From the IMG/VR virus record IMGVR_UViG_3300050161_000124, positions 1 through 58,133 of that record: a stretch of 58,133 nucleotides of DNA. One strand, written 5' to 3'. The translations under genes and the position numbers were made by a program. The notes under the pieces are model-generated. The model searched no databases. It saw only the letters and a program-made list of their open reading frames with translations, and was not told the DNA's origin. Each line of letters starts with the position of its first letter. Position 1 is the stretch's first letter. The DNA comes from a virus (lineage: Duplodnaviria > Caudoviricetes). Shown here piece by piece: positions 1 through 58,133 of the stretch.

Positions 1-64
1 GCCCTTGAATATCTACTTCTGAGGTAGTTCTAGGGGTGACGGAGTTTACTCTTAGATTCGACAT
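1..64 (-). CDS. 5' end of a tail fibre-like protein (truncated by window edge)
   Basis: ATG at 64 immediately follows the stop of the 65..949 gene; open to the window edge (MSNLRVNSVTPRTTSEVDIQG...). Not in the ORF track. Confidence 0.6.
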   Translation of the reverse strand, partial: MSNLRVNSVTPRTTSEVDIQG

Positions 65-949
65 TTAAACAATGCTCCACGATGATCCTGCAGGGACGGT
101 GACTGTAACTCCGGGATTAATGAAAATGGGACCAGCACTAGAGGCGTTCTTGGCAGCAGGAATGGAGTAGTTAGACCAGACAGTCTGCTCGTTCTCAAAA
201 AAGATCCTATCTGAACCCCCGCCGGTTGGTACTTTGGCTGGTGCAGCTCTATAGATTTCATAAGTATCTGTACTTACAGGTAATGTAGGGACTGCTACTG
301 ACCATGATACGTTATTAGCAGAAATGCTTAGGAATCTGCATAGACCTAGGTTAGGCCCGCTAACAAACTGTAGAATATAAGAAGTAGAGTTGGTGTCTAT
401 CAGGAACGACCCGGACCCAGTTAAGGGTAGGGACGTAGTAGTACAAGTTCCAGAACCTACGGTACTAACTCTAGCTGTATCTGGGTAATTAAGGAATCTC
501 CATTTAGTTCCAGTTACCACTGCAAAAATAGGAATACCGCTAGGATCAGTAACACTACATATAGCAGAATTACCATCTACAGAGGTAGGAGTAGGTAGAT
601 CACTTACAGACGTGTAATCCGCCAAGCGGTCTGTAAGTCTAGCAAACTTCCGGATACTGCCTGCGGTTAGTCTATTCTCTACTTTAGTAGTGGAGATAAA
701 ACTACTGGCAACAGTCCCTTCTTGACCCCTAACACACCCAGTAAAGGAGGTAGAAGTCTTACCTGTAACTTTAATAATTTCAACATTAACCCCATCATCT
801 GCCGTGATAAAAAAGTAATCGGTACCTGCTGAAATAGTAGGGAACCCGGCAGTAGTAGTTACGGATAAAGTAGTATCCGAGTTTGAGATAGGGGAGGTCA
901 GCAACGCCCTAGCGTTGTTTGAATATAGAGTGTTGTTATTCGTAGTCAT
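65..949 (-). CDS. tail fibre/baseplate-associated structural protein
   Basis: Thr/Ser-rich. N-terminal NNA..L...CVRGQEGT motif and C-terminal NASSAGPI..GVTVTVP..SWSIV motif typical of phage fibre proteins; sits in the baseplate module. Confidence 0.65.
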   Translation of the reverse strand: MTTNNNTLYSNNARALLTSPISNSDTTLSVTTTAGFPTISAGTDYFFITADDGVNVEIIKVTGKTSTSFTGCVRGQEGTVASSFISTTKVENRLTAGSIRKFARLTDRLADYTSVSDLPTPTSVDGNSAICSVTDPSGIPIFAVVTGTKWRFLNYPDTARVSTVGSGTCTTTSLPLTGSGSFLIDTNSTSYILQFVSGPNLGLCRFLSISANNVSWSVAVPTLPVSTDTYEIYRAAPAKVPTGGGSDRIFFENEQTVWSNYSIPAAKNASSAGPIFINPGVTVTVPAGSSWSIV

Positions 950-952
950 GAA

Positions 953-1306
953 TTACAGAAGAATAGTTTGAGTACTAGATTTAGCCGATAAGTACGCAGC
1001 CTTGAAGTTTTGCACGTCTTTAATTAACTTAGCTTTGATAGATCTAGGATCTCTGTCTAACGGGATGTGGATAACGGCTTGAGTATACTTGATGAACTTA
1101 TTACCAAATACAGGTATGTCTGTACCAACATATGTCTGAACCCGGGAGAAATCCTCTAGAGTACAAATTGATTGATATTGACCTAATCCTGAGCCCGCAT
1201 TTTCATAGAGGAAGATGTCCGTAGGAATATCGCCTGTGGAAGTGATCGAAGCTGTTAGAAGGTACTCCCCGCTTACGATATCTATGTTTATAGTTAAGCT
1301 GGACAT
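953..1306 (-). CDS. hypothetical virion protein
   Basis: 117 aa ORF tightly packed in the structural operon. Confidence 0.6.
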   Translation of the reverse strand: MSSLTINIDIVSGEYLLTASITSTGDIPTDIFLYENAGSGLGQYQSICTLEDFSRVQTYVGTDIPVFGNKFIKYTQAVIHIPLDRDPRSIKAKLIKDVQNFKAAYLSAKSSTQTILL

Positions 1307-1307
1307 A

Positions 1308-1796
1308 TTAGATTTTTATTACCCACTCCAGGTTTAATGAAAAAGAAGACTTCTTTAAAACCGTAGGGAATACTTTAATATTAAACATACGGCCTGTAGC
1401 AGTAAAGAATCCAGCTTCATTAAGTTTTAAACCGTTACCTACTGAGTTATCAATATTAGCCATCAAAGTTATAGTAGGAATATCTGGATTATCACCAGTC
1501 TTAACAATTGGGCTAGAAAATACGGGATTATAAAGGTCAGTCCTATCTATAGTAGGGATCTTTAAAAAAAGACCTTCAGCGTCACTTGCCCCGCCCGTAC
1601 CTATCTTGGCGTAAGATAACGGATCACCGGCCCCTGATGAATAGTACAGCTGATTAATAAGCGCGTACTTTCCAGACTTTACTATCAAATTTTGATCTTG
1701 GAAAACTGTGGAGGTAGAACCGTCGTCAAATACTTTGACTATACGAAGAAATCCGCTAGGGTTGATCCCACCTTCCTGAAACTGAATTGCACTCAT
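1308..1796 (-). CDS. baseplate/tail-fibre attachment protein
   Basis: QNLIVKSGK...IGTGG...LNEAGFF pattern resembles phage tail-collar/fibre-junction proteins. Confidence 0.6.
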   Translation of the reverse strand: MSAIQFQEGGINPSGFLRIVKVFDDGSTSTVFQDQNLIVKSGKYALINQLYYSSGAGDPLSYAKIGTGGASDAEGLFLKIPTIDRTDLYNPVFSSPIVKTGDNPDIPTITLMANIDNSVGNGLKLNEAGFFTATGRMFNIKVFPTVLKKSSFSLNLEWVIKI

Positions 1797-1800
1797 TTTT

Positions 1801-3027
1801 TTAGTTTATGAAATTTTGGTCTATTGGGGTACTGTTTATGTTCAGCATAACAGACTGTATTTGAGTAACGTCGAAAGACAGTTCAACGACAGTCGCCAAC
1901 TCATCTCCGCCCATGTCTAACTTCCAAACGTAAACTGGTTGTGCATGCAGAGGCTTTGCATTATACAGGATGTCAGATAGATAGTTAAAGTACTTATTAC
2001 CTTGAAATGAGCCGATGTTTATCCGTACAAGGAAAGTGTTTGCATACAAGTACTTTGACATTAGCATATCAAAGTTACTACCGGGTTTTGCAAATCGATC
2101 TATTTGATTACCTGGAAATCCTCTGATTATAGACTCTGGTATGCTAACATTTAACCACCAACTTCCGTCTGATACGTGATCTTTAAGCTCAACCCACTTA
2201 GCTAAAGAGGTGCCGACCGTTACTATATCATCTATAGATACGTTCGGGTTAATTCCCACCGGTAAAATGTACTGATCCGTATCGGTAATTATGATGTATT
2301 GGTTTGTAAGTACGTTAAATCTAATATCTAGCACAACTCCGGAGTCCCTGACTAAAGGTATTCCCAGTACTAGATTTAGACCTTTTTCTAGTACGCTTAG
2401 AGTAGGGCCGTTCAGGTATAAATAATAAAGGCCGTATACGAAGTTAGAAAACTGGTCACTGGAGACTTCTGGTAAGACCCCTAGAATTTTCCCGTAAGAC
2501 TTATACATCAGAGAGTCATCTAGGACTACATCCGTAGCCCATAGGGCGTACTCATCTTCGTTGTTTGTAGTAGGTCTCTTACTAAATTTGTATTCAGATA
2601 GGGGTCTGGCGAACCTTATAAAACAAGAGTCAGAATCATTTTGAGTAATGCGAAAGTCTACTCCTTCCTCTAAAGTTTCGGTCGGGAGAAAGGGTCGGTT
2701 ACTTAAGAACTTAGCAAAGACTAGGGGCTGATTAATCTTATACAGAGTAGAAGATCCGACCTTGTCAGATTCTTGCACTAATAGAAGCTTAATAGTAGAC
2801 CCCGTGTTAGTCTGAATCCCCGCAAGAGATAGGGAAGAACTTACCTGTAAGAACTTGCTATATATTTCCGATGCCTGCAGCGAATTAGATTCTAAAAGAA
2901 CGTTTACCGTTTCAGTATCTTCGAACACGTAGGAGAAGAAGTCTGCAAGCCCATACAGATAATTCATGTTACGGGACCCTGCCCCAACATCAACCCCGTC
3001 TTCAGTAAAGGTTGAAATAGGTACCAT
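1801..3027 (-). CDS. putative baseplate wedge protein
   Basis: 408 aa, coupled to the baseplate J-like gene; KP.H motif near the C-terminus as in gpI-like wedge proteins. Confidence 0.55.
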   Translation of the reverse strand: MVPISTFTEDGVDVGAGSRNMNYLYGLADFFSYVFEDTETVNVLLESNSLQASEIYSKFLQVSSSLSLAGIQTNTGSTIKLLLVQESDKVGSSTLYKINQPLVFAKFLSNRPFLPTETLEEGVDFRITQNDSDSCFIRFARPLSEYKFSKRPTTNNEDEYALWATDVVLDDSLMYKSYGKILGVLPEVSSDQFSNFVYGLYYLYLNGPTLSVLEKGLNLVLGIPLVRDSGVVLDIRFNVLTNQYIIITDTDQYILPVGINPNVSIDDIVTVGTSLAKWVELKDHVSDGSWWLNVSIPESIIRGFPGNQIDRFAKPGSNFDMLMSKYLYANTFLVRINIGSFQGNKYFNYLSDILYNAKPLHAQPVYVWKLDMGGDELATVVELSFDVTQIQSVMLNINSTPIDQNFIN

Positions 3028-5015
3028 TATACAGACCCAGGAGGAGTACTAAGTGCGGTCGTTACAGAACCTAGAATATAAATAGAAGTAGTATTTTCAG
3101 GTATTAGTACATCTAGGATTGTAGCCTGTTTAGCAGGAAATAGATCCTTAGTGTAGTAGTTATACACTACATCTATTGGCGTTTTTAACCCTGCAATGTT
3201 ACCCGACGTAGTGAGAACTGAAACCAAATCGGATAGAATCAAGTCTTGACCTGGGGCTAGGCTCTTTAAGAACCCTTCAATAAGGGTGGCCGCATGGCCG
3301 CTAGTGGGTAAGATTTCCCCGTAAATTATCAAGTTTATATCGAGTACATAGATATCAAAGCCTCTGGCTAGATAATCAGCACATAAGACCCTATTATCAG
3401 AAAGCTCTAAGTAAGACTGAACTGATGGTAAATAGTCGAAAGTTCCTAGCTGCATGGTGCATGTTTGACCGGCATAGCTACTACCAAAATTAATGTCCAT
3501 GACCTGTCTAGTAGAGAACCCAGTATCTAAGTAGGGGTTAGTATATGTAATACTAGGAGCTAGATTAGACCCTACTGTTAGCGGAGTTGCTGATAAATTA
3601 TGCCCGACTCTGAAGTTATCGGGATCAATTACAGAACTTACCGACAGATAGAGATTCGAAGACGCTTGAGGCCAACCGTGAATCTTCACCATACGACCTA
3701 CGACCATCATATGGTTAACCATTTTTACCGCAATAGTACCATCTAGTGGTTGGGTGAATACTGGGCTGAAATCTACGGTATGACCGGGATACGTCGTAGT
3801 AAAACTAATTCCCGCCCCTAAGGTATCTGCATCTCCAAAGGGTACTGTGCTACGAGAAACTTGAAATACTGGCCCGTTAATTCTAACTGAGCCGTTAGAA
3901 TCTAGCGTGTATTTAGCTAAACTTTGGGTTACCGTCTCTGAGCAGTAAATATCTACTGCCCCGCCCTGATGTAAATATAGATTTTCAATAGCAGGGGTTA
4001 CCGTAGGTGCTAGAAAGGTACGATTAGGAGTGCTAACTGGTACTGTAACTTTGAAATTGCCGGCGTCAATTATGGTATTAACTCTTGCCCGCCTGTACAC
4101 TACTTTATCGCTAGCTAAACCAGCTTCTACTACGTCTACGAGTTGGTTTAGTTTCAAGCTGTGATTAGCGAGCGCAATAAGCATGCTAGTGCCGGAGTCA
4201 ACAATAGACATAGAAGTCCCCGTCGCAGGGTCTCCATAGCTGCCGTTAACATTGATTTGGTCTCGGAACATTTCAGGCTCTCCCGCACCGATAGGGAGAA
4301 TCCGGTTTAGGTAGTTGAGATCGACTCTAAGTTTGCTGTCGGTACTAGGTTTATTAATTAGGTTGCGAGTACTGATAGAAGATTTTGCTCTACTAATAAA
4401 CTCTAAGTTAGTTTCCGGCTCATTACTGGCTTGCGAGAGATAGTTTATTTCCCCGTGTAAAAAGTAAGGATCGAAGTTGCTAAAGTAGAGTAAACTCCCG
4501 CTGCTGATATTATAAGCCGAGCCTTTTTCTCCTGCAATTAGATCTACGTCTATGAACCACTCGTTCTGAAAAGAATCGAACTGTAGAGCGTTGGCTGGAT
4601 ACGTAGTGGCGGTTACTGGAAAAAACAAGAGATCAGAATTCGTAGAGAAGCTAATGTTAGTAGTTAATGACACAGATTTCTGACGCGCAAAGTAAAGTCT
4701 GGCGTTAATTACCGAGAATGATCCTGTGTTACGAGTCAGAAATAAATTGCTGAGCAGGTCATCCACTAACTCTTGTGGGGAAGTATCGCTTACTTTAGCG
4801 AGGGTGTTCTGAGAGAAATAGTAGTCAAAACCAGTCTTACACAAAGCCAGTAGAAAAGCCGAGGGTCGGATCACTAAATCTCTAATACCAGTACCTTCCC
4901 GGAGATCTAAATCTGGATACTTAGCCTCTAAGATTTGCTTAGCAAACAACTCCGCTTCCAGTATGTCTTGCTGGCTTGGTTGAATCCCGGAGATTACTGA
5001 ATATAGATCTGACAT
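3027..5015 (-). CDS. baseplate wedge subunit (gpJ/gp6-like)
   Basis: DLREGTGIRDLVIRP, AGEKGSAYNI and ETNLEFISR motifs match baseplate J-like proteins. Confidence 0.75.
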   Translation of the reverse strand: MSDLYSVISGIQPSQQDILEAELFAKQILEAKYPDLDLREGTGIRDLVIRPSAFLLALCKTGFDYYFSQNTLAKVSDTSPQELVDDLLSNLFLTRNTGSFSVINARLYFARQKSVSLTTNISFSTNSDLLFFPVTATTYPANALQFDSFQNEWFIDVDLIAGEKGSAYNISSGSLLYFSNFDPYFLHGEINYLSQASNEPETNLEFISRAKSSISTRNLINKPSTDSKLRVDLNYLNRILPIGAGEPEMFRDQINVNGSYGDPATGTSMSIVDSGTSMLIALANHSLKLNQLVDVVEAGLASDKVVYRRARVNTIIDAGNFKVTVPVSTPNRTFLAPTVTPAIENLYLHQGGAVDIYCSETVTQSLAKYTLDSNGSVRINGPVFQVSRSTVPFGDADTLGAGISFTTTYPGHTVDFSPVFTQPLDGTIAVKMVNHMMVVGRMVKIHGWPQASSNLYLSVSSVIDPDNFRVGHNLSATPLTVGSNLAPSITYTNPYLDTGFSTRQVMDINFGSSYAGQTCTMQLGTFDYLPSVQSYLELSDNRVLCADYLARGFDIYVLDINLIIYGEILPTSGHAATLIEGFLKSLAPGQDLILSDLVSVLTTSGNIAGLKTPIDVVYNYYTKDLFPAKQATILDVLIPENTTSIYILGSVTTALSTPPGSV

Positions 5016-5065
5016 AGACAGATTATAGCACGATTAGTCTTATTAGCCCGCTAGTTGGTTGCGCA

Positions 5066-6439
5066 TCAAGGCTCCACCCGGAAGAATAGAAGATCATCTA
5101 GCCCTATAGAACCTACATCACTTTCCATTATTATATAATCTAAATACTCATAGCCATATGCAGCCAAGTTTGGTACGTAGTTTTGAATCCAAACTACGCT
5201 ACCACCTGTCCCACTAGTGAAGGGGTAATCTATGCGAGTATGGCCTAACCTAGTTACGTAGGTGAATCTGACCGAGTTGGCGCCACCGCCTATAGTTGAA
5301 GGCTGAGTTAAGCTCGTTTTAAACCTGTTTACTAGAATACTGGGATCAATAGATATTTTGAAGCTAGAGCCCCTCATATATCCTGTAGTAGTATTCGCTC
5401 CGTCAGGGGAGGGTGTCGCCGCCCCTGGAGTTGTATTATCGCAAATCCTGGGCGTACCCTGAATGCCAGTAACAGTATTAGTGAAAGTAGAAAATGTAAA
5501 TCCTAAGTTCTTATAGTTAACCCCATCGAGAGATAAAGCCGCTCCTCCTGTAGAGTCGTTGTTGAAATCGATCAAGTACGACTCTAATGCAACACTGATT
5601 AAGGTGAACGAATTTATGCTAGCAATTTGATTTGCACTGTCGATTACTGTTACTACTAATCCCGGATATGAGCCCGCCGCAGGCATAGTCCCAGAAACGA
5701 ATCCAGAGGTAGGGTTTATAGATAAACCTACGGAAGTCATGGCAGAATTTACGCTATAAGTATAAGGAGGGGTTCCACCCGCCCCCGTAGCTGAAAAACC
5801 AGCGTAAGAAGAGCCGGCATACCCGGTAGTAACTGGTGTAGCTGAAATAGTTAAAGTAGGAGGCGGGGCTGGCGGAATGGGAGCAGGGCTAGGAGCCGGT
5901 ACAAGAGCCTGAGGAGCTGCCTCTATAATTTCCTGATCCCCCAAACCAAACTCTGGGAATGGGACTGAGATGGAAGCGTTTTCTCCCGCCAAAGTTACCA
6001 AATTAATGACGACGAACCAACCCTCTTCCACTCTATCCATACCTACAACATCGGTAGTGTCTAGCGTAGACTCTAGATCAATAGTATCAACATTCAGCAT
6101 ACTCCGTACTTGATCGGACGCATCTTTAACAGCAGAAACTACGTCGGAGATAAAAGTTTGATTATCTTCTAACAAGTTAGCACCTATCATAATACTAGGC
6201 ATTAAGGTGCCTTTGTTAGGATAGAAGGGGTCACTACCTTTAGAGGATAACAAGACTCTAAGAAAGTGCTGAGCAACTTTTTGTATTCCTGTTATTTTCA
6301 TTGGCACATCGTACAACCCAAACGAAATTTGACCCTCAGGGAACGTACCTTTAACAGTCATCTTGACCATTAGTAAGTCGTGCGAGCCTCCTGCATTTAA
6401 ATTAGCCGCAGTCCCCACTCTATTAGATAAATAGGTCAT
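5066..6439 (-). CDS. gp25/gpW-like baseplate protein with Pro linker and Ig-like (putative He_PIG) extension
   Basis: N-terminal KITGIQKVAQ..LL...GSDPFYP..GT resembles gp25-like sheath initiators. The GGTPPYTYS Ig-like motif is shared with 45326..46882. Confidence 0.6.
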   Translation of the reverse strand: MTYLSNRVGTAANLNAGGSHDLLMVKMTVKGTFPEGQISFGLYDVPMKITGIQKVAQHFLRVLLSSKGSDPFYPNKGTLMPSIMIGANLLEDNQTFISDVVSAVKDASDQVRSMLNVDTIDLESTLDTTDVVGMDRVEEGWFVVINLVTLAGENASISVPFPEFGLGDQEIIEAAPQALVPAPSPAPIPPAPPPTLTISATPVTTGYAGSSYAGFSATGAGGTPPYTYSVNSAMTSVGLSINPTSGFVSGTMPAAGSYPGLVVTVIDSANQIASINSFTLISVALESYLIDFNNDSTGGAALSLDGVNYKNLGFTFSTFTNTVTGIQGTPRICDNTTPGAATPSPDGANTTTGYMRGSSFKISIDPSILVNRFKTSLTQPSTIGGGANSVRFTYVTRLGHTRIDYPFTSGTGGSVVWIQNYVPNLAAYGYEYLDYIIMESDVGSIGLDDLLFFRVEP

Positions 6440-6807
6440 CGATCTCCTCCTGTCGGATTACCTGAATCAACTCCTACTAAGAACGATCCTGAGTTCGAAT
6501 AAAAAGTAGTTTCTTCACTAAGCTCTGCTGCATGACCTATGTATAACTGAGACTTAGTCATCTTAGACATAGATATTTCCCTAGACAGTGCGGCTGAAGT
6601 GAAGATGGCCTCCTGATTAGCCCCTGATTGAAAGCTACCATTATTAACAGAATTGCCGACGACTTTTGTAAGCAGTGCGTCGTATCCCAGATTAAACAAA
6701 GTAGAAACCTCAGGCGGAACCCCACCTGACAATAGATATTCTTGACTAGAATTAAAGAACTCCGACAAGGTATCAAATATATTTGAAATCTCAGCAATAG
6801 TACTCAT
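6436..6807 (-). CDS. hypothetical protein
   Basis: 123 aa ORF with start/stop overlaps to both neighbours. Confidence 0.6.
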   Translation of the reverse strand: MSTIAEISNIFDTLSEFFNSSQEYLLSGGVPPEVSTLFNLGYDALLTKVVGNSVNNGSFQSGANQEAIFTSAALSREISMSKMTKSQLYIGHAAELSEETTFYSNSGSFLVGVDSGNPTGGDR

Positions 6808-7559
6808 TACATCCCTAGCTCAATTTTTAGCTGGGCTACTTTATCTCTAAGCTTTCTCATTAGATAGTTCAGGCGGTTGGTATCAACTCCTATTTTTTCC
6901 GCTAACTGGACTGATGACATTTTACCACGGTTATTTAAAATGAAAGTCTCCTGCTCGTTCAGATGGGAAAGAAGGGATTTTAGTAACAAGTTATTGTCTG
7001 AAAACTCGGAAACTTGAGTTGGATTTTCATTGGCACTCTCAATATGGTCGGAGTAGATTCTAGACTTGAATTTATCTACCCTAGATTTAGACCAGCCCAG
7101 TCGGTCAGCGATATGTTGGGAAGTCGGTTCCTCATTCATCTCGTCTGTTAAAGACTGAACTGCCCGATTGTAGTGATGAAAATCTAATTGCATATGTTCG
7201 GGTAATCTAGCGAAGTTCTGATACTTGTAATTAACTCGTTTAGTTCTACGAATGTAGTTAGTCACATGCGTACTCAGAGCAAATCCCTTGTTAGGATCAA
7301 AAGTCTTTACTGCTTTAATGGCCCAAATTTTTGCTTCACCCATTAAAGCTACAGTTGGGACTGACCCTGCCACCGAGGATACTTCCTTCGTTAAGATAGG
7401 GGCCAGGTGATTAATTAGTTTAGACATGTCTTTCTTAGACTTTGTTTGAGCCCAGTTGTTATACAAGGCTATATCCTTTGATTTATAGTCAATTTTTTCA
7501 GGGACAATAGGCTCATCAATACCATCATCCATAACTCCGTTATCTAAGACGTTTTCCAT
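6807..7559 (-). CDS. phage-encoded sigma70-family RNA polymerase sigma factor (probably late)
   Basis: Region-2-like AIKAVKTFDPNKGFALSTHV, region-3-like EEPTSQHIADRLGWS, and region-4 HTH-like LNEQE...SVQLAEKIGV. Confidence 0.8.
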   Translation of the reverse strand: MENVLDNGVMDDGIDEPIVPEKIDYKSKDIALYNNWAQTKSKKDMSKLINHLAPILTKEVSSVAGSVPTVALMGEAKIWAIKAVKTFDPNKGFALSTHVTNYIRRTKRVNYKYQNFARLPEHMQLDFHHYNRAVQSLTDEMNEEPTSQHIADRLGWSKSRVDKFKSRIYSDHIESANENPTQVSEFSDNNLLLKSLLSHLNEQETFILNNRGKMSSVQLAEKIGVDTNRLNYLMRKLRDKVAQLKIELGM

Positions 7560-7759
7560 TACACTGCAAACACCGGGTAATTACTGCTAATAGAGTTCAC
7601 ATATGCGATCATAAATGCTTGTAGTTTAGAACTAAACCTTTGATTAACAAAGCATTCAGGGGCAGAGCTGGTCCCGCTCAGTGACCCTGTCATATTAGTA
7701 GGGATTTGTTGAATAGCAGGTAAGCCTACGTAGGCCGATTGAATTAGTGGAGTAGTCAT
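7559..7759 (-). CDS. hypothetical protein
   Basis: 66 aa ORF overlapping the start/stop of both neighbours. Confidence 0.55.
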   Translation of the reverse strand: MTTPLIQSAYVGLPAIQQIPTNMTGSLSGTSSAPECFVNQRFSSKLQAFMIAYVNSISSNYPVFAV

Positions 7760-10269
7760 AGTAGGTTTTTCTGTTTGGCGTTAGCGATATAATCAGCAGT
7801 GCCCATGTAATCCAGGAATAGACTAGCGCCAGGCTCGAGAAGCAAGTTGTTAGCTAGAATAGGATTGACGTAGTTCAAGAACGAGTTATTGTACATATCT
7901 CTAGTTATATCTATAAACTTATAATCGAACTTTGAGGCAATACTTTCCCTAGACTCGATCGGGCGACTTACTAATCTTAGATTACCAACGGCAGAATAGT
8001 AGTCATCTTTTTGCCTAGCGTCGTGAGTTTTAGTGTGGAGATTTGGTTGGGATGAGGACGCAGAAATAACTCTAGGTACTAGCACCCCAGCTCTGCGATC
8101 TAGGGGGTACGCTCGGCCTGTAGTGAAGTGAATCAAATCATCCGGACTAGCCGCACCGACCCCTAGGACTTGTCGGTAAAAAGAGTCTGCAGTAGCCTTA
8201 GCAATAGGGTTTTGAATTAAAGTAGATACTGGAGATTTAATAGGGGTTGTATCTCCCTGCGCACTACTTTGAAAAGCTGCTAGGTCAATATCAGCATTTA
8301 TCATATTCAACGCCGTCTGCAAAAAAGGAGCTACGGGAGGGGTGTAGTAGTTAGACAACTCAGCGTATGTGGTGACCGCAACCATGCTTACCATCGTAGA
8401 AATAGACCTGGCAGTAATAGAGTGGCTAACTGAAGTACAGTACCCGTGGAAGCTGGGGTGATTAGGGCTCTCATCAATAACATCCATAGGATAACCAGGA
8501 ATGATATAAGGATTGAACAAGGCCTCTACAGTACCGCTTCTAGAGGTGGCGACCTTTTCCGAAAACTCATAATCCACTGTAGAAAAGAGAATTCTTTGAT
8601 AGGGCTTGATTGGATTCAGGGGGTCGTTTTGATTCAGGTTGTTTTTAGTAGGGTCATAGAGAATCTTGAACTGGTCGTCATTCTCCGTGATCTTCATTGA
8701 ATAGCGATTCCTCCATTCAGCAGTCAAAACCATCATGTTCTTATAATTGGTTGTACCTAAGGTAGGGACCTCTTCGGCATTACCTTCCGTACCTTGGGAC
8801 TCTTTATCAGAGTTCAACAGAACTAGCCACCAAGGTAGATTAACTCTTGTAGGCCTAATACCGTTACCTAGTTCATATTTACCGGGAATATGAAAGGAGT
8901 ATCCTAGGGTGGAGTTGAGATTCAAATCTGTTACGTTAGCCGCCCCGTTAAGCAAAACGTTATGGGCTAAAGCCTCTCTAACAGAGTGAGGGGCTAAGAA
9001 GGTACTTTGCAGGTTTGAGCCACCAGAGCTACTGGGCGTAGAGTCGTGTAGGGCTACTACTCGAGTAGGAGTCATGGACTCTGATTGATTCACGACTATA
9101 GAAGAGTACATCCTAGGGAGTAATACGTTACAAGTAGGAGCGTAGTAGAAAGGTATCTGAGGTTTAAGAATAGTCTCAATAGTTGTTTTCTCTACTCCTT
9201 GTACGTTCAGGGACTCAATATACTTATCATTATCTACTGATATTTCTGCGGGACTTGCTAGAGTGTTAATGTCGTATTTACAATAAGACATCATGTTGCC
9301 AATCAGCTCTCCGAACGAGGTCATCTCCCCGGAAAATCCCACCATGGAAGCTAGGTTTTTCACCGCCAACTCTCTTTGAATAGCAGAGATCATAGGGCTA
9401 CGAAAGCAGGGAGGAATGATTACCTTTACGTGAGGCTGGCCTGCTTGATGGCAATAATCTTCCTTACTGCCTTGTAGAGACGCTTCTAGTAGGGGGTGGC
9501 CTGACATACGTTTGAAGTAAGATATACCTTCTTCGAACAACGGAATGTACATAGTAGATAAACCAAGATTAACCTTGGGATTTACGTACGCCTCTTTCTT
9601 AATTTGATTCCACAGACTTAGAACGGTTCCTGGCATTCCTTCTAGACGAACTAGGTTCTTAGCCAAAGAAGGGTCAATCTTATCTACCGGCGCATCCTTA
9701 ATCTTGACGTTGCCCGGACCTAGAATTTCCGCGCCTACGGCAACTCCCGAAATGCCTGCCATAGCAGTTACCACCATACTCGGGGAATTCAGAGCCGCAG
9801 TCTTTATTGCCTGATTAGGGTTGTCGTTAGTAGATATATTTGAGTTACCCCACCCCGAGTAATCCAAGGTTAACTGATTTAAAACAGAGTTCTTGTGCTC
9901 GCAATGAAAGCTAATACTAGTACTCCCAGAGTTCCTACTTCTAGAGTAAGTATTAGACTTAATGTGACCCCAAAATAGCAGCCGGAACCCGCCGTAGTTA
10001 TCATCGCGGTAAAATATATGAACTTTAGGCTCATACCCTCTGACAATATCTAAGAGGCCACTTTCCGGAGGAATCGAAATATCTGCACTAGGCAAGCTGT
10101 TGTAGGTCTGGTTAACAGAAATTGCCTCGAAAGGGACTTGGACCCCTTCTATGTACAACTTAACATCAGGAGCTATGACGTCTGTGTTGTTTAAACCTGC
10201 GGGAATAGCTGGCTGCTTAGTCACTCCGTAGAAAGTGCCCGCAGACTTGAATAAGGAAAACGTTGCCAT
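7756..10269 (-). CDS. putative baseplate hub (gp27/gpD-like) protein
   Basis: 837 aa. N-terminal LYIEGVQVPF and FNPYIIPGYP...GYCTSVSHSI hub-like motifs; lies downstream of the tape measure. Confidence 0.55.
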   Translation of the reverse strand: MATFSLFKSAGTFYGVTKQPAIPAGLNNTDVIAPDVKLYIEGVQVPFEAISVNQTYNSLPSADISIPPESGLLDIVRGYEPKVHIFYRDDNYGGFRLLFWGHIKSNTYSRSRNSGSTSISFHCEHKNSVLNQLTLDYSGWGNSNISTNDNPNQAIKTAALNSPSMVVTAMAGISGVAVGAEILGPGNVKIKDAPVDKIDPSLAKNLVRLEGMPGTVLSLWNQIKKEAYVNPKVNLGLSTMYIPLFEEGISYFKRMSGHPLLEASLQGSKEDYCHQAGQPHVKVIIPPCFRSPMISAIQRELAVKNLASMVGFSGEMTSFGELIGNMMSYCKYDINTLASPAEISVDNDKYIESLNVQGVEKTTIETILKPQIPFYYAPTCNVLLPRMYSSIVVNQSESMTPTRVVALHDSTPSSSGGSNLQSTFLAPHSVREALAHNVLLNGAANVTDLNLNSTLGYSFHIPGKYELGNGIRPTRVNLPWWLVLLNSDKESQGTEGNAEEVPTLGTTNYKNMMVLTAEWRNRYSMKITENDDQFKILYDPTKNNLNQNDPLNPIKPYQRILFSTVDYEFSEKVATSRSGTVEALFNPYIIPGYPMDVIDESPNHPSFHGYCTSVSHSITARSISTMVSMVAVTTYAELSNYYTPPVAPFLQTALNMINADIDLAAFQSSAQGDTTPIKSPVSTLIQNPIAKATADSFYRQVLGVGAASPDDLIHFTTGRAYPLDRRAGVLVPRVISASSSQPNLHTKTHDARQKDDYYSAVGNLRLVSRPIESRESIASKFDYKFIDITRDMYNNSFLNYVNPILANNLLLEPGASLFLDYMGTADYIANAKQKNLL

Positions 10270-10278
10270 TTATAGACT

Positions 10279-11124
10279 TTAGCTTAGAAATATAGATCCT
10301 AATATTAACACAAGTACCGCTTTTTCTAAAGGGTCAGAAACGTCTTTCGCATATTGAACAAAGTCCTCCCCTGCAAAATCTGAAGACAGCAGAGCATTCT
10401 CGATATCACTAATATCTGAAACGTTTACTAAAGATCTCAGCAGACTAACTTTGATTGGCAGGGCGATCTCTACTAAAGGCTTAATTCCTAGTAGAGAACC
10501 TGAATAAGTCTTAGATAACCAATAGTAATAACAAACGTTAGAGACTACGTAAAACTTTAATAAGTAAGAATCGGCGTTAGTAATAGCAGTATTAAAGGTT
10601 AATGTCGACCCTGAAATTGAGTAGGCCGACTCTGCCACGAGAGTACCTGATTTGTACACGTACACTTTATCGTATTGGTTCGTAGCGTAGGGAAGTGATA
10701 TTACAGTAGCCCCTATGTCTAAGTCTTGAGAGTTACTAGAGATTAATAATTCCGGGGTAATTTGAACAGTGCTATCTACTATTACTGACGTTAGTCTAGG
10801 TCGTGATGATAGCAGGCAAGTCTTACAAACTCCACCATTAGCAATGCAAGAGGATAGACTTCGGGTTCTAACTTTGTAAATACCTAGACTAGACAACGTA
10901 ACTAGTCGACTAAAAGTAATGACCGATCCTGTGTCAACTTCGGTGGACCCTATTAGATCTTGATGAAGATCTGCCTCTACCCCAAGCACGGTTCCGCAAT
11001 CATCTTCAACCACCTTTACTCGGGGATTAAACAGGGTATAGATAGCATTGTACACTAAGCTGTTACTAGGTTGTACAGAGTCCAGGGCAGACTCAAACAG
11101 AAGTGTGTTGGTATAGTTACGCAT
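10279..11124 (-). CDS. protein with an RNA polymerase beta-prime-like zinc-binding domain
   Basis: VVEDDCGT...VRTRSLSSC...GVCKTC matches the RpoC EDDCGT...VRS..C...GVC..C four-Cys segment. The rest is unrelated to RpoC. Confidence 0.65.
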   Translation of the reverse strand: MRNYTNTLLFESALDSVQPSNSLVYNAIYTLFNPRVKVVEDDCGTVLGVEADLHQDLIGSTEVDTGSVITFSRLVTLSSLGIYKVRTRSLSSCIANGGVCKTCLLSSRPRLTSVIVDSTVQITPELLISSNSQDLDIGATVISLPYATNQYDKVYVYKSGTLVAESAYSISGSTLTFNTAITNADSYLLKFYVVSNVCYYYWLSKTYSGSLLGIKPLVEIALPIKVSLLRSLVNVSDISDIENALLSSDFAGEDFVQYAKDVSDPLEKAVLVLILGSIFLS

Positions 11125-11130
11125 TACTAA

Positions 11131-12726
11131 TTAAAGAGAATTAGAGGTAGACGACGAATATTTACTTACCCCTTTAAGTAGAGACACCTTAGACTTTGGT
11201 GCTGCACCTGAACTGGAGAGCGTAGGTCTGATGAACGTAAGTTTCGGACTTGATTGTAAGAAAGGGGCTGAGGTTAGGACTAGGGAATTTGAGAACATAT
11301 TTTCTACCGCATGGGCCGCAGACTTAGGAGCAGAGGCGATGACCCCAGAAGCCTTCTTAAGGGTCTTTAACGCCTCTTTATAGTCAGAGGAGACCCCTTG
11401 TAGCTGACCGGCAATATTACGCCCAAAGCCCCGTATAGAGCTGTTTACGAGGTTCACTAAGGCAATTGCCTTACGACTGATATTCGTTATATCTCGAAGT
11501 ATATTTCTGACAGGGTTGATCAACCCGTTAACAATTGAGTTTGCCGCATTGAAGGTGTTGCTTACGAGCTTTGTTAGGCTCGAGAGAACCCCGTAGATGG
11601 GCGAGAATAGATTGGTCCGAATACCGTTCAGGGACGAAGTTACTGTCTGATACATAGCTGAGTTCTGAACGCTAGCAAGATAAGATAGGGTTGATTTATT
11701 CCAGCCCTCTACTGTGTTTTGTAACCCCGATACCGTGCCGTATGTGCTGGTAACCAAGCCGCCAAATACTCCCCCTATGCCCGAGCCCAGCTGAGATAAG
11801 GCAGAGCCCCGCTGAGTTAGAGATGCTAAGGGGTCTTGTATTACGGAAGTAAGAGACGCTAGTTTCCCTTTCAAACTGTTTATATTGGCCTGGGAGACTA
11901 GAGTAGCAGCCTTGCTAAAATCCACGCTAGCTAAACGATTACTCGTAACCATATCCAAGTTAGTAGCAGGGATAGGCTCTACGATTTTAGCAATGAATTG
12001 AAACGTAAAAGGAATATCTACGTCTCTGCTGGCGTCTTGATTCCAGGAGAATCCGGAAATAGTACCTGTGATCGCCATATTAGGTAGTACTATCTTCAAC
12101 AGCTCATAGTTCTTCGCTGTTTGACTACCTCGTAAGAAATCATCATACATTTTCAACCAAGTTACGAACCAGTTATTATCAGCACTATCGATCAGTAAAC
12201 CTGAGATGTTGAAGATCAAGGGTTGGCGCCCAAAGTAATATACAACTTCATTATCTCCGAATACCTCTGAGATTTGAACCTTCTCTGACATAGAACAAGA
12301 TACTCCCGTAAGCAGGAACTTGTCGTAGCCTCGGCTGCTAGCCCCTGACGGATCAGACATACGAGAAACCTCGTTACTACTACCCAACAGGTCGGCTCTA
12401 TAAGTAACGTCCCTGGTGGCGTCCCCTTTGACGTAGCTTCTATACTGGTCTTGGCTAGTCAGTAGCTTAATGTAAGACCACTGACCCCTATCTCCGTCAT
12501 TGTTGGACCCACCATACTCGTTCAACGCAGTAGTACCGTACCGAGCACGATTACTAAATAGTCGCTCAGTCTGTTTAATTTTGCCGTCTTCTTGTAGAAC
12601 GTTAGTAACACGCTTACCCTGCCGAGCCAGAGTATTAGTAATTTCCTGCGCTTTGAGCACATTGTCAGGCGTGTTATTACCAATCAATCCTGTGATTGCA
12701 TTATCAAGTGTGAATACGTTAGACAT
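11131..12726 (-). CDS. putative tail tube initiator/baseplate-associated protein
   Basis: 531 aa. FLLTGVSCSMSEKVQI...FG...YYFG tube-like fold followed by a helical low-complexity region; adjacent to the tape measure. Confidence 0.5.
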   Translation of the reverse strand: MSNVFTLDNAITGLIGNNTPDNVLKAQEITNTLARQGKRVTNVLQEDGKIKQTERLFSNRARYGTTALNEYGGSNNDGDRGQWSYIKLLTSQDQYRSYVKGDATRDVTYRADLLGSSNEVSRMSDPSGASSRGYDKFLLTGVSCSMSEKVQISEVFGDNEVVYYFGRQPLIFNISGLLIDSADNNWFVTWLKMYDDFLRGSQTAKNYELLKIVLPNMAITGTISGFSWNQDASRDVDIPFTFQFIAKIVEPIPATNLDMVTSNRLASVDFSKAATLVSQANINSLKGKLASLTSVIQDPLASLTQRGSALSQLGSGIGGVFGGLVTSTYGTVSGLQNTVEGWNKSTLSYLASVQNSAMYQTVTSSLNGIRTNLFSPIYGVLSSLTKLVSNTFNAANSIVNGLINPVRNILRDITNISRKAIALVNLVNSSIRGFGRNIAGQLQGVSSDYKEALKTLKKASGVIASAPKSAAHAVENMFSNSLVLTSAPFLQSSPKLTFIRPTLSSSGAAPKSKVSLLKGVSKYSSSTSNSL

Positions 12727-12952
12727 TACCGGTTACTTTGAAATTAACAAGTTTTATTACTGCGTTTGCTACTAAGGACTGCTGTTGACCTTTGATCCCC
12801 CCGAATTGCATAGGTAGGTATTCAAGACCTTCTGAAGAAGATCTTAGACTATCAGTGATAGATTTAACTCGCTCTACATATAGATTAAAAGGGGTTAGCG
12901 GAGTTAGTACCGGACGGACAAAGTCCTTAGTTGGTTGGTTTATTATTGCCAT
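12719..12952 (-). CDS. hypothetical protein
   Basis: 77 aa ORF tightly packed between the tape measure and 11131..12726. Confidence 0.55.
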   Translation of the reverse strand: MAIINQPTKDFVRPVLTPLTPFNLYVERVKSITDSLRSSSEGLEYLPMQFGGIKGQQQSLVANAVIKLVNFKVTGNV

Positions 12953-12954
12953 GA

Positions 12955-15834
12955 TTATTCTTTCTTATTACTACCGCCTAAAGTTATTAATGAAAAACCC
13001 GGCCTACTAGCGACGGAATCTGCAAAAAGCTTAGTAGCGGATAGGAAGGTATTGCTTGCTCTGTCGATGTTATTAGAAGCGGTTAAGAACCCTGAGTAAT
13101 CAACGCCCCCTCTAGCAGCCATAGCCGCCTGAGAATTAGCACCTGCAGCAGATCTTAAGGTAGCCAAAATCCCCTGCTGCTCCTCTGCGGTGCCTAGTAA
13201 GTTTAGGCCGTTTCCTTTGATTCTACCGCCGGACCTACGACCTATCTCCCCCTGCATAATCCTGGTTATTTTACCCCTATCCCCACTAGCATCCCGGATA
13301 GCTCTTTGGATGATAGGGTCGTCACTAAATCTAGAAGGGTCTTGAGAGGCCTGCTCTGGAGTCATCATGCTAGCCGCAACAAACCCAGATTTACCGTAAC
13401 CACCTTTCAAGCCGGCATCAACTATAGATCTAAGTTTACTCACCCTATTACCGGTACCTAAAGCCCCGCTTAACTCAGAATACTTGGCGTTTTTCAAGGT
13501 ATCTTCTAAGTTTAGCCCTAGCTTACCGCCGGCCCCAAAAATATCCTCGGCTTGACCTAGAATTCTAAGATTATCGAAAAGGGAGTTCTTAATACCTGTG
13601 ATGGAATCTAAGTTGGCCCTATCATCGTCTGTGCCTGAAGTACGGTTGAATATATTACCTTTAGCCGCAGCAGCAGTATCATCAAATAGCTTAGAGGAAG
13701 AATCCAAACTATCATTCATCTTATCAAAATCAGACCCAGGCTGAGATTGAATAAAGTCGGCAAACAACTTTTTAGCGTTAGGGCTGTCAAATCCTTCTAT
13801 TAGCAGTTTTCTTGCCACATCTGCTCCAGGGCCACCGCCCGCTGCTGCACTATTAAGCCTATCTAGGACTTTATACTTATCCGACAGGCTTTGACTAGCT
13901 TTACGAACCCCGTTTCGATCCTTGTAGTTTTTATAGTTGTATTTATCATCTGAAGAAGCTCCCTTCAGGATATTATCCATGTTTAATCCAACCGCGCCGG
14001 CGTCTCTATTAGAGATACTGTCGCCCATGTTCCACCAGTCACTCACCTGTTCTACGGCATCACTGATACTACCAACCAAGCCGTTACCTTTGTAACCAAA
14101 GGTGTCGGCGAACGCAAGGTTAATACTTTTACCGAACTTGCTAAGGGGTCGAAATATGTTTCTGTTAGCAAAACTATTAGATAATCCTTGTTGATTTATA
14201 GTCTGTCGCATTTGTTCATTCTCCTGCGCAGCAAAGGCTTTTACTTGTTGGTCGTAAACCTCCCCGTTAGTCTGCGAGGCTCTCAGTGAGACGTAAGATT
14301 GAGTCTGCTCAGGTGTTAGTCCCATACCTATCAGAGAAGCTGATAACTCATTTACCGAGAATTTACCGTTAGCCCCTGGTCTTCTACCGATAGTTTGTAG
14401 GTTACCAATAGCTCTACGTTCCAGCCCCATGTGACCTTCCTCCTCCGCCATTCGACTAGCCATATGACCTCCGTACAGCCCCATGGCACCTTGCATAGCA
14501 AAGGGGTCTTTTGAAGCCAGGTTACCGAAAGCTGAAACAGTACCGACTACGCCGGAATCACCGCCCCCACCAAGGTACCTATTAGCCTGCATCATTCTGC
14601 TGAACGGGGACTGCAGCCCGCTCATTTGAGCAGCCATGGCTGATTGAGTAGCCCCCTCTACCCCACCCATTCGTGCAAACTGAGCAGTAGACATAATCCC
14701 CGCTCTTTGTGCAGAGGCAAAGCCGGAGAACGCAGTAGCAGCGGAGATTTGACCTAGATAAGGAGTGATACCGTTCATCTGGAACATATACTGCCCTTGA
14801 CTACCGACGGTGTTCATAACCCGTTGAACCGAAGCCCCAGCAGCGCTAGCCTGCATGCCAATAGCAGAGTACGCCCCTGCCGCCTGAGACATCGCACCAC
14901 CGGCAATACTGGCACCGCCCACTTTTAACTTGCCTAGTTCCTCTATAGCAGTTTGAATATTAGGGTCTTTAGATATCGCTACGATCATTTTGATCTGAGA
15001 AGCAATCGAAGCTACTCTCTTAGTAATTTGCGAAGATCCTACGTCGTCAAACAGACCAGAGTTCATACCCATGGCCGCAATGCCGTGGTATTGATTAGCA
15101 GAGAACGTCATGTCCTTGATGCCGCCCCTATCAATCTGAGATCCTATCCCTGCAGACTCCCTACCGCTCAAGCCTCTACCGGATATCACGCCGCCCCCTG
15201 CGCCTCCAAAGGTAATTCCCGAGAAACTGTCCTGAACCGTGCTGCTCATTTGACGCGAGCGAATGTAGGGTTGAAACACCGCCCCATCCATTGCGTCGGC
15301 TGCAGCCATGCCTGCCCCGAGGGGTAGTAAAAAGCCTCCTGCAAAACCACCAATAGCTCTGGCACCCATAGATAACCCGCCCGTACCACTAGCCCCTAAC
15401 CCAGTGGCTAAACCTCCAAGTAAGCCCCTACCAGCCATAGCCCCTGGCCCGGATAATAGCTTGTTAGAGAGTAAGAACGCAGCTGTAGGCATTATGTAGT
15501 TTTGGCCTACGTGCATTGCCAAATCAATAGGTCTACCCCCTATGGCGTTGAAGGCATTGCGATTGTTATCCACTGGGTTTCCCCAGTAAGGGTCTTTACC
15601 TATTCCAGCAGCTTGGCCTAGTGCCCCCATAAATCCGGGTTTTTGATAGGACGCGTACGGGTTTGGGCCTTGGTACGCAGGCCTGTACGAAGCGTCATAC
15701 GCAGGAGTTTGATAGTTAGGATTGACCCCCCACCCAGGGTACAGGTGAGACATGCTAAGAGGATTACTGAAGCTATTCGCTGACTGATTGGCGTCAGTCC
15801 TAAACATATCGCTTGACGGACCGTATGGATTCAT
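12955..15834 (-). CDS. tape measure protein
   Basis: 959 aa Gly/Ala/Ser/Met-rich helical protein directly downstream of a frameshifted chaperone pair. Confidence 0.7.
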   Translation of the reverse strand: MNPYGPSSDMFRTDANQSANSFSNPLSMSHLYPGWGVNPNYQTPAYDASYRPAYQGPNPYASYQKPGFMGALGQAAGIGKDPYWGNPVDNNRNAFNAIGGRPIDLAMHVGQNYIMPTAAFLLSNKLLSGPGAMAGRGLLGGLATGLGASGTGGLSMGARAIGGFAGGFLLPLGAGMAAADAMDGAVFQPYIRSRQMSSTVQDSFSGITFGGAGGGVISGRGLSGRESAGIGSQIDRGGIKDMTFSANQYHGIAAMGMNSGLFDDVGSSQITKRVASIASQIKMIVAISKDPNIQTAIEELGKLKVGGASIAGGAMSQAAGAYSAIGMQASAAGASVQRVMNTVGSQGQYMFQMNGITPYLGQISAATAFSGFASAQRAGIMSTAQFARMGGVEGATQSAMAAQMSGLQSPFSRMMQANRYLGGGGDSGVVGTVSAFGNLASKDPFAMQGAMGLYGGHMASRMAEEEGHMGLERRAIGNLQTIGRRPGANGKFSVNELSASLIGMGLTPEQTQSYVSLRASQTNGEVYDQQVKAFAAQENEQMRQTINQQGLSNSFANRNIFRPLSKFGKSINLAFADTFGYKGNGLVGSISDAVEQVSDWWNMGDSISNRDAGAVGLNMDNILKGASSDDKYNYKNYKDRNGVRKASQSLSDKYKVLDRLNSAAAGGGPGADVARKLLIEGFDSPNAKKLFADFIQSQPGSDFDKMNDSLDSSSKLFDDTAAAAKGNIFNRTSGTDDDRANLDSITGIKNSLFDNLRILGQAEDIFGAGGKLGLNLEDTLKNAKYSELSGALGTGNRVSKLRSIVDAGLKGGYGKSGFVAASMMTPEQASQDPSRFSDDPIIQRAIRDASGDRGKITRIMQGEIGRRSGGRIKGNGLNLLGTAEEQQGILATLRSAAGANSQAAMAARGGVDYSGFLTASNNIDRASNTFLSATKLFADSVASRPGFSLITLGGSNKKE

Positions 15835-15849
15835 TGGGTTAAGAAGTAG

Positions 15850-15871
15850 AAAAGGCCCTTGTGAGGCCTTT
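15850..15871 (-). terminator. hairpin AAGGCC-N7-GGCCTT followed by a short T run (weak terminator/attenuator before tape measure)
   Basis: Inverted repeat seen in the sequence. Confidence 0.4.
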
Positions 15872-15893
15872 GTATTTTAGATCTATATAAAAA

Positions 15894-16289
15894 TTACAGA
15901 CTAGGTAGGCCCGTTACTGAAAGGTTGTTCTTTGCGGAATTACCGTACATTATGGGCCTAGAAGTTCGGATTCGTTCTTCGTAGAAAGCAAGCATGTCAG
16001 TCTCTATCTTATTGCCAGACACCATTTCTTCACCGAACATCATACACACATACTCTTCAAATACTGTCTTGGCTTGTTTTTCCCAGCTAGATCTTTGAGA
16101 ATCTTCGGTAATCATGGGAGCACCTATAGTTAGCATAAGCATCATTTGATGCTTCTTGGCTTCTAGCTTTGCTTCATGAATCAGGTACTGCCTATATGCG
16201 ATATCCCTGAGGCTTCCTAGGGCTGGTACCTGAATACCCCGGAAGTGCAACTGCATTCTTTGCAGAGCCCAGGGCGCCTTTAGAAATTT
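15894..16289 (-). CDS. tail assembly chaperone, -1 frameshift extension (gpGT-like)
   Basis: -1 frame ORF entered at slippery heptamer A AAT TTC (16283-16289). Confidence 0.7.
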   Translation of the reverse strand, partial: KFLKAPWALQRMQLHFRGIQVPALGSLRDIAYRQYLIHEAKLEAKKHQMMLMLTIGAPMITEDSQRSSWEKQAKTVFEEYVCMMFGEEMVSGNKIETDMLAFYEERIRTSRPIMYGNSAKNNLSVTGLPSL

Positions 16290-16828
16290 TGTTCGCCTTC
16301 CTTGCACGCCGCCGCTACTTTACTGTCAAATTTAGACAAGGCCATTAATAGCATGCCGACCAACGGGCCCGGCAGACGTTCTACGAACTTTACCTTTTCC
16401 TCAGGCTTCATCGTAGACAAGTCTTGACCCTTATAATTTGACATAGCGAACTTCAGGTTCATCAATGACCGGATAGACTCTACCGTGGATATTAGATTAG
16501 ATCCTGACGAGTCAATCTGACGTTGAATATCTGAGATTTCTTCTGCGGTACGAGTACGGAAAGTAACTGGAACTTTACCCCTGAGATTAATAGTCTCTGA
16601 GTACTCTCCTGAGAAGATAATCTCGTCAAACACCGCCAGAAGCTCGGTCTGACTAAACTCTTCTTTAATATCTTCGACTTGACTTTGTTCACTACCGGCC
16701 CCTGACGTAGCTTCAGGCGAAGGACTGCGTGTTGGGCTAGGATTAGGGTCAGTAGGGAACAGATTATTCTTAGCCTGACGAGCAGGCTTGAAGGTCTTAC
16801 TTGCAGGGAGTTCGAATTCTGATGACAT
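16280..16828 (-). CDS. tail assembly chaperone (gpG-like)
   Basis: 182 aa ORF ending in a slippery site, upstream of the tape measure. Confidence 0.7.
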   Translation of the reverse strand: MSSEFELPASKTFKPARQAKNNLFPTDPNPSPTRSPSPEATSGAGSEQSQVEDIKEEFSQTELLAVFDEIIFSGEYSETINLRGKVPVTFRTRTAEEISDIQRQIDSSGSNLISTVESIRSLMNLKFAMSNYKGQDLSTMKPEEKVKFVERLPGPLVGMLLMALSKFDSKVAAACKEGEQNF

Positions 16829-16875
16829 AGTAGTTAAGTTCTTGAGATTGGTTATGTACCAGGATTATAACACTA

Positions 16876-18471
16876 TTAGAATGTAAAGACAGAGTCTCCG
16901 CCGGCTTCTCTGTCTTGATAAACGAACTCGCCTTTGACTATCATAAAAGCAACGAAGGCAAATACAAGCGAGTGCAAGAAATCGTCGGTACCATCTTCAT
17001 CCTTACGGTAAAGTCTGCGCCCACTATTAGACTCTTCTTCATAGATATGAAGGGCATCAGACCAGAAGGGCTCCATAACAGACCAAGACGGGCTTTCTAT
17101 CTTCGCAGGCCCCATCTTCACTTTAATAACCGCAGTGTCTATTGCCAAGGTTCTGTCTGCGGCAAAGTAGTTCCCCTCTTTGTCAAAACGAAGATTAGTC
17201 TTTGCTGCAACGTAGTTAACCATACTGACGCGGTCGTCCCCCAAGGCTCTTTTCATCAACTGACCTTGAAGTACGCCTACGCCCCTGTCTGAGGCTATGT
17301 GAGTGCATTCAAACTGGCGATATATGTCGATTACTCTAGATACTTGAGCTAGAATGTCTATGCCGTCTAGTTTCTGGGCGTAAACGACATACGCCTTACC
17401 AGAAAAGTCAAAGCCTAAAACAGTGACTACCGTGTAGCTTTTATCTGATCCTGTTACGCTCCAATCTACGCCAAGTACAGTGAATAGGATATTCCTATCG
17501 TCCTTGGGGAACGCTGAATCGAACGTGGTTTTAGTAGGATTACAGACCCCCATGACTTGTCGTAGAGATAGTGGCCTACCACCAGCCCCAACAGGGAGCC
17601 CAAAGACTTCGTTGCTGAGTTTGATATGATCATATCTGCTGGCCTTATCTACTAATTCCCCCCACTTCTTAGGGGTGGTTCGAGCAGGGATGCAGAATTG
17701 AGGGATATGGACTCCAACGTGGTTTGTGATCTTAGGTTTACCGGCGATCCATTTACCAGTCTTCATATCCAGCAATCCGCCGCAACTAGGGCATCCTGGG
17801 CCATTGGGGTTTGCTTTAATGATTTTCAGGCACGTTTCAAACTCGTTAGGTATAGCGTGCTTACCGCACTTAGGACAACGGACCACCCACTCAAGCATGT
17901 TAGAGCGGTTAAATAGAACCGTCAGAGTATTAGACTCCCCCTTAGCGGTGCCAGTATACCGCCTAAACATATGATCTGAAGCTGATAGGGTTTCTTCTAG
18001 AATAGGCAACGCTTCAAGAGAAGCATCTTGAACCTCATCGTAGTACATCTGGTCTGCAGATACGCCTCGAACTCTGTCAGCATCTTGCTCAGTTTCTGCA
18101 TAGGCTAGAGTAACCGAAGACCCATTAGTAAACGTGCGCAAGAACACGTTCTTCTTGGAAGAAGAATCGACGAAGTGATTTTTAACTATAGGCGAGTTAA
18201 TAAAAGGTTCTAGATATTGAGAGGAGAATCGGGAAGTTTGTTGAGACAGGGGACTTACAAAGAGAGTAGAGAAGAATTTACGAAGAATGGAAGTAGATAT
18301 GATTGCACTAGCTAAACTAACTGACTTGCCTATTTGTCGACCACAGCACGCGGTGAGGGTAGGGGGAGAGATGTCATACACTAATTGGAAGGGCTTATAC
18401 TCAGATAGGTCGAGGGGCTTACCTTTTAACGTAAGAATGGCAGGCGCTAGTTGGGAGGCTAATATTTCCAT
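16876..18471 (-). CDS. terL: terminase large subunit (lambda GpA-like)
   Basis: Walker A GRQIGKS, Walker B YYDEVQD, CPKC/CPSC zinc finger, nuclease motifs LGVDW and DDFLHS. Confidence 0.9.
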   Translation of the reverse strand: MEILASQLAPAILTLKGKPLDLSEYKPFQLVYDISPPTLTACCGRQIGKSVSLASAIISTSILRKFFSTLFVSPLSQQTSRFSSQYLEPFINSPIVKNHFVDSSSKKNVFLRTFTNGSSVTLAYAETEQDADRVRGVSADQMYYDEVQDASLEALPILEETLSASDHMFRRYTGTAKGESNTLTVLFNRSNMLEWVVRCPKCGKHAIPNEFETCLKIIKANPNGPGCPSCGGLLDMKTGKWIAGKPKITNHVGVHIPQFCIPARTTPKKWGELVDKASRYDHIKLSNEVFGLPVGAGGRPLSLRQVMGVCNPTKTTFDSAFPKDDRNILFTVLGVDWSVTGSDKSYTVVTVLGFDFSGKAYVVYAQKLDGIDILAQVSRVIDIYRQFECTHIASDRGVGVLQGQLMKRALGDDRVSMVNYVAAKTNLRFDKEGNYFAADRTLAIDTAVIKVKMGPAKIESPSWSVMEPFWSDALHIYEEESNSGRRLYRKDEDGTDDFLHSLVFAFVAFMIVKGEFVYQDREAGGDSVFTF

Positions 18472-18516
18472 ACAATACTAGTTTAGTCTGAGTTTTTTCA
18501 ATATTTTAGTAAAGAC

Positions 18517-18525
18517 TGGTATAAG
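18517..18525 (+). promoter_or_regulatory. TGGTATAAG promoter-like motif (copy 1 of 5)
   Basis: Identical 9-mer upstream of plus-strand genes at 18517, 22633, 27151, 51504 and 55161. Confidence 0.7.
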
Positions 18526-18592
18526 AGTATTGCGTAGAACACCTATGCATTTCTTCTCCTTTTCTTTTCCTTTTTTCTAGAAAAAAATCATC

Positions 18593-18802
18593 ATGGCAAT
18601 TATCAAGACGATCATCAAGGTTCCGGCTCTGGACGCAGTGTACAACGTTCCGGGTTCATGGGACGCCGCTCAAATCCAGAGCATGTACGCGCAGCAGATC
18701 CCAGGTATCTCAAGCATGGTCTCAACAGTGACTAACTCGACGACTCCGGAAGGTGAAGTTCGGGAAATTACGTTTACCGCTCGTTCAGGTAACAAGGGCT
18801 AA
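18593..18802 (+). CDS. ubiquitin-like protein (PRTRC protein C / Prok_Ub-like)
   Basis: 69 aa, beta-grasp-sized, ends F..RSGNKG like the G-x-K-G terminus of PRTRC protein C; leads an E2/JAB/E1 operon. Confidence 0.8.
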   Translation: MAIIKTIIKVPALDAVYNVPGSWDAAQIQSMYAQQIPGISSMVSTVTNSTTPEGEVREITFTARSGNKG

Positions 18803-18834
18803 TTCTTTAGCTTTTGCTACAATGTATCCGTAGT

Positions 18835-18863
18835 AAAAAGGCAGACACTTGTCTGCTTTTTTT
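18835..18863 (+). terminator. intrinsic terminator after the Ubl gene
   Basis: GCAGAC-ACTT-GTCTGC followed by T7. Confidence 0.75.
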
Positions 18864-18890
18864 AGTCTTTCAATTTACAACTGCCAAGTC

Positions 18891-19874
18891 ATGAAAACAA
18901 TAGGACTAAGCAAAGCAGACTACGAACTCGTGTCGGAAGCGGAGCCCCTGGACTCACATGTAACAACTTATTCTATACTGCAAAAACAACTGCAGTTTGA
19001 AAAACCGTTGTACTCTAAAGAGTCGTTAGCAAACCCCTTTCAACACCTCAGAGGGCATGCAGTAGGATCGGCTGTAGCTCGAGTTCTACTGGCCGTTCTT
19101 CAGCAAGATGAAGAGTCTCTCGTTGAAGTACAGGCAAGCGGTAGCTGTCTACACATAATCTTTAACTCTACAGCAGCGCCAGCTGAACTGTCCAGGCTAC
19201 TAGCAACGACGTACAGATACTTATCGTACGTAAGGCTTAAAGCAATGCGACATGGGATAGGGTTTACCGGGGCAGTAGTGTATAAAAACATGACAGATAC
19301 GGCTGAGGAGGAGTTCCTCCGTACCAAAATCGCCGTAGTACTACTACCATACGACGACACTTATATCCCAGAAGACCAGGAGAAGATCGTACGGAAAATA
19401 CAGCAAGCTGCATTGTCTATACATCATAAGGATGAGAAACTAGACCCCTTACTTGCTAACTTCAACTACGCGACTTCAGGGTTATGGGTTGGACCTATAC
19501 TCGCCCGCGCAAAACACTTGATTAAAGACGATGATATTCGTCATAACTACCAGAAATACTGGGTAGCACAACTCAGGTTAGAAAGAGTGGGGTCGGAGTA
19601 TGCTGGTGAAGCAGGCTACTCAGCCTACGATTGTCACTCCTCGGTGACGAGACTTGTGATTGATAGAATAAGTGAGGCTACTTCAGCCGGCAATTTGAAA
19701 GGGTATGTAGAGTCTTCCTTAATAAAGGACCTACACGAGGGTGCAGAGGCAAAGACCGACGAGGATGCCGGCGCATTAGCTCTAATGTTCATCCATCTAT
19801 TACCTGACATACTTAAAAAGATCAAGAGGATAATACCTTATGAACATACAGCAATTCTTGAAACAGGCCTCTGA
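18891..19874 (+). CDS. hypothetical protein in Ubl operon
   Basis: Long ORF. Start moved to ATG 18891 because the track's 18849 start lies inside the terminator hairpin. Confidence 0.7.
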   Translation: MKTIGLSKADYELVSEAEPLDSHVTTYSILQKQLQFEKPLYSKESLANPFQHLRGHAVGSAVARVLLAVLQQDEESLVEVQASGSCLHIIFNSTAAPAELSRLLATTYRYLSYVRLKAMRHGIGFTGAVVYKNMTDTAEEEFLRTKIAVVLLPYDDTYIPEDQEKIVRKIQQAALSIHHKDEKLDPLLANFNYATSGLWVGPILARAKHLIKDDDIRHNYQKYWVAQLRLERVGSEYAGEAGYSAYDCHSSVTRLVIDRISEATSAGNLKGYVESSLIKDLHEGAEAKTDEDAGALALMFIHLLPDILKKIKRIIPYEHTAILETGL

Positions 19875-20172
19875 AGCACCTGCCATAACCAGTAGGTACT
19901 CTGTGGCCAAGCTGAGAAGTGATGCCAACGACTTAGCAGATAAGGTACGGGAAGAATACTTAGCCATAGGACCTGATACCCCTTTAATTGACCAAATAGC
20001 GGCTGCTAAAAGGCGAATTAAAGCTGCTAGGTTTGTATATTTAAGCCGGGCAATTGTTACCCACCTAGCAGCTGAACCAAGTAATAAGGTAAGGGATATG
20101 ATACAAATCGTAGAAGATCGAATACCAGCTCTAATACCTATGTTTAACGTGGACGATGGAGATTTCATCTAA
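19840..20172 (+). CDS. hypothetical helical protein in Ubl operon
   Basis: 110 aa ORF ending 2 nt before the E2 start. Confidence 0.65.
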   Translation: MNIQQFLKQASEAPAITSRYSVAKLRSDANDLADKVREEYLAIGPDTPLIDQIAAAKRRIKAARFVYLSRAIVTHLAAEPSNKVRDMIQIVEDRIPALIPMFNVDDGDFI

Positions 20173-20174
20173 TC

Positions 20175-21014
20175 ATGTCTGATTTCATAATTGCCGACGA
20201 GCCACTTACCACAGTTGACTTGGAGAGCGATACGGTAGGTAAGAAAGCAGCTCAAAGTTCAACCTCAGAGGCTATTCCTCAAGAGATGGTGCTCCCTACT
20301 GCCTTGGTACTACCGCCACCAGAGGAGCCTCTAATACATGTGCCAAGTACTACTGTCACCTTGCTGGATTCCGCAGTTAGGATCGAACTGCAGCCCGGCA
20401 TGTACAAGTATGTTACTTATCCGGACTTCATTTCGTCTTTAAAGACGAATTTGGATGAAAAAGACGGCTCCAACTCTAAGAAAGAAGAGTACTACCTGCC
20501 AAACGGTACCTTCTACTTCCGAAAGACAGAGAGGGATATTTTCTTATCCATGTACTATCCAGAATGCGTACGAGACATTAATTATTTGGGAAATATACGA
20601 AAAAGTGTACTTCCTAATATTGTTCTCTCCGTGAAGTTGTTAAATAACGGGGCGGAGTGGGCAGTGGTCGATTCTAGGTACTTCTCCACCCGAGACCCTC
20701 TAGGGGCAATCCCACGGGCGTTCATAGAACGTAGTCACGGTTTACCCCTGCTGCCGTTTACCAACATCTACGAAGACGCTCGGATGTGTTTTGGCACTGC
20801 AATCAAAATCAGTAAGTTCAAGCTGCCTGATCTACGCGGGGTTAACTCGTACCACCAAGTACTGTTCGACGCGCCTTTTAACAATGACCTAGGATTATAC
20901 GCCCTAGGAGACAATGAGTATCGCCGAGATTATCCTAAGTGGTACGAACATCTAGCTAAGCTAGCAGAAGACAACAAACCCTTCCCCTACGAAAAACTGA
21001 GGAATTACTCGTGA
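20175..21014 (+). CDS. prokaryotic E2-like protein (PRTRC protein B / Prok-E2_D-like)
   Basis: LPFTNIYEDARMCFG matches the PF.N.Y.DG.(I/M)C.G E2 motif; also F..PFNND. Confidence 0.8.
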   Translation: MSDFIIADEPLTTVDLESDTVGKKAAQSSTSEAIPQEMVLPTALVLPPPEEPLIHVPSTTVTLLDSAVRIELQPGMYKYVTYPDFISSLKTNLDEKDGSNSKKEEYYLPNGTFYFRKTERDIFLSMYYPECVRDINYLGNIRKSVLPNIVLSVKLLNNGAEWAVVDSRYFSTRDPLGAIPRAFIERSHGLPLLPFTNIYEDARMCFGTAIKISKFKLPDLRGVNSYHQVLFDAPFNNDLGLYALGDNEYRRDYPKWYEHLAKLAEDNKPFPYEKLRNYS

Positions 21015-22612
21015 AAATTCTAGCACCATTCATCTCTTGCATGTTGGAGACGTCAGACGTAACAGTTAACGGAGTCAGCCCCCTCGATCAAGCAATTAAC
21101 GAGGGTTACTCGCAGATCTTTCTTCAGACTGCCGAAGGTTTCTTCAAGTACCACGTCCTTCGCCCAGGAGAGGGCGGTAAGCGCCGGTTCGTTTGCCTGC
21201 AAGTTAAAGAGATTCCCGGCCTGGTCCTGCCAAAAGTCTCCCCTTCAGTCCAGTTCCTCCCCGCAGGCAAGATCCCTATGCAGCTCTTTGAGGAAGTCAA
21301 GGAGTTCTTCCGTCAGGTTATTGTCAAGAAGGGGCGCGCCCTAGAGGCAATGATCTGGGTCCTATGGACGGAAGCCCAAGGATATCACTTGTTCGTCCCT
21401 AATCAGACGGTGGGTCACGCTTCGGCCAATTACGATTGGAACTCGCTCCCCGCAGATTCAATCATCGTGGTAGACATTCACTCTCACGCCGATTTCAATG
21501 CCTTCTTTAGTGGCACGGATGATCGAGATGATCAAAATTGCATTCGGTTCAGCGGCGTTGTCGGTCACAATGACAAACCTGTTCCGACTATGGAGTTTCG
21601 CTTCAACTACTTAGGCGCTCGCATGAAAGTGACGCTGGAGGATCTATTCGAAGTTCAACGTCCGAACGTAGCGGTCCCTGAAGACTGGCTGGATAAAGTG
21701 AATACCCCCACGTACGGCCGGGGTCCTAACGGTCAATATCAAGGCTACACTCCTGGGCAATACACTGGTGGAAGCTACACTCCTGGTGCACATAACAAGT
21801 ACGCTGGCCCCCTTGGTCAAGCACGCTTTAATGAAGACCTAAAAAACGGACGCCCAAACGCGGGGACACCGAATCAACCCTCTACGATGAGTTCTACTCT
21901 GGGTGGACCGATTCATGGGGCAGCTAGGGTAGAAGTGACTCCTTCAGGGGGTTATATCTCAAAAAAAGCACAGCGGCGCCTGGACAAGATTGCAGCCCGA
22001 GCGGAGGTCTTAGCGGATCGTCAGAGGGAGCGCCAGGTGTCGGGCCGTCATACAAAAACTTCAGCATCATCCGCCACCGCCAGTAAAGCACCTGCACTCT
22101 CCGTAGTTCAAGAGAAAGGGGGCGCCGAAGAGGCATCCCGATTTCCTGGATCATCATGTGGGCTGGTACGTATCGGAAACTCAGCACTAGTTAACCAAGT
22201 TACTGGCGAAATCATTTACCAAGACGAGGAGTCCAGCCAGGAAGTCAACTACGAGGACTTGGGGCCTAAGGCTGCTTCGATCATACAGCGGACTATGACC
22301 CAAGAGGACGATCTGGATCGTATGGCTGCTAAGCACTTTGCCGAGGCGTTTGGTGAGGTAGGCGAGGAAATCATCGGGGATCACCCGGAGTTCGACCGCA
22401 TCGCTATTAACCACGGCGTAAGCGCAGCGGCAGCCTTTGTTCAAATAGACACTGCAGGGCCGGAGCTTACTCAAGCCCCTAAAATCCTAGGTGAGGCGAT
22501 CACAGGGCTGTTCGACCTTTTGGACGAGTCGTGCCAACTGTCTGTATTCCGTGAAATGGCCGCATCCCTGTCTAAGAAAGACATGGAAGACTTGGCTACT
22601 AACGGTTTGTAA
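21011..22612 (+). CDS. JAB/MPN metallo-isopeptidase (PRTRC protein A-like) with long C-terminal extension
   Basis: E...DIHSH....AFFSGTDDRDD JAMM motif. Confidence 0.85.
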   Translation: MKILAPFISCMLETSDVTVNGVSPLDQAINEGYSQIFLQTAEGFFKYHVLRPGEGGKRRFVCLQVKEIPGLVLPKVSPSVQFLPAGKIPMQLFEEVKEFFRQVIVKKGRALEAMIWVLWTEAQGYHLFVPNQTVGHASANYDWNSLPADSIIVVDIHSHADFNAFFSGTDDRDDQNCIRFSGVVGHNDKPVPTMEFRFNYLGARMKVTLEDLFEVQRPNVAVPEDWLDKVNTPTYGRGPNGQYQGYTPGQYTGGSYTPGAHNKYAGPLGQARFNEDLKNGRPNAGTPNQPSTMSSTLGGPIHGAARVEVTPSGGYISKKAQRRLDKIAARAEVLADRQRERQVSGRHTKTSASSATASKAPALSVVQEKGGAEEASRFPGSSCGLVRIGNSALVNQVTGEIIYQDEESSQEVNYEDLGPKAASIIQRTMTQEDDLDRMAAKHFAEAFGEVGEEIIGDHPEFDRIAINHGVSAAAAFVQIDTAGPELTQAPKILGEAITGLFDLLDESCQLSVFREMAASLSKKDMEDLATNGL

Positions 22613-22632
22613 TTCATGTAATTACAGAAGTT

Positions 22633-22641
22633 TGGTATAAG
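22633..22641 (+). promoter_or_regulatory. TGGTATAAG motif (copy 2)
   Basis: Identical motif about 60 nt upstream of the E1 start. Confidence 0.7.
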
Positions 22642-22653
22642 AAAGAAGACCTG

Positions 22654-22685
22654 GAAAACCTGGACTCAATCTAGGTTTTCTTTTT
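22654..22685 (+). terminator. terminator/attenuator-like hairpin in the E1 leader
   Basis: GAAAACCTGGA-CTCAA-TCTAGGTTTTC followed by T5. Confidence 0.55.
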
Positions 22686-22703
22686 AACCAACCGGAAACA
22701 CTA

Positions 22704-23960
22704 ATGCTTTCGTATAGACCCCACTTCATCCCAAGTTCTATTATCCTAGTAGGAGCTGGTGGAACCGGCTCTCGTCTGATGAGCCCTATGGCTCAGTTGG
22801 CTAGAACTTGTATTACCAAATTCAACCCTGCAGCTTGGCTATCCCAGCTTCCTATCTTTGTCATTGACGGGGATGTTGTTGAAGAAAAGAACCTTACCCG
22901 CCAGAACTTCATTCCGAAAGACGTAGGTAAAAACAAGGCTCTAGTAGTAGCCTCCAGGTATTCCAATGCTTTTGGAATCCCCATTTATGGCAGCCCTGAC
23001 TTTGTCACTACAAAGGGCGGTGCCTTGCCCCAATTTGCAGGCCTTCCTCCTGGGGTAAATTTCAATTTCAATAACTCCATTCTAATCTTGGCGGTGGACT
23101 CTGCGGATGCTCGCAGAGAGATTCTTAAGGTAGCCTTCAGGAGCGCAGGGGCAAACTCTTCGTCCATCTTCGTTATCGACGCGGGTAACGAAGATGCTTT
23201 CGGTCAAATTAAGTTCTTTACCAACTATAGGCTAGGTGATGGGTCGCTTCGCATATATGACGACGCTGCGAATCCCTTATCAATTCCAAAAACTCTACCT
23301 CAGACGTTCCAGGTGTCTTGTATCCCCATGGACATAGACTATTACGCTAACCTAGGCTCTAGCGCGGCCGAGCTTAGCTGTGCGGACCTGAACCAATCTC
23401 TGGCCATCAACAATATGATGGCTGCACTGATCTGTTCGGTGTTACAGAACTTTGTGTACGTCAAGCCAATGACTTACGACGGCATTCGGTTCAGCCTAGA
23501 CGGGTCTATGGTTACCGAATATAACTCGCCGAGAGTCTGGTTAAAAAGGACAGTAAGTAACCAAGGTGAATTTGCAAAGTACATGAGCAGTATCACCAGT
23601 CAAATTTCCGGTAAGGAGTTGCTGATAGCCGTTAAAGCTTCTACTTCCATTTACAAAAGAGCTGGACTTCAGGTAACACCGAGTGGGGACTTGGAGCCTA
23701 TCCCCGTCCTGGTTAAATCTGAGTTGTCCCCGGCAGAGGTGCCTTACGTCCATTCTAAAACCTCAGAAGATGCTTCTGTGGTTAAGAAGACCCCTAGGAT
23801 TCGTCGCACACCAGCATCAACTCCTGGCGTCGCACCAGTAGTCCTAAACCACACGGTGGAGCCACCATCTCCAGTGCCACTTATCGTTATTCCGCCGTTG
23901 AATACGATACAAGCAGCTCGTATTCCTCGTACGCCGCCTGTTTTGCGCACGGGCTCTTGA
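22704..23960 (+). CDS. E1-like ThiF family adenylyltransferase (PRTRC ThiF-like)
   Basis: VGAGGTGS, DGDVVEEKNLTRQNF, GKNKA, IDAGNE..GQ, candidate catalytic Cys in LSCAD, and QSLAIN. Confidence 0.9.
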   Translation: MLSYRPHFIPSSIILVGAGGTGSRLMSPMAQLARTCITKFNPAAWLSQLPIFVIDGDVVEEKNLTRQNFIPKDVGKNKALVVASRYSNAFGIPIYGSPDFVTTKGGALPQFAGLPPGVNFNFNNSILILAVDSADARREILKVAFRSAGANSSSIFVIDAGNEDAFGQIKFFTNYRLGDGSLRIYDDAANPLSIPKTLPQTFQVSCIPMDIDYYANLGSSAAELSCADLNQSLAINNMMAALICSVLQNFVYVKPMTYDGIRFSLDGSMVTEYNSPRVWLKRTVSNQGEFAKYMSSITSQISGKELLIAVKASTSIYKRAGLQVTPSGDLEPIPVLVKSELSPAEVPYVHSKTSEDASVVKKTPRIRRTPASTPGVAPVVLNHTVEPPSPVPLIVIPPLNTIQAARIPRTPPVLRTGS

Positions 23961-23964
23961 TAGT

Positions 23965-23994
23965 AAAAAGCCCTGTTTATTCAGGGCTTTTTTT
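23965..23994. terminator. bidirectional intrinsic terminator
   Basis: AAAAAGCCCTG-TTTATT-CAGGGCTTTTTTT between convergent genes. Confidence 0.85.
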
Positions 23995-24006
23995 AGATAT
24001 ATAAAA

Positions 24007-24414
24007 TTACGAAGTTCGCTCTCGGGACGCAGTACCCGAAGTGTCCACTACGGAGTATGTGGATAGTGTGGTCCCATTTTGACGAAGTAAGGTTAATACT
24101 CCTGTTTGCTTATTCCAAGCCCAGCTACCTAAAGCTTCATCTTCGATATTAGCTAAAAAGGATTGTACGGACTTTGCTACGCACGTAACCTGTTCTTTAA
24201 CAGAGCCGAAGCAGTAGATAGAATATACTCCTGTCGTCAGAGGAGTTAGTGCTACACTCCAAACAGAGCTGACCCCCAGCTGCGTTATAGTAGCTTGACT
24301 CGGAATTGCAAGTACGCCATTAATGTATATTGCAAAGTCAGAGGCAGATACTCCTGCCGGTCCAGAGATAGCAAAGACGAGAGGGGTATTAAGAGTAGCT
24401 TCTAGCATAGTCAT
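24007..24414 (-). CDS. hypothetical (probable virion) protein
   Basis: 135 aa beta-rich ORF. Confidence 0.6.
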   Translation of the reverse strand: MTMLEATLNTPLVFAISGPAGVSASDFAIYINGVLAIPSQATITQLGVSSVWSVALTPLTTGVYSIYCFGSVKEQVTCVAKSVQSFLANIEDEALGSWAWNKQTGVLTLLRQNGTTLSTYSVVDTSGTASRERTS

Positions 24415-24938
24415 TCAATCACAGCAGGTATCTTATCCATAAACACCAAGTAAGCATTGACGCCTCTCTTTTTTAGCTCAGTATCCTCTTCGGTCTGACC
24501 CTGCTCTAGCTTTGATGTGGGTATGAACTCAAACGGGCAAATAGGGGCCGAGAAGCCTTCCATACGTAAAAGGTAAGCTAGGGTGTCTATAAGCTCTTCA
24601 GAGGGGACAAAGGCTTGATTGATTAACTTTCCAATTCTTTTTACCTCTGTCAAAAGCCAAGCTAACTCTAAGCAATTAGGCATCTGAACAATTTCAAACT
24701 CAGCGTAGTCATTATTACAAATCGAACTAGCCCACGTCAAGAAGTCAGCTAATTTCAAAGCTTCGTTCAACCCTTTGTTTAACACCGTAAGAATATGGAT
24801 TTTCTCTAAGACTAAGTAGTCTGGAAAACCCAAGTCCATCATGATGGTCTCTGGCTCTAAGCTGAGCCAGGAGGTACCGTACTTTTTAACCAGTAAAAAC
24901 TGTAGTGTTGAAAGTTTGATGTTCTTGTTTAAGACCAT
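24411..24938 (-). CDS. hypothetical protein
   Basis: 175 aa ORF coupled to its neighbours. Confidence 0.65.
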   Translation of the reverse strand: MVLNKNIKLSTLQFLLVKKYGTSWLSLEPETIMMDLGFPDYLVLEKIHILTVLNKGLNEALKLADFLTWASSICNNDYAEFEIVQMPNCLELAWLLTEVKRIGKLINQAFVPSEELIDTLAYLLRMEGFSAPICPFEFIPTSKLEQGQTEEDTELKKRGVNAYLVFMDKIPAVIE

Positions 24939-24939
24939 A

Positions 24940-25830
24940 TTAACTTCTAAGAATAGTTGCTAGGATTTGTTGGCTGTCTGCAGGCAGGGATTCTACCATG
25001 CTCTTGGCGTAGTTAGGATCGCTGTGTAGCTCTTTTGAGAATCCTGAACCCAAGTAACCATCTAAATAAGAATCGGGGATGCCCATGATACGTTCTAGAG
25101 GATAATCTTTACCAGCAACCTTTACCATGCACTTAATAAACCCCGCCTGCTTAGAGATCATCGCTTCTTTGTAGATATTAAAACCTTGGTTAGACAAAGC
25201 GTGCTGTTCATCCAGGCGGTTAATAACTGAGCATATAGACTTGACAGTACGAGTACCGGAGATTAGATCTGATTCTACTCCGACTGAAGAAGCTAGCTTG
25301 ACAAATGTAGGATCATTAGTTAACCCATATCGTACTGACAGACTAGCCAGCAAGGCCTCCTTTAAAAATACGCCGTTACCAGAGTACATCTCTACGTGAC
25401 TACTAACCGTAGCCCCTTCAGCAGCAGCTTTTTCCATTAAGACCTCAGCGCGCTCAGCCATTTCTTTAACGTTAAATCCAAGCCCCGACAGATCCCCCTC
25501 CCAGGCGGCCTGCTTAGTTAAATAGCTGCCTTCTTCAGTGACCGAAGCTTCTTTAACCCACTTACTTTGTGATCGAGAAACCATCTTACCGGTTAATTCT
25601 TGAACTGTGTTTTCTAGGTCATACAAGGTAACAGCCTGCGCAACTTTAGTTAAGACGTCGTAATCAACCGTGTCTGAAGTAAAGCTCTTCTTATAATTAA
25701 TAGCCAGAGCAGAAGCTAGGCAATTGTCTTTATTTGAAACGGGGTACTCAGCTTCGATAGACGCGGCTTTAACCATAGGTAAAGCTTCAGGGATCAGTTC
25801 CAGTACGTGTTTTAGAGTGTAGCCTAGCAT
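24940..25830 (-). CDS. hypothetical (probable head-associated) protein
   Basis: 296 aa helical ORF with recurring KxAS/KxAA motifs. Confidence 0.65.
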   Translation of the reverse strand: MLGYTLKHVLELIPEALPMVKAASIEAEYPVSNKDNCLASALAINYKKSFTSDTVDYDVLTKVAQAVTLYDLENTVQELTGKMVSRSQSKWVKEASVTEEGSYLTKQAAWEGDLSGLGFNVKEMAERAEVLMEKAAAEGATVSSHVEMYSGNGVFLKEALLASLSVRYGLTNDPTFVKLASSVGVESDLISGTRTVKSICSVINRLDEQHALSNQGFNIYKEAMISKQAGFIKCMVKVAGKDYPLERIMGIPDSYLDGYLGSGFSKELHSDPNYAKSMVESLPADSQQILATILRS

Positions 25831-25848
25831 GTTTATAGTTGTGAGTTA

Positions 25849-26523
25849 TTAAGATTTCGGGCGGAGGGGGTCCCGCGCACTAATGTAGTTCATAGCTGAT
25901 TCCTCGAAAGGAGCCTTAACCGAGTTTTCTACGGCACCCCGGACATTACCCGAGATCATATCGGACAGCCTTTTTAGAACAGTATTAGGGGTATGCATAC
26001 TTTCAATAGCTGACAGAGATCTTACAGTGTTCGGGTCAGTAGGATATTGAGAAAGTCCGGACAGTACATTTTTAGTCTTAGAGCGCTGATGAACGGCAGT
26101 ACTGGTATCCATCCATCCGGCTATACCCCCTCCAATCCCCCCCAGAACCCCTCCGAACGCTAAGGCGTTTCTCCAACCGGCTCTTCTCCCCGCTGAAATA
26201 ACGCTTGGGGGAAGCCTAGCCGAATTAGGGTTTGCGGCTAATCTTTGGAAAAGGGTAGACTTACTGAGAGCCATAGGAACCGCAATCATTCCACTTAAGG
26301 CCCCAAGACCGGTATCTGTGGCTACAGTCTTGTAGTCTTTCTTAGCGTAGTTAGGATTAATTCCTTGAGACAACACCGTGGCGTTATCTCGCAAAGCTTC
26401 CATCCTTCCTGTCAAAGATAGGCTTTTAAACACGGGGTCCTGTATTACCAAAGACAAGTCCTTACCTGTTTTCTGGTATCTGTCAATCAGAATCTTGACA
26501 ATCTGCGCTTCGCTCAATTGCAT
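25849..26523 (-). CDS. hypothetical protein with Gly-rich hydrophobic helices
   Basis: 224 aa; GGVLGGIGGGIAG glycine-zipper-like segment. Confidence 0.6.
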   Translation of the reverse strand: MQLSEAQIVKILIDRYQKTGKDLSLVIQDPVFKSLSLTGRMEALRDNATVLSQGINPNYAKKDYKTVATDTGLGALSGMIAVPMALSKSTLFQRLAANPNSARLPPSVISAGRRAGWRNALAFGGVLGGIGGGIAGWMDTSTAVHQRSKTKNVLSGLSQYPTDPNTVRSLSAIESMHTPNTVLKRLSDMISGNVRGAVENSVKAPFEESAMNYISARDPLRPKS

Positions 26524-26532
26524 GCTTAGATT

Positions 26533-27087
26533 TTAGCCTAGATCTTGCAAAACTTCTAGTATGTTATCCTTTAGCATCGGGGTATATTCAGTGTTGATCT
26601 TAAACGCTGGAGTAAGGTAGTCTTCGCCGAGATCCGAGGAGGGGACGTTTTTGTTTAGTATGAACTTGAAAGTCCATTGCTCGTCTAAAGTAACAGTACA
26701 TACTGCCAAGATATCAAAAGTACCCCGAGGTAAGTGGTGGGTGGTTAGCTCCTCTGATATCTTCTTAGTGTCGGTACTTTTTAACATGACTGTCCCGTCT
26801 ACGCCCCCGTTGAGAATGTCCGGGTAAAGTCTACGAGAGGCCAGATTTTTTAACTCAATAGTAAAGTCTTTGCCTAGGTAAGAAAAAGCAAAGTCCCCTT
26901 TTCTCAGGCTGTGATCTGGGATTTTAGCCACGTTCTCGATTCCTTCTGTGGCCTTTAGTAGATCCCTAAGCTTTTCCTCTGAAATGTATCCGTGAAGGAA
27001 TCCTCTGAAAGAGGGGTTTTCATCTATGCACGCTGCTAGTCTTCCCGGTGGTAGAGAGCTTAGTAAAAATTCACCCGATAAGATCAT
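26533..27087 (-). CDS. putative PD-(D/E)xK restriction-endonuclease-like nuclease
   Basis: GYISEEKL helix, then KGDF...TIELKN (D...ExK) and FDILAV. Confidence 0.6.
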   Translation of the reverse strand: MILSGEFLLSSLPPGRLAACIDENPSFRGFLHGYISEEKLRDLLKATEGIENVAKIPDHSLRKGDFAFSYLGKDFTIELKNLASRRLYPDILNGGVDGTVMLKSTDTKKISEELTTHHLPRGTFDILAVCTVTLDEQWTFKFILNKNVPSSDLGEDYLTPAFKINTEYTPMLKDNILEVLQDLG

Positions 27088-27150
27088 GGTTATTATTGTA
27101 GCACGGGGGTTGACAAGTAGTCAATTTACAATAAACATTTCAGTTAAATC

Positions 27151-27159
27151 TGGTATAAG
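27151..27159 (+). promoter_or_regulatory. TGGTATAAG motif (copy 3), head of the RT island
   Basis: Identical motif upstream of the RT operon. Confidence 0.7.
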
Positions 27160-27241
27160 CATAATATGCAAGAGCAACACGTACTGATTTAGTCCGTGAA
27201 ATTTCACTTCAGTCTTTCAAAATAAACACAAGGTTATTAAC

Positions 27242-27397
27242 ATGTTTTCATTTTTTTGTAATGCCCTCCCCAAGATCAAGGCTCTGGCCCGCACTATGAT
27301 CGTCATTGGTAACTTCGCCCTAGAGCTGTTCCATGTCGTTTCCAAGGTAGTCGCCCAGGGCAGATCAGCGTATAACGCAGCCGCTACGACTGCGTAA
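27242..27397 (+). CDS. small 51-aa hydrophobic/amphipathic protein (not in ORF track)
   Basis: MFSFFCNALPKIKALARTMIVIGNFALELFHVVSKVVAQGRSAYNAAATTA*, with AAGG upstream; first ORF after the promoter motif. Confidence 0.55.
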   Translation: MFSFFCNALPKIKALARTMIVIGNFALELFHVVSKVVAQGRSAYNAAATTA

Positions 27398-27444
27398 TAT
27401 TAGCTAGTCTAAGTAGGGATAAGGGCTCTTTGTCTGGGAAGATA

Positions 27445-28134
27445 ATGAGCGAACAAGCTGACAGCACTATTCCTATCTTGGAATCCCCCTCACTTATAGA
27501 AACGTCCAGCACTACAACACAACCTGTAATCAATCTTATTGCAGGGATAGACGAGAACCTACTAGCCCAACACTGTGAAGTAGAATCCGGGTATACCACC
27601 ACCTTCCTAATTACGGTTAAGAAAAGTGCTGGCTACTCCAGAAACAAGAACTTACTAGTTAGATCAACCGGAAAGTACATCATTCCTAATGAAGGGCAGT
27701 TTTATTACTACCCTATCGCTCAGCCCGTCCCAAACGGAGATCACTTATTCAAACTACCTACTCCGCCTAGAGTTCATCGGGCGGGGTTTGTATCGATAGA
27801 CGGTTGTATCTATTACGTAACCCTCGAGGACCTAAAAAGAAGATTGGTCCGTAAATCTAGAATCGTTCCCCTTAAGAAACAAACTATACCTTATGATGAC
27901 TTCGCCAACAACAACTTCAAGCCCACCCCAAGAGGTGCCGGTAGCTTACGCTCCCTACTTGATCTCGGTGTCGGCGACCCAAGTACCGAAACTGAAAACG
28001 GCAACGGAACTGTCGACTTTGTTGGGCTGGACGAACTCCAAGCAATTGACTTGGTTATCGAAAGCCAAGAACGAGCATTATTCGGTCATCTCGATAAGGA
28101 AGAAAGCGACTTCGAAATTACGGAAAGTGCATAA
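27445..28134 (+). CDS. unknown RT-partner protein with acidic C-terminus overlapping the RT
   Basis: Open for about 700 nt; first ATG at 27445; the last 242 nt overlap the RT in another frame. Confidence 0.6.
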   Translation: MSEQADSTIPILESPSLIETSSTTTQPVINLIAGIDENLLAQHCEVESGYTTTFLITVKKSAGYSRNKNLLVRSTGKYIIPNEGQFYYYPIAQPVPNGDHLFKLPTPPRVHRAGFVSIDGCIYYVTLEDLKRRLVRKSRIVPLKKQTIPYDDFANNNFKPTPRGAGSLRSLLDLGVGDPSTETENGNGTVDFVGLDELQAIDLVIESQERALFGHLDKEESDFEITESA

Positions 28135-29119
28135 CCCTAGTAAAGTAATGAGGGTTGCACAATATAGAATTTTAACAAGGATCTTGGATAAAGTTAGTAT
28201 CCCAGACTATATCCACGGATTCGAGACGGGCAAGTCAATACCGAAAATGGCTCAATCACACGTCGGAAAGGACGTTGTGATTAGTTTGGACATCAAAGAA
28301 TTCTTCCCTTCCATCAGACAGTATATGGTCAAAGCCATGCTGATCCAGATGGGGATAGAAGACACGGCAGCTACCGTCTTGAGCGAGCTATGTACTTACA
28401 AGTACTACGTTCCTCAAGGCTCATTGACTGCGCCAAAAATTAGTAACATCGTCGCAGCTGGCACCTTTGGTCCAGCAATAGAAGCATTCTGTAAACCTCT
28501 AGGGATTACTATGACTATCTATGCGGACGATATTACCTTATCTTACACCAACGATGCTCCTAGCTTAGAGGAAGCTAAGGCGTTCACAAGAGCTGTAATT
28601 ACGTTCGTAACTGAACAGGTCAAAGCTGCCGGCTTCGAAATCAATAAGGCCAAAACTAAGATTATGAGGCCTCATAATCGGCAGTGGGTTTGCGGTGCTG
28701 TGGTTAACCAAAAAGTCAACATGCGTAAGAAAGAACGTATGTCCTTAAGGGCTCTGGTTCACAACTGTAGTATTAACGGAGTAGAGGTAGAGGCAAAGAA
28801 GTCTAATCTACCAACGGAAGCTTTTATTAGAAAGTACGCTGGGCGGATTAACTGGTTTCACCAACTAAACCCTACCGCAGGGCTACCTTTAAAGCTCGGG
28901 TTCAAAACTGAGAGTGACAAATTTTTGAAGCATCATCCGGACGTTGTTATTCCGGAGTTGGCCTGGCAGTCTATCGAGAATCCTACCCCGGAAACTCTGT
29001 CCCCTACCGGCTTTCTTGAAACTACTGGGGATTTTAAGGTTACAACCCCGACCCAATCTACACCCTCATTTCTACCGGACGCGATAGAAAAGAAGGTGTT
29101 GGAAACCTGTCCTTTTTAA
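27893..29119 (+). CDS. retron-type reverse transcriptase
   Basis: HY....IRKK...R....P, HGF..GKSI, region X-like MAQSH, LDIKEFFPSI, PQGSLTAPKISN, YADDITLS, INKAKTK, region Y-like VCGAVVN. Confidence 0.9.
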   Translation: MMTSPTTTSSPPQEVPVAYAPYLISVSATQVPKLKTATELSTLLGWTNSKQLTWLSKAKNEHYSVISIRKKATSKLRKVHNPSKVMRVAQYRILTRILDKVSIPDYIHGFETGKSIPKMAQSHVGKDVVISLDIKEFFPSIRQYMVKAMLIQMGIEDTAATVLSELCTYKYYVPQGSLTAPKISNIVAAGTFGPAIEAFCKPLGITMTIYADDITLSYTNDAPSLEEAKAFTRAVITFVTEQVKAAGFEINKAKTKIMRPHNRQWVCGAVVNQKVNMRKKERMSLRALVHNCSINGVEVEAKKSNLPTEAFIRKYAGRINWFHQLNPTAGLPLKLGFKTESDKFLKHHPDVVIPELAWQSIENPTPETLSPTGFLETTGDFKVTTPTQSTPSFLPDAIEKKVLETCPF

Positions 29120-29148
29120 AAACTAGAATCTTAGAGCTTTAACTTACC

Positions 29149-29379
29149 ATGACTAAACAAGTTCGTATTGAGAATGCTGACACGACACCTTATAAGGTAA
29201 TCGTCGAAATCTGGGAAAAAGGGGCGGAGCTACCCGATGGTCTAGGTGGTTTCAATCAAACCCCAGATACTCTAGTTCGCACGATCAGCTTGAATCGCCC
29301 TACTGACATGACAGGGGACGGAGTATATGTAACTAATACGCGCTACCTCGTAGTTAAGGAAGCACCTGCCGGGCCGTAG
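29149..29379 (+). CDS. hypothetical protein
   Basis: 76 aa ORF between the RT and the terminator. Confidence 0.7.
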   Translation: MTKQVRIENADTTPYKVIVEIWEKGAELPDGLGGFNQTPDTLVRTISLNRPTDMTGDGVYVTNTRYLVVKEAPAGP

Positions 29380-29394
29380 TAAGCAGCTCTCAAT

Positions 29395-29424
29395 AAAGAT
29401 CTTGAGCTTTCAAGGTCTTTTTTT
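29395..29424 (+). terminator. intrinsic terminator closing the RT island
   Basis: AAAGATCTTGA-GCTT-TCAAGGTCTTT followed by a T run. Confidence 0.75.
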
Positions 29425-29453
29425 AGCTAGCCTAAGTACTTTAAAATATAGGC

Positions 29454-29708
29454 ATGAAATACACTAACTGCATAATCTTTTCTATTAAACTTTTTACGAG
29501 AAGAAGCAGGAAGAGTAAGGTAGGATACTTGGTTATTAGAAAGTCTCACTGGGGTTTATTCCCTCATGTAACTTACGGTAGACTGCGTAAGGATGGTACC
29601 TTAGCGATAGTAGGTTATACTGCGATAAATAAGAGGTGGTGGACTACAATTTTACCTTTGTATAAGGGTAGGGTATCCTGGGGTGAGAGATCTAAAGACG
29701 AGATGTAA
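29454..29708 (+). CDS. small basic hypothetical protein
   Basis: 84 aa; TAAAAT-N6-ATG upstream. Confidence 0.6.
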   Translation: MKYTNCIIFSIKLFTRRSRKSKVGYLVIRKSHWGLFPHVTYGRLRKDGTLAIVGYTAINKRWWTTILPLYKGRVSWGERSKDEM

Positions 29709-29731
29709 AAAACCCGCTGACTAGGCGGGTT
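29707..29731 (-). terminator. intrinsic terminator
   Basis: AACCCGC-N7-GCGGGTT with an A run on the plus strand; near-identical to 31684-31708. Confidence 0.75.
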
Positions 29732-29756
29732 AAGTGTTTGATAATGCCCCGGCCTA

Positions 29757-30443
29757 TTAGATAATAGCAGTTACTCGGCCAGAACCGTCAAAGGTAACTG
29801 AGCGCGAAGAGCCTAGTGAGCTAGTAATAGTAGCATGGGTTGAATCCGGATAAGCCACCGTGAAAGTCACAGTACCGACGGTATAACCAGAAACTCTCGA
29901 CGATCCGTCGTATGTAACTCCAGAAATCCCTGACGTCGCTACGAGGGCTTGAGTGGCAACGACTTGAGCGGCACTAAGTCCATTGAATACAGTACTGGCC
30001 CCAGTCCCCCAGGCACCAGCAGCTTTTGTGTAGTATAGTTGAGCGGCAAAGTCTACTGAGATGTCCCCATTAGTACCGGTTCCACTAGCAGGCTGGCCTG
30101 CAGCCGACAAAGCAACATTAGAGTCCGCAGCTAGAGTCACTGTCTTTCCTAACCCCAGACTAACTACGTTAGCATGACTAGCAGCGGCATTAGCCGCGTC
30201 AGTGCCACCCGTAGTTAGGGTCCAGATTCTAGAACCCGCTTCCCCAATGATGTCCAGTCTCTCACCGTTCTGGTAGAGACCTACAGAGTTAGCTGCGATT
30301 CTGGCTCTCTCAGCAGTGACTGCTGCATTGAACTCAGCTCGGGTCAACTGCTTTGTAACCCCGGAGATCTGAGCTAGTGAAGATCTGTTAATAAGGGGTA
30401 GGCCGTCGTCGCCTTTGGCCAGTGAAGAAGCAATGGTAGTCAT
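29757..30443 (-). CDS. short fibre/tailspike-like protein; N-terminus paralogous to 38792..40978
   Basis: First ~165 aa nearly identical to the 728-aa protein. Confidence 0.7.
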   Translation of the reverse strand: MTTIASSLAKGDDGLPLINRSSLAQISGVTKQLTRAEFNAAVTAERARIAANSVGLYQNGERLDIIGEAGSRIWTLTTGGTDAANAAASHANVVSLGLGKTVTLAADSNVALSAAGQPASGTGTNGDISVDFAAQLYYTKAAGAWGTGASTVFNGLSAAQVVATQALVATSGISGVTYDGSSRVSGYTVGTVTFTVAYPDSTHATITSSLGSSRSVTFDGSGRVTAII

Positions 30444-30485
30444 AGTTGTTTAGTTTATCTATTAGAAGCTAACCTATATTTTAAG

Positions 30486-31646
30486 TTAAGAAATGGCTAC
30501 GCCGCCACTAGTTATATTAACTGAGTGACCCCCATTACTTAACCTAGTTAATCCCGGGGAAATGAGTGTAAACCCAGACCCGTTAGTTAAAGTAATATCT
30601 CCGTCAGTCAAAGTAACACTACTTCCCCCAAACGAGACTACGATATTAGCAGATTGCATATTTATCAACCCAGAGCTAAACGAACCTCTAATACCATCGT
30701 GGTCCATGATCAAATCAGCCCCATCTTTATGTACCGCATGGATGCTAGCCTCATTGATCGTAACCGTGTTTTGGTTATTCCAGGTTATTTGAATCTGTTC
30801 TGCGGTTGAACTAACTCTGGTAATGTGAGTACCGTTGTTAACGATAACCTCCTCTTCTCCTACGTCATTGATGCTACGATGCATGAATTCTAAAGGAGTA
30901 GGAGTAGTCTGAGTAACCTGTTCTTTATAGATTATTGAGGTAGAGGTAGGGGTCCCTGTATAGGAATCATAGTTAGTCTTAGCTGTTTCGGATAAAGCCA
31001 CGTCGCCGTAGTGAAAGTGAAGGTTATAATCCTCGCTCTTAGCTTTAAGAAAGTCTTTGGAGTAACCAGTGTACCGGTAAAGCCTACCCTTGTAGTTTCT
31101 AATTACATCAGAGCTAAGGTCTGTGAAATGGGCCCAGTTACGGGATACGATTCTAACTAAGCCAGTAAGGTTGGACATAAGCATTTCTGCTCCTCGTCCT
31201 GCCCTAATAACAGTAGAGCCGCCCCTTAGCAGAGCTAAAAACGAGCCTCCTACCGTACTGAGAATTCTATCTCCTGAGATCAAGTCCTTAGGCTTACTCT
31301 TATCTCCGTAAGTGTCAGAAGAGGGGCCGTAGAGCCCCGTGTCTATAGACTGTTCTCCCGAGCTAATACTAAGAGAAGCGAATTCCCCCGACTGAGGCTT
31401 GGGTAAAAACCCTAGAATGATCGGGTAACCCAGCCCATAGCTAAGTACAACCCTGTCCCCCATTGAAGGGGTAACTCTGTCCGCACCTCGGCCCGAACCT
31501 CCTGAAGGCAACATCCATTGAACGTCGGGGAGAATTTGTCCTCTCATGGTTCTGACCTTACATAGGAATCGAATATGGTCTAATTGGAGAACCGTACCTT
31601 CTTCTATAGAATAGTCGGGTGGGGCTGCGTTTGAGAATAAAGACAT
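30486..31646 (-). CDS. baseplate central spike (gp5/gpV-like)
   Basis: OB-fold-like N-terminus (TPSMGDRVVL...PIILGFLP) and repetitive beta-strand C-terminus. Confidence 0.7.
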   Translation of the reverse strand: MSLFSNAAPPDYSIEEGTVLQLDHIRFLCKVRTMRGQILPDVQWMLPSGGSGRGADRVTPSMGDRVVLSYGLGYPIILGFLPKPQSGEFASLSISSGEQSIDTGLYGPSSDTYGDKSKPKDLISGDRILSTVGGSFLALLRGGSTVIRAGRGAEMLMSNLTGLVRIVSRNWAHFTDLSSDVIRNYKGRLYRYTGYSKDFLKAKSEDYNLHFHYGDVALSETAKTNYDSYTGTPTSTSIIYKEQVTQTTPTPLEFMHRSINDVGEEEVIVNNGTHITRVSSTAEQIQITWNNQNTVTINEASIHAVHKDGADLIMDHDGIRGSFSSGLINMQSANIVVSFGGSSVTLTDGDITLTNGSGFTLISPGLTRLSNGGHSVNITSGGVAIS

Positions 31647-31683
31647 ACTCGTATTGTAAGGTTTTTTTAGCTTAGTAGAAAGT

Positions 31684-31708
31684 AAAAACCCGCTGGTTAG
31701 GCGGGTTT
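31684..31708 (-). terminator. intrinsic terminator
   Basis: AAACCCGC-TGGTTAG-GCGGGTTT. Confidence 0.75.
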
Positions 31709-31728
31709 GGTCTAAGAGTTACTTAAGG

Positions 31729-32142
31729 TTAACCTAGGATGACTAGTTGCCCGGTCAAGGAGACCGAAAGGAAAATAGGATTTGGTAATAAAGAGGCAGC
31801 CTGTAAAGTAACTGACGTAGATAAGGCCGGCGTGCTGATATTTCCCGCAGCGTCCTTAACTCTAACCTTAATTTGATCGGTTGCGCTTGGAGTCCTGCCT
31901 GTTACGTTTACCGTTAAGACGTTGCCCAGTGTTGTGTAACTAGTACCACCATTAAGGCTGTATTCGTATGCCACCACCCCAATATTATCGGCCCCCGCAG
32001 GCCAGGCTAGAGTATAACTAGTAGAGGTTATAGCACTAACAGTAATAGAGCCGACGAGTGTTGGTAAAGTGACGTCGGCGCCACCGCCTATGTCACCAAC
32101 CCCATAAGCAAAGCCGGTAAATGTTGGAATACCGTACTGCAT
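31729..32142 (-). CDS. fibronectin type III domain virion protein (cassette A)
   Basis: LAWPAGADNIGVVAYEY...VRVKDAAGNIS FN3 motif; paralog of 41106..41522. Confidence 0.75.
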   Translation of the reverse strand: MQYGIPTFTGFAYGVGDIGGGADVTLPTLVGSITVSAITSTSYTLAWPAGADNIGVVAYEYSLNGGTSYTTLGNVLTVNVTGRTPSATDQIKVRVKDAAGNISTPALSTSVTLQAASLLPNPIFLSVSLTGQLVILG

Positions 32143-32145
32143 TTT

Positions 32146-34395
32146 TTAACCTGCCACGAAAGACTTAGCGCCACGACTGGCGCCCGTACTATTAAACGCC
32201 AAGACTAAGTACGTGACGCCTGAAGTTAAAGCGGGGTCGGTAATAGTCAAGGTTCCATCAGAAGCGGTAGTCAAACTGCTTAGAGATAAGATGACGTTGC
32301 GCGTGCTAGGATCAATAACTAGTACGTTAGGTAAAGCTGTAGTAGCTAGTAAGGCATTAGTTACCGGATCTCTGAAGGGGTCAGTGAGAATTTTAGTAGC
32401 GGCAGCACCGGCCACAACGTCAGCAAGCGTAGCTCCTAACGGGACCGCTAACGTAGTGTTATCTTTAAGAACCGCAGATACATCTGGGTCTGCGCCGTAC
32501 CCACTTCGTACGGTAGGATTACCGGTGAATACCGCTGCTGCGGTCAGCCGAACTGTAGTAGCGTTAAGTCGTACGGCACTGGCTAGAGTAACCTTAGTCC
32601 CTGAACCGTCCAGTAAGTCAATACCAGTGATACCAGTTACGGGTGTAAAGTCAGTGCCTTTGCCATGGCTAATAGTAACATCAACGATAGTATTAGATAC
32701 CTTAGTTGCACCCGAGATAATCGGGCCACGACCGATAGCAGAAGCAACCCCATACCTAGACGAGAACGCATGACCGATCAGACGACCGACTTGTCTATTA
32801 CCCTCTACCGATAAGTGTAGGTCACCTTCTAATCCATAAACGTGGATCAGGCTGTTACCCGTATCTGCAGCAACGGTTGCATGAGCGTCCCGAATACCCT
32901 CGTACCCAATGTCACCGACGGAGCCGGCCGTAGCAGTAAATCCGCTACGACCAAGACCCATGATAATAACCTTGATGCCATCGGGGCCAGAGCGGTCAGC
33001 GCGAATTTGAGCTAACATAGCCCGCAACGACGCCATGTACGAAGTTGGGGTTGTACCGTTTGTTACGTCTTGGTTACCCTGCCACCAGATAAACCCCGAC
33101 AGCTTACCCCCCTGCGCGATCAGAGAAGTTTCCCAGGCCGTGTAGACTGAAGTCTTAGTGCCAGTCCACCAATTACTGAGCGGTTGACTAGCCTGTGCGC
33201 TAATCACCCAGCATACCGGGCAGTCCATCAGGGTGTTAATAGCGTTGTTAGTCTGAACCTTACCGATGCCATAGGATGGGTATGGGGCTGTAGGGTACGA
33301 CGCGTAGGCTCCGTTGGCCCACATAACTTGGCGATTACTATCTTGCGTCTCAGGGCCAGCGTAGGTATTCCAATAATCAGCCAGGGATTGACCAAATACC
33401 CCGATCACCAAACCTACGCCCCATAAATTCGTGGAAACTGAAGTCGTCGAAGTCGTCGTAGACTTACGTACTCTAGTTCGATACCAGCCCCCGCGAGGTA
33501 CAGTCATGGTACCAGAATAAGAAGCGCCTGTAGCAATATTACTAGCAATCGTAGTCCAAGCCACAATAACGGTTCCCGTTAAAGACTCAATTTGAGCTTG
33601 GATGTTTTCAGTACTCCCTGTAACTGTACCAGAGATTGCAACGCTAGCGGAGCCTGCACCACCTTCAATAACTGTATAGTTTAGTTTTTCGTCAACAGTA
33701 ATACCTTCGACTGGCGGCGGCGGCGTCGACTCTGTGAAACCAGACAGGGCGATAAGATGCTCGTTACCAGCGCCAGTGTATGCAGATAGTGCGCCGGTGT
33801 CCCCAACAGTAGTCTTGGTCGCCGCCGTAATCATGGTGTTACACTGAGGCGATACGCTGTAAGCACTATCGACGTACAGGCTCATCGTCCCGTTAGTAGG
33901 ATTTGTACTAACTACAGTAGTGCCTGCAGCAGTGGAGGGGTCAGTGGCGCACTTAATTACAGTTGACCCACCGGCATTACCTACGGTGGTATTAAGGATC
34001 GCAATAACTAAGTCGCCGGAGGCTGTAGTAGTAATACCAGTAGTAGTAGCAAGGGTAAGACCGGAAGTGCTGGCAGCAGTTACTGCACTTAGTGCTGCAA
34101 AGTTGCCGCTACTAGGTCGGAATACAGTAATTACAACGCTATACAAACCGCCAGGAGCAGTAAAGCCCGTGGCAGGAGCAGAAGCTCCTCTTTTAATCCA
34201 GAAGGTCTGTTGGGCAGTTTGATTACTGGTAATTCTATTATATAAAGCAGTCCAACCACCACCAGAGGGGGGGGCCGCTGTAATATCTACAGCACCTACG
34301 TGCGTTACTAGGATTAAGTCACCAGTGGTAGTGCCGGTAGGGAGGGCTGGTACGCTGCCAAATCCGCGTGCAAAGCCTACATAGGTCCAAGACAT
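32146..34395 (-). CDS. virion protein with SGNH/sialate O-acetylesterase-like domain
   Basis: GVFGQSLA, IWWQGNQD and DLHLS SGNH-type motifs inside a Thr-rich structural protein. Confidence 0.7.
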   Translation of the reverse strand: MSWTYVGFARGFGSVPALPTGTTTGDLILVTHVGAVDITAAPPSGGGWTALYNRITSNQTAQQTFWIKRGASAPATGFTAPGGLYSVVITVFRPSSGNFAALSAVTAASTSGLTLATTTGITTTASGDLVIAILNTTVGNAGGSTVIKCATDPSTAAGTTVVSTNPTNGTMSLYVDSAYSVSPQCNTMITAATKTTVGDTGALSAYTGAGNEHLIALSGFTESTPPPPVEGITVDEKLNYTVIEGGAGSASVAISGTVTGSTENIQAQIESLTGTVIVAWTTIASNIATGASYSGTMTVPRGGWYRTRVRKSTTTSTTSVSTNLWGVGLVIGVFGQSLADYWNTYAGPETQDSNRQVMWANGAYASYPTAPYPSYGIGKVQTNNAINTLMDCPVCWVISAQASQPLSNWWTGTKTSVYTAWETSLIAQGGKLSGFIWWQGNQDVTNGTTPTSYMASLRAMLAQIRADRSGPDGIKVIIMGLGRSGFTATAGSVGDIGYEGIRDAHATVAADTGNSLIHVYGLEGDLHLSVEGNRQVGRLIGHAFSSRYGVASAIGRGPIISGATKVSNTIVDVTISHGKGTDFTPVTGITGIDLLDGSGTKVTLASAVRLNATTVRLTAAAVFTGNPTVRSGYGADPDVSAVLKDNTTLAVPLGATLADVVAGAAATKILTDPFRDPVTNALLATTALPNVLVIDPSTRNVILSLSSLTTASDGTLTITDPALTSGVTYLVLAFNSTGASRGAKSFVAG

Positions 34396-34475
34396 TTCAT
34401 TCCTTTAATTAGTTATTTTAAATTCTTAACTTACTCTTAAGTTTAGTAGCCTCTAATTTTATTCTTAGTACCAGT

Positions 34476-34997
34476 TTAGTTAATCATTACGAGTTGGCCG
34501 GTCTTCGACATTGCGCTTCGAATATCTCCCCCCGCAATGATTAGTAATCGGCCTGCGAAATCGATACTTAACATGGCTTGCTGAATGTTTACAGGTTGTA
34601 CTACACCACTTAGGCTGCCTGCAGCAATTACGTCGTTAAAAGTTATCGTCGCACCTAAATTAGATCCACCAATAGATGCAGTTGCAGTTGTCACGCCCCT
34701 ATCGACGCCATCTACAAAGACGCGAAATGCAAAGTTATACGTTCCATCAGGGGCACCAGATAGAACAAAAGACCCGTCCTCGTAAGCGAATAAAGTACCT
34801 GATGCAGGAGGAGTGACTATTAGCCCTCGGATTTCAACGGGGGCATCTGCGGGCAAGTTCAGACTTGGGTATAAATAACTAGGGCCATGCTCTCCAACTG
34901 CAGGGATTGCATCGGCTCGGGCACCCAACCCTGTATCTCCGATTACTAAAGCCCCGGAGATCAGTTCTGCTGGATCAATCCTAAGGCTTGTGCTCAT
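34476..34997 (-). CDS. virion protein (cassette A), paralog of 41796..42314
   Basis: Highly similar sequence (IGDTGLG...YEDGSF.L.GAP.G.Y.F.FRVF.DGVD). Confidence 0.7.
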   Translation of the reverse strand: MSTSLRIDPAELISGALVIGDTGLGARADAIPAVGEHGPSYLYPSLNLPADAPVEIRGLIVTPPASGTLFAYEDGSFVLSGAPDGTYNFAFRVFVDGVDRGVTTATASIGGSNLGATITFNDVIAAGSLSGVVQPVNIQQAMLSIDFAGRLLIIAGGDIRSAMSKTGQLVMIN

Positions 34998-36025
34998 GCA
35001 GCTATTCCGATAGGAAGTCTACGACCTAAGCTAGACGAGGTTAAATCTACTTCGTATGTATAGCTAGTGCCGGGAGTCAGGGCTGCGTCAACTATAGATA
35101 CAACCCCGCTACCGTTGCTAGTAAGACCTGATTGCTTTGCCACTAAATTCCCCGTAGTTACGCTGTACACGTTTACGATAACCCCGGTAAGGTTTACTAG
35201 TAGTGTACCTGCGTTGTTCTTTAGAGGAGGAGTAGTGATTACTCCCGGTTGTTGTCCTAGAATACCCGCTATAATGAAGTCTGCCAGTGTAACATTACCA
35301 GATAACGTACCTGGTGTTACAGAGCTAAATCCACCTGCAGATACGAAGTCATCTGCAACTACAGTACCTGATAGAGTAGGTGCAACAGCTCTAGTAATCG
35401 GATGACTGCCTGAGGTAACCGGGGCTCCATAGGCAGTAAAAGTTCTACCATTAACGCCGGTCAAGCTACTGGAGTTCAGCAAAGACCAGGCTTCGATTAG
35501 AGTGCCTGCAGAAACAGTCTCAGGCTTACCGCCTGCTCTTAGTAGATCCCATTCTGTAGAACTAAGTTCAGTACTCCATACCGCAGCTTCGGCTAGGTCC
35601 CCAGAAAAGTACGTGTTTGCCCCATTGGCTACGACAGGATTGCCGCCTATAGTTACCAAATTAAAGCCAGATAGAGAATCTCCTATAGCATAGGTATCTG
35701 TAGCTGGCGTAGTAGTTGCAGCTCCTACGTACACTTTTAACAAGCCTGCGGCGCTGCGGGTGAGTAACGTCGGCTGCCACGCCCCAGTAATAGATTGGTT
35801 GCCTATATTCTGGTAGTTACCGCTTACAGCATAAGTACCTTCAACCGTACCTGCGCTGTTAACGTTGATCTGTACTTTACTAGATACCCCGACCTGTCCT
35901 GCCCCAAAAGCAACTCCAGGAGAGGTTAAAGCTCTGGCCCATACAAAAATACTTATAGGTAGAGTAGACTTTAGGTTACCTGACCAAGCTAAGGTCTGAG
36001 ACGACCCATTAAATGCAATACCCAT
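34994..36025 (-). CDS. LamG/ConA-like lectin domain virion protein (cassette A)
   Basis: FSGDLAEAAVWSTELS LamG signature; C-terminal domain shared with 42311..43630. Confidence 0.7.
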   Translation of the reverse strand: MGIAFNGSSQTLAWSGNLKSTLPISIFVWARALTSPGVAFGAGQVGVSSKVQINVNSAGTVEGTYAVSGNYQNIGNQSITGAWQPTLLTRSAAGLLKVYVGAATTTPATDTYAIGDSLSGFNLVTIGGNPVVANGANTYFSGDLAEAAVWSTELSSTEWDLLRAGGKPETVSAGTLIEAWSLLNSSSLTGVNGRTFTAYGAPVTSGSHPITRAVAPTLSGTVVADDFVSAGGFSSVTPGTLSGNVTLADFIIAGILGQQPGVITTPPLKNNAGTLLVNLTGVIVNVYSVTTGNLVAKQSGLTSNGSGVVSIVDAALTPGTSYTYEVDLTSSSLGRRLPIGIAA

Positions 36026-36035
36026 TATGTTACCT

Positions 36036-37184
36036 TTAAACGGCGGTTTTTAGAAAATACATAAGATCAGTACGCGTAGGAGTATACACGATACCTTTTA
36101 ACGAGGGGATGAAGGACCACCTAGCGTTAACCCCGCTGCCCTGTACGGTAGGTAAAGTCGCCCCGGTAAACACTATCAAATCAATCTGCCAGGTAGTGGT
36201 ATTGTTAGGTGTAATTTTATAAGTTTTCCCACCTAGGCCAGAATACCACCAGTAGCACTGATTAATCGAGTCGTACGTTAGTCCAGCATACTGCGGAATG
36301 TCTGTAGCTATTTGAGCTAAAGCAGTAGACCCTGTTAGAGTAATATTATTAGCAGTCAATAAACTGCGGTTAATAACTACCGCTTTAATACCTCCTGCAG
36401 CACTACCCTGCCCATCACCGTATGATATGGAGAATAATTGATCTCGACTATCGTCGTATACTAAAGGCCTGCCGACCCCAAACCCGGGCAGGCCTGTTTT
36501 ATTAGAGATAGGATCGTCAAAACCAATACCTATTCGGTACCGCTTGTAAGATCCCATCCAAATTTCACCCGTAGAGGGGACAACGCATACGCCGTTATCA
36601 TAATCACTTGGTCTATCTGGGTAAGTACCTGCCGGGTCCCATAGATTCGTTGAAGGATTCCACCCATCCGTCTGAGGGGTACTAACTCCTGAGCCATATA
36701 CATATAAGCCCATATTAATAATACGATTAGCAGTAGGTACCCAGTGTACAAAAGTATAGTTATGTTTACTACTTGGAAGTCCGTCAGTATAGTACCGCAC
36801 ATCCGCGACTCTATTTCCCGCAGAAGACGGCGCAGTTCTTTGAACCCAAACAGGGTTATCTAGAGATAGGTCAAAAGAGTATACACCGTTATCAGAAGAG
36901 TCTCCGTGACCCCCGTTGCCTGCCCCTATTAATTCCGCACCTTTTACAGCCCATCCGCCATAAATATCCAGTGATCCTCTAGGGCCTGAATTGGAACCAG
37001 GTATGCTCATCCAAGTGTTTAGTACTGCATTAGCCAACCAAGCTGGCTGGCCAGAGTTGACATTACCAGCAGCAACAGTATTTGCTATTACAGTATTCCC
37101 GGCTAGACCACCGCCTCTAAACCGCCCGCCTACTGCCGACGAGCCGCTGGGAGCGCTATAATTAACCGCCGTCAACGTAACCAT
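36036..37184 (-). CDS. beta-propeller-like virion protein (cassette A), paralog of 43630..44862
   Basis: Shared VGGRFRGGGL, PAWL...LNTW, GGHG.S.DN and DG.P.S.H.Y motifs. Confidence 0.7.
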   Translation of the reverse strand: MVTLTAVNYSAPSGSSAVGGRFRGGGLAGNTVIANTVAAGNVNSGQPAWLANAVLNTWMSIPGSNSGPRGSLDIYGGWAVKGAELIGAGNGGHGDSSDNGVYSFDLSLDNPVWVQRTAPSSAGNRVADVRYYTDGLPSSKHNYTFVHWVPTANRIINMGLYVYGSGVSTPQTDGWNPSTNLWDPAGTYPDRPSDYDNGVCVVPSTGEIWMGSYKRYRIGIGFDDPISNKTGLPGFGVGRPLVYDDSRDQLFSISYGDGQGSAAGGIKAVVINRSLLTANNITLTGSTALAQIATDIPQYAGLTYDSINQCYWWYSGLGGKTYKITPNNTTTWQIDLIVFTGATLPTVQGSGVNARWSFIPSLKGIVYTPTRTDLMYFLKTAV

Positions 37185-37255
37185 TATAGGTTGGCGGCAG
37201 CCACAGTTATGTGTGATTGCAGCTTAGTATTACTAGTAGCAGTATAAAGAGTCAT
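37184..37255 (-). pseudogene. 23-codon internally deleted remnant of the 44862..45278 gene
   Basis: MTLYTATSNTKLQS-HITVAAANL* versus MTLSTAARNAELQS...LTLTAGNP*; same TAATG coupling to the next gene. Confidence 0.65.
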
Positions 37256-37370
37256 GGCTATATTATTACTTTTAAAGGTTAGGAATTTAAGTACAGTAGA
37301 GATAACAAATTATGGCTACATACTAAACAGAACAAGGGTAAAGAATCAACCTATATTTTAAACTCTATAG

Positions 37371-37829
37371 TTACTTCTCAAGCAAAGTAGCTTCGGAGTT
37401 TCTCCTAAGCACTAGCCCGGGTAAAACCTTACCCCCACCCCGAGTCCATTTAAGTAACTCTTTTTGAGCCTTGGGCCAGTCGCGGCTATTTAAAGCTTTC
37501 CTCAAGGTACTAGATTTGAGCCTACCTAATCCTAAGTTATACGAAAAGTCTACAATTGCAGCCAGCTTATAGTCTGACAGATTGGGGCATAAGGATATAA
37601 CCCCCGGTATATAAATGGACAAGAGTTGTTCCTGCAACAATACCTCGGCATGCTTCTGGGAGATCGCAGGGTCGGTTAGAGAGACAGGTTTACCAGGTCC
37701 GTAGAAGGTAGTACCGTAGCCTATAGTCGGAACCCCTGCAGGGCAGAGATAGGGTTTTAAACGTAGACCCTCAAACCGTCTACACAAGACGGAAACCTGT
37801 TCCACCACGACTGACAAGTCGTTGGCCAC
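37371..37829 (-). CDS. endolysin, GH24 phage lysozyme
   Basis: FEGLRLKPYLCPAGVPTIGYG, FSYNLG...SSTL, LPGLVLRR. Confidence 0.95.
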   Translation of the reverse strand: MANDLSVVVEQVSVLCRRFEGLRLKPYLCPAGVPTIGYGTTFYGPGKPVSLTDPAISQKHAEVLLQEQLLSIYIPGVISLCPNLSDYKLAAIVDFSYNLGLGRLKSSTLRKALNSRDWPKAQKELLKWTRGGGKVLPGLVLRRNSEATLLEK

Positions 37830-37830
37830 G

Positions 37831-38307
37831 TTACTTCTTAGCTCTAATAATGGCTCTATCTACGAACCAAAAAGAGATCATAGAAGAGACTATACTGTAG
37901 TCAAATTCGGTAAGTACAAGAGGAGCTAGCGCAGAGAGGGCGGTGTTGGGTGTATACGCTGCATAGAGTAGGAAACCTTTGGATACAGTGTATAAAACTA
38001 GGCACCACCAGTAAGTGAGTACAGGTCGTACGCTAGAACTTAAAGCATCCACCCACTTTATCCCTGAAGATTTATTCTGTCCCTCTAAAGCAGAAGAAAG
38101 AGCTTGGAGATCAGCTTGGTTAATTTGAGCTTCATTATTAGCGTGGATGATATCTAGCTGTAATGCGGCTCTTGCTTTGTCTGCGTCCAACTGAAGTTGA
38201 GTCATTTTCAGTTCGTGTTCAGCTTCAGACTTGGCCTTGAAAAGGTTTAGTACCTCAGGTAAAAGGCGGAAGATGCCACCTCCAAGAAGAGAGAGAAGTT
38301 CAATCAT
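37831..38307 (-). CDS. putative holin-like membrane protein
   Basis: Hydrophobic segments, VRPVLTY and FWFVDR motifs; adjacent to the lysozyme. Confidence 0.6.
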   Translation of the reverse strand: MIELLSLLGGGIFRLLPEVLNLFKAKSEAEHELKMTQLQLDADKARAALQLDIIHANNEAQINQADLQALSSALEGQNKSSGIKWVDALSSSVRPVLTYWWCLVLYTVSKGFLLYAAYTPNTALSALAPLVLTEFDYSIVSSMISFWFVDRAIIRAKK

Positions 38308-38316
38308 AAACTTAGT

Positions 38317-38757
38317 TTAGATTACTAAGTAGCTTACGTTAGGGCTAATATGCCAAGGAGAGTCTTTAAATCTTGCAGACCCTCCTTTAACTAAACAAGT
38401 CTCTACCAGCTCAGCGCAATGCCAAGCGCTAGGCTCTTGCCAAGATTGCCTAAAAAGAATACCTAAGATTGCTAAGTAATCATACCCTTTTCCTAACTGA
38501 GAATACGCAAATTGAATTGCCAGGTCTGGATCAGGGCAGGACACAGCAGTAATCTCAGTATTCTCTTTACCAAACCTGTCTTGAAACTTATAGAGAGGGG
38601 TTTCTACTACACCCTTGAAAGGTACTGCTTCTATGACCGTACCCTTGTTTGTAAGAACCCCGCAGTGAGACCATTTACCGAAAGCCTCCCAGTTTTTAAC
38701 CAGGAGACCGTCGATAGAGTTAATGTCTTTGGCGTATATTAGATTTAGGACGGACAT
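38317..38757 (-). CDS. permuted papain-like NlpC/P60 amidase (YiiX/YebB-like)
   Basis: WSHCGV...VIEA...QLGKGYD...WHCAELV; start reassigned to ATG 38757. Confidence 0.8.
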   Translation of the reverse strand: MSVLNLIYAKDINSIDGLLVKNWEAFGKWSHCGVLTNKGTVIEAVPFKGVVETPLYKFQDRFGKENTEITAVSCPDPDLAIQFAYSQLGKGYDYLAILGILFRQSWQEPSAWHCAELVETCLVKGGSARFKDSPWHISPNVSYLVI

Positions 38758-38791
38758 AAAAGTAATGTAAAGACTAGTTGATAAATTAAAT

Positions 38792-40978
38792 TTAGAATCC
38801 GATAACCTTACCGACAACGGTTTTAGTTACAGAACTGCCGCCACCCCAATTACCAGAAGCCTTAGTGTATTCTCCATAATACCCGCTACTGTCAGGTTGG
38901 TAGATGAACGCTTCGAGAGGCATGGTAGCGTACATGACATTCCTACGAATTTGAGTTGCAGTTACGCCAATAACACCGGACGCTATACCTGCAATAATCA
39001 AGCCGCTCCAAGTGTCAACAACCCCAACTCTACCTCCACGAATAACATTAGCGGCAATAATTGATCCTGGACCACCAACCCCAATACCTCCTAAGCCGTT
39101 CATATCGCAAAAATTGCGCTCCAGACGGTTGAACGCGCCCTTATTGACAGCTAGTCCCGCCCCGGCATTGTTAAGAGATTTATTCCCTATCATGTAGCTG
39201 TTAGAAGTCCAGTCGTCAAACTGTAGCCCCGCTCCCTCTATATAAGGGCCGGCGCGTCTAATAACCATTCCGCTACTCTGGTTGAACCCGAATAGCACAC
39301 CCCTAGGCGGTTGTCCTGAGGTAGAGAGTACATCATTCGTAGCCATCGCAGCCCCTGTATCAGTATAAAGACGTTGCGTAGCGTTGTCGAACCCGAACTC
39401 ACCAATCGCGGGCGTAGTTGGGGTCGCAGTGTTTTTAGACAGGTACGTCAGGCAGCCGTCTCGGCTGTATGAGGTAATACAGACGAAATCAATGTCACCC
39501 ACGGACCGGCCGATCAATGTCGCCCAATCTACGTAGTACCGCGTGCCACTGACCAGCACCCATGGAATGTTCTGTCCCGCATAAGCATTGTCACAGACAG
39601 ATGTAAAACCGTGGGAATCAATGTCTTTACCGCAATCGCGCACGACATTGTCAACCACATCGACGCCGCCCCACTCCCCGTTAGCTTGCAGTGAGCCGAA
39701 GGCGCCGAGAATCTGAATACCATGGGCGCCTCCATTAAATACTTCACAGCCCTCTACGCGTACATACCCGGCACGCACAGCGCTGGAATTAGAGCTACTG
39801 GTGGTCGGCTTATGCATAGTGATACCGCCCGGCCACTGAGGGCTACCAGCAGAGAAGCCGATACGAGGAGCGCGGACACGCACATTCGAAACAAGCACGT
39901 TCTTAAACGAAGAGGTGTTTGATGATGCTGTAAAGCGTACACCATGGTTGACTAAAGATGCACTATCCATACCAGAGCAATCAATGTCCATATCGGCAAG
40001 CGTTGCTCCGTCAGGGTCCATCCAACACAATGCTGAACTGAGAGCAGTTGCACCAGGCTGCATACGAAGAATAGGGCGGGGCTTGGTAGGGTCACCATAA
40101 CTACCGAGACTCATACTACCGCTGAAATAGCTGCCTGACTGCCCTAGGATATTACTAACTGTGAAGTCGGCTCCACGAGCCACCATCACGAACATGTTCG
40201 GGTTCCAACTAGTGATTCCGTTAGTCCAAGTTGCCGGGTTAAGACTTCTCTTAGCCGTTTCCGGAGCATACCCAGTATTAGAATCAAGGCCATTCACCGG
40301 GTCAACATAAACGTGAGTACTATTACGGCTATTAGCGAACGTCATACCGCCCAAGTTGCGGGCCGTGGATGGCATATTAGATTGAGTAGTGATGTAATTA
40401 CCCATGAGGGTGATTACTGAAGCCGGAGCACCGACGTTTACAGCTTCGACCAGTGGGTAGTTTACCGAACCCAATGCCAGAACTTGAGCGGCGGCTACTT
40501 GGGCAGCGCTTAGTCCGTTAAATACCGTGCTGACCCCTACGCCCCAAGCCCCAGTGGATTTAGTGTAGTACAGTTGAGCTGAGAAATCGACGGAGATATC
40601 CCCATTGGCGCCTGTACCGCTAGAGGGTTGACCTAGAGCGGATAGTGCGACATTAGAGTCGGCGGTTAAAGTTATAGTCTTTCCTAGTCCTAGGTTAACA
40701 ACCTTGGCGTGACTAGCTGCAGCGTTAACTGCATCAGTTCCTCCTGTAGCTAGAGTCCAGATTCTAGAGCCGGCTTCCCCGATAATCTCTAGGCGTTCGC
40801 CGTTTTGATAAAGACCTACGGAGTTAGTAGAGATCCTTACCCTCTCAGCGGCCACTGCCGCATCGAATTCTGCCCTGGTTAAATGCTTAGTAACTCCTGA
40901 GATTTGAGCCAGAGACGAACGATTAATGAGGGGTAAGCCGTCGTCGTTTTTAGCTAGCGAAGAAGCGATGGTTGTCAT
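38792..40978 (-). CDS. tailspike/depolymerase with right-handed beta-helix
   Basis: YVDPVNGLDSNTG..P motif and parallel beta-helix-like repeats; N-terminal anchor shared with 29757..30443. Confidence 0.75.
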   Translation of the reverse strand: MTTIASSLAKNDDGLPLINRSSLAQISGVTKHLTRAEFDAAVAAERVRISTNSVGLYQNGERLEIIGEAGSRIWTLATGGTDAVNAAASHAKVVNLGLGKTITLTADSNVALSALGQPSSGTGANGDISVDFSAQLYYTKSTGAWGVGVSTVFNGLSAAQVAAAQVLALGSVNYPLVEAVNVGAPASVITLMGNYITTQSNMPSTARNLGGMTFANSRNSTHVYVDPVNGLDSNTGYAPETAKRSLNPATWTNGITSWNPNMFVMVARGADFTVSNILGQSGSYFSGSMSLGSYGDPTKPRPILRMQPGATALSSALCWMDPDGATLADMDIDCSGMDSASLVNHGVRFTASSNTSSFKNVLVSNVRVRAPRIGFSAGSPQWPGGITMHKPTTSSSNSSAVRAGYVRVEGCEVFNGGAHGIQILGAFGSLQANGEWGGVDVVDNVVRDCGKDIDSHGFTSVCDNAYAGQNIPWVLVSGTRYYVDWATLIGRSVGDIDFVCITSYSRDGCLTYLSKNTATPTTPAIGEFGFDNATQRLYTDTGAAMATNDVLSTSGQPPRGVLFGFNQSSGMVIRRAGPYIEGAGLQFDDWTSNSYMIGNKSLNNAGAGLAVNKGAFNRLERNFCDMNGLGGIGVGGPGSIIAANVIRGGRVGVVDTWSGLIIAGIASGVIGVTATQIRRNVMYATMPLEAFIYQPDSSGYYGEYTKASGNWGGGSSVTKTVVGKVIGF

Positions 40979-41105
40979 GGTTTACGTTAAGGGTTAACTT
41001 GTATTTTAGATTGGCAAGCAAGGATTAGTAGTTACATTAAGTTGTAATTATCCTGGTAAATTTTTACTTCAATAACATTCTCGCTAGAGATAATCCCTTT
41101 AGAGA

Positions 41106-41522
41106 TTAACCTAAGATGATAAGTTGGCCGGTCAGAGAAATGGGCAGTAGGATAGATCCAGACGGTGATACGGTAGCGGCCTGTAGAGTCACTGTTGTAG
41201 CCAAGACTGGAGTGCTAACATTACCTGCTGCATCTCTCGCTCGTACCTTCACAGCATCTGTCGCAGCAGGCGTGCGGCCGGTAATAGCCGCTGATAAGAC
41301 ATTCCCCAGCGTAAACCAAGTACTACCACCGTTCAGACTATAATCATAACCTACTACAGCTATATTATCTGAACCAACAGGCCAAGTCAATGTGTAGCTA
41401 GTCGCCGTGATCGCGCTGGCTGTCAGCGTACCTACGAGGGTAGGTGCATTAGTATCGGAGACCTGTGTTGCAAGATTAAGCGTCTCCAAAGGCGCAGCTG
41501 CTAGCGGAGTTAGTGCAAGCAC
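41106..41522 (-). CDS. fibronectin type III domain virion protein (cassette B)
   Basis: Paralog of 31729..32142; start codon uncertain. Confidence 0.65.
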   Translation of the reverse strand: MLALTPLAAAPLETLNLATQVSDTNAPTLVGTLTASAITATSYTLTWPVGSDNIAVVGYDYSLNGGSTWFTLGNVLSAAITGRTPAATDAVKVRARDAAGNVSTPVLATTVTLQAATVSPSGSILLPISLTGQLIILG

Positions 41523-41524
41523 TG

Positions 41525-41749
41525 TTAGACCCCCTTAATATTTAGTATAGTCGGCGCCGTACCCCAATTAGACGCGAACGGGCTACCGGCAAAATTAACG
41601 TTTGTCAATGCATCCATTCTGCTGGCCAACCAGGAGTCTGGTACTGATTTAATTAAGTAAGCATCTTTCGCGCCAGTAGAATTAGTCCAAGTATTGACGC
41701 CGGTATTAGTATCGATCGTTTGCGAGCCAAGAACCAGACTGAAATCCAC
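41525..41749 (-). pseudogene. possible remnant fragment
   Basis: 74-aa ORF with a non-ATG start at the position held by the 749-aa esterase gene in cassette A. Confidence 0.35.
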
Positions 41750-41795
41750 ACCGTCTTGCCTACGCTAATTAATTATTTGTAAAAGTGACGGGTTG

Positions 41796-42314
41796 CTAGT
41801 TAAGCAAAGCAAGTTGCCCAGAAAGAGATATACCACTTCGAATATCCCCTCCTGCAATAAGAAGCAGTCGCCCAGTAAAATCAACAGTCAGCATAGCTTG
41901 TTGTGCAGTAGCAGGTTGAGATACACCCCCGAGACTGCCTGCGGCAACTACGTCCCCGAAAACTATCGGACTTCCCAGGCTCGGCCCTACGATTGCAGTT
42001 GCGGTTGCAATGCCCTTGTCTACGCCATCCGCAAAGACACGAAACGTAAAACTATATATTCCATTCGGAGCGCCTGTAAGGATAAAACTGCCGTCCTCAT
42101 ACGTAAATAAGCTACCTACACTAGGAGGTGTGACGAGTAATCCTCTGACTTCAACTGCAGCGTCTGTCGGTAAGTTTAAACTCGGCCATAAGCAGCTGGG
42201 CCCATTTTCGCCGAGCGAGGGTATATAGTCTCCTCGAACGCCCAGACCCGTATCCCCGATAATTACAGAACCGGCAATCAAGTCGCTAGTGTCGATGCGC
42301 AGACTCATGCTCAC
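41796..42314 (-). CDS. virion protein (cassette B), paralog of 34476..34997
   Basis: High sequence similarity to the cassette A copy. Confidence 0.7.
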   Translation of the reverse strand: MSMSLRIDTSDLIAGSVIIGDTGLGVRGDYIPSLGENGPSCLWPSLNLPTDAAVEVRGLLVTPPSVGSLFTYEDGSFILTGAPNGIYSFTFRVFADGVDKGIATATAIVGPSLGSPIVFGDVVAAGSLGGVSQPATAQQAMLTVDFTGRLLLIAGGDIRSGISLSGQLALLN

Positions 42315-43630
42315 GCGGCTACTCCTACCGGCAGGCGTCTACCTAGGCTGGCTACGCTTAAATCAACTTCATAGGCGTAGCTAATACCAGGCGTTAAAGC
42401 GGCATCCGCCATGATTACTACTCCACTACTATTACTTGTCAGGCCCGTCTGTCGCGTGACGTACGCGCCATTAGAGGCACCATATACATTCACTATAACC
42501 CCAGTAACGTTTGCTAGTAACGTGCCAAAGTTGTTACGTAGAGGCTGCGAAGTAAGTACGCCAGGAGCCAGTCCAAGTACGCCAGCAGGAGAAGTAGCGT
42601 CTAGCGTGACGTTACCCGTCAAGCCGGATGACGAGGAAGAGATGGTTCCGGCAGGTAAAGTATCATCGGATACTACCGTGCCGGAAAGTATGCTGGCAGG
42701 AGTAGAGTACTCCCAGGCACCGATATCAGGGTTAGTACCTTGAGGTCTAGAGACCCCGGAGGCATCTAGGGAGATAGTTGCATCAGTAGTACCCGCGTCA
42801 ATCAAAGCTGAACCTACTGGGAGTCGCATATCCAACGTGGTACTAACTAGGTTAGTAACAGTAGCTGTTGTATAAGGAACTGTAGTGAATCCCGTAGGAG
42901 GTGACGACGCGCTGGTAGCGCACGACGTTGCCGTAGCACCGCCCATATTAACGTAAGTAGCAGTCGCGCCCAGTACTACCGTGTTTTTGAATATTAAGCC
43001 TGATTGATTATTGGCGTTAATACCGTAAGGAGAAACGGTTTTATCAGAAGGTCGAACTATCGTAGAGCTATGAATTTCGCACCCAGCATCCACTGTTACC
43101 AATACATTACCTGCACGCGAAATGAACAAGCAATTAGAAGCCTTAGCGCGATACAGTGACGCTGCAACGGTATTATATGATTCAGTGATTACTGAATCTA
43201 TTTGAATAGTAGTAGAAGAGTTAAGGACTTCAAGGGCTGGGGATGTTGCGCCGAGGTCGGTGTTTCTAATCTGAAACTTACCGATCCTAGCATTAGCTTC
43301 GTTAACCTGTACTGCTGCCTGGCCTGCCGTTGATGTAGAGGTTATCGATGCGCCGGCAGTTACGTTGAAGGCGAATGGGGAGGTTCTAACTCCAGATTGA
43401 TCTCTCCAAGAAGCCCCAGGGGCAGTTATCAGCTCCTTATAGCACGTTGCACTTGACACGGAACCGGAAATTACCAGCTGTACTCCACTGCCAGAAAACG
43501 CCTGGTTCAATAATTGACCTTGCCAGATCTGATCGACGGCAGTAAGGTCCGCAGGCGCAGCGTTATTCCAGGCCTGGGGAGTTGCATAGTCACCACCAGT
43601 ACCTATAGTTTTTACAATTGTTGTTGTCAT
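42311..43630 (-). CDS. beta-helix (pectin-lyase-like) virion protein (cassette B)
   Basis: GTGGDYAT N-terminus, GSALIDAG...RPQG..PDIGAWEY motif; C-terminal domain shared with 34994..36025. Confidence 0.7.
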   Translation of the reverse strand: MTTTIVKTIGTGGDYATPQAWNNAAPADLTAVDQIWQGQLLNQAFSGSGVQLVISGSVSSATCYKELITAPGASWRDQSGVRTSPFAFNVTAGASITSTSTAGQAAVQVNEANARIGKFQIRNTDLGATSPALEVLNSSTTIQIDSVITESYNTVAASLYRAKASNCLFISRAGNVLVTVDAGCEIHSSTIVRPSDKTVSPYGINANNQSGLIFKNTVVLGATATYVNMGGATATSCATSASSPPTGFTTVPYTTATVTNLVSTTLDMRLPVGSALIDAGTTDATISLDASGVSRPQGTNPDIGAWEYSTPASILSGTVVSDDTLPAGTISSSSSGLTGNVTLDATSPAGVLGLAPGVLTSQPLRNNFGTLLANVTGVIVNVYGASNGAYVTRQTGLTSNSSGVVIMADAALTPGISYAYEVDLSVASLGRRLPVGVAA

Positions 43631-44862
43631 TATGCAACTCTCATGAAATAAACGCCTTGAATACCGTCTGCGAGCAGAGCCACCCCCTTGAATTGAGGAA
43701 TGTAGCGAAACTTGTTCTGTACCCCATTAACACCAGTAGGTGGGGTGACGCTACCGCCGCCGAAAGTTAAATAGTTAATATCCCACACCGTGCTCGCATT
43801 AGGAGTAACGACGAACACTTTGTCGGGATGAAAAGTACCGTCATAAAAAAGATATCGATCGTTGGCAATGTCATACTCTAGGGCCGGATAAGGCGTACGC
43901 AACGTGAGTAAATCTGTGTAAGCTGTAGAGTTGTTAAATGTTATATCTGTTTTAACACTTCCATTACTCGTAATACGCCAAGAATTGAGCGTACCGTTGG
44001 CAGGGCTACGAAGAGAAAATAGGTGATTACGTACCGGATCATGCATGATAGGAGCGAAATTATCAGTGCCGGTAATCGAGGCGGACATAGTTACTGTCAC
44101 AGCTCCAGTGACCGGGTCTCGTCTATTAATGCCGCCAGGTTGTGTAAAGCCCCAGGCTACTCCAGTTGCACGCTCAACGCAAGCTGCAATCTGCATGCCC
44201 GGCCAAGTACCTGCTGCGTCCCAAGTATTACTACCTAAGTCAAAACCATCAACAGTATCCGGGTGCGTCCCTGCTCCGTGAGGTCCGCTGCACCCTAACA
44301 ACATAAGGCGATTGGCCTGAGGGATGTGGTGTGTTGTCCAATATGTGTGCCGGCTTGCGGGCTTACCGTCACTGTTGTAACCGACGTCGTCGACGCATTG
44401 GCCTACTGGAGTAGCGGCATTACGTTGTACCCACGTCGGGTTATCTGCGCTCAATACGATACTCTGCACGCTATTGTCTATACTGCCCCCGTGACCGCCG
44501 GCTGCAGCCACGATCAACTCGCTATTAGACTCAACAACACCCATGCCTGAAAAATCATGGTTACGAATATTAACCGGGTCATACTGTGAGCCTGAAGGTT
44601 GGCTGCCTGGAATCAAGAACCACGTATTGAGAGCCTTGCCAACAAGCCATGCAGGTGTATATACTCCAATCAGACCACCAGTCGGTGCTACACTATCGTG
44701 GGTAAGATTTCCAGAAAGAGCAATGTTATTAATACTAAAAACACCGGCAGGCTGAGCTGCATCTAGAAAGGAAAAGCCAGTTAGTCCGCCCCCCCGGAAA
44801 CGCCCACCCACCACTGGAGAACCGTTCGGAGCCCCGAAACTCACATTGGTGGGTGTGACCAT
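43630..44862 (-). CDS. beta-propeller-like virion protein (cassette B)
   Basis: Paralog of 36036..37184. Confidence 0.7.
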   Translation of the reverse strand: MVTPTNVSFGAPNGSPVVGGRFRGGGLTGFSFLDAAQPAGVFSINNIALSGNLTHDSVAPTGGLIGVYTPAWLVGKALNTWFLIPGSQPSGSQYDPVNIRNHDFSGMGVVESNSELIVAAAGGHGGSIDNSVQSIVLSADNPTWVQRNAATPVGQCVDDVGYNSDGKPASRHTYWTTHHIPQANRLMLLGCSGPHGAGTHPDTVDGFDLGSNTWDAAGTWPGMQIAACVERATGVAWGFTQPGGINRRDPVTGAVTVTMSASITGTDNFAPIMHDPVRNHLFSLRSPANGTLNSWRITSNGSVKTDITFNNSTAYTDLLTLRTPYPALEYDIANDRYLFYDGTFHPDKVFVVTPNASTVWDINYLTFGGGSVTPPTGVNGVQNKFRYIPQFKGVALLADGIQGVYFMRVA

Positions 44863-45278
44863 TACGGGTTGCCGGCAGTCAGTGTCAGACCAGTCACGGT
44901 TACATTCTGGTTGGTGGCGATGGAACCCGAGAACTGTACGTTACCGGCGCCAGCGCCGACGTCGATGTCAGCTACAACGGTTCCGCCAGACGTGCTTAGT
45001 CGCACGAAAGTGGGCGTACCAGCGACGTGTAACGTATTATTTTGTGTCACGCCGCCAAATGTTAAAGTACCAGATGCAACGCTGCCGGCAGTGCCGCCGT
45101 TGGCATCTGTGACAGCGGTAGTCCCGAAAGTGAGGGTGGCCAGTAGGGTACCTGCCGGAGCGCCCAGTGCTGCCGGCTTAGTGCCATTATAAAGCTTAGC
45201 AGTAGCGCTCGCCCCTAATTGAGTTACTAGAGATTGCAGCTCCGCATTACGGGCGGCAGTAGAGAGAGTCATAGTCAT
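44862..45278 (-). CDS. small virion structural protein
   Basis: 138 aa Thr/Gly/Ala-rich; LYNGTKPA...GTLLATL..AGTPTFVR pattern common in phage structural proteins. Confidence 0.7.
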   Translation of the reverse strand: MTMTLSTAARNAELQSLVTQLGASATAKLYNGTKPAALGAPAGTLLATLTFGTTAVTDANGGTAGSVASGTLTFGGVTQNNTLHVAGTPTFVRLSTSGGTVVADIDVGAGAGNVQFSGSIATNQNVTVTGLTLTAGNP

Positions 45279-45325
45279 GATAGTTTACTTTCAAGGGTTA
45301 GTAAGTTATTTGTCTGAGTAAGAGA

Positions 45326-46882
45326 TTAGCTCAAAGTGTAAGTGCTAAAGGTAGTAGCCTTACCATCGCTGCGATACATTCTCCAAACATTGCTGTTAGA
45401 GTCTGTATATACTTGGTACTCAGCGATAGGATCGGTGTCGGTACCTCCAAACAGGCCGGTAGACAACGCACCGCTGAAGCCACCGAAGCCCGTGCCGTCA
45501 AAGACGTGGGGTCCAGTACCTGATACCGCTGACTGCAGAATAGCCAGCCAAGTATAATTCGTAGTACTGGATGTGGTATTGAACGTACCTGATCTACCGG
45601 CAGAAGCGCTACCAGTCAGGTTAGTCATGGACGGGAACATAGTGTCAAAGATCGAAGCCGTACCTGCAGCGTTGGCAGGGGCGTATCCAAATCTCGGGTT
45701 CGTAGCAACACCAGCAGCATTAACAGTCAGCACTGCTCCGTTAGAGGTCACGCTACCGGCGCCGTTAGTTACCACGCAACGATATGAATCAGTGTTGTTC
45801 GCAGATCCGCCCGTAACCGTAGTTACCGGCGTAGTGAAACTAGCTGAGGTCGCACCTGAGATATTAACCGTATTACGCTGCCACTGATACGTCATGCCAG
45901 TTCCCGAAGCCACTACCGTGAAGGTAGCCGTAGCCCCCGCAGTGACCGTAGCGGCCGACGGTTGAGTAGTAATCGTGGGAGCTGATAGGGTAGCCGTAGA
46001 GACTAGCGAGAACGAGTTTAGAGAAACAACCGTTGACGTGGAGTCAGTAACTGAAGCAACCAGGCCTGAGTACGTCCCAGCGGCCGGAACCGTACCGGTG
46101 ACTACACCTGAAGCTGAGTTAATAACCAAGCCAGCAGCCAGAGCAGAAGAGTTCAAGCTGAAAACGTACGGAGTAGATCCGCCTGAAGCACTGACCGTAA
46201 ACCCAGTATATGAGCTGCCAGCAGTTCCAGCGGTAACTGGGGTACCGAAAATGGCCAACGGGGTAAGGGCGGGTATACTTACGCCAGGAGAAGCGCAGCT
46301 AACTCCAGAGAGTTGGATGGTTAAGGTAGTACCCCTATCAGCGGTAACCACTGTGTATGACACTGAGCTAGTGACGGCACCACCTGAGGCACCTGAGATA
46401 GCTGAGCCGTTACGCAGCCACTGATAACCAGCGGCAGTAATACCTGAGGCCAACGTGGCAACAAGAGAACCGCCCACTATAGCCGTACCGGTAATAGAAA
46501 CAGGGGTCCCTGAGACTGGCTTTAGGGAGTTGCCATCTGAAGTATGGTAGGTGTACGGAGGCACTCCGAGAGCGTATAGAACACCCGGCTTACCAACCGT
46601 AGCGGCCAGTTGAGTTGTACTCTTAACTTGCTGAACCGTAACTTGGGTAGTTACGTACGTAGGGTTTTCATCATCAACAGATACCTGCCAGGTCCGGGCG
46701 GTATCAATATATACTGAGAGATTACCGCTGGAGTCCAGTCTTGCAAAACCTCGGTCGTTAAGAAAGCCGCCTGTAGCTGAACTTAGGATCGTAGCAGCAG
46801 CGCCGGTGACAGCGTCTGTAATCTGAACCTTGAAGTTGGCGTTATCTGCGCCTAGGGATTGTGTAAAAAGTGCGTATGCCAT
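45326..46882 (-). CDS. Ig-domain-containing virion protein
   Basis: Two YQW.RNG/T Ig motifs (PTITTQP...YRCVVTN) and a GGSTPY putative Ig domain. Confidence 0.8.
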   Translation of the reverse strand: MAYALFTQSLGADNANFKVQITDAVTGAAATILSSATGGFLNDRGFARLDSSGNLSVYIDTARTWQVSVDDENPTYVTTQVTVQQVKSTTQLAATVGKPGVLYALGVPPYTYHTSDGNSLKPVSGTPVSITGTAIVGGSLVATLASGITAAGYQWLRNGSAISGASGGAVTSSVSYTVVTADRGTTLTIQLSGVSCASPGVSIPALTPLAIFGTPVTAGTAGSSYTGFTVSASGGSTPYVFSLNSSALAAGLVINSASGVVTGTVPAAGTYSGLVASVTDSTSTVVSLNSFSLVSTATLSAPTITTQPSAATVTAGATATFTVVASGTGMTYQWQRNTVNISGATSASFTTPVTTVTGGSANNTDSYRCVVTNGAGSVTSNGAVLTVNAAGVATNPRFGYAPANAAGTASIFDTMFPSMTNLTGSASAGRSGTFNTTSSTTNYTWLAILQSAVSGTGPHVFDGTGFGGFSGALSTGLFGGTDTDPIAEYQVYTDSNSNVWRMYRSDGKATTFSTYTLS

Positions 46883-46895
46883 ATTTGTTGGACTC

Positions 46896-47561
46896 TTAAT
46901 TTAAGGAAATAGGCAGCATTCTATCAAACTCAATGCCGACTGATTCAACGATTACTGGGCTGGCCGAAGCAATCTGAAAAGCGTAGCTAGAAAGCATACA
47001 GTATTCTAGATAAACCGCAGTCAAAACCTTACCTTCACCTGAAGTACCGCCTCCACGGGTCTTGAATAGCATCATCAGACCGAAAGGTACCGCAAAGTAC
47101 TCGGAGTCAATGTTCATCATAATATCCTTGTTCGGGCTAGCTGAACCAGGTTCTGATGTAGGGCTAGTCTTAGGCTTGTACGAGTTCTGAGTCAGAGCTG
47201 CTAGCAGGTTCTTTTGATCACACAACATGCGACCTAAGCTCATAGCCGAAGCGGTCTTACCGCGAGTGAAGAACGATCGGTTAGAGCCGATCTCGAATAA
47301 TCGGGCTAGAGCTGGGTTGGACTGTATAGAGATCTGATCTGCCAATCCAATTGGGATAAGAGCGGAAGCATCGTTTGATAGGCCTGTAAATCTAGCAGGC
47401 CCAGCGTACAGAACAGTAGTGTCGGGGGAAGCAGAGAATTGAGAGAATCTCTCCAACCCATCTTCCGCAAGGCTTGATACATATGAAGATTTCCAATCCC
47501 AGGAGGTGTTAAGACCCTGCTTTTCCGTTGATGATAGTTTGTCGTTAGTTACGTCAGCCAT
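46896..47561 (-). CDS. tail tube protein
   Basis: Follows the sheath; LFEIGS and YLEYC tube-like motifs. Confidence 0.7.
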   Translation of the reverse strand: MADVTNDKLSSTEKQGLNTSWDWKSSYVSSLAEDGLERFSQFSASPDTTVLYAGPARFTGLSNDASALIPIGLADQISIQSNPALARLFEIGSNRSFFTRGKTASAMSLGRMLCDQKNLLAALTQNSYKPKTSPTSEPGSASPNKDIMMNIDSEYFAVPFGLMMLFKTRGGGTSGEGKVLTAVYLEYCMLSSYAFQIASASPVIVESVGIEFDRMLPISLN

Positions 47562-47567
47562 TTTATA

Positions 47568-49766
47568 TTAGTAGATTAGGTACAGATTGATGTAGTTAGC
47601 TACGGTAGGCATAGTGACTGGCATCTCTACGATAATCGTATCCTTATTAACATCGTCCTGCTTCAAGGTCTTGATTTGGTAATCCAGAAGCGGAGCGCCG
47701 ATCTTAGGAAGTCTCTTACCTTGAAGTAGTTTAGCTCCAGCCACTAGCGTAGTTCTTAGAATTTGTAGCGTATCAGGTGTAATGTTGTAGCGTCCCGGGA
47801 ATGCCTTAAGAATATCATGGAAGAAGTACGACAGGAAGTCGATGTTCTTGACCTGTTGCAGTTCACGGTACTGCAGCACGCTCATATCCGTAGTAATAGA
47901 GTGACGGATATAAGGGATAGTACCAGCGGCTTCTTGAGCTAATAGAGTTGTTCCATTACCGGCAATAGTACTCAGTTGAGCCCTGGTAAAATACCGGTTT
48001 GAGTGCCGCAAGTCACTGATACCAGCTACGCCGATATTGGTTAGAGACTGCTGAGCCGGCAGGCCGCTGATCAAGCCAACCATCGTGCAGCACAGGTAGT
48101 AACCCGGTAGGTACTTAACTACACCACCGACGTTAACGCCAACCGAGTCCGGCTGAACGTGCAAAACTCTGCTAGAGAGCATAGAAGCGCTCATGTCAGC
48201 GATGGCCTGTGCTTGTTGACTCTTAGAAAGATTACGTTGAGTATAGAAGTTTACAGCGGTTAAAGCAATCGGAGCGTCTACCTTGACTTGCTGGTTATTC
48301 AAAACCTGAAGCACGGTCATCGAAGTTACTACCTGGCTAGTAGTGTTGTGTGACGCTACTTTGATCAAATCGCCCGGTACAACTCCGTCGGCAATGAACG
48401 TAGAGTTGCTCGAGGTTAATACGTACGAGCCGCTAACTAGAGCCACTGAGTTATTACCTGAGTTGGCGTTAACCAAGGTAGGCAAGTACTGGCCAATATA
48501 CTTAACAGTAGGAATAGCAGTATTAACTAAAGAAATTCTCCAAGCTGCATTCTCAGGGGTAGACATCTGCTGAACGTGAGCGTTAACTGCAGCGATGATA
48601 CTGATGTCTTGAGTTAATGGAGTAATAGCGTAGACTCGTGAACTCTCAATCAAGCTCAGGGCGCTGAGGTATCCAGTCAAGTCATTAGAAGGAACCGCAA
48701 CCGCCAAGATCCTCCCTGTGGTATTGGCCAAGGCTAGATTAACCCCTAGGGCTAGAGGGTTATCATCTGTGGCTGCGCCTAATTCCCCGACTTGTTCAGC
48801 TACTGAAGAATACTCTAGCAACGAGCCTGATAAGTCAGTACGCAGGGCGATATAGGGTAAGTGAATAGTGGCTGAAAGTACAGTGCCGTAGGTAACTACG
48901 GGAAGTGGGTTAATAGAAACACTACCGTCAACCCCGATGTTAGACACGCTGTAGTTGGTGTGGCCGTTGTAGGACAGGGGCAGTAAGAGGTTATTAAACG
49001 CCTTACGGAAAGAGACGTTAAACGCCGAAGCTACTCCGTTAGGTAGCAAGTCAGAAATTGTTAAGGAGGTGACCAGGTTACCAGTACCTACAGTAGCCAT
49101 AACCGTCGAGGTTACTACTGTTGAAGAATAAGTAATAACCACGGTGTCGCCGGACTCAACCCGTAGAGTAGAAGTAGCTGAGTTCAGGTTATCGAATGAG
49201 GTACGGGCCATAGTAGCCGTTGACACTGAAGTGCCGGCTGCATCAGCTAGGGTAAGGGTAGTCCCTGAAATACCTACGATAGTAGAAGAAAGAATACTAC
49301 CGCCGGCACCTGCACCTGTGATAGTCATCTTATCGCCAACGTTAAGTTGAGCAATGTTAGTTACAGCAGTAACCGTAGCTAGACCAGAAGTAGTAGCACC
49401 AGTGCCTGAATAAGTGACAAAACTCAATACGTTAGCACCTGAAGTGCCTGTCATGTAGCAAACTTTGGTTTCTACGGCGGCTGAGTTGAAGTATACCTTG
49501 ACAGTGTTGGGATCAACCACCTGCCCTGTGGCTTGAGAACCTAGGTAGACAGTATTAATAACCGTGTTATTGGTTAAAGTAGCCGTAGCACCCAAAGAAG
49601 TCTTGGCTGCAGTCGCAATTAGACTAGACGCCAGACCTGCAATATAAGGTACTACGTTGTAAGCCGGGCCGATAATGCAAGCGTCCAGGTCTGGGGTGAT
49701 ATTTGCAACTCCGGCATTCGAGGCCAATTGTTGGTATACAAGTACGCTGGGTACAATATAAGACAT
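47568..49766 (-). CDS. tail sheath protein
   Basis: MSYIVPSVLVYQ N-terminus, sheath-like C-terminus (IRHSITTD...GRYNIT...NYINLYL); start reassigned to 49766. Confidence 0.85.
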   Translation of the reverse strand: MSYIVPSVLVYQQLASNAGVANITPDLDACIIGPAYNVVPYIAGLASSLIATAAKTSLGATATLTNNTVINTVYLGSQATGQVVDPNTVKVYFNSAAVETKVCYMTGTSGANVLSFVTYSGTGATTSGLATVTAVTNIAQLNVGDKMTITGAGAGGSILSSTIVGISGTTLTLADAAGTSVSTATMARTSFDNLNSATSTLRVESGDTVVITYSSTVVTSTVMATVGTGNLVTSLTISDLLPNGVASAFNVSFRKAFNNLLLPLSYNGHTNYSVSNIGVDGSVSINPLPVVTYGTVLSATIHLPYIALRTDLSGSLLEYSSVAEQVGELGAATDDNPLALGVNLALANTTGRILAVAVPSNDLTGYLSALSLIESSRVYAITPLTQDISIIAAVNAHVQQMSTPENAAWRISLVNTAIPTVKYIGQYLPTLVNANSGNNSVALVSGSYVLTSSNSTFIADGVVPGDLIKVASHNTTSQVVTSMTVLQVLNNQQVKVDAPIALTAVNFYTQRNLSKSQQAQAIADMSASMLSSRVLHVQPDSVGVNVGGVVKYLPGYYLCCTMVGLISGLPAQQSLTNIGVAGISDLRHSNRYFTRAQLSTIAGNGTTLLAQEAAGTIPYIRHSITTDMSVLQYRELQQVKNIDFLSYFFHDILKAFPGRYNITPDTLQILRTTLVAGAKLLQGKRLPKIGAPLLDYQIKTLKQDDVNKDTIIVEMPVTMPTVANYINLYLIY

Positions 49767-49852
49767 ATGTGTTTTATCTCTTGTTAAGTAGGAGAGGCCT
49801 GGCCTCAACGAAATTCGTTATGTTGGTATTTTAGTCTAGAGCAACAGGCTAT

Positions 49853-50446
49853 TTAAGTAGTAGGGGTAACTGAAGCCAGAACTGAACGTAAAGCAATCCC
49901 ATCGGTACGAAAGCTCCATTGTTCCTCTTTCATCCAGGGGATGGAGATATTAATCTGAAACTTAGGTACGCCAGAGTCCTCTTCCATAGTCATAGCCACG
50001 TCTGATACTCTCATAGGTAGTCCGAACTCTTTCCATCCTTGACTGTCGCAAAGTACAGGTCTAGTCCAAACTATGAAATGACTGACCATATCAGCCAGTA
50101 ATTCACAGGAACCTTTATTTCTAGCTTCGATACTGATGGTGGCGTCTCCTTGATAGAAAACCATGTTTGTATAATCTTTTTTACCACCGGTCTCACTCAT
50201 AGATACAGCTTCCGTCAAGTTATCGGTAAGGCCTGTTTTAAGAATAGAGTAAGAACCTCTGGTCACAGTAACTCTGGGCTTTTCTTGGAGCGCAACCTTA
50301 TTAAAATCAAAAGATTCCCCAATATCTATAGTCCTTTGTTTTTCATCTGGGTTCCAGATTAAATTAGTACTTTGAGTATAAGTAGAGAAGTAATACCTCA
50401 ACGGTTGGATTACTAAAGGGGCAATTACGCCATTGTTGAATTGCAT
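49853..50446 (-). CDS. putative tail terminator/completion protein
   Basis: Position just upstream of the sheath; size and motifs (KPRVTVTRG). Confidence 0.55.
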   Translation of the reverse strand: MQFNNGVIAPLVIQPLRYYFSTYTQSTNLIWNPDEKQRTIDIGESFDFNKVALQEKPRVTVTRGSYSILKTGLTDNLTEAVSMSETGGKKDYTNMVFYQGDATISIEARNKGSCELLADMVSHFIVWTRPVLCDSQGWKEFGLPMRVSDVAMTMEEDSGVPKFQINISIPWMKEEQWSFRTDGIALRSVLASVTPTT

Positions 50447-50448
50447 GG

Positions 50449-51459
50449 TTAATTAGGTAATTCGTACTTAGGTAGGGTTTTAACGTTTTGATTAGGAACC
50501 CAATCAGGGTCATTCTTAGGATCGGCGTCTAATAAGTTAGTGGGAAATCTTTCTTTATTGAAAACCCCACCTAAGTCATTCAAGTAAGTAAATGAGTAAA
50601 TAGACTCTGTCCTATCTGCCAATTCATTTTCTACGTCAGACTTAGATAACTGAGTCAAAGACACCGTCTGCCTAACTGCCTTAGTTTGCAGCTCAGTCTG
50701 AGATACTGAGATGATTTTATAAATAGCAAAATCTCCAGATCTAAGTATAATATCATCTGGGTGCATCTCAGGTACTGAAATAGTCCAAGCAGAAATAGAG
50801 TTCGGCTCTATGGTACCAACATAGCTTTTAACTTTACTATTCGAAGAGGCGTCATATTGAAAGTACACCGGAAGGGGGTTAAAATATCCACCTTGCCAGG
50901 AAGTTCCGTAGCAAACTCGACAGTGATCATCCATTACCTTCTCCTGGCTTTCATTCCAGCATCGAGCGCATCGCTCCCCGAAGTTCCTTTTTTTAAAGTA
51001 AAAGCTCTTGACCCCAACAAACTTAGATAGTAACATATACTCTCTACGTTGAATCTCTGAGGCGATCTTATCTACGTGCTCCCGTCTTTGATTTTCAACC
51101 GAAGTGGGCTTAGATCTAATCCTTTTTCCGGGGCCGGGTAAAACTACTTCTACTATATACCTTCCAGTGTTGAATTTCGAGTATTCCTGTTCCTTCTCGT
51201 CTTTAAAGTAAGGGGACGTGATTGGAACTTTGTTTAGCTTAATAGCGTCGTCTTTATCTCCGTAGCTATAGTATACATTGAAAGTACAATTACCCCACTG
51301 AGGAGGTATCTTCCACTGTAGGGTTATGTGCTTGTACCAACTAGGGGAACATAGTACCTCAACGTTTCTATTGTACGTGTCATTGATTATACTGGGTATA
51401 GAGTCAGACGCGGTTCCTCTCAGGAAGTAACTTTGGTCTATAGAGAAGGTGAAGCTCAT
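50449..51459 (-). CDS. putative neck/head-closure protein with Cys zinc motifs
   Basis: GERCARCW...CRVCYGT..GGYF; position in the neck module. Confidence 0.55.
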   Translation of the reverse strand: MSFTFSIDQSYFLRGTASDSIPSIINDTYNRNVEVLCSPSWYKHITLQWKIPPQWGNCTFNVYYSYGDKDDAIKLNKVPITSPYFKDEKEQEYSKFNTGRYIVEVVLPGPGKRIRSKPTSVENQRREHVDKIASEIQRREYMLLSKFVGVKSFYFKKRNFGERCARCWNESQEKVMDDHCRVCYGTSWQGGYFNPLPVYFQYDASSNSKVKSYVGTIEPNSISAWTISVPEMHPDDIILRSGDFAIYKIISVSQTELQTKAVRQTVSLTQLSKSDVENELADRTESIYSFTYLNDLGGVFNKERFPTNLLDADPKNDPDWVPNQNVKTLPKYELPN

Positions 51460-51503
51460 AGAGGTATTTTAAACGTATACTAGTTCAACAAATTACGGTT
51501 AGC

Positions 51504-51512
51504 TGGTATAAG
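51504..51512 (+). promoter_or_regulatory. TGGTATAAG motif (copy 4)
   Basis: Upstream of the AAA ATPase island. Confidence 0.7.
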
Positions 51513-51547
51513 TAAATTACAATGAACATTCCTTATAGGATTTTTAA

Positions 51548-52846
51548 GTGGCATTAGACCCGGATGACCCTGAGAATGACCGAGATGAAATCCAAAAGCT
51601 CATAGCCAGAACTCTTTCCAAGGCTAACCTACGTCCCCGCAGGAGTAAAGGTATGAAACGCCGCCCCTCTAATTTTGAGCCTTTTAAGTACAAGGGCGAA
51701 GGAGTATGGGAGGGCTTGGACCCGGGCCCTGAGTTCCATAGTGATCATTCTCTCCTCTCTTTAAAACTCTTTATTTCAAATTCTATGACACAAGTTCAAA
51801 CTCAAAATCCCTGGCTCTTGACTGGCGAACAGAAACCCGTACTGAACGTAGGCGGGGCAATTCAAGTCCTTGAAGGTCAACGGATTCTTCACATGGCTAC
51901 TGCAGGAATCAATCAGGTAACGGAAGAGATTGAACTCATCTCCGAACCTTTGTTTAGTTTGGCCAGCTGGTTGAATAGTAACTTCCAAGCGTTTACCATG
52001 TCTCGGGGGAATTATGGTATTGGTATCTGGAAGGCCGGGGAAGGGGCCTTGGATAACGTTGCAGTGGAGGTGCGAACTAGCATGATAGACGTAACCATGT
52101 CTGTTACAGGTACGTTCCAGTTCTTGCAAGACTTCAAGGCTTGGCTTAAAACTCAGCCTTTGAAAAGCAAAGAGATCATGGTGGAGTGGGTGTTCGGTCC
52201 TAACTACCGAGAGATGGACCAATTCAGTTTGCCTCTACAATTGCGCCCTGAGATTCCTGGAGTCTACCCTTGGATGAAGGAGTCCATCTCCAACTACACC
52301 AGTCGGTTTATGGCGGCCAAAGAGTGTGTCCTGGTACTTAAAGGCTCTCCTGGTACCGGCAAGACTTCTTTCATCAAGCGTATGATTGAGGCCTCAAAAT
52401 CTTCAGCCATGGTCACCTATGATACAGCCCTGCTGTTCTCCGATGGTTTCTTTGCCGCGTTTATGTCTCGCAACAATTGTAATCTTCTGATTATTGAAGA
52501 TGCGGATAAGATGTTAACTTCACGGTCAGAAGGTAATGAGCTGATGGATAAGCTACTAAACGCGTCGGACGGCTTAATCTCTATGCAGCATAAGAAGATC
52601 ATTTTTTCGACCAACCTACCAAACGTCAGTACCATCGATCCAGCCCTGCTACGACAAGGTCGGTGCTTCGACATCCTGGATTTTCGTCGTCTGACCAGGG
52701 ATGAAGCCAAAATAGTTTCTGCTAACTACTACGGCAGGGAAGAACCCCTAGGTGATGGTCGTGACTTCAGCGTCGCTGAGATCACGAATAAAGACATTAC
52801 TAACATGAAGCAGGGTACTGTAATCCCTCGTACTGGATTTATTTGA
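51548..52846 (+). CDS. AAA+ ATPase
   Basis: GSPGTGKT, LLIIEDAD, LLNASDG, STN and IDPALLRQGRCFD. Confidence 0.9.
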   Translation: MALDPDDPENDRDEIQKLIARTLSKANLRPRRSKGMKRRPSNFEPFKYKGEGVWEGLDPGPEFHSDHSLLSLKLFISNSMTQVQTQNPWLLTGEQKPVLNVGGAIQVLEGQRILHMATAGINQVTEEIELISEPLFSLASWLNSNFQAFTMSRGNYGIGIWKAGEGALDNVAVEVRTSMIDVTMSVTGTFQFLQDFKAWLKTQPLKSKEIMVEWVFGPNYREMDQFSLPLQLRPEIPGVYPWMKESISNYTSRFMAAKECVLVLKGSPGTGKTSFIKRMIEASKSSAMVTYDTALLFSDGFFAAFMSRNNCNLLIIEDADKMLTSRSEGNELMDKLLNASDGLISMQHKKIIFSTNLPNVSTIDPALLRQGRCFDILDFRRLTRDEAKIVSANYYGREEPLGDGRDFSVAEITNKDITNMKQGTVIPRTGFI

Positions 52847-52871
52847 GACTAGGTTAAAAAAGGAGGATAAA

Positions 52872-53126
52872 ATGGAGATCTTCTTGGGCCCGGTCATTCA
52901 CTCTATTAAAGTGACGTTTTTAAAAGGCGTCGGATGGGGTGTTCGGTTGTTTGCTAACGGTGAACTAAGCCAAGAGTATGTGGCTAAAACCAGAACTGAA
53001 ATCGGACCCTTAGCTCGTAGTATGCTTCGGATGGAAGATAAGTGCGGTAACATCAGCGACTACGCCGCTAAGTCTAGATTTCGACCAGGGTTGAAGGAAA
53101 ACTCTAGAAAGAAAGAAGTTAAATAG
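52872..53126 (+). CDS. hypothetical protein
   Basis: 84 aa; strong AGGAGG RBS. Confidence 0.75.
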   Translation: MEIFLGPVIHSIKVTFLKGVGWGVRLFANGELSQEYVAKTRTEIGPLARSMLRMEDKCGNISDYAAKSRFRPGLKENSRKKEVK

Positions 53127-53128
53127 AG

Positions 53129-53153
53129 AAAGGGGACCGTAGTCCCCTTTTTT
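53129..53153. terminator. intrinsic terminator between convergent genes
   Basis: AAAGGGGAC-CGTA-GTCCCCTTTTTT. Confidence 0.85.
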
Positions 53154-53174
53154 AGCTAGTTAACACTCGGTAAG

Positions 53175-53612
53175 TTACCAAGTCGGGAACGTAGCCTCAT
53201 CACTTCTAATTTCACCCCACCCGCCCTCCATGTTCATAGAGGCTTTCAGCTTAAAAGCCGTAGCTGAGAATTGCGCGCCGTAATTAGCAGCCAGGCTTTG
53301 ATACATTTCAAACTTTTCTTCAACTGGGATTTGTAACCCGCCGTCAGTATAAGAGAGGTGGTTACGAGCCATACGGGCAGCCCGCCCCGTGTACATCTGC
53401 CATAGAGTTCCTATCATTAGCAAAGACAGAGAGGGGAACCCTTCTACGCTAACCATAGTCTTGGGTGAGATGGCGTTGTATTCACTAACCGCCAGTTCCA
53501 TACTCAACTCGATAAACGTGTTGGAGAACTCTTCCTCGTCCAACAATAAGTTGGATTCAGGGTAGTCAGAGATAAATTCTCTGACTTTATCGACGGTTAA
53601 AATAGCGGCCAT
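53175..53612 (-). CDS. putative head-tail adaptor/neck protein
   Basis: 145 aa helical; N.LLD..EF and LSYTDGG motifs. Confidence 0.5.
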   Translation of the reverse strand: MAAILTVDKVREFISDYPESNLLLDEEEFSNTFIELSMELAVSEYNAISPKTMVSVEGFPSLSLLMIGTLWQMYTGRAARMARNHLSYTDGGLQIPVEEKFEMYQSLAANYGAQFSATAFKLKASMNMEGGWGEIRSDEATFPTW

Positions 53613-53617
53613 TTCAA

Positions 53618-54103
53618 TTATTCAGTAACAGGAGCAGGAGTTGAGACTTCCTTCTTAGCACGGGTTTTAGTCGTGCTAGTCGGAGGCGTAGAATCCACGG
53701 AGTCTACTGTTTCAATTTTAGCTTCTACGGGAACCTCAACAGGGGTAGGGTCCGGATTAGGGGTGCTATAAGGGGCGTACTTTGACACGGCGGTATCCTG
53801 CTTAGCCTTAGTGGTCGCCAAGAACTCTGCAAGCTCTTCTGTAGACGCTCCCTCAGCGCCTAGGTTGGCTAAGCTGCCAATATCGGCGGGTACAGACTTT
53901 ACTGGGCCTAGGGACTGAAGAAAAACTTCAGCTTCCAACTTAGTGTCGAAGACACAGAATTGGTCCGTCATCGTCTGCTCTTCGAAAATACCCGAATTAA
54001 AGTCGACGTCCGTAACAGGCTTAACAGTCTTAGGAGGGACTTCGATGTAGCCGGCCTTGTACAGGTAGATAGAGTTGGTAGTGTTTACGAGATATTTTGC
54101 CAT
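53618..54103 (-). CDS. hypothetical protein with Pro/Thr-rich tail
   Basis: 161 aa ORF. Confidence 0.65.
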   Translation of the reverse strand: MAKYLVNTTNSIYLYKAGYIEVPPKTVKPVTDVDFNSGIFEEQTMTDQFCVFDTKLEAEVFLQSLGPVKSVPADIGSLANLGAEGASTEELAEFLATTKAKQDTAVSKYAPYSTPNPDPTPVEVPVEAKIETVDSVDSTPPTSTTKTRAKKEVSTPAPVTE

Positions 54104-54201
54104 TTGTTTGATTATTAAAAGGTTAGATTATTAGGAATGTATCATGGAAGACTGACTTTGTCAATCTTGTTATTAATCTTAAATCGAGATAAAATTCAAG
54201 T

Positions 54202-55137
54202 ATGTACTCACATAAATTTACACTTAAAGCTAATCTTCAGTCAATGCCTGAGGGTTACCCTATTTCAGCAAAGATCATAGCCGACAGTGTCTGTGGTGGC
54301 CGCAGAATTACGACGTTTGAACTTGTATTTCCTAGGTACATCTTAGCAGAGTTTAACACTCATAGAGCATTATCTAGAAATGCCAGCTCTTCCAGGGCTA
54401 TCCCTACTTCGAAACAGATCTCTTCAATCCAAGAAGACCCAGTGTTTCCTGTGCGTTGGGGTAAGAACAAGCCGGGAATGCAGGCCTCAGAAGAAAATTT
54501 AAACCCTGAGGACCAAGAAGCAGCTAAGCAGATTTGGATAGACATGGTTAACTACGTAGCCGAGGGTTGCGCAGAGTTGGTTAAGCTGGGGGTTCACAAA
54601 CAATGGGCGTCTAGACCCTTAGAGTGGGCGTCTACTATTAAAGTAGTGATGACCGCTACTGAGCTGGATAACTTCTTTCTCTTGAGAGATCATGACGACG
54701 CTCAGGACGAAATTGCACACCTAGCTCAAGCCATAAAAATTGTGATGAATAACTCCGAGCCTAAAGAGCTGAAATACGGGCAATGGCATCTACCTTACAT
54801 CGAGGACAAGGATAAGGAGGAGTACACCTTAGGCGAGTGCTTAAAGATCTCTGCTTCTCGGTGCGCCCGAACTTCTTACAAGACTCAGTTAGGGGTTACC
54901 TCTACTCTGCAAGAAGACTTGGATATGTTTTCCCGCCTGACATACGGTATGAGCTTTAATGAGGACAACCCCTTTCACGCGTCCCCTACCGAACATCAAG
55001 CTACTCCTATGGGTGGCGTACTAGTAAAGCCAGAATTTACCAGCAACTTTGTTGGTTGGGTTCAAGCTAGAAAATATATTGAAGTCGGTATCTTTGATAA
55101 AATTCCAGGGAGCAATTCATCTGATTGGAATTTTTAA
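54202..55137 (+). CDS. thyX: flavin-dependent thymidylate synthase (ThyX-like)
   Basis: AEFNTHRALSRNASSSRAIP, GVHKQWASRPLE, FFLLRDHDDAQDEI, HASPTEH. Confidence 0.85.
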   Translation: MYSHKFTLKANLQSMPEGYPISAKIIADSVCGGRRITTFELVFPRYILAEFNTHRALSRNASSSRAIPTSKQISSIQEDPVFPVRWGKNKPGMQASEENLNPEDQEAAKQIWIDMVNYVAEGCAELVKLGVHKQWASRPLEWASTIKVVMTATELDNFFLLRDHDDAQDEIAHLAQAIKIVMNNSEPKELKYGQWHLPYIEDKDKEEYTLGECLKISASRCARTSYKTQLGVTSTLQEDLDMFSRLTYGMSFNEDNPFHASPTEHQATPMGGVLVKPEFTSNFVGWVQARKYIEVGIFDKIPGSNSSDWNF

Positions 55138-55160
55138 CCATTCAATTCCATGTTGTAATT

Positions 55161-55169
55161 TGGTATAAG
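55161..55169 (+). promoter_or_regulatory. TGGTATAAG motif (copy 5)
   Basis: Upstream of the 55217..55861 ORF. Confidence 0.7.
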
Positions 55170-55216
55170 TAAAGTACTAACAGTTTAAAATTGTAAGTAC
55201 TAATCTTAGTAAAGAT

Positions 55217-55861
55217 TTGTCAAAGAACATATCTGGAGTGAATAAAATGGAATTCAAACCGTTTCGCCCTGTCAAACCGGCTCCTGAAATTACTATCAAG
55301 ACTACCCAGCAAATCTTCGACGCAAGCATCAGAGCCTTAGTCCGTCAAGGGGCCCCTTGCATCAGAATGTATGAGGCGTTCTCCGTAGATGATGTCAGCC
55401 CTTCGGAACTGCGCAGGGAGGATCTTTACTACGAAGTTAATATGAACGTCAGGGGGAGATTCTCCCCTATGTTCCTTCTGTTACCTCAAGAAGATATTCG
55501 CTATCTGCGCAAGACGTGCGACTACAACACATTACAAAATCTGACAGGGTCAGAAGTCAGTTACGCCATGACAGCTTTGAATGTCGATAGTTACTGCGAA
55601 CAATCTCGTCATCACGAGCCCTTATCAGTTGCCAAACGGCTATTTAGCCGAGGTATCTCGGGGAGAAACTCTTCTGTCTTGATAGAGAATCTTCAGGGTA
55701 TGCATAGGGAATGGGCTAATTACGTCATCCGCCATGAACTCCTAACGGACGACTTAGCGGAGATGGAAAACAATAAACCGTACATCCTCGCTAATTTAAA
55801 TTCCAACGCAACAAGGGTTGGTAGGTTATTCAACTTAGATCCTAAAGTTTTGAACTTCTAG
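55217..55861 (+). CDS. hypothetical protein
   Basis: 214 aa ORF; the true start is probably the internal ATG (MEFKPF) after GGAG. Confidence 0.7.
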   Translation: MSKNISGVNKMEFKPFRPVKPAPEITIKTTQQIFDASIRALVRQGAPCIRMYEAFSVDDVSPSELRREDLYYEVNMNVRGRFSPMFLLLPQEDIRYLRKTCDYNTLQNLTGSEVSYAMTALNVDSYCEQSRHHEPLSVAKRLFSRGISGRNSSVLIENLQGMHREWANYVIRHELLTDDLAEMENNKPYILANLNSNATRVGRLFNLDPKVLNF

Positions 55862-55884
55862 TCTTAGTCAACTCCTGCTTAATG

Positions 55885-55906
55885 AGCCCCATAATAGGGG
55901 CTTTTT
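55885..55906 (+). terminator. intrinsic terminator
   Basis: AGCCCC-ATAATA-GGGGCT followed by T4. Confidence 0.65.
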
Positions 55907-55911
55907 GCATT

Positions 55912-56742
55912 ATGTCAATACACGGTTTGTCAGAAGAAGTATCTAATAAAATCTGGGCGAGTCTGAAGTCAGAAGAAAGACATATAGTAGCCTTAATACC
56001 TACCGGTAGTCACCTCTACGGGACAAATGTTGAGGGGAGCGACAGAGATTTTATTGCGGTTTTCATACCCCCCAGTATTGAGGTGGCTTTGGGAAAGAAA
56101 GTGTCTATTCCAAAGATAAGATTTAACTTGGAAGGGGATCGTGACTGGGGTCTTCCAGAAAGCCGGTCAAACAAAAACTTGATAGAGGTCAGCTCCGTCT
56201 CTATTCAAACCCTGGTCGGGGATTTCCTAGAGAGTACTCCACAAGCATTAGAGTGTGTTTTTTGCCTGGGCAGTATTTATGACTACAACTACGTAATAGA
56301 GAGTCACACAGAAAATTTCATAGCAGGTTTGATAAAGTCTCATAAAACCCCGGATATTTACAAAGTTCTTGCATTTACTCGTAAGAGTATTGCTCAGTTT
56401 ACGAATCACGGTCCTCGGTCTAAAGAGCCTACTGAGATCGGGTGGGGATTGAAAGCCCTTTCTCATGCGCTCAGGTTGGTCATTCAAGCCGAGGAGCTAG
56501 TCAAATATGGTGAGATCAGGTTCCCCCTCGAAGGGGCGCTCTATCTCCGGCAAATACGGGAGGGGTTAATCCCAATTGAAGCAGTGCAACAGGGGATTAA
56601 AGTTCGACTAGGCTTGCTCGAGAGTCTTATCGAATCAGGTGAATACGGCGATTTCAGCTACGCCGGGGTCAACAAATCCAGAGCAACAGCTTCGGACTTT
56701 GTGTCGAAAAACATGCTGAATTACCTCAGAGACTATTTCTAG
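55912..56742 (+). CDS. Pol-beta-family nucleotidyltransferase (RlaP-like)
   Basis: GSHLYGTNVEGSDRD (GS..DxD) and C-terminal KALSHALRL; start moved past the hairpin. Confidence 0.8.
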   Translation: MSIHGLSEEVSNKIWASLKSEERHIVALIPTGSHLYGTNVEGSDRDFIAVFIPPSIEVALGKKVSIPKIRFNLEGDRDWGLPESRSNKNLIEVSSVSIQTLVGDFLESTPQALECVFCLGSIYDYNYVIESHTENFIAGLIKSHKTPDIYKVLAFTRKSIAQFTNHGPRSKEPTEIGWGLKALSHALRLVIQAEELVKYGEIRFPLEGALYLRQIREGLIPIEAVQQGIKVRLGLLESLIESGEYGDFSYAGVNKSRATASDFVSKNMLNYLRDYF

Positions 56743-56753
56743 AAGGAATCAAA

Positions 56754-58046
56754 ATGGCCAAGAAAATCATGTCCGCTACTATCATTGGGTGCGCCGCCAT
56801 CCTCTCCCGCACAGACTTCAAGGAGGGGGGTGAAGGCTTCAAGTATCACCTGCTCGGTGTTACATCTGAACTTCACCCTAAAGTGGTGTTCAAGCCTATC
56901 CTACGATATCGTGCGGCCGGGGAAGGATTCCCTGCCGAAGTGACCGCCCATGATGGTCGTGCGTACTTGATCGCCGTCGAGTATCTCTCCAAAGACTTGA
57001 CGTACTTTTTCAATGAGGATTTCACCCAAGTTCCAGGTCTAGCGGAAGTTTTAGAGGAGCGAGTAGAGGGGTTAGGTACACCTAAGTGGTCAACGCTCAC
57101 TGCAGCGCCCCTACAGGGCTTCTATCAAGGCCGAGCAAAGGTCCGCAAGCAAGAAGATAACTCGTTGATGTCGTTATCTAAGCCTAACTTTCTCCCTCGA
57201 GATTTCCAGTACATGTCAATTCAACATGTTAGGTATCAGGAGAAATATCTGACCGGCTCCTTATGGGCGGAAAATCTAGTGAAGTTCGATCCGACGGGCT
57301 TGTCGGCTCGCGGTGGGGCGAGCGTTGCGACCATAGCAGTTATAGATCCTACTCGACCCCCTGAGAATGACAACATCCCCCTTCTAGTCTACTACGGCAT
57401 TTCTCTGTGCAATCCGTCTGATAACTTCTGCCGGCGAATAGGATCGTTACTCGCAAAAGAAAGCTGCGGGGGCGCACTGGAAAGCCTTGACCCGAACTTC
57501 AAGGATCACAAAGAAGTGATCAAAGCTTTGGAGAAGAAGTACGACGTTCACTCGAAGTCACGGCCGGAAAATAATTTGACGCCAGGCGTCTTGGCTGGAG
57601 GAGTGAAAGTCATAGAAGATACTTTGCTTTTGCCCCTCTTGGATTTAGGCCCTCAATCTAGTGTGGGGATTCTAGCATCGTCCAACTCAGGGGCCGGCGT
57701 CATCTCTATGGATCTGAGTGCTGGTCTATCCGGAGTCACTATCTACCCTGAGGTAGGCGTCATATCTTTACCCTCTAAATTTGCAAAGGATTTGTCTTAC
57801 CTCATTCTTCACAACGCCTTTTATGGAGTAGAGTCTCTAATAAGGGGTAGCGGTGATGAAGAGGGTATGGGCGTGCGTAATAGCCTGTACCTGGCGTCCG
57901 TCGTTTCAGCCTCGATTGTCCTCGAGGAGGAGTCTGATAACAAAACGAGGGGTCAAGAAAAAGGCAATCAAGTGGGCCTCGAGGTAGAATCTATTTTGAA
58001 AGAAACGGATACTATTTCAGAATCGGACCCAACCACCCCGCAATAA
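56754..58046 (+). CDS. hypothetical protein
   Basis: 430 aa with AAGGA RBS; internal CNPSDNFCRRIG motif. Confidence 0.7.
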   Translation: MAKKIMSATIIGCAAILSRTDFKEGGEGFKYHLLGVTSELHPKVVFKPILRYRAAGEGFPAEVTAHDGRAYLIAVEYLSKDLTYFFNEDFTQVPGLAEVLEERVEGLGTPKWSTLTAAPLQGFYQGRAKVRKQEDNSLMSLSKPNFLPRDFQYMSIQHVRYQEKYLTGSLWAENLVKFDPTGLSARGGASVATIAVIDPTRPPENDNIPLLVYYGISLCNPSDNFCRRIGSLLAKESCGGALESLDPNFKDHKEVIKALEKKYDVHSKSRPENNLTPGVLAGGVKVIEDTLLLPLLDLGPQSSVGILASSNSGAGVISMDLSAGLSGVTIYPEVGVISLPSKFAKDLSYLILHNAFYGVESLIRGSGDEEGMGVRNSLYLASVVSASIVLEEESDNKTRGQEKGNQVGLEVESILKETDTISESDPTTPQ

Positions 58047-58049
58047 TAT

Positions 58050-58123
58050 CTCAGCCTGAATATTAGAGTATCTCTATACCCTCCCAGGAGAGTATCCAGA
58101 TTATCTCTAATATTCAAACTGAG
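58050..58123. repeat. long imperfect inverted repeat (74-nt hairpin)
   Basis: CTCAG/CTGAG, perfect 12-bp TGAATATTAGAG/CTCTAATATTCA, inner ATAC/GTAT and CTCC/GGAG. Confidence 0.8.
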
Positions 58124-58133
58124 TGGGCGCTAA

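What the first reader, a model, noticed from the sequence alone, without database searches (positions are those of the whole stretch)
27893..28134. 242-nt dual-coding overlap between the RT N-terminus and the partner's acidic tail
Both frames look real. The RT frame encodes the conserved retron N-terminus (PKLKTATELSTLLG...LTWL...HY..I.IRKK), which is very basic. The other frame encodes a very acidic tail (VGLDELQAIDLVIESQE...DKEESDFEITESA). Within the overlap, RT codons often end in G (TCG, ACG, GCG, CTG, TTG) and shift towards A/T endings after the partner's stop at 28134, as expected if the second frame is under selection. Inference: genetically locked partners, where the acidic tail may bind the RT or mimic nucleic acid; a +1 frameshift fusion is an alternative.
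Basis: partly seen in the sequence, partly recalled or inferred. Interest (0 to 1): 0.7.

Follow-up and report, generated by a model that had tools for sequence, protein, structure and literature searches.

The report
Two-frame overlap in phage retron
In a phage-borne retron-type module the start of the reverse transcriptase gene and the tail of the gene before it are written in the same 242 bases in two reading frames, and relatives show that evolution preserves both readings.

Summary
A 229/234-aa ORF (27430/27445-28134) and a retron-type RT ORF (27893-29119) share 242 nt, with the RT in the +1 frame.

- **Conservation:** the partner frame stays open across the RT N-terminus in 27 of 28 related viral loci and in 31 of 32 further loci. 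In more distant retron RT loci it is open in only 2 of 20.
- **Chance:** reshuffling the RT's synonymous codons predicts 3.8-6.4 stops in the overlap. P(open) is 0.0085 or less per locus.
- **Selection on the tail:** its amino acids are conserved beyond what the RT sequence forces (z 8.9-9.8). Control windows give z 0.1-2.3.
- **Not an artefact:** contigs from four other runs match the window with no indel.
- **Separate start:** the RT has its own ATG, and no fused protein was found.
- **The partner:** it belongs to a family of 254 clusters with no known fold. The model shows a beta core, a disordered linker and an acidic C-terminal helix.

My best reading is two separate proteins, with the tail overprinted on the RT's basic N-terminus. 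Binding of the two has only weak model support. The layout resembles Type VI retrons (small protein, middle protein, RT).

The parts
27151..27159 (+). Extended -10-like motif TGGTATAAG, the likely promoter of the module
   Evidence: TGGTATAA[GC] lies about 200-430 nt upstream of the partner start in 24 of the 26 related viral loci scanned (plus the window), 751 nt in L020/L021. The consensus promoter scan did not list it because it has no good -35. Function is inferred.
27242..27397 (+). Small ORF, 51 aa, amphipathic/hydrophobic (first gene of the module)
   Evidence: An ATG-started ORF of 38-56 aa (100-104 aa in L013/L017) with a similar helical, hydrophobic pattern sits between the motif and the partner in every locus examined. 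No Pfam or PADLOC match.
27445..28134 (+). Partner gene (229 aa from ATG 27445; 234 aa from TTG 27430): beta-rich core, disordered linker, acidic C-terminal helix
   Evidence: The ORF is. The identical 229-aa product was called on 9 contigs. A profile of 23 relatives finds 254 cluster representatives at E<=1e-3. AF2 model: residues 65-155 pLDDT >90, segments within 166-193 <50, helix 193-223. No Pfam family and no clear fold match. pN/pS of the non-overlapping part is 0.09-0.48 in 8 pairs.
27893..29119 (+). Retron-type reverse transcriptase, 408 aa, full length including the conserved N-terminus
   Evidence: Pfam RVT_1 4.6e-21. PADLOC retron RT models, best RT_XIII 2.4e-66 and RT_III-A 4.2e-65, aligned from residue 22-33. 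YADD invariant; N-terminal invariants L44, T53, Y63, K70, R77, P82 in 24 sequences. The gene caller's version (P0002, 323 aa) starts only at M86, just after the partner's stop.
27893..28134 (+). Dual-coding overlap, 242 nt: RT residues 1-80 (frame 2) and partner residues 150-229 (frame 1)
28021..28113 (+). Core of the overlap: partner helix 193-223 (motif like 'AD.AW.EQ..LL....EEG.WEI' in relatives) over RT residues about 43-74 ('LLGW...LTWL..K..HYS....RKK')
   Evidence: Helix from the model. Motifs from alignments A2 and A5. Position-specific wobble conservation: for example, the base before RT K59 is C in 18 of 18 sequences although RT residue 58 varies A/N/S/T. This makes partner Q invariant.
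29149..29379 (+). 76-aa ORF between the RT and the terminator-like hairpin; possibly a fourth gene of the module in this phage only
   Evidence: ORF. No Pfam or PADLOC match. Not seen at this place in L002, where a terminator follows the RT.
29395..29420 (+). Terminator-like hairpin followed by TTTTTAGC
   Evidence: Similar 'TTTTTAGC' tails follow the terminators after the module in L002, L004 and the L003/L006/L008 group.

Best explanation
The window carries a phage-borne retron-type module: conserved promoter motif, small amphipathic ORF, partner gene, RT gene.

The partner and the RT are two separate proteins. The RT starts at its own ATG, in the +1 frame, at the end of the partner's folded beta core. 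For 242 nt both frames are translated.

- The first ~130 nt encode the variable, low-complexity linker of the partner and the variable leader of the RT.
- The last ~110 nt encode both the RT's conserved basic N-terminal motif and the partner's conserved acidic amphipathic helix.

The RT frame is the older one, because this N-terminus is shared with other retron RTs. The partner's tail was overprinted on it. The RT's third codon positions are the first positions of the partner's codons. Selection there excludes T before AA/AG/GA (which would make stops) and favours G (giving E, D, G, A, V). It also fixes particular bases.

Shown: both frames are kept open and conserved. Inferred:
- The helix docks on the RT, or on the small protein, as the middle protein of Type VI retrons does.
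- Ribosomes reading the partner pass over the RT start and so limit or couple RT synthesis.
For: - **Conserved overlap and phase.** The partner frame is open from the RT N-motif to within -25..+77 nt of 'HNP' in 27 of 28 viral loci. It is open to within -34..+95 nt in 31 of 32 further evaluable non-duplicate loci. The third frame is always closed.
- **Synonymous shuffle.** P(open) is 0-0.0085 in each of 27 loci.
- **Negative control.** 2 of 20 more distant retron RT loci are open over the same stretch. The partner profile matches only beside close RT relatives.
- **Tail conservation beyond what the RT forces.** z 9.8 (BLOSUM) and 10.6 (identity), against 0.1-2.3 and 0.6-3.6 in five control windows. 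With the overlap's own codon usage as the null, z is 8.9 and 7.3, and 0 of 400 replicates reach the observed value.
- **RT frame under purifying selection in the overlap.** For example pN 0.018 against pS 0.256, and 0.036 against 0.375.
- **The partner is a real gene.** The core has pN/pS 0.09-0.48. There are 254 related clusters, and their matches run to the C-terminal end.
- **Own RT start.**
- **No long or fused forms.** RT relatives are at most 441 aa and partner relatives at most 396 aa among those listed. None was found at 665-2000 aa.
- **The tail exists apart from the RT.** In L024 the partner homologue has an acidic tail ('..VDIMWKTVEYEE') encoded wholly upstream of the RT ATG.
- **No indel.** Contigs of 4 other runs lie across the overlap with none.
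Against: - No protein or RNA evidence exists: no RNA holder was listed.
- The RT's synonymous rate is only slightly lower in the overlap than in the core. Examples are 0.302 against 0.313 and 0.256 against 0.268; at most 0.539 against 0.871.
- In the partner frame the tail shows pN/pS 0.7-3.6 in seven of the eight pairs; in the eighth (L003-L005) pS was 0, so no ratio could be formed. So the RT dominates the constraint, and the tail is selected mainly for openness, composition and a few positions.
- The window's RT ATG has no Shine-Dalgarno-like motif.
- Two loci (L024, L095) do without the long overlap, so it is not indispensable.
- A low level of frameshifting cannot be excluded from sequence alone.
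Confidence: 0.8

Rival explanations
1. Programmed +1 (or -2) ribosomal frameshift: ribosomes reading the partner shift into the RT frame inside the overlap, or at the partner's stop, and make a partner-RT fusion, as in gag-pol.
For: The RT is in the +1 frame in every locus. The long overlap resembles transframe regions of retroelements (recalled knowledge). The window's RT ATG lacks a Shine-Dalgarno-like motif.
Against: - The RT frame begins with an ATG directly after an in-frame stop in 7 loci. A GGAG/GAGG/AAGG motif lies upstream of its first ATG in 14 of 28.
- The RT-frame residues before the conserved motif vary in length and sequence, like a free N-terminus.
- I saw no conserved slippery motif in the codon alignment. 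I ran no dedicated search for one.
- A fusion does not need the partner frame to stay open and conserved for another 110-380 nt.
- No fused protein appears among the listed relatives.
Confidence: 0.08
2. Only translation through the region matters, not the tail as a protein. The partner's ribosomes must run over the RT start and the first ~80 RT codons, to open RNA structure or to time RT synthesis. The tail's sequence would then be a by-product.
For: The RT's synonymous rate is barely lowered in the overlap. The tail has pN/pS around or above 1 in the partner frame. The partner's stop falls at the first or second chance after selection ends, at 'HN' or 'PD' of HNPD.
Against: - Position-specific wobble conservation goes beyond stop avoidance and beyond composition (z 8.9, 0 of 400).
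- The invariant partner Q needs C in 18 of 18 sequences, where A or G would also avoid a stop.
- An aromatic-E-I/V motif is kept while the RT residue beneath it varies S/T/G.
- L024 encodes an acidic tail without overlap.
- The tail is modelled as one helix, pLDDT up to 83 in block means.
Confidence: 0.1
3. Artefact: an assembly indel splits one gene, or the long upstream frame is a chance ORF over the RT's 5' end.
For: The gene caller could not place both genes and cut the RT to 323 aa. The partner has no match in Pfam, PADLOC, phage records or the first word-based search.
Against: - Contigs of four other runs cover 27754-28170 and neighbouring parts with 0 other letters and 0 gaps.
- The identical proteins occur on 9 contigs.
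- The same two-frame layout recurs in 58 of 60 related loci at 41-56% RT identity.
- The shuffle test also argues against chance.
Confidence: 0.02

Closest known systems
Type VI retrons (SP - HTH - RT), e.g. Retron-Sen3 and Retron-Vpa2
   Same: Both have three genes in the same order: a small hydrophobic or amphipathic protein, a middle protein, then a retron RT. [quoted passage not shown] In Sen3 the middle protein neutralises the small toxin and associates with the RT, and a distal inverted repeat encloses the small protein's coding sequence. Source: bioRxiv 10.64898/2026.04.27.721009; I read the abstract, section 25 and found passages. Here there is also a small ORF, a middle gene overlapping the RT, and leader-to-3' complementarity in relatives.
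   Different: - The middle protein here has no HTH. It has no Pfam family, and its model shows a beta core plus an acidic helix.
- The overlap is 110-380 nt and is conserved in both frames, not a short junction.
- The RT's best PADLOC models are XIII and III-A; RT_VI scores 3.4e-55.
- The clade sits on phage contigs, with only one close relative among species-representative bacterial genomes.
- Homology of the small ORFs to Type VI SP clusters was not shown.
Type XIII retron RT (best PADLOC model)
   Same: The RT matches PDLC02956 RT_XIII best, at 2.4e-66 over residues 27-340.
   Different: - The profile has about 105 further N-terminal positions that this RT lacks.
- Type XIII is defined by a linked winged-helix/SWIM zinc-finger protein and a HEAT/ARM-like protein (PMC7736814, found passages). 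None is in this module.
- The score is nearly tied with RT_III-A.
Overprinted overlapping genes of viruses (e.g. hepatitis B virus polymerase/surface, phiX174, gag-pol transframe regions)
   Same: A younger frame is laid over an older conserved one. The younger product is compositionally biased and partly disordered or helical. The older frame dominates the constraint. This is recalled knowledge; the review PMC8227390 was seen only in a search listing.
   Different: Here the overlap lies in a large double-stranded DNA phage (record 58 kb, about 51% complete), where genome compression is not pressing. It joins two partners of one retron-type module, and it is kept across a family of hundreds of clusters.
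Viral retron-like RT clades from metagenome surveys (RTC3/RTC5)
   Same: Retron-like RTs on viral contigs have been reported (PMC13681634, found passages).
   Different: The passages I read describe no partner gene, no overlap and no ncRNA. Whether this clade is RTC3 or RTC5 was not tested, and the supplements were not seen.

Membership tests
Retron reverse transcriptase | RT (RVT_1) domain with the catalytic YADD | tested here: met
   Pfam RVT_1 4.6e-21. Y210, A211, D212, D213 are invariant in 27 sequences; three of the four stay invariant (Y210 nearly so) in the 24-sequence set.
Retron reverse transcriptase | Best matches are retron RT profiles, including the retron-type N-terminal region | tested here: met
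   48 PADLOC families matched; the 25 listed are all retron RT models, with the best at 2.4e-66 and aligned from residue 22-33. The motifs at the places of the retron 'NAxxH' and 'VTG' read MAxxH and VCG here. The names of these motifs are recalled, not from a call.
Retron reverse transcriptase | Adjacent msr-msd ncRNA with a1/a2 inverted repeats and a priming G | tested here: inconclusive
   No Rfam match at E<=1 in 26000-30000. In relatives, a perfect complement of >=10 nt between the 60-nt leader and the 200 nt after the RT stop occurs in 14 of 44 loci. Controls gave 0 (direct) and 1 (reversed). The window has only a 16-of-20 candidate, 27175-27194 / 29151-29170. No priming G was identified.
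Retron reverse transcriptase | Production of msDNA | not testable with these tools
   Needs expression and nucleic-acid analysis.
Type VI retron | Small accessory protein gene upstream of the middle gene | tested here: inconclusive
   A 38-56 aa ORF is present in every locus examined. No homology to known families was found. SP clusters cl2075 and the others were not available for comparison.
Type VI retron | Cro/C1-type HTH middle protein | tested here: not met
   No Pfam family in any of 23 partners. The model is a beta core plus a helix.
Type VI retron | Middle gene upstream of, or partly overlapping, the RT gene | tested here: met
Type XIII retron | Linked winged-helix/SWIM zinc-finger protein, and usually a HEAT/ARM-like protein | tested here: not met
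   The partner, the 184-aa neighbour and the 76-aa ORF have no such Pfam match. Feature taken from PMC7736814 passages.
Programmed frameshift fusion (gag-pol type) | Downstream frame lacks its own initiation site | tested here: not met
   An ATG is present in the RT frame of 25 of the 28 loci and the window; L014 has only a GTG, L007 is cut by the contig end, and L023 has several GTG/TTG candidates upstream of its ATG. The ATG directly follows an in-frame stop in 7 loci. A Shine-Dalgarno-like motif lies upstream of it in 14 of 28.
Programmed frameshift fusion (gag-pol type) | Conserved slippery site and stimulator | not tested
   No dedicated search was run. None was evident in the per-column table.
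Overprinted (dual-coding) gene pair | Second frame open far beyond chance, given the first protein | tested here: met
Overprinted (dual-coding) gene pair | Both frames show sequence conservation of their own | tested here: met
   RT. Tail.
Overprinted (dual-coding) gene pair | Both products are made | not testable with these tools
   No RNA holder was listed, and there are no proteomics.

The most novel reading that the evidence does not exclude
This is a phage-specific retron type of its own. The partner's acidic helix is written on the complementary phase of the RT's basic N-terminus. It would be the RT-binding switch, an antitoxin-like adaptor between the small amphipathic protein and the RT.

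In addition, the whole three-gene mRNA would be enclosed by an a1/a2-type pairing. The coding sequences would then lie between the priming end and the template end of the retron RNA. The phage would use the module against rival phages or against host defence.
Probability: 0.25. Interest if true: 0.85.

Novelty: new variant of a known kind. Interest (0 to 1): 0.66.

Why it matters
**Annotation.** Gene callers cut the RT of this clade at the methionine after the partner's stop. Many database entries therefore lack the conserved N-terminus. Anyone cloning these RTs from annotation would get a truncated enzyme.

**Retron biology.** This is a family of hundreds of clusters with a new partner protein, found almost only on phage contigs. 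Its layout resembles the recently dissected Type VI systems. It offers a natural case for asking how the middle protein talks to the RT.

**Gene evolution.** It is a clean example of overprinting in a large DNA phage. Selection can be read base by base at the RT's wobble positions. One side branch (L024, L095) carries the tail without the overlap and can serve as a comparison.

Tried and rejected
- **Phage records.** tblastn with the partner found nothing. With the RT, all 42 matching records were under 60% identity, at most 29.9% among the 20 listed.
- **Single-protein scans of viral contigs.** Nothing found. The alignment-based scan worked.
- **Word-based search with the partner.** It found only the partner itself.
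- **Fold searches of the partner model.** Foldseek found no match at E<=0.001. VIA-align's best was Z 4.8 over 66 residues. I take these as no assignment, not as a new fold.
- **Other partner searches.** The profile against PDB sequences gave only E 0.33. The protein atlas gave scores <=0.88 and TM <=0.31.
- **Rfam.** No match.
- **RNAduplex of leader against 700 nt downstream.** It did not discriminate, z -2.8 to +1.6. I replaced it with exact and near-exact helix searches.
- **Window's own subclade.** For the window, L002, L004 and L027 no convincing leader-to-3' pairing was found.
- **RNA evidence.** No RNA holder was listed for the stretch.
- **Partner alignment on genome contigs.** It had no stretch conserved enough to search with.
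- **Literature.** Searches for a retron partner overlapping the RT, or for phage-encoded retrons of this kind, gave only Mestre 2020, the Type VI preprint and a viral RT survey. Supplements are closed and may hold relevant clade lists.
- **Co-fold.** Complex prediction of RT 1-345 with partner 60-229 returned 'weak support'. The score was 0.57 and the best of 3 controls 0.00. The mark was reached by 58 of 80 solved complexes and 2 of 110 mismatched pairs. At 0.60 or under it was reached by only 7 of those 80 and by both mismatches that passed. The runs agree in at least 26% of contacts, and the partner's pLDDT is at least 60.

Full report
**What is there.** The window is a virus record of 58,133 bases, estimated about 51% complete. 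Between blocks of minus-strand structural genes lies a plus-strand cassette.
- The RT ORF 27893-29119 (408 aa) is a retron-type reverse transcriptase. It matches Pfam RVT_1 at 4.6e-21. All 25 listed PADLOC matches (of 48) are retron RT models. The best are RT_XIII at 2.4e-66 and RT_III-A at 4.2e-65, aligned from residue 22-33.
- The ORF before it runs from TTG 27430 or ATG 27445 to 28134.
- The two share 27893-28134, 242 nt, with the RT one base ahead.
- The gene call on record for this very RT is 323 aa and begins at M86, right after the partner's stop. Many relatives in the protein collection begin at the same 'MRV.QYRIL'. Annotation therefore resolves the conflict by cutting the RT.

**Is the overlap real?**
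- An alignment-based scan of viral contigs gave 28 loci with RT relatives of 45-56% identity.
- In all 28 the RT frame carries the conserved N-terminal motif.
- In 27 of 28 the frame of the upstream ORF is open from that motif to within -25..+77 nt of the RT's 'HNP'. The third frame is closed every time. L007 is cut by its contig end but is open as far as it goes. L024 is the exception.
- Five pairs among the 28 are duplicates or near-duplicates.
- In a second, independent set of 48 loci, 9 were duplicates and 7 could not be evaluated. The set came from one genome contig and 47 metagenome contigs. Of the remaining 32, 31 keep the frame open, with the stop at -34..+95. L095 is the exception.
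- In 20 more distant retron RT loci (22-32% identity) the same frame is open over the same 41 codons in 2 of 20. The partner profile matches nothing beside them.

**More than chance.**
- I kept each RT protein and its codon usage and shuffled synonymous codons. The overlap should then hold 3.8-6.4 stops in the partner frame. It came out open in 0-0.85% of 2000 shuffles per locus, and 0.15% for the window.
G at RT third positions is 43.8% in the overlap against 24.2% after it. T is 12.5% against 29.1%. The same holds in 22 relatives pooled.
- The reason is mechanical. The RT's third position is the first position of the partner's codon. T before AA, AG or GA makes a stop. G gives E, D, G, A or V.

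**Is the tail selected as protein?**
- In the RT frame the overlap is under purifying selection. pN/pS is roughly 0.07-0.15 in the closest pairs.
- The RT's synonymous rate is only a little lower in the overlap than in the core.
- Read in the partner frame, the tail has pN/pS 0.7-3.6 in seven of the eight pairs, while the partner's non-overlapping core has 0.09-0.48. In the eighth pair (L003-L005) the tail's pS was 0, so no ratio could be formed. So the RT dominates, as in other overprinted pairs.
- Even so, the tail is conserved beyond what the RT forces. I took 18 sequences from different subclades and resampled RT-synonymous codons under a no-stop condition. The observed similarity of the tail lies at z 9.8 (BLOSUM) and 10.6 (identity). 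Five control windows elsewhere in the RT give 0.1-2.3 and 0.6-3.6.
- Using the overlap's own G-rich codon usage as the null still gives z 8.9 and 7.3, and 0 of 400 replicates reach the observed value.
- The per-column table shows why. The base before RT K59 is C in 18 of 18 sequences although RT residue 58 is A, N, S or T. This makes the partner's Q invariant. T before RT G56 gives W in 12 of 18. G before RT residues 58 and 71 gives E.
- L024 encodes a short acidic tail upstream of the RT start, without overlap. The tail therefore exists apart from the RT sequence.

**Not an artefact.** The identical partner and RT products were each called on 9 contigs. Contigs from four further runs lie on 27100-29400 with no other letters and no gaps. 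These include pieces across 27754-28005, 27993-28170, 27857-28060, 27803-28008 and 28044-28619. The runs carry the same habitat label and may belong to one campaign.

**Two proteins or a fusion?**
- The RT frame has its own ATG. In 7 loci it follows an in-frame stop directly. In 14 of 28 a GGAG/GAGG/AAGG motif lies upstream of it.
- The window's subclade has none. There the ATG sits inside the partner's conserved 'YDDF'.
- None of the listed RT relatives exceeds 441 aa.
- None of the 150 best of 254 partner relatives exceeds 396 aa.
- A search among proteins of 665-2000 aa found nothing.
- I therefore rate a frameshift fusion at about 8%.

**The partner.** A profile of 23 partners finds 254 cluster representatives at E<=1e-3, of which 224 are at <=1e-10. 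Their matches run to the protein's end.
- The AF2 model has mean pLDDT 69.4.
- It shows a beta-rich core (residues 65-155, pLDDT >90), a disordered linker, and one long helix at 193-223.
- No Pfam family, no PDB sequence relative and no convincing fold match was found.
- The RT start lies at partner residue 150, the end of the core.
- The linker overlaps the RT's variable leader. The helix overlaps the RT's conserved basic motif. The helix region has D+E 11 and K+R 2. The RT stretch over it has K+R 9 and D+E 1.

**The module around it (noticed while working).**
- A motif TGGTATAA[GC] lies upstream of the partner in nearly all loci; in the window it is at 27151-27159.
- A small amphipathic ORF of 38-56 aa follows in every locus; in the window it is 27242-27397.
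- In 14 of 44 non-redundant loci, the 60-nt leader has a perfect complement of 10-14 nt within 200 nt after the RT stop. The sequence differs from subclade to subclade. Direct and reversed controls gave 0 and 1.
- The window's own subclade shows no convincing case.

**Comparison with what is known.** The closest described system is the Type VI retron.
- In Retron-Sen3 the HTH associates with the RT, and a distal inverted repeat encloses the small protein's coding sequence (bioRxiv 10.64898/2026.04.27.721009; abstract, section 25 and passages).
- The present family works like that in layout but fails the HTH criterion, so I do not file it as Type VI.
- It fails the Type XIII criterion too, which is linked SWIM and HEAT/ARM proteins (PMC7736814 passages).
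- Retron-like RT clades on viral contigs have been noted in a survey, without partner or overlap in the passages I read (PMC13681634).
- My searches found no description of this overlap. Supplements could not be seen.

**Mechanism, with its status.**
- Shown: two frames are kept open and conserved, the phase and end point are conserved, and the RT has its own start signal in most loci.
- Inferred: both proteins are made. The acidic helix contacts the RT or the small protein. Translation of the partner over the RT start limits or couples RT synthesis.
- The co-fold of RT 1-345 with partner 60-229 gave only 'weak support', 0.57 against 0.00 in controls. It is listed under Tried and rejected with the tool's counts.

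**Verdict.** I judge it a new variant of a known kind, with interest 0.66.

Noticed in passing
window 27151-27159, and the same motif in L002-L029: A conserved extended -10-like motif TGGTATAA[GC] lies about 200-430 nt upstream of the partner start in 24 of the 26 related viral loci scanned (plus the window), with a TCAA-like word about 20 nt before it.
   Followed up: partly
window 27242-27397 (+): A small amphipathic ORF (51 aa here; 38-56 aa in most relatives, 100-104 aa in L013/L017) is the first gene of the module in every locus examined. It has no family match. By position it resembles the small toxin of Type VI retrons.
   Followed up: partly
relatives, e.g. L005 185-197 / 1855-1867, L016 2449-2461 / 4286-4298, L072; window candidate 27175-27194 / 29151-29170: The leader, just after the promoter motif, is complementary to a stretch 10-140 nt after the RT stop. 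The sequences differ between subclades. A complement of >=10 nt occurs in 14 of 44 loci, against 0 and 1 in controls. This is an a1/a2-like pairing that would enclose all three ORFs. The window's own candidate is only 16 of 20.
   Followed up: partly
L003 2442-2640, L005 1750-1990, L006 4009-4260, L008 3973-4225: About 230 nt after the RT are more conserved than the coding sequence. They include a hairpin directly before the a2-like stretch, a second hairpin with compensatory changes, and a possible 28-aa ORF with a GGGAGAG motif.
   Followed up: partly
just upstream of the partner ATG in L003, L005, L006, L008, L009, L011, L016, L026: A short hairpin with loop A[GT][TA]A[AC][CT] shows compensatory stem changes between subclades. 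The window has no clear counterpart.
   Followed up: no
L024 622-993 and L095 2106-2489: This is a side branch of the family. Here the partner homologue ends 2 nt before the RT ATG (L024) or about 36 nt inside the RT's open frame (L095). The long overlap is therefore absent.
   Followed up: yes
window 29454-29708 (+) and L002 4217-4483: A basic 84-88 aa ORF ('..NCIIF....RR......G.LVIR.SHWG.FPHV..GRLRK.G..A.VG') is conserved downstream of the module in the window and in L002. It lies behind a terminator, so it is probably a separate gene. It has no family match.
   Followed up: no
window 29149-29379 (+) and 29395-29420: A 76-aa ORF sits between the RT stop and a terminator-like hairpin. It is absent at this place in L002 and has no family match.
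   Followed up: no
protein collection entries P0002, P0003, P0006, P0007, P0011, P0012, P0017, P0021, P0025, P0093 and others: RT relatives are recorded as starting at or near 'MRV.QYRIL'. They are truncated by about 85 residues, apparently because gene callers give the overlap to the upstream gene.
   Followed up: partly
C-terminus of the RT, window about 28910-29119: The RT has a poorly conserved C-terminal extension. In about half of the 27 aligned relatives (13, the window included) it ends in P-F or P-W. In several subclades the a2-like stretch begins only about 10 nt after the stop.
   Followed up: no
window 16876-18471 (-): The large terminase is about 45% identical to those of Salmonella phage Arash and Vibrio phages D181/D148/D69 (180-187 kb genomes). 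None of these appeared among the 20 listed of 42 RT matches in phage records. Most large ORFs of the window have no PHROG match.
   Followed up: no
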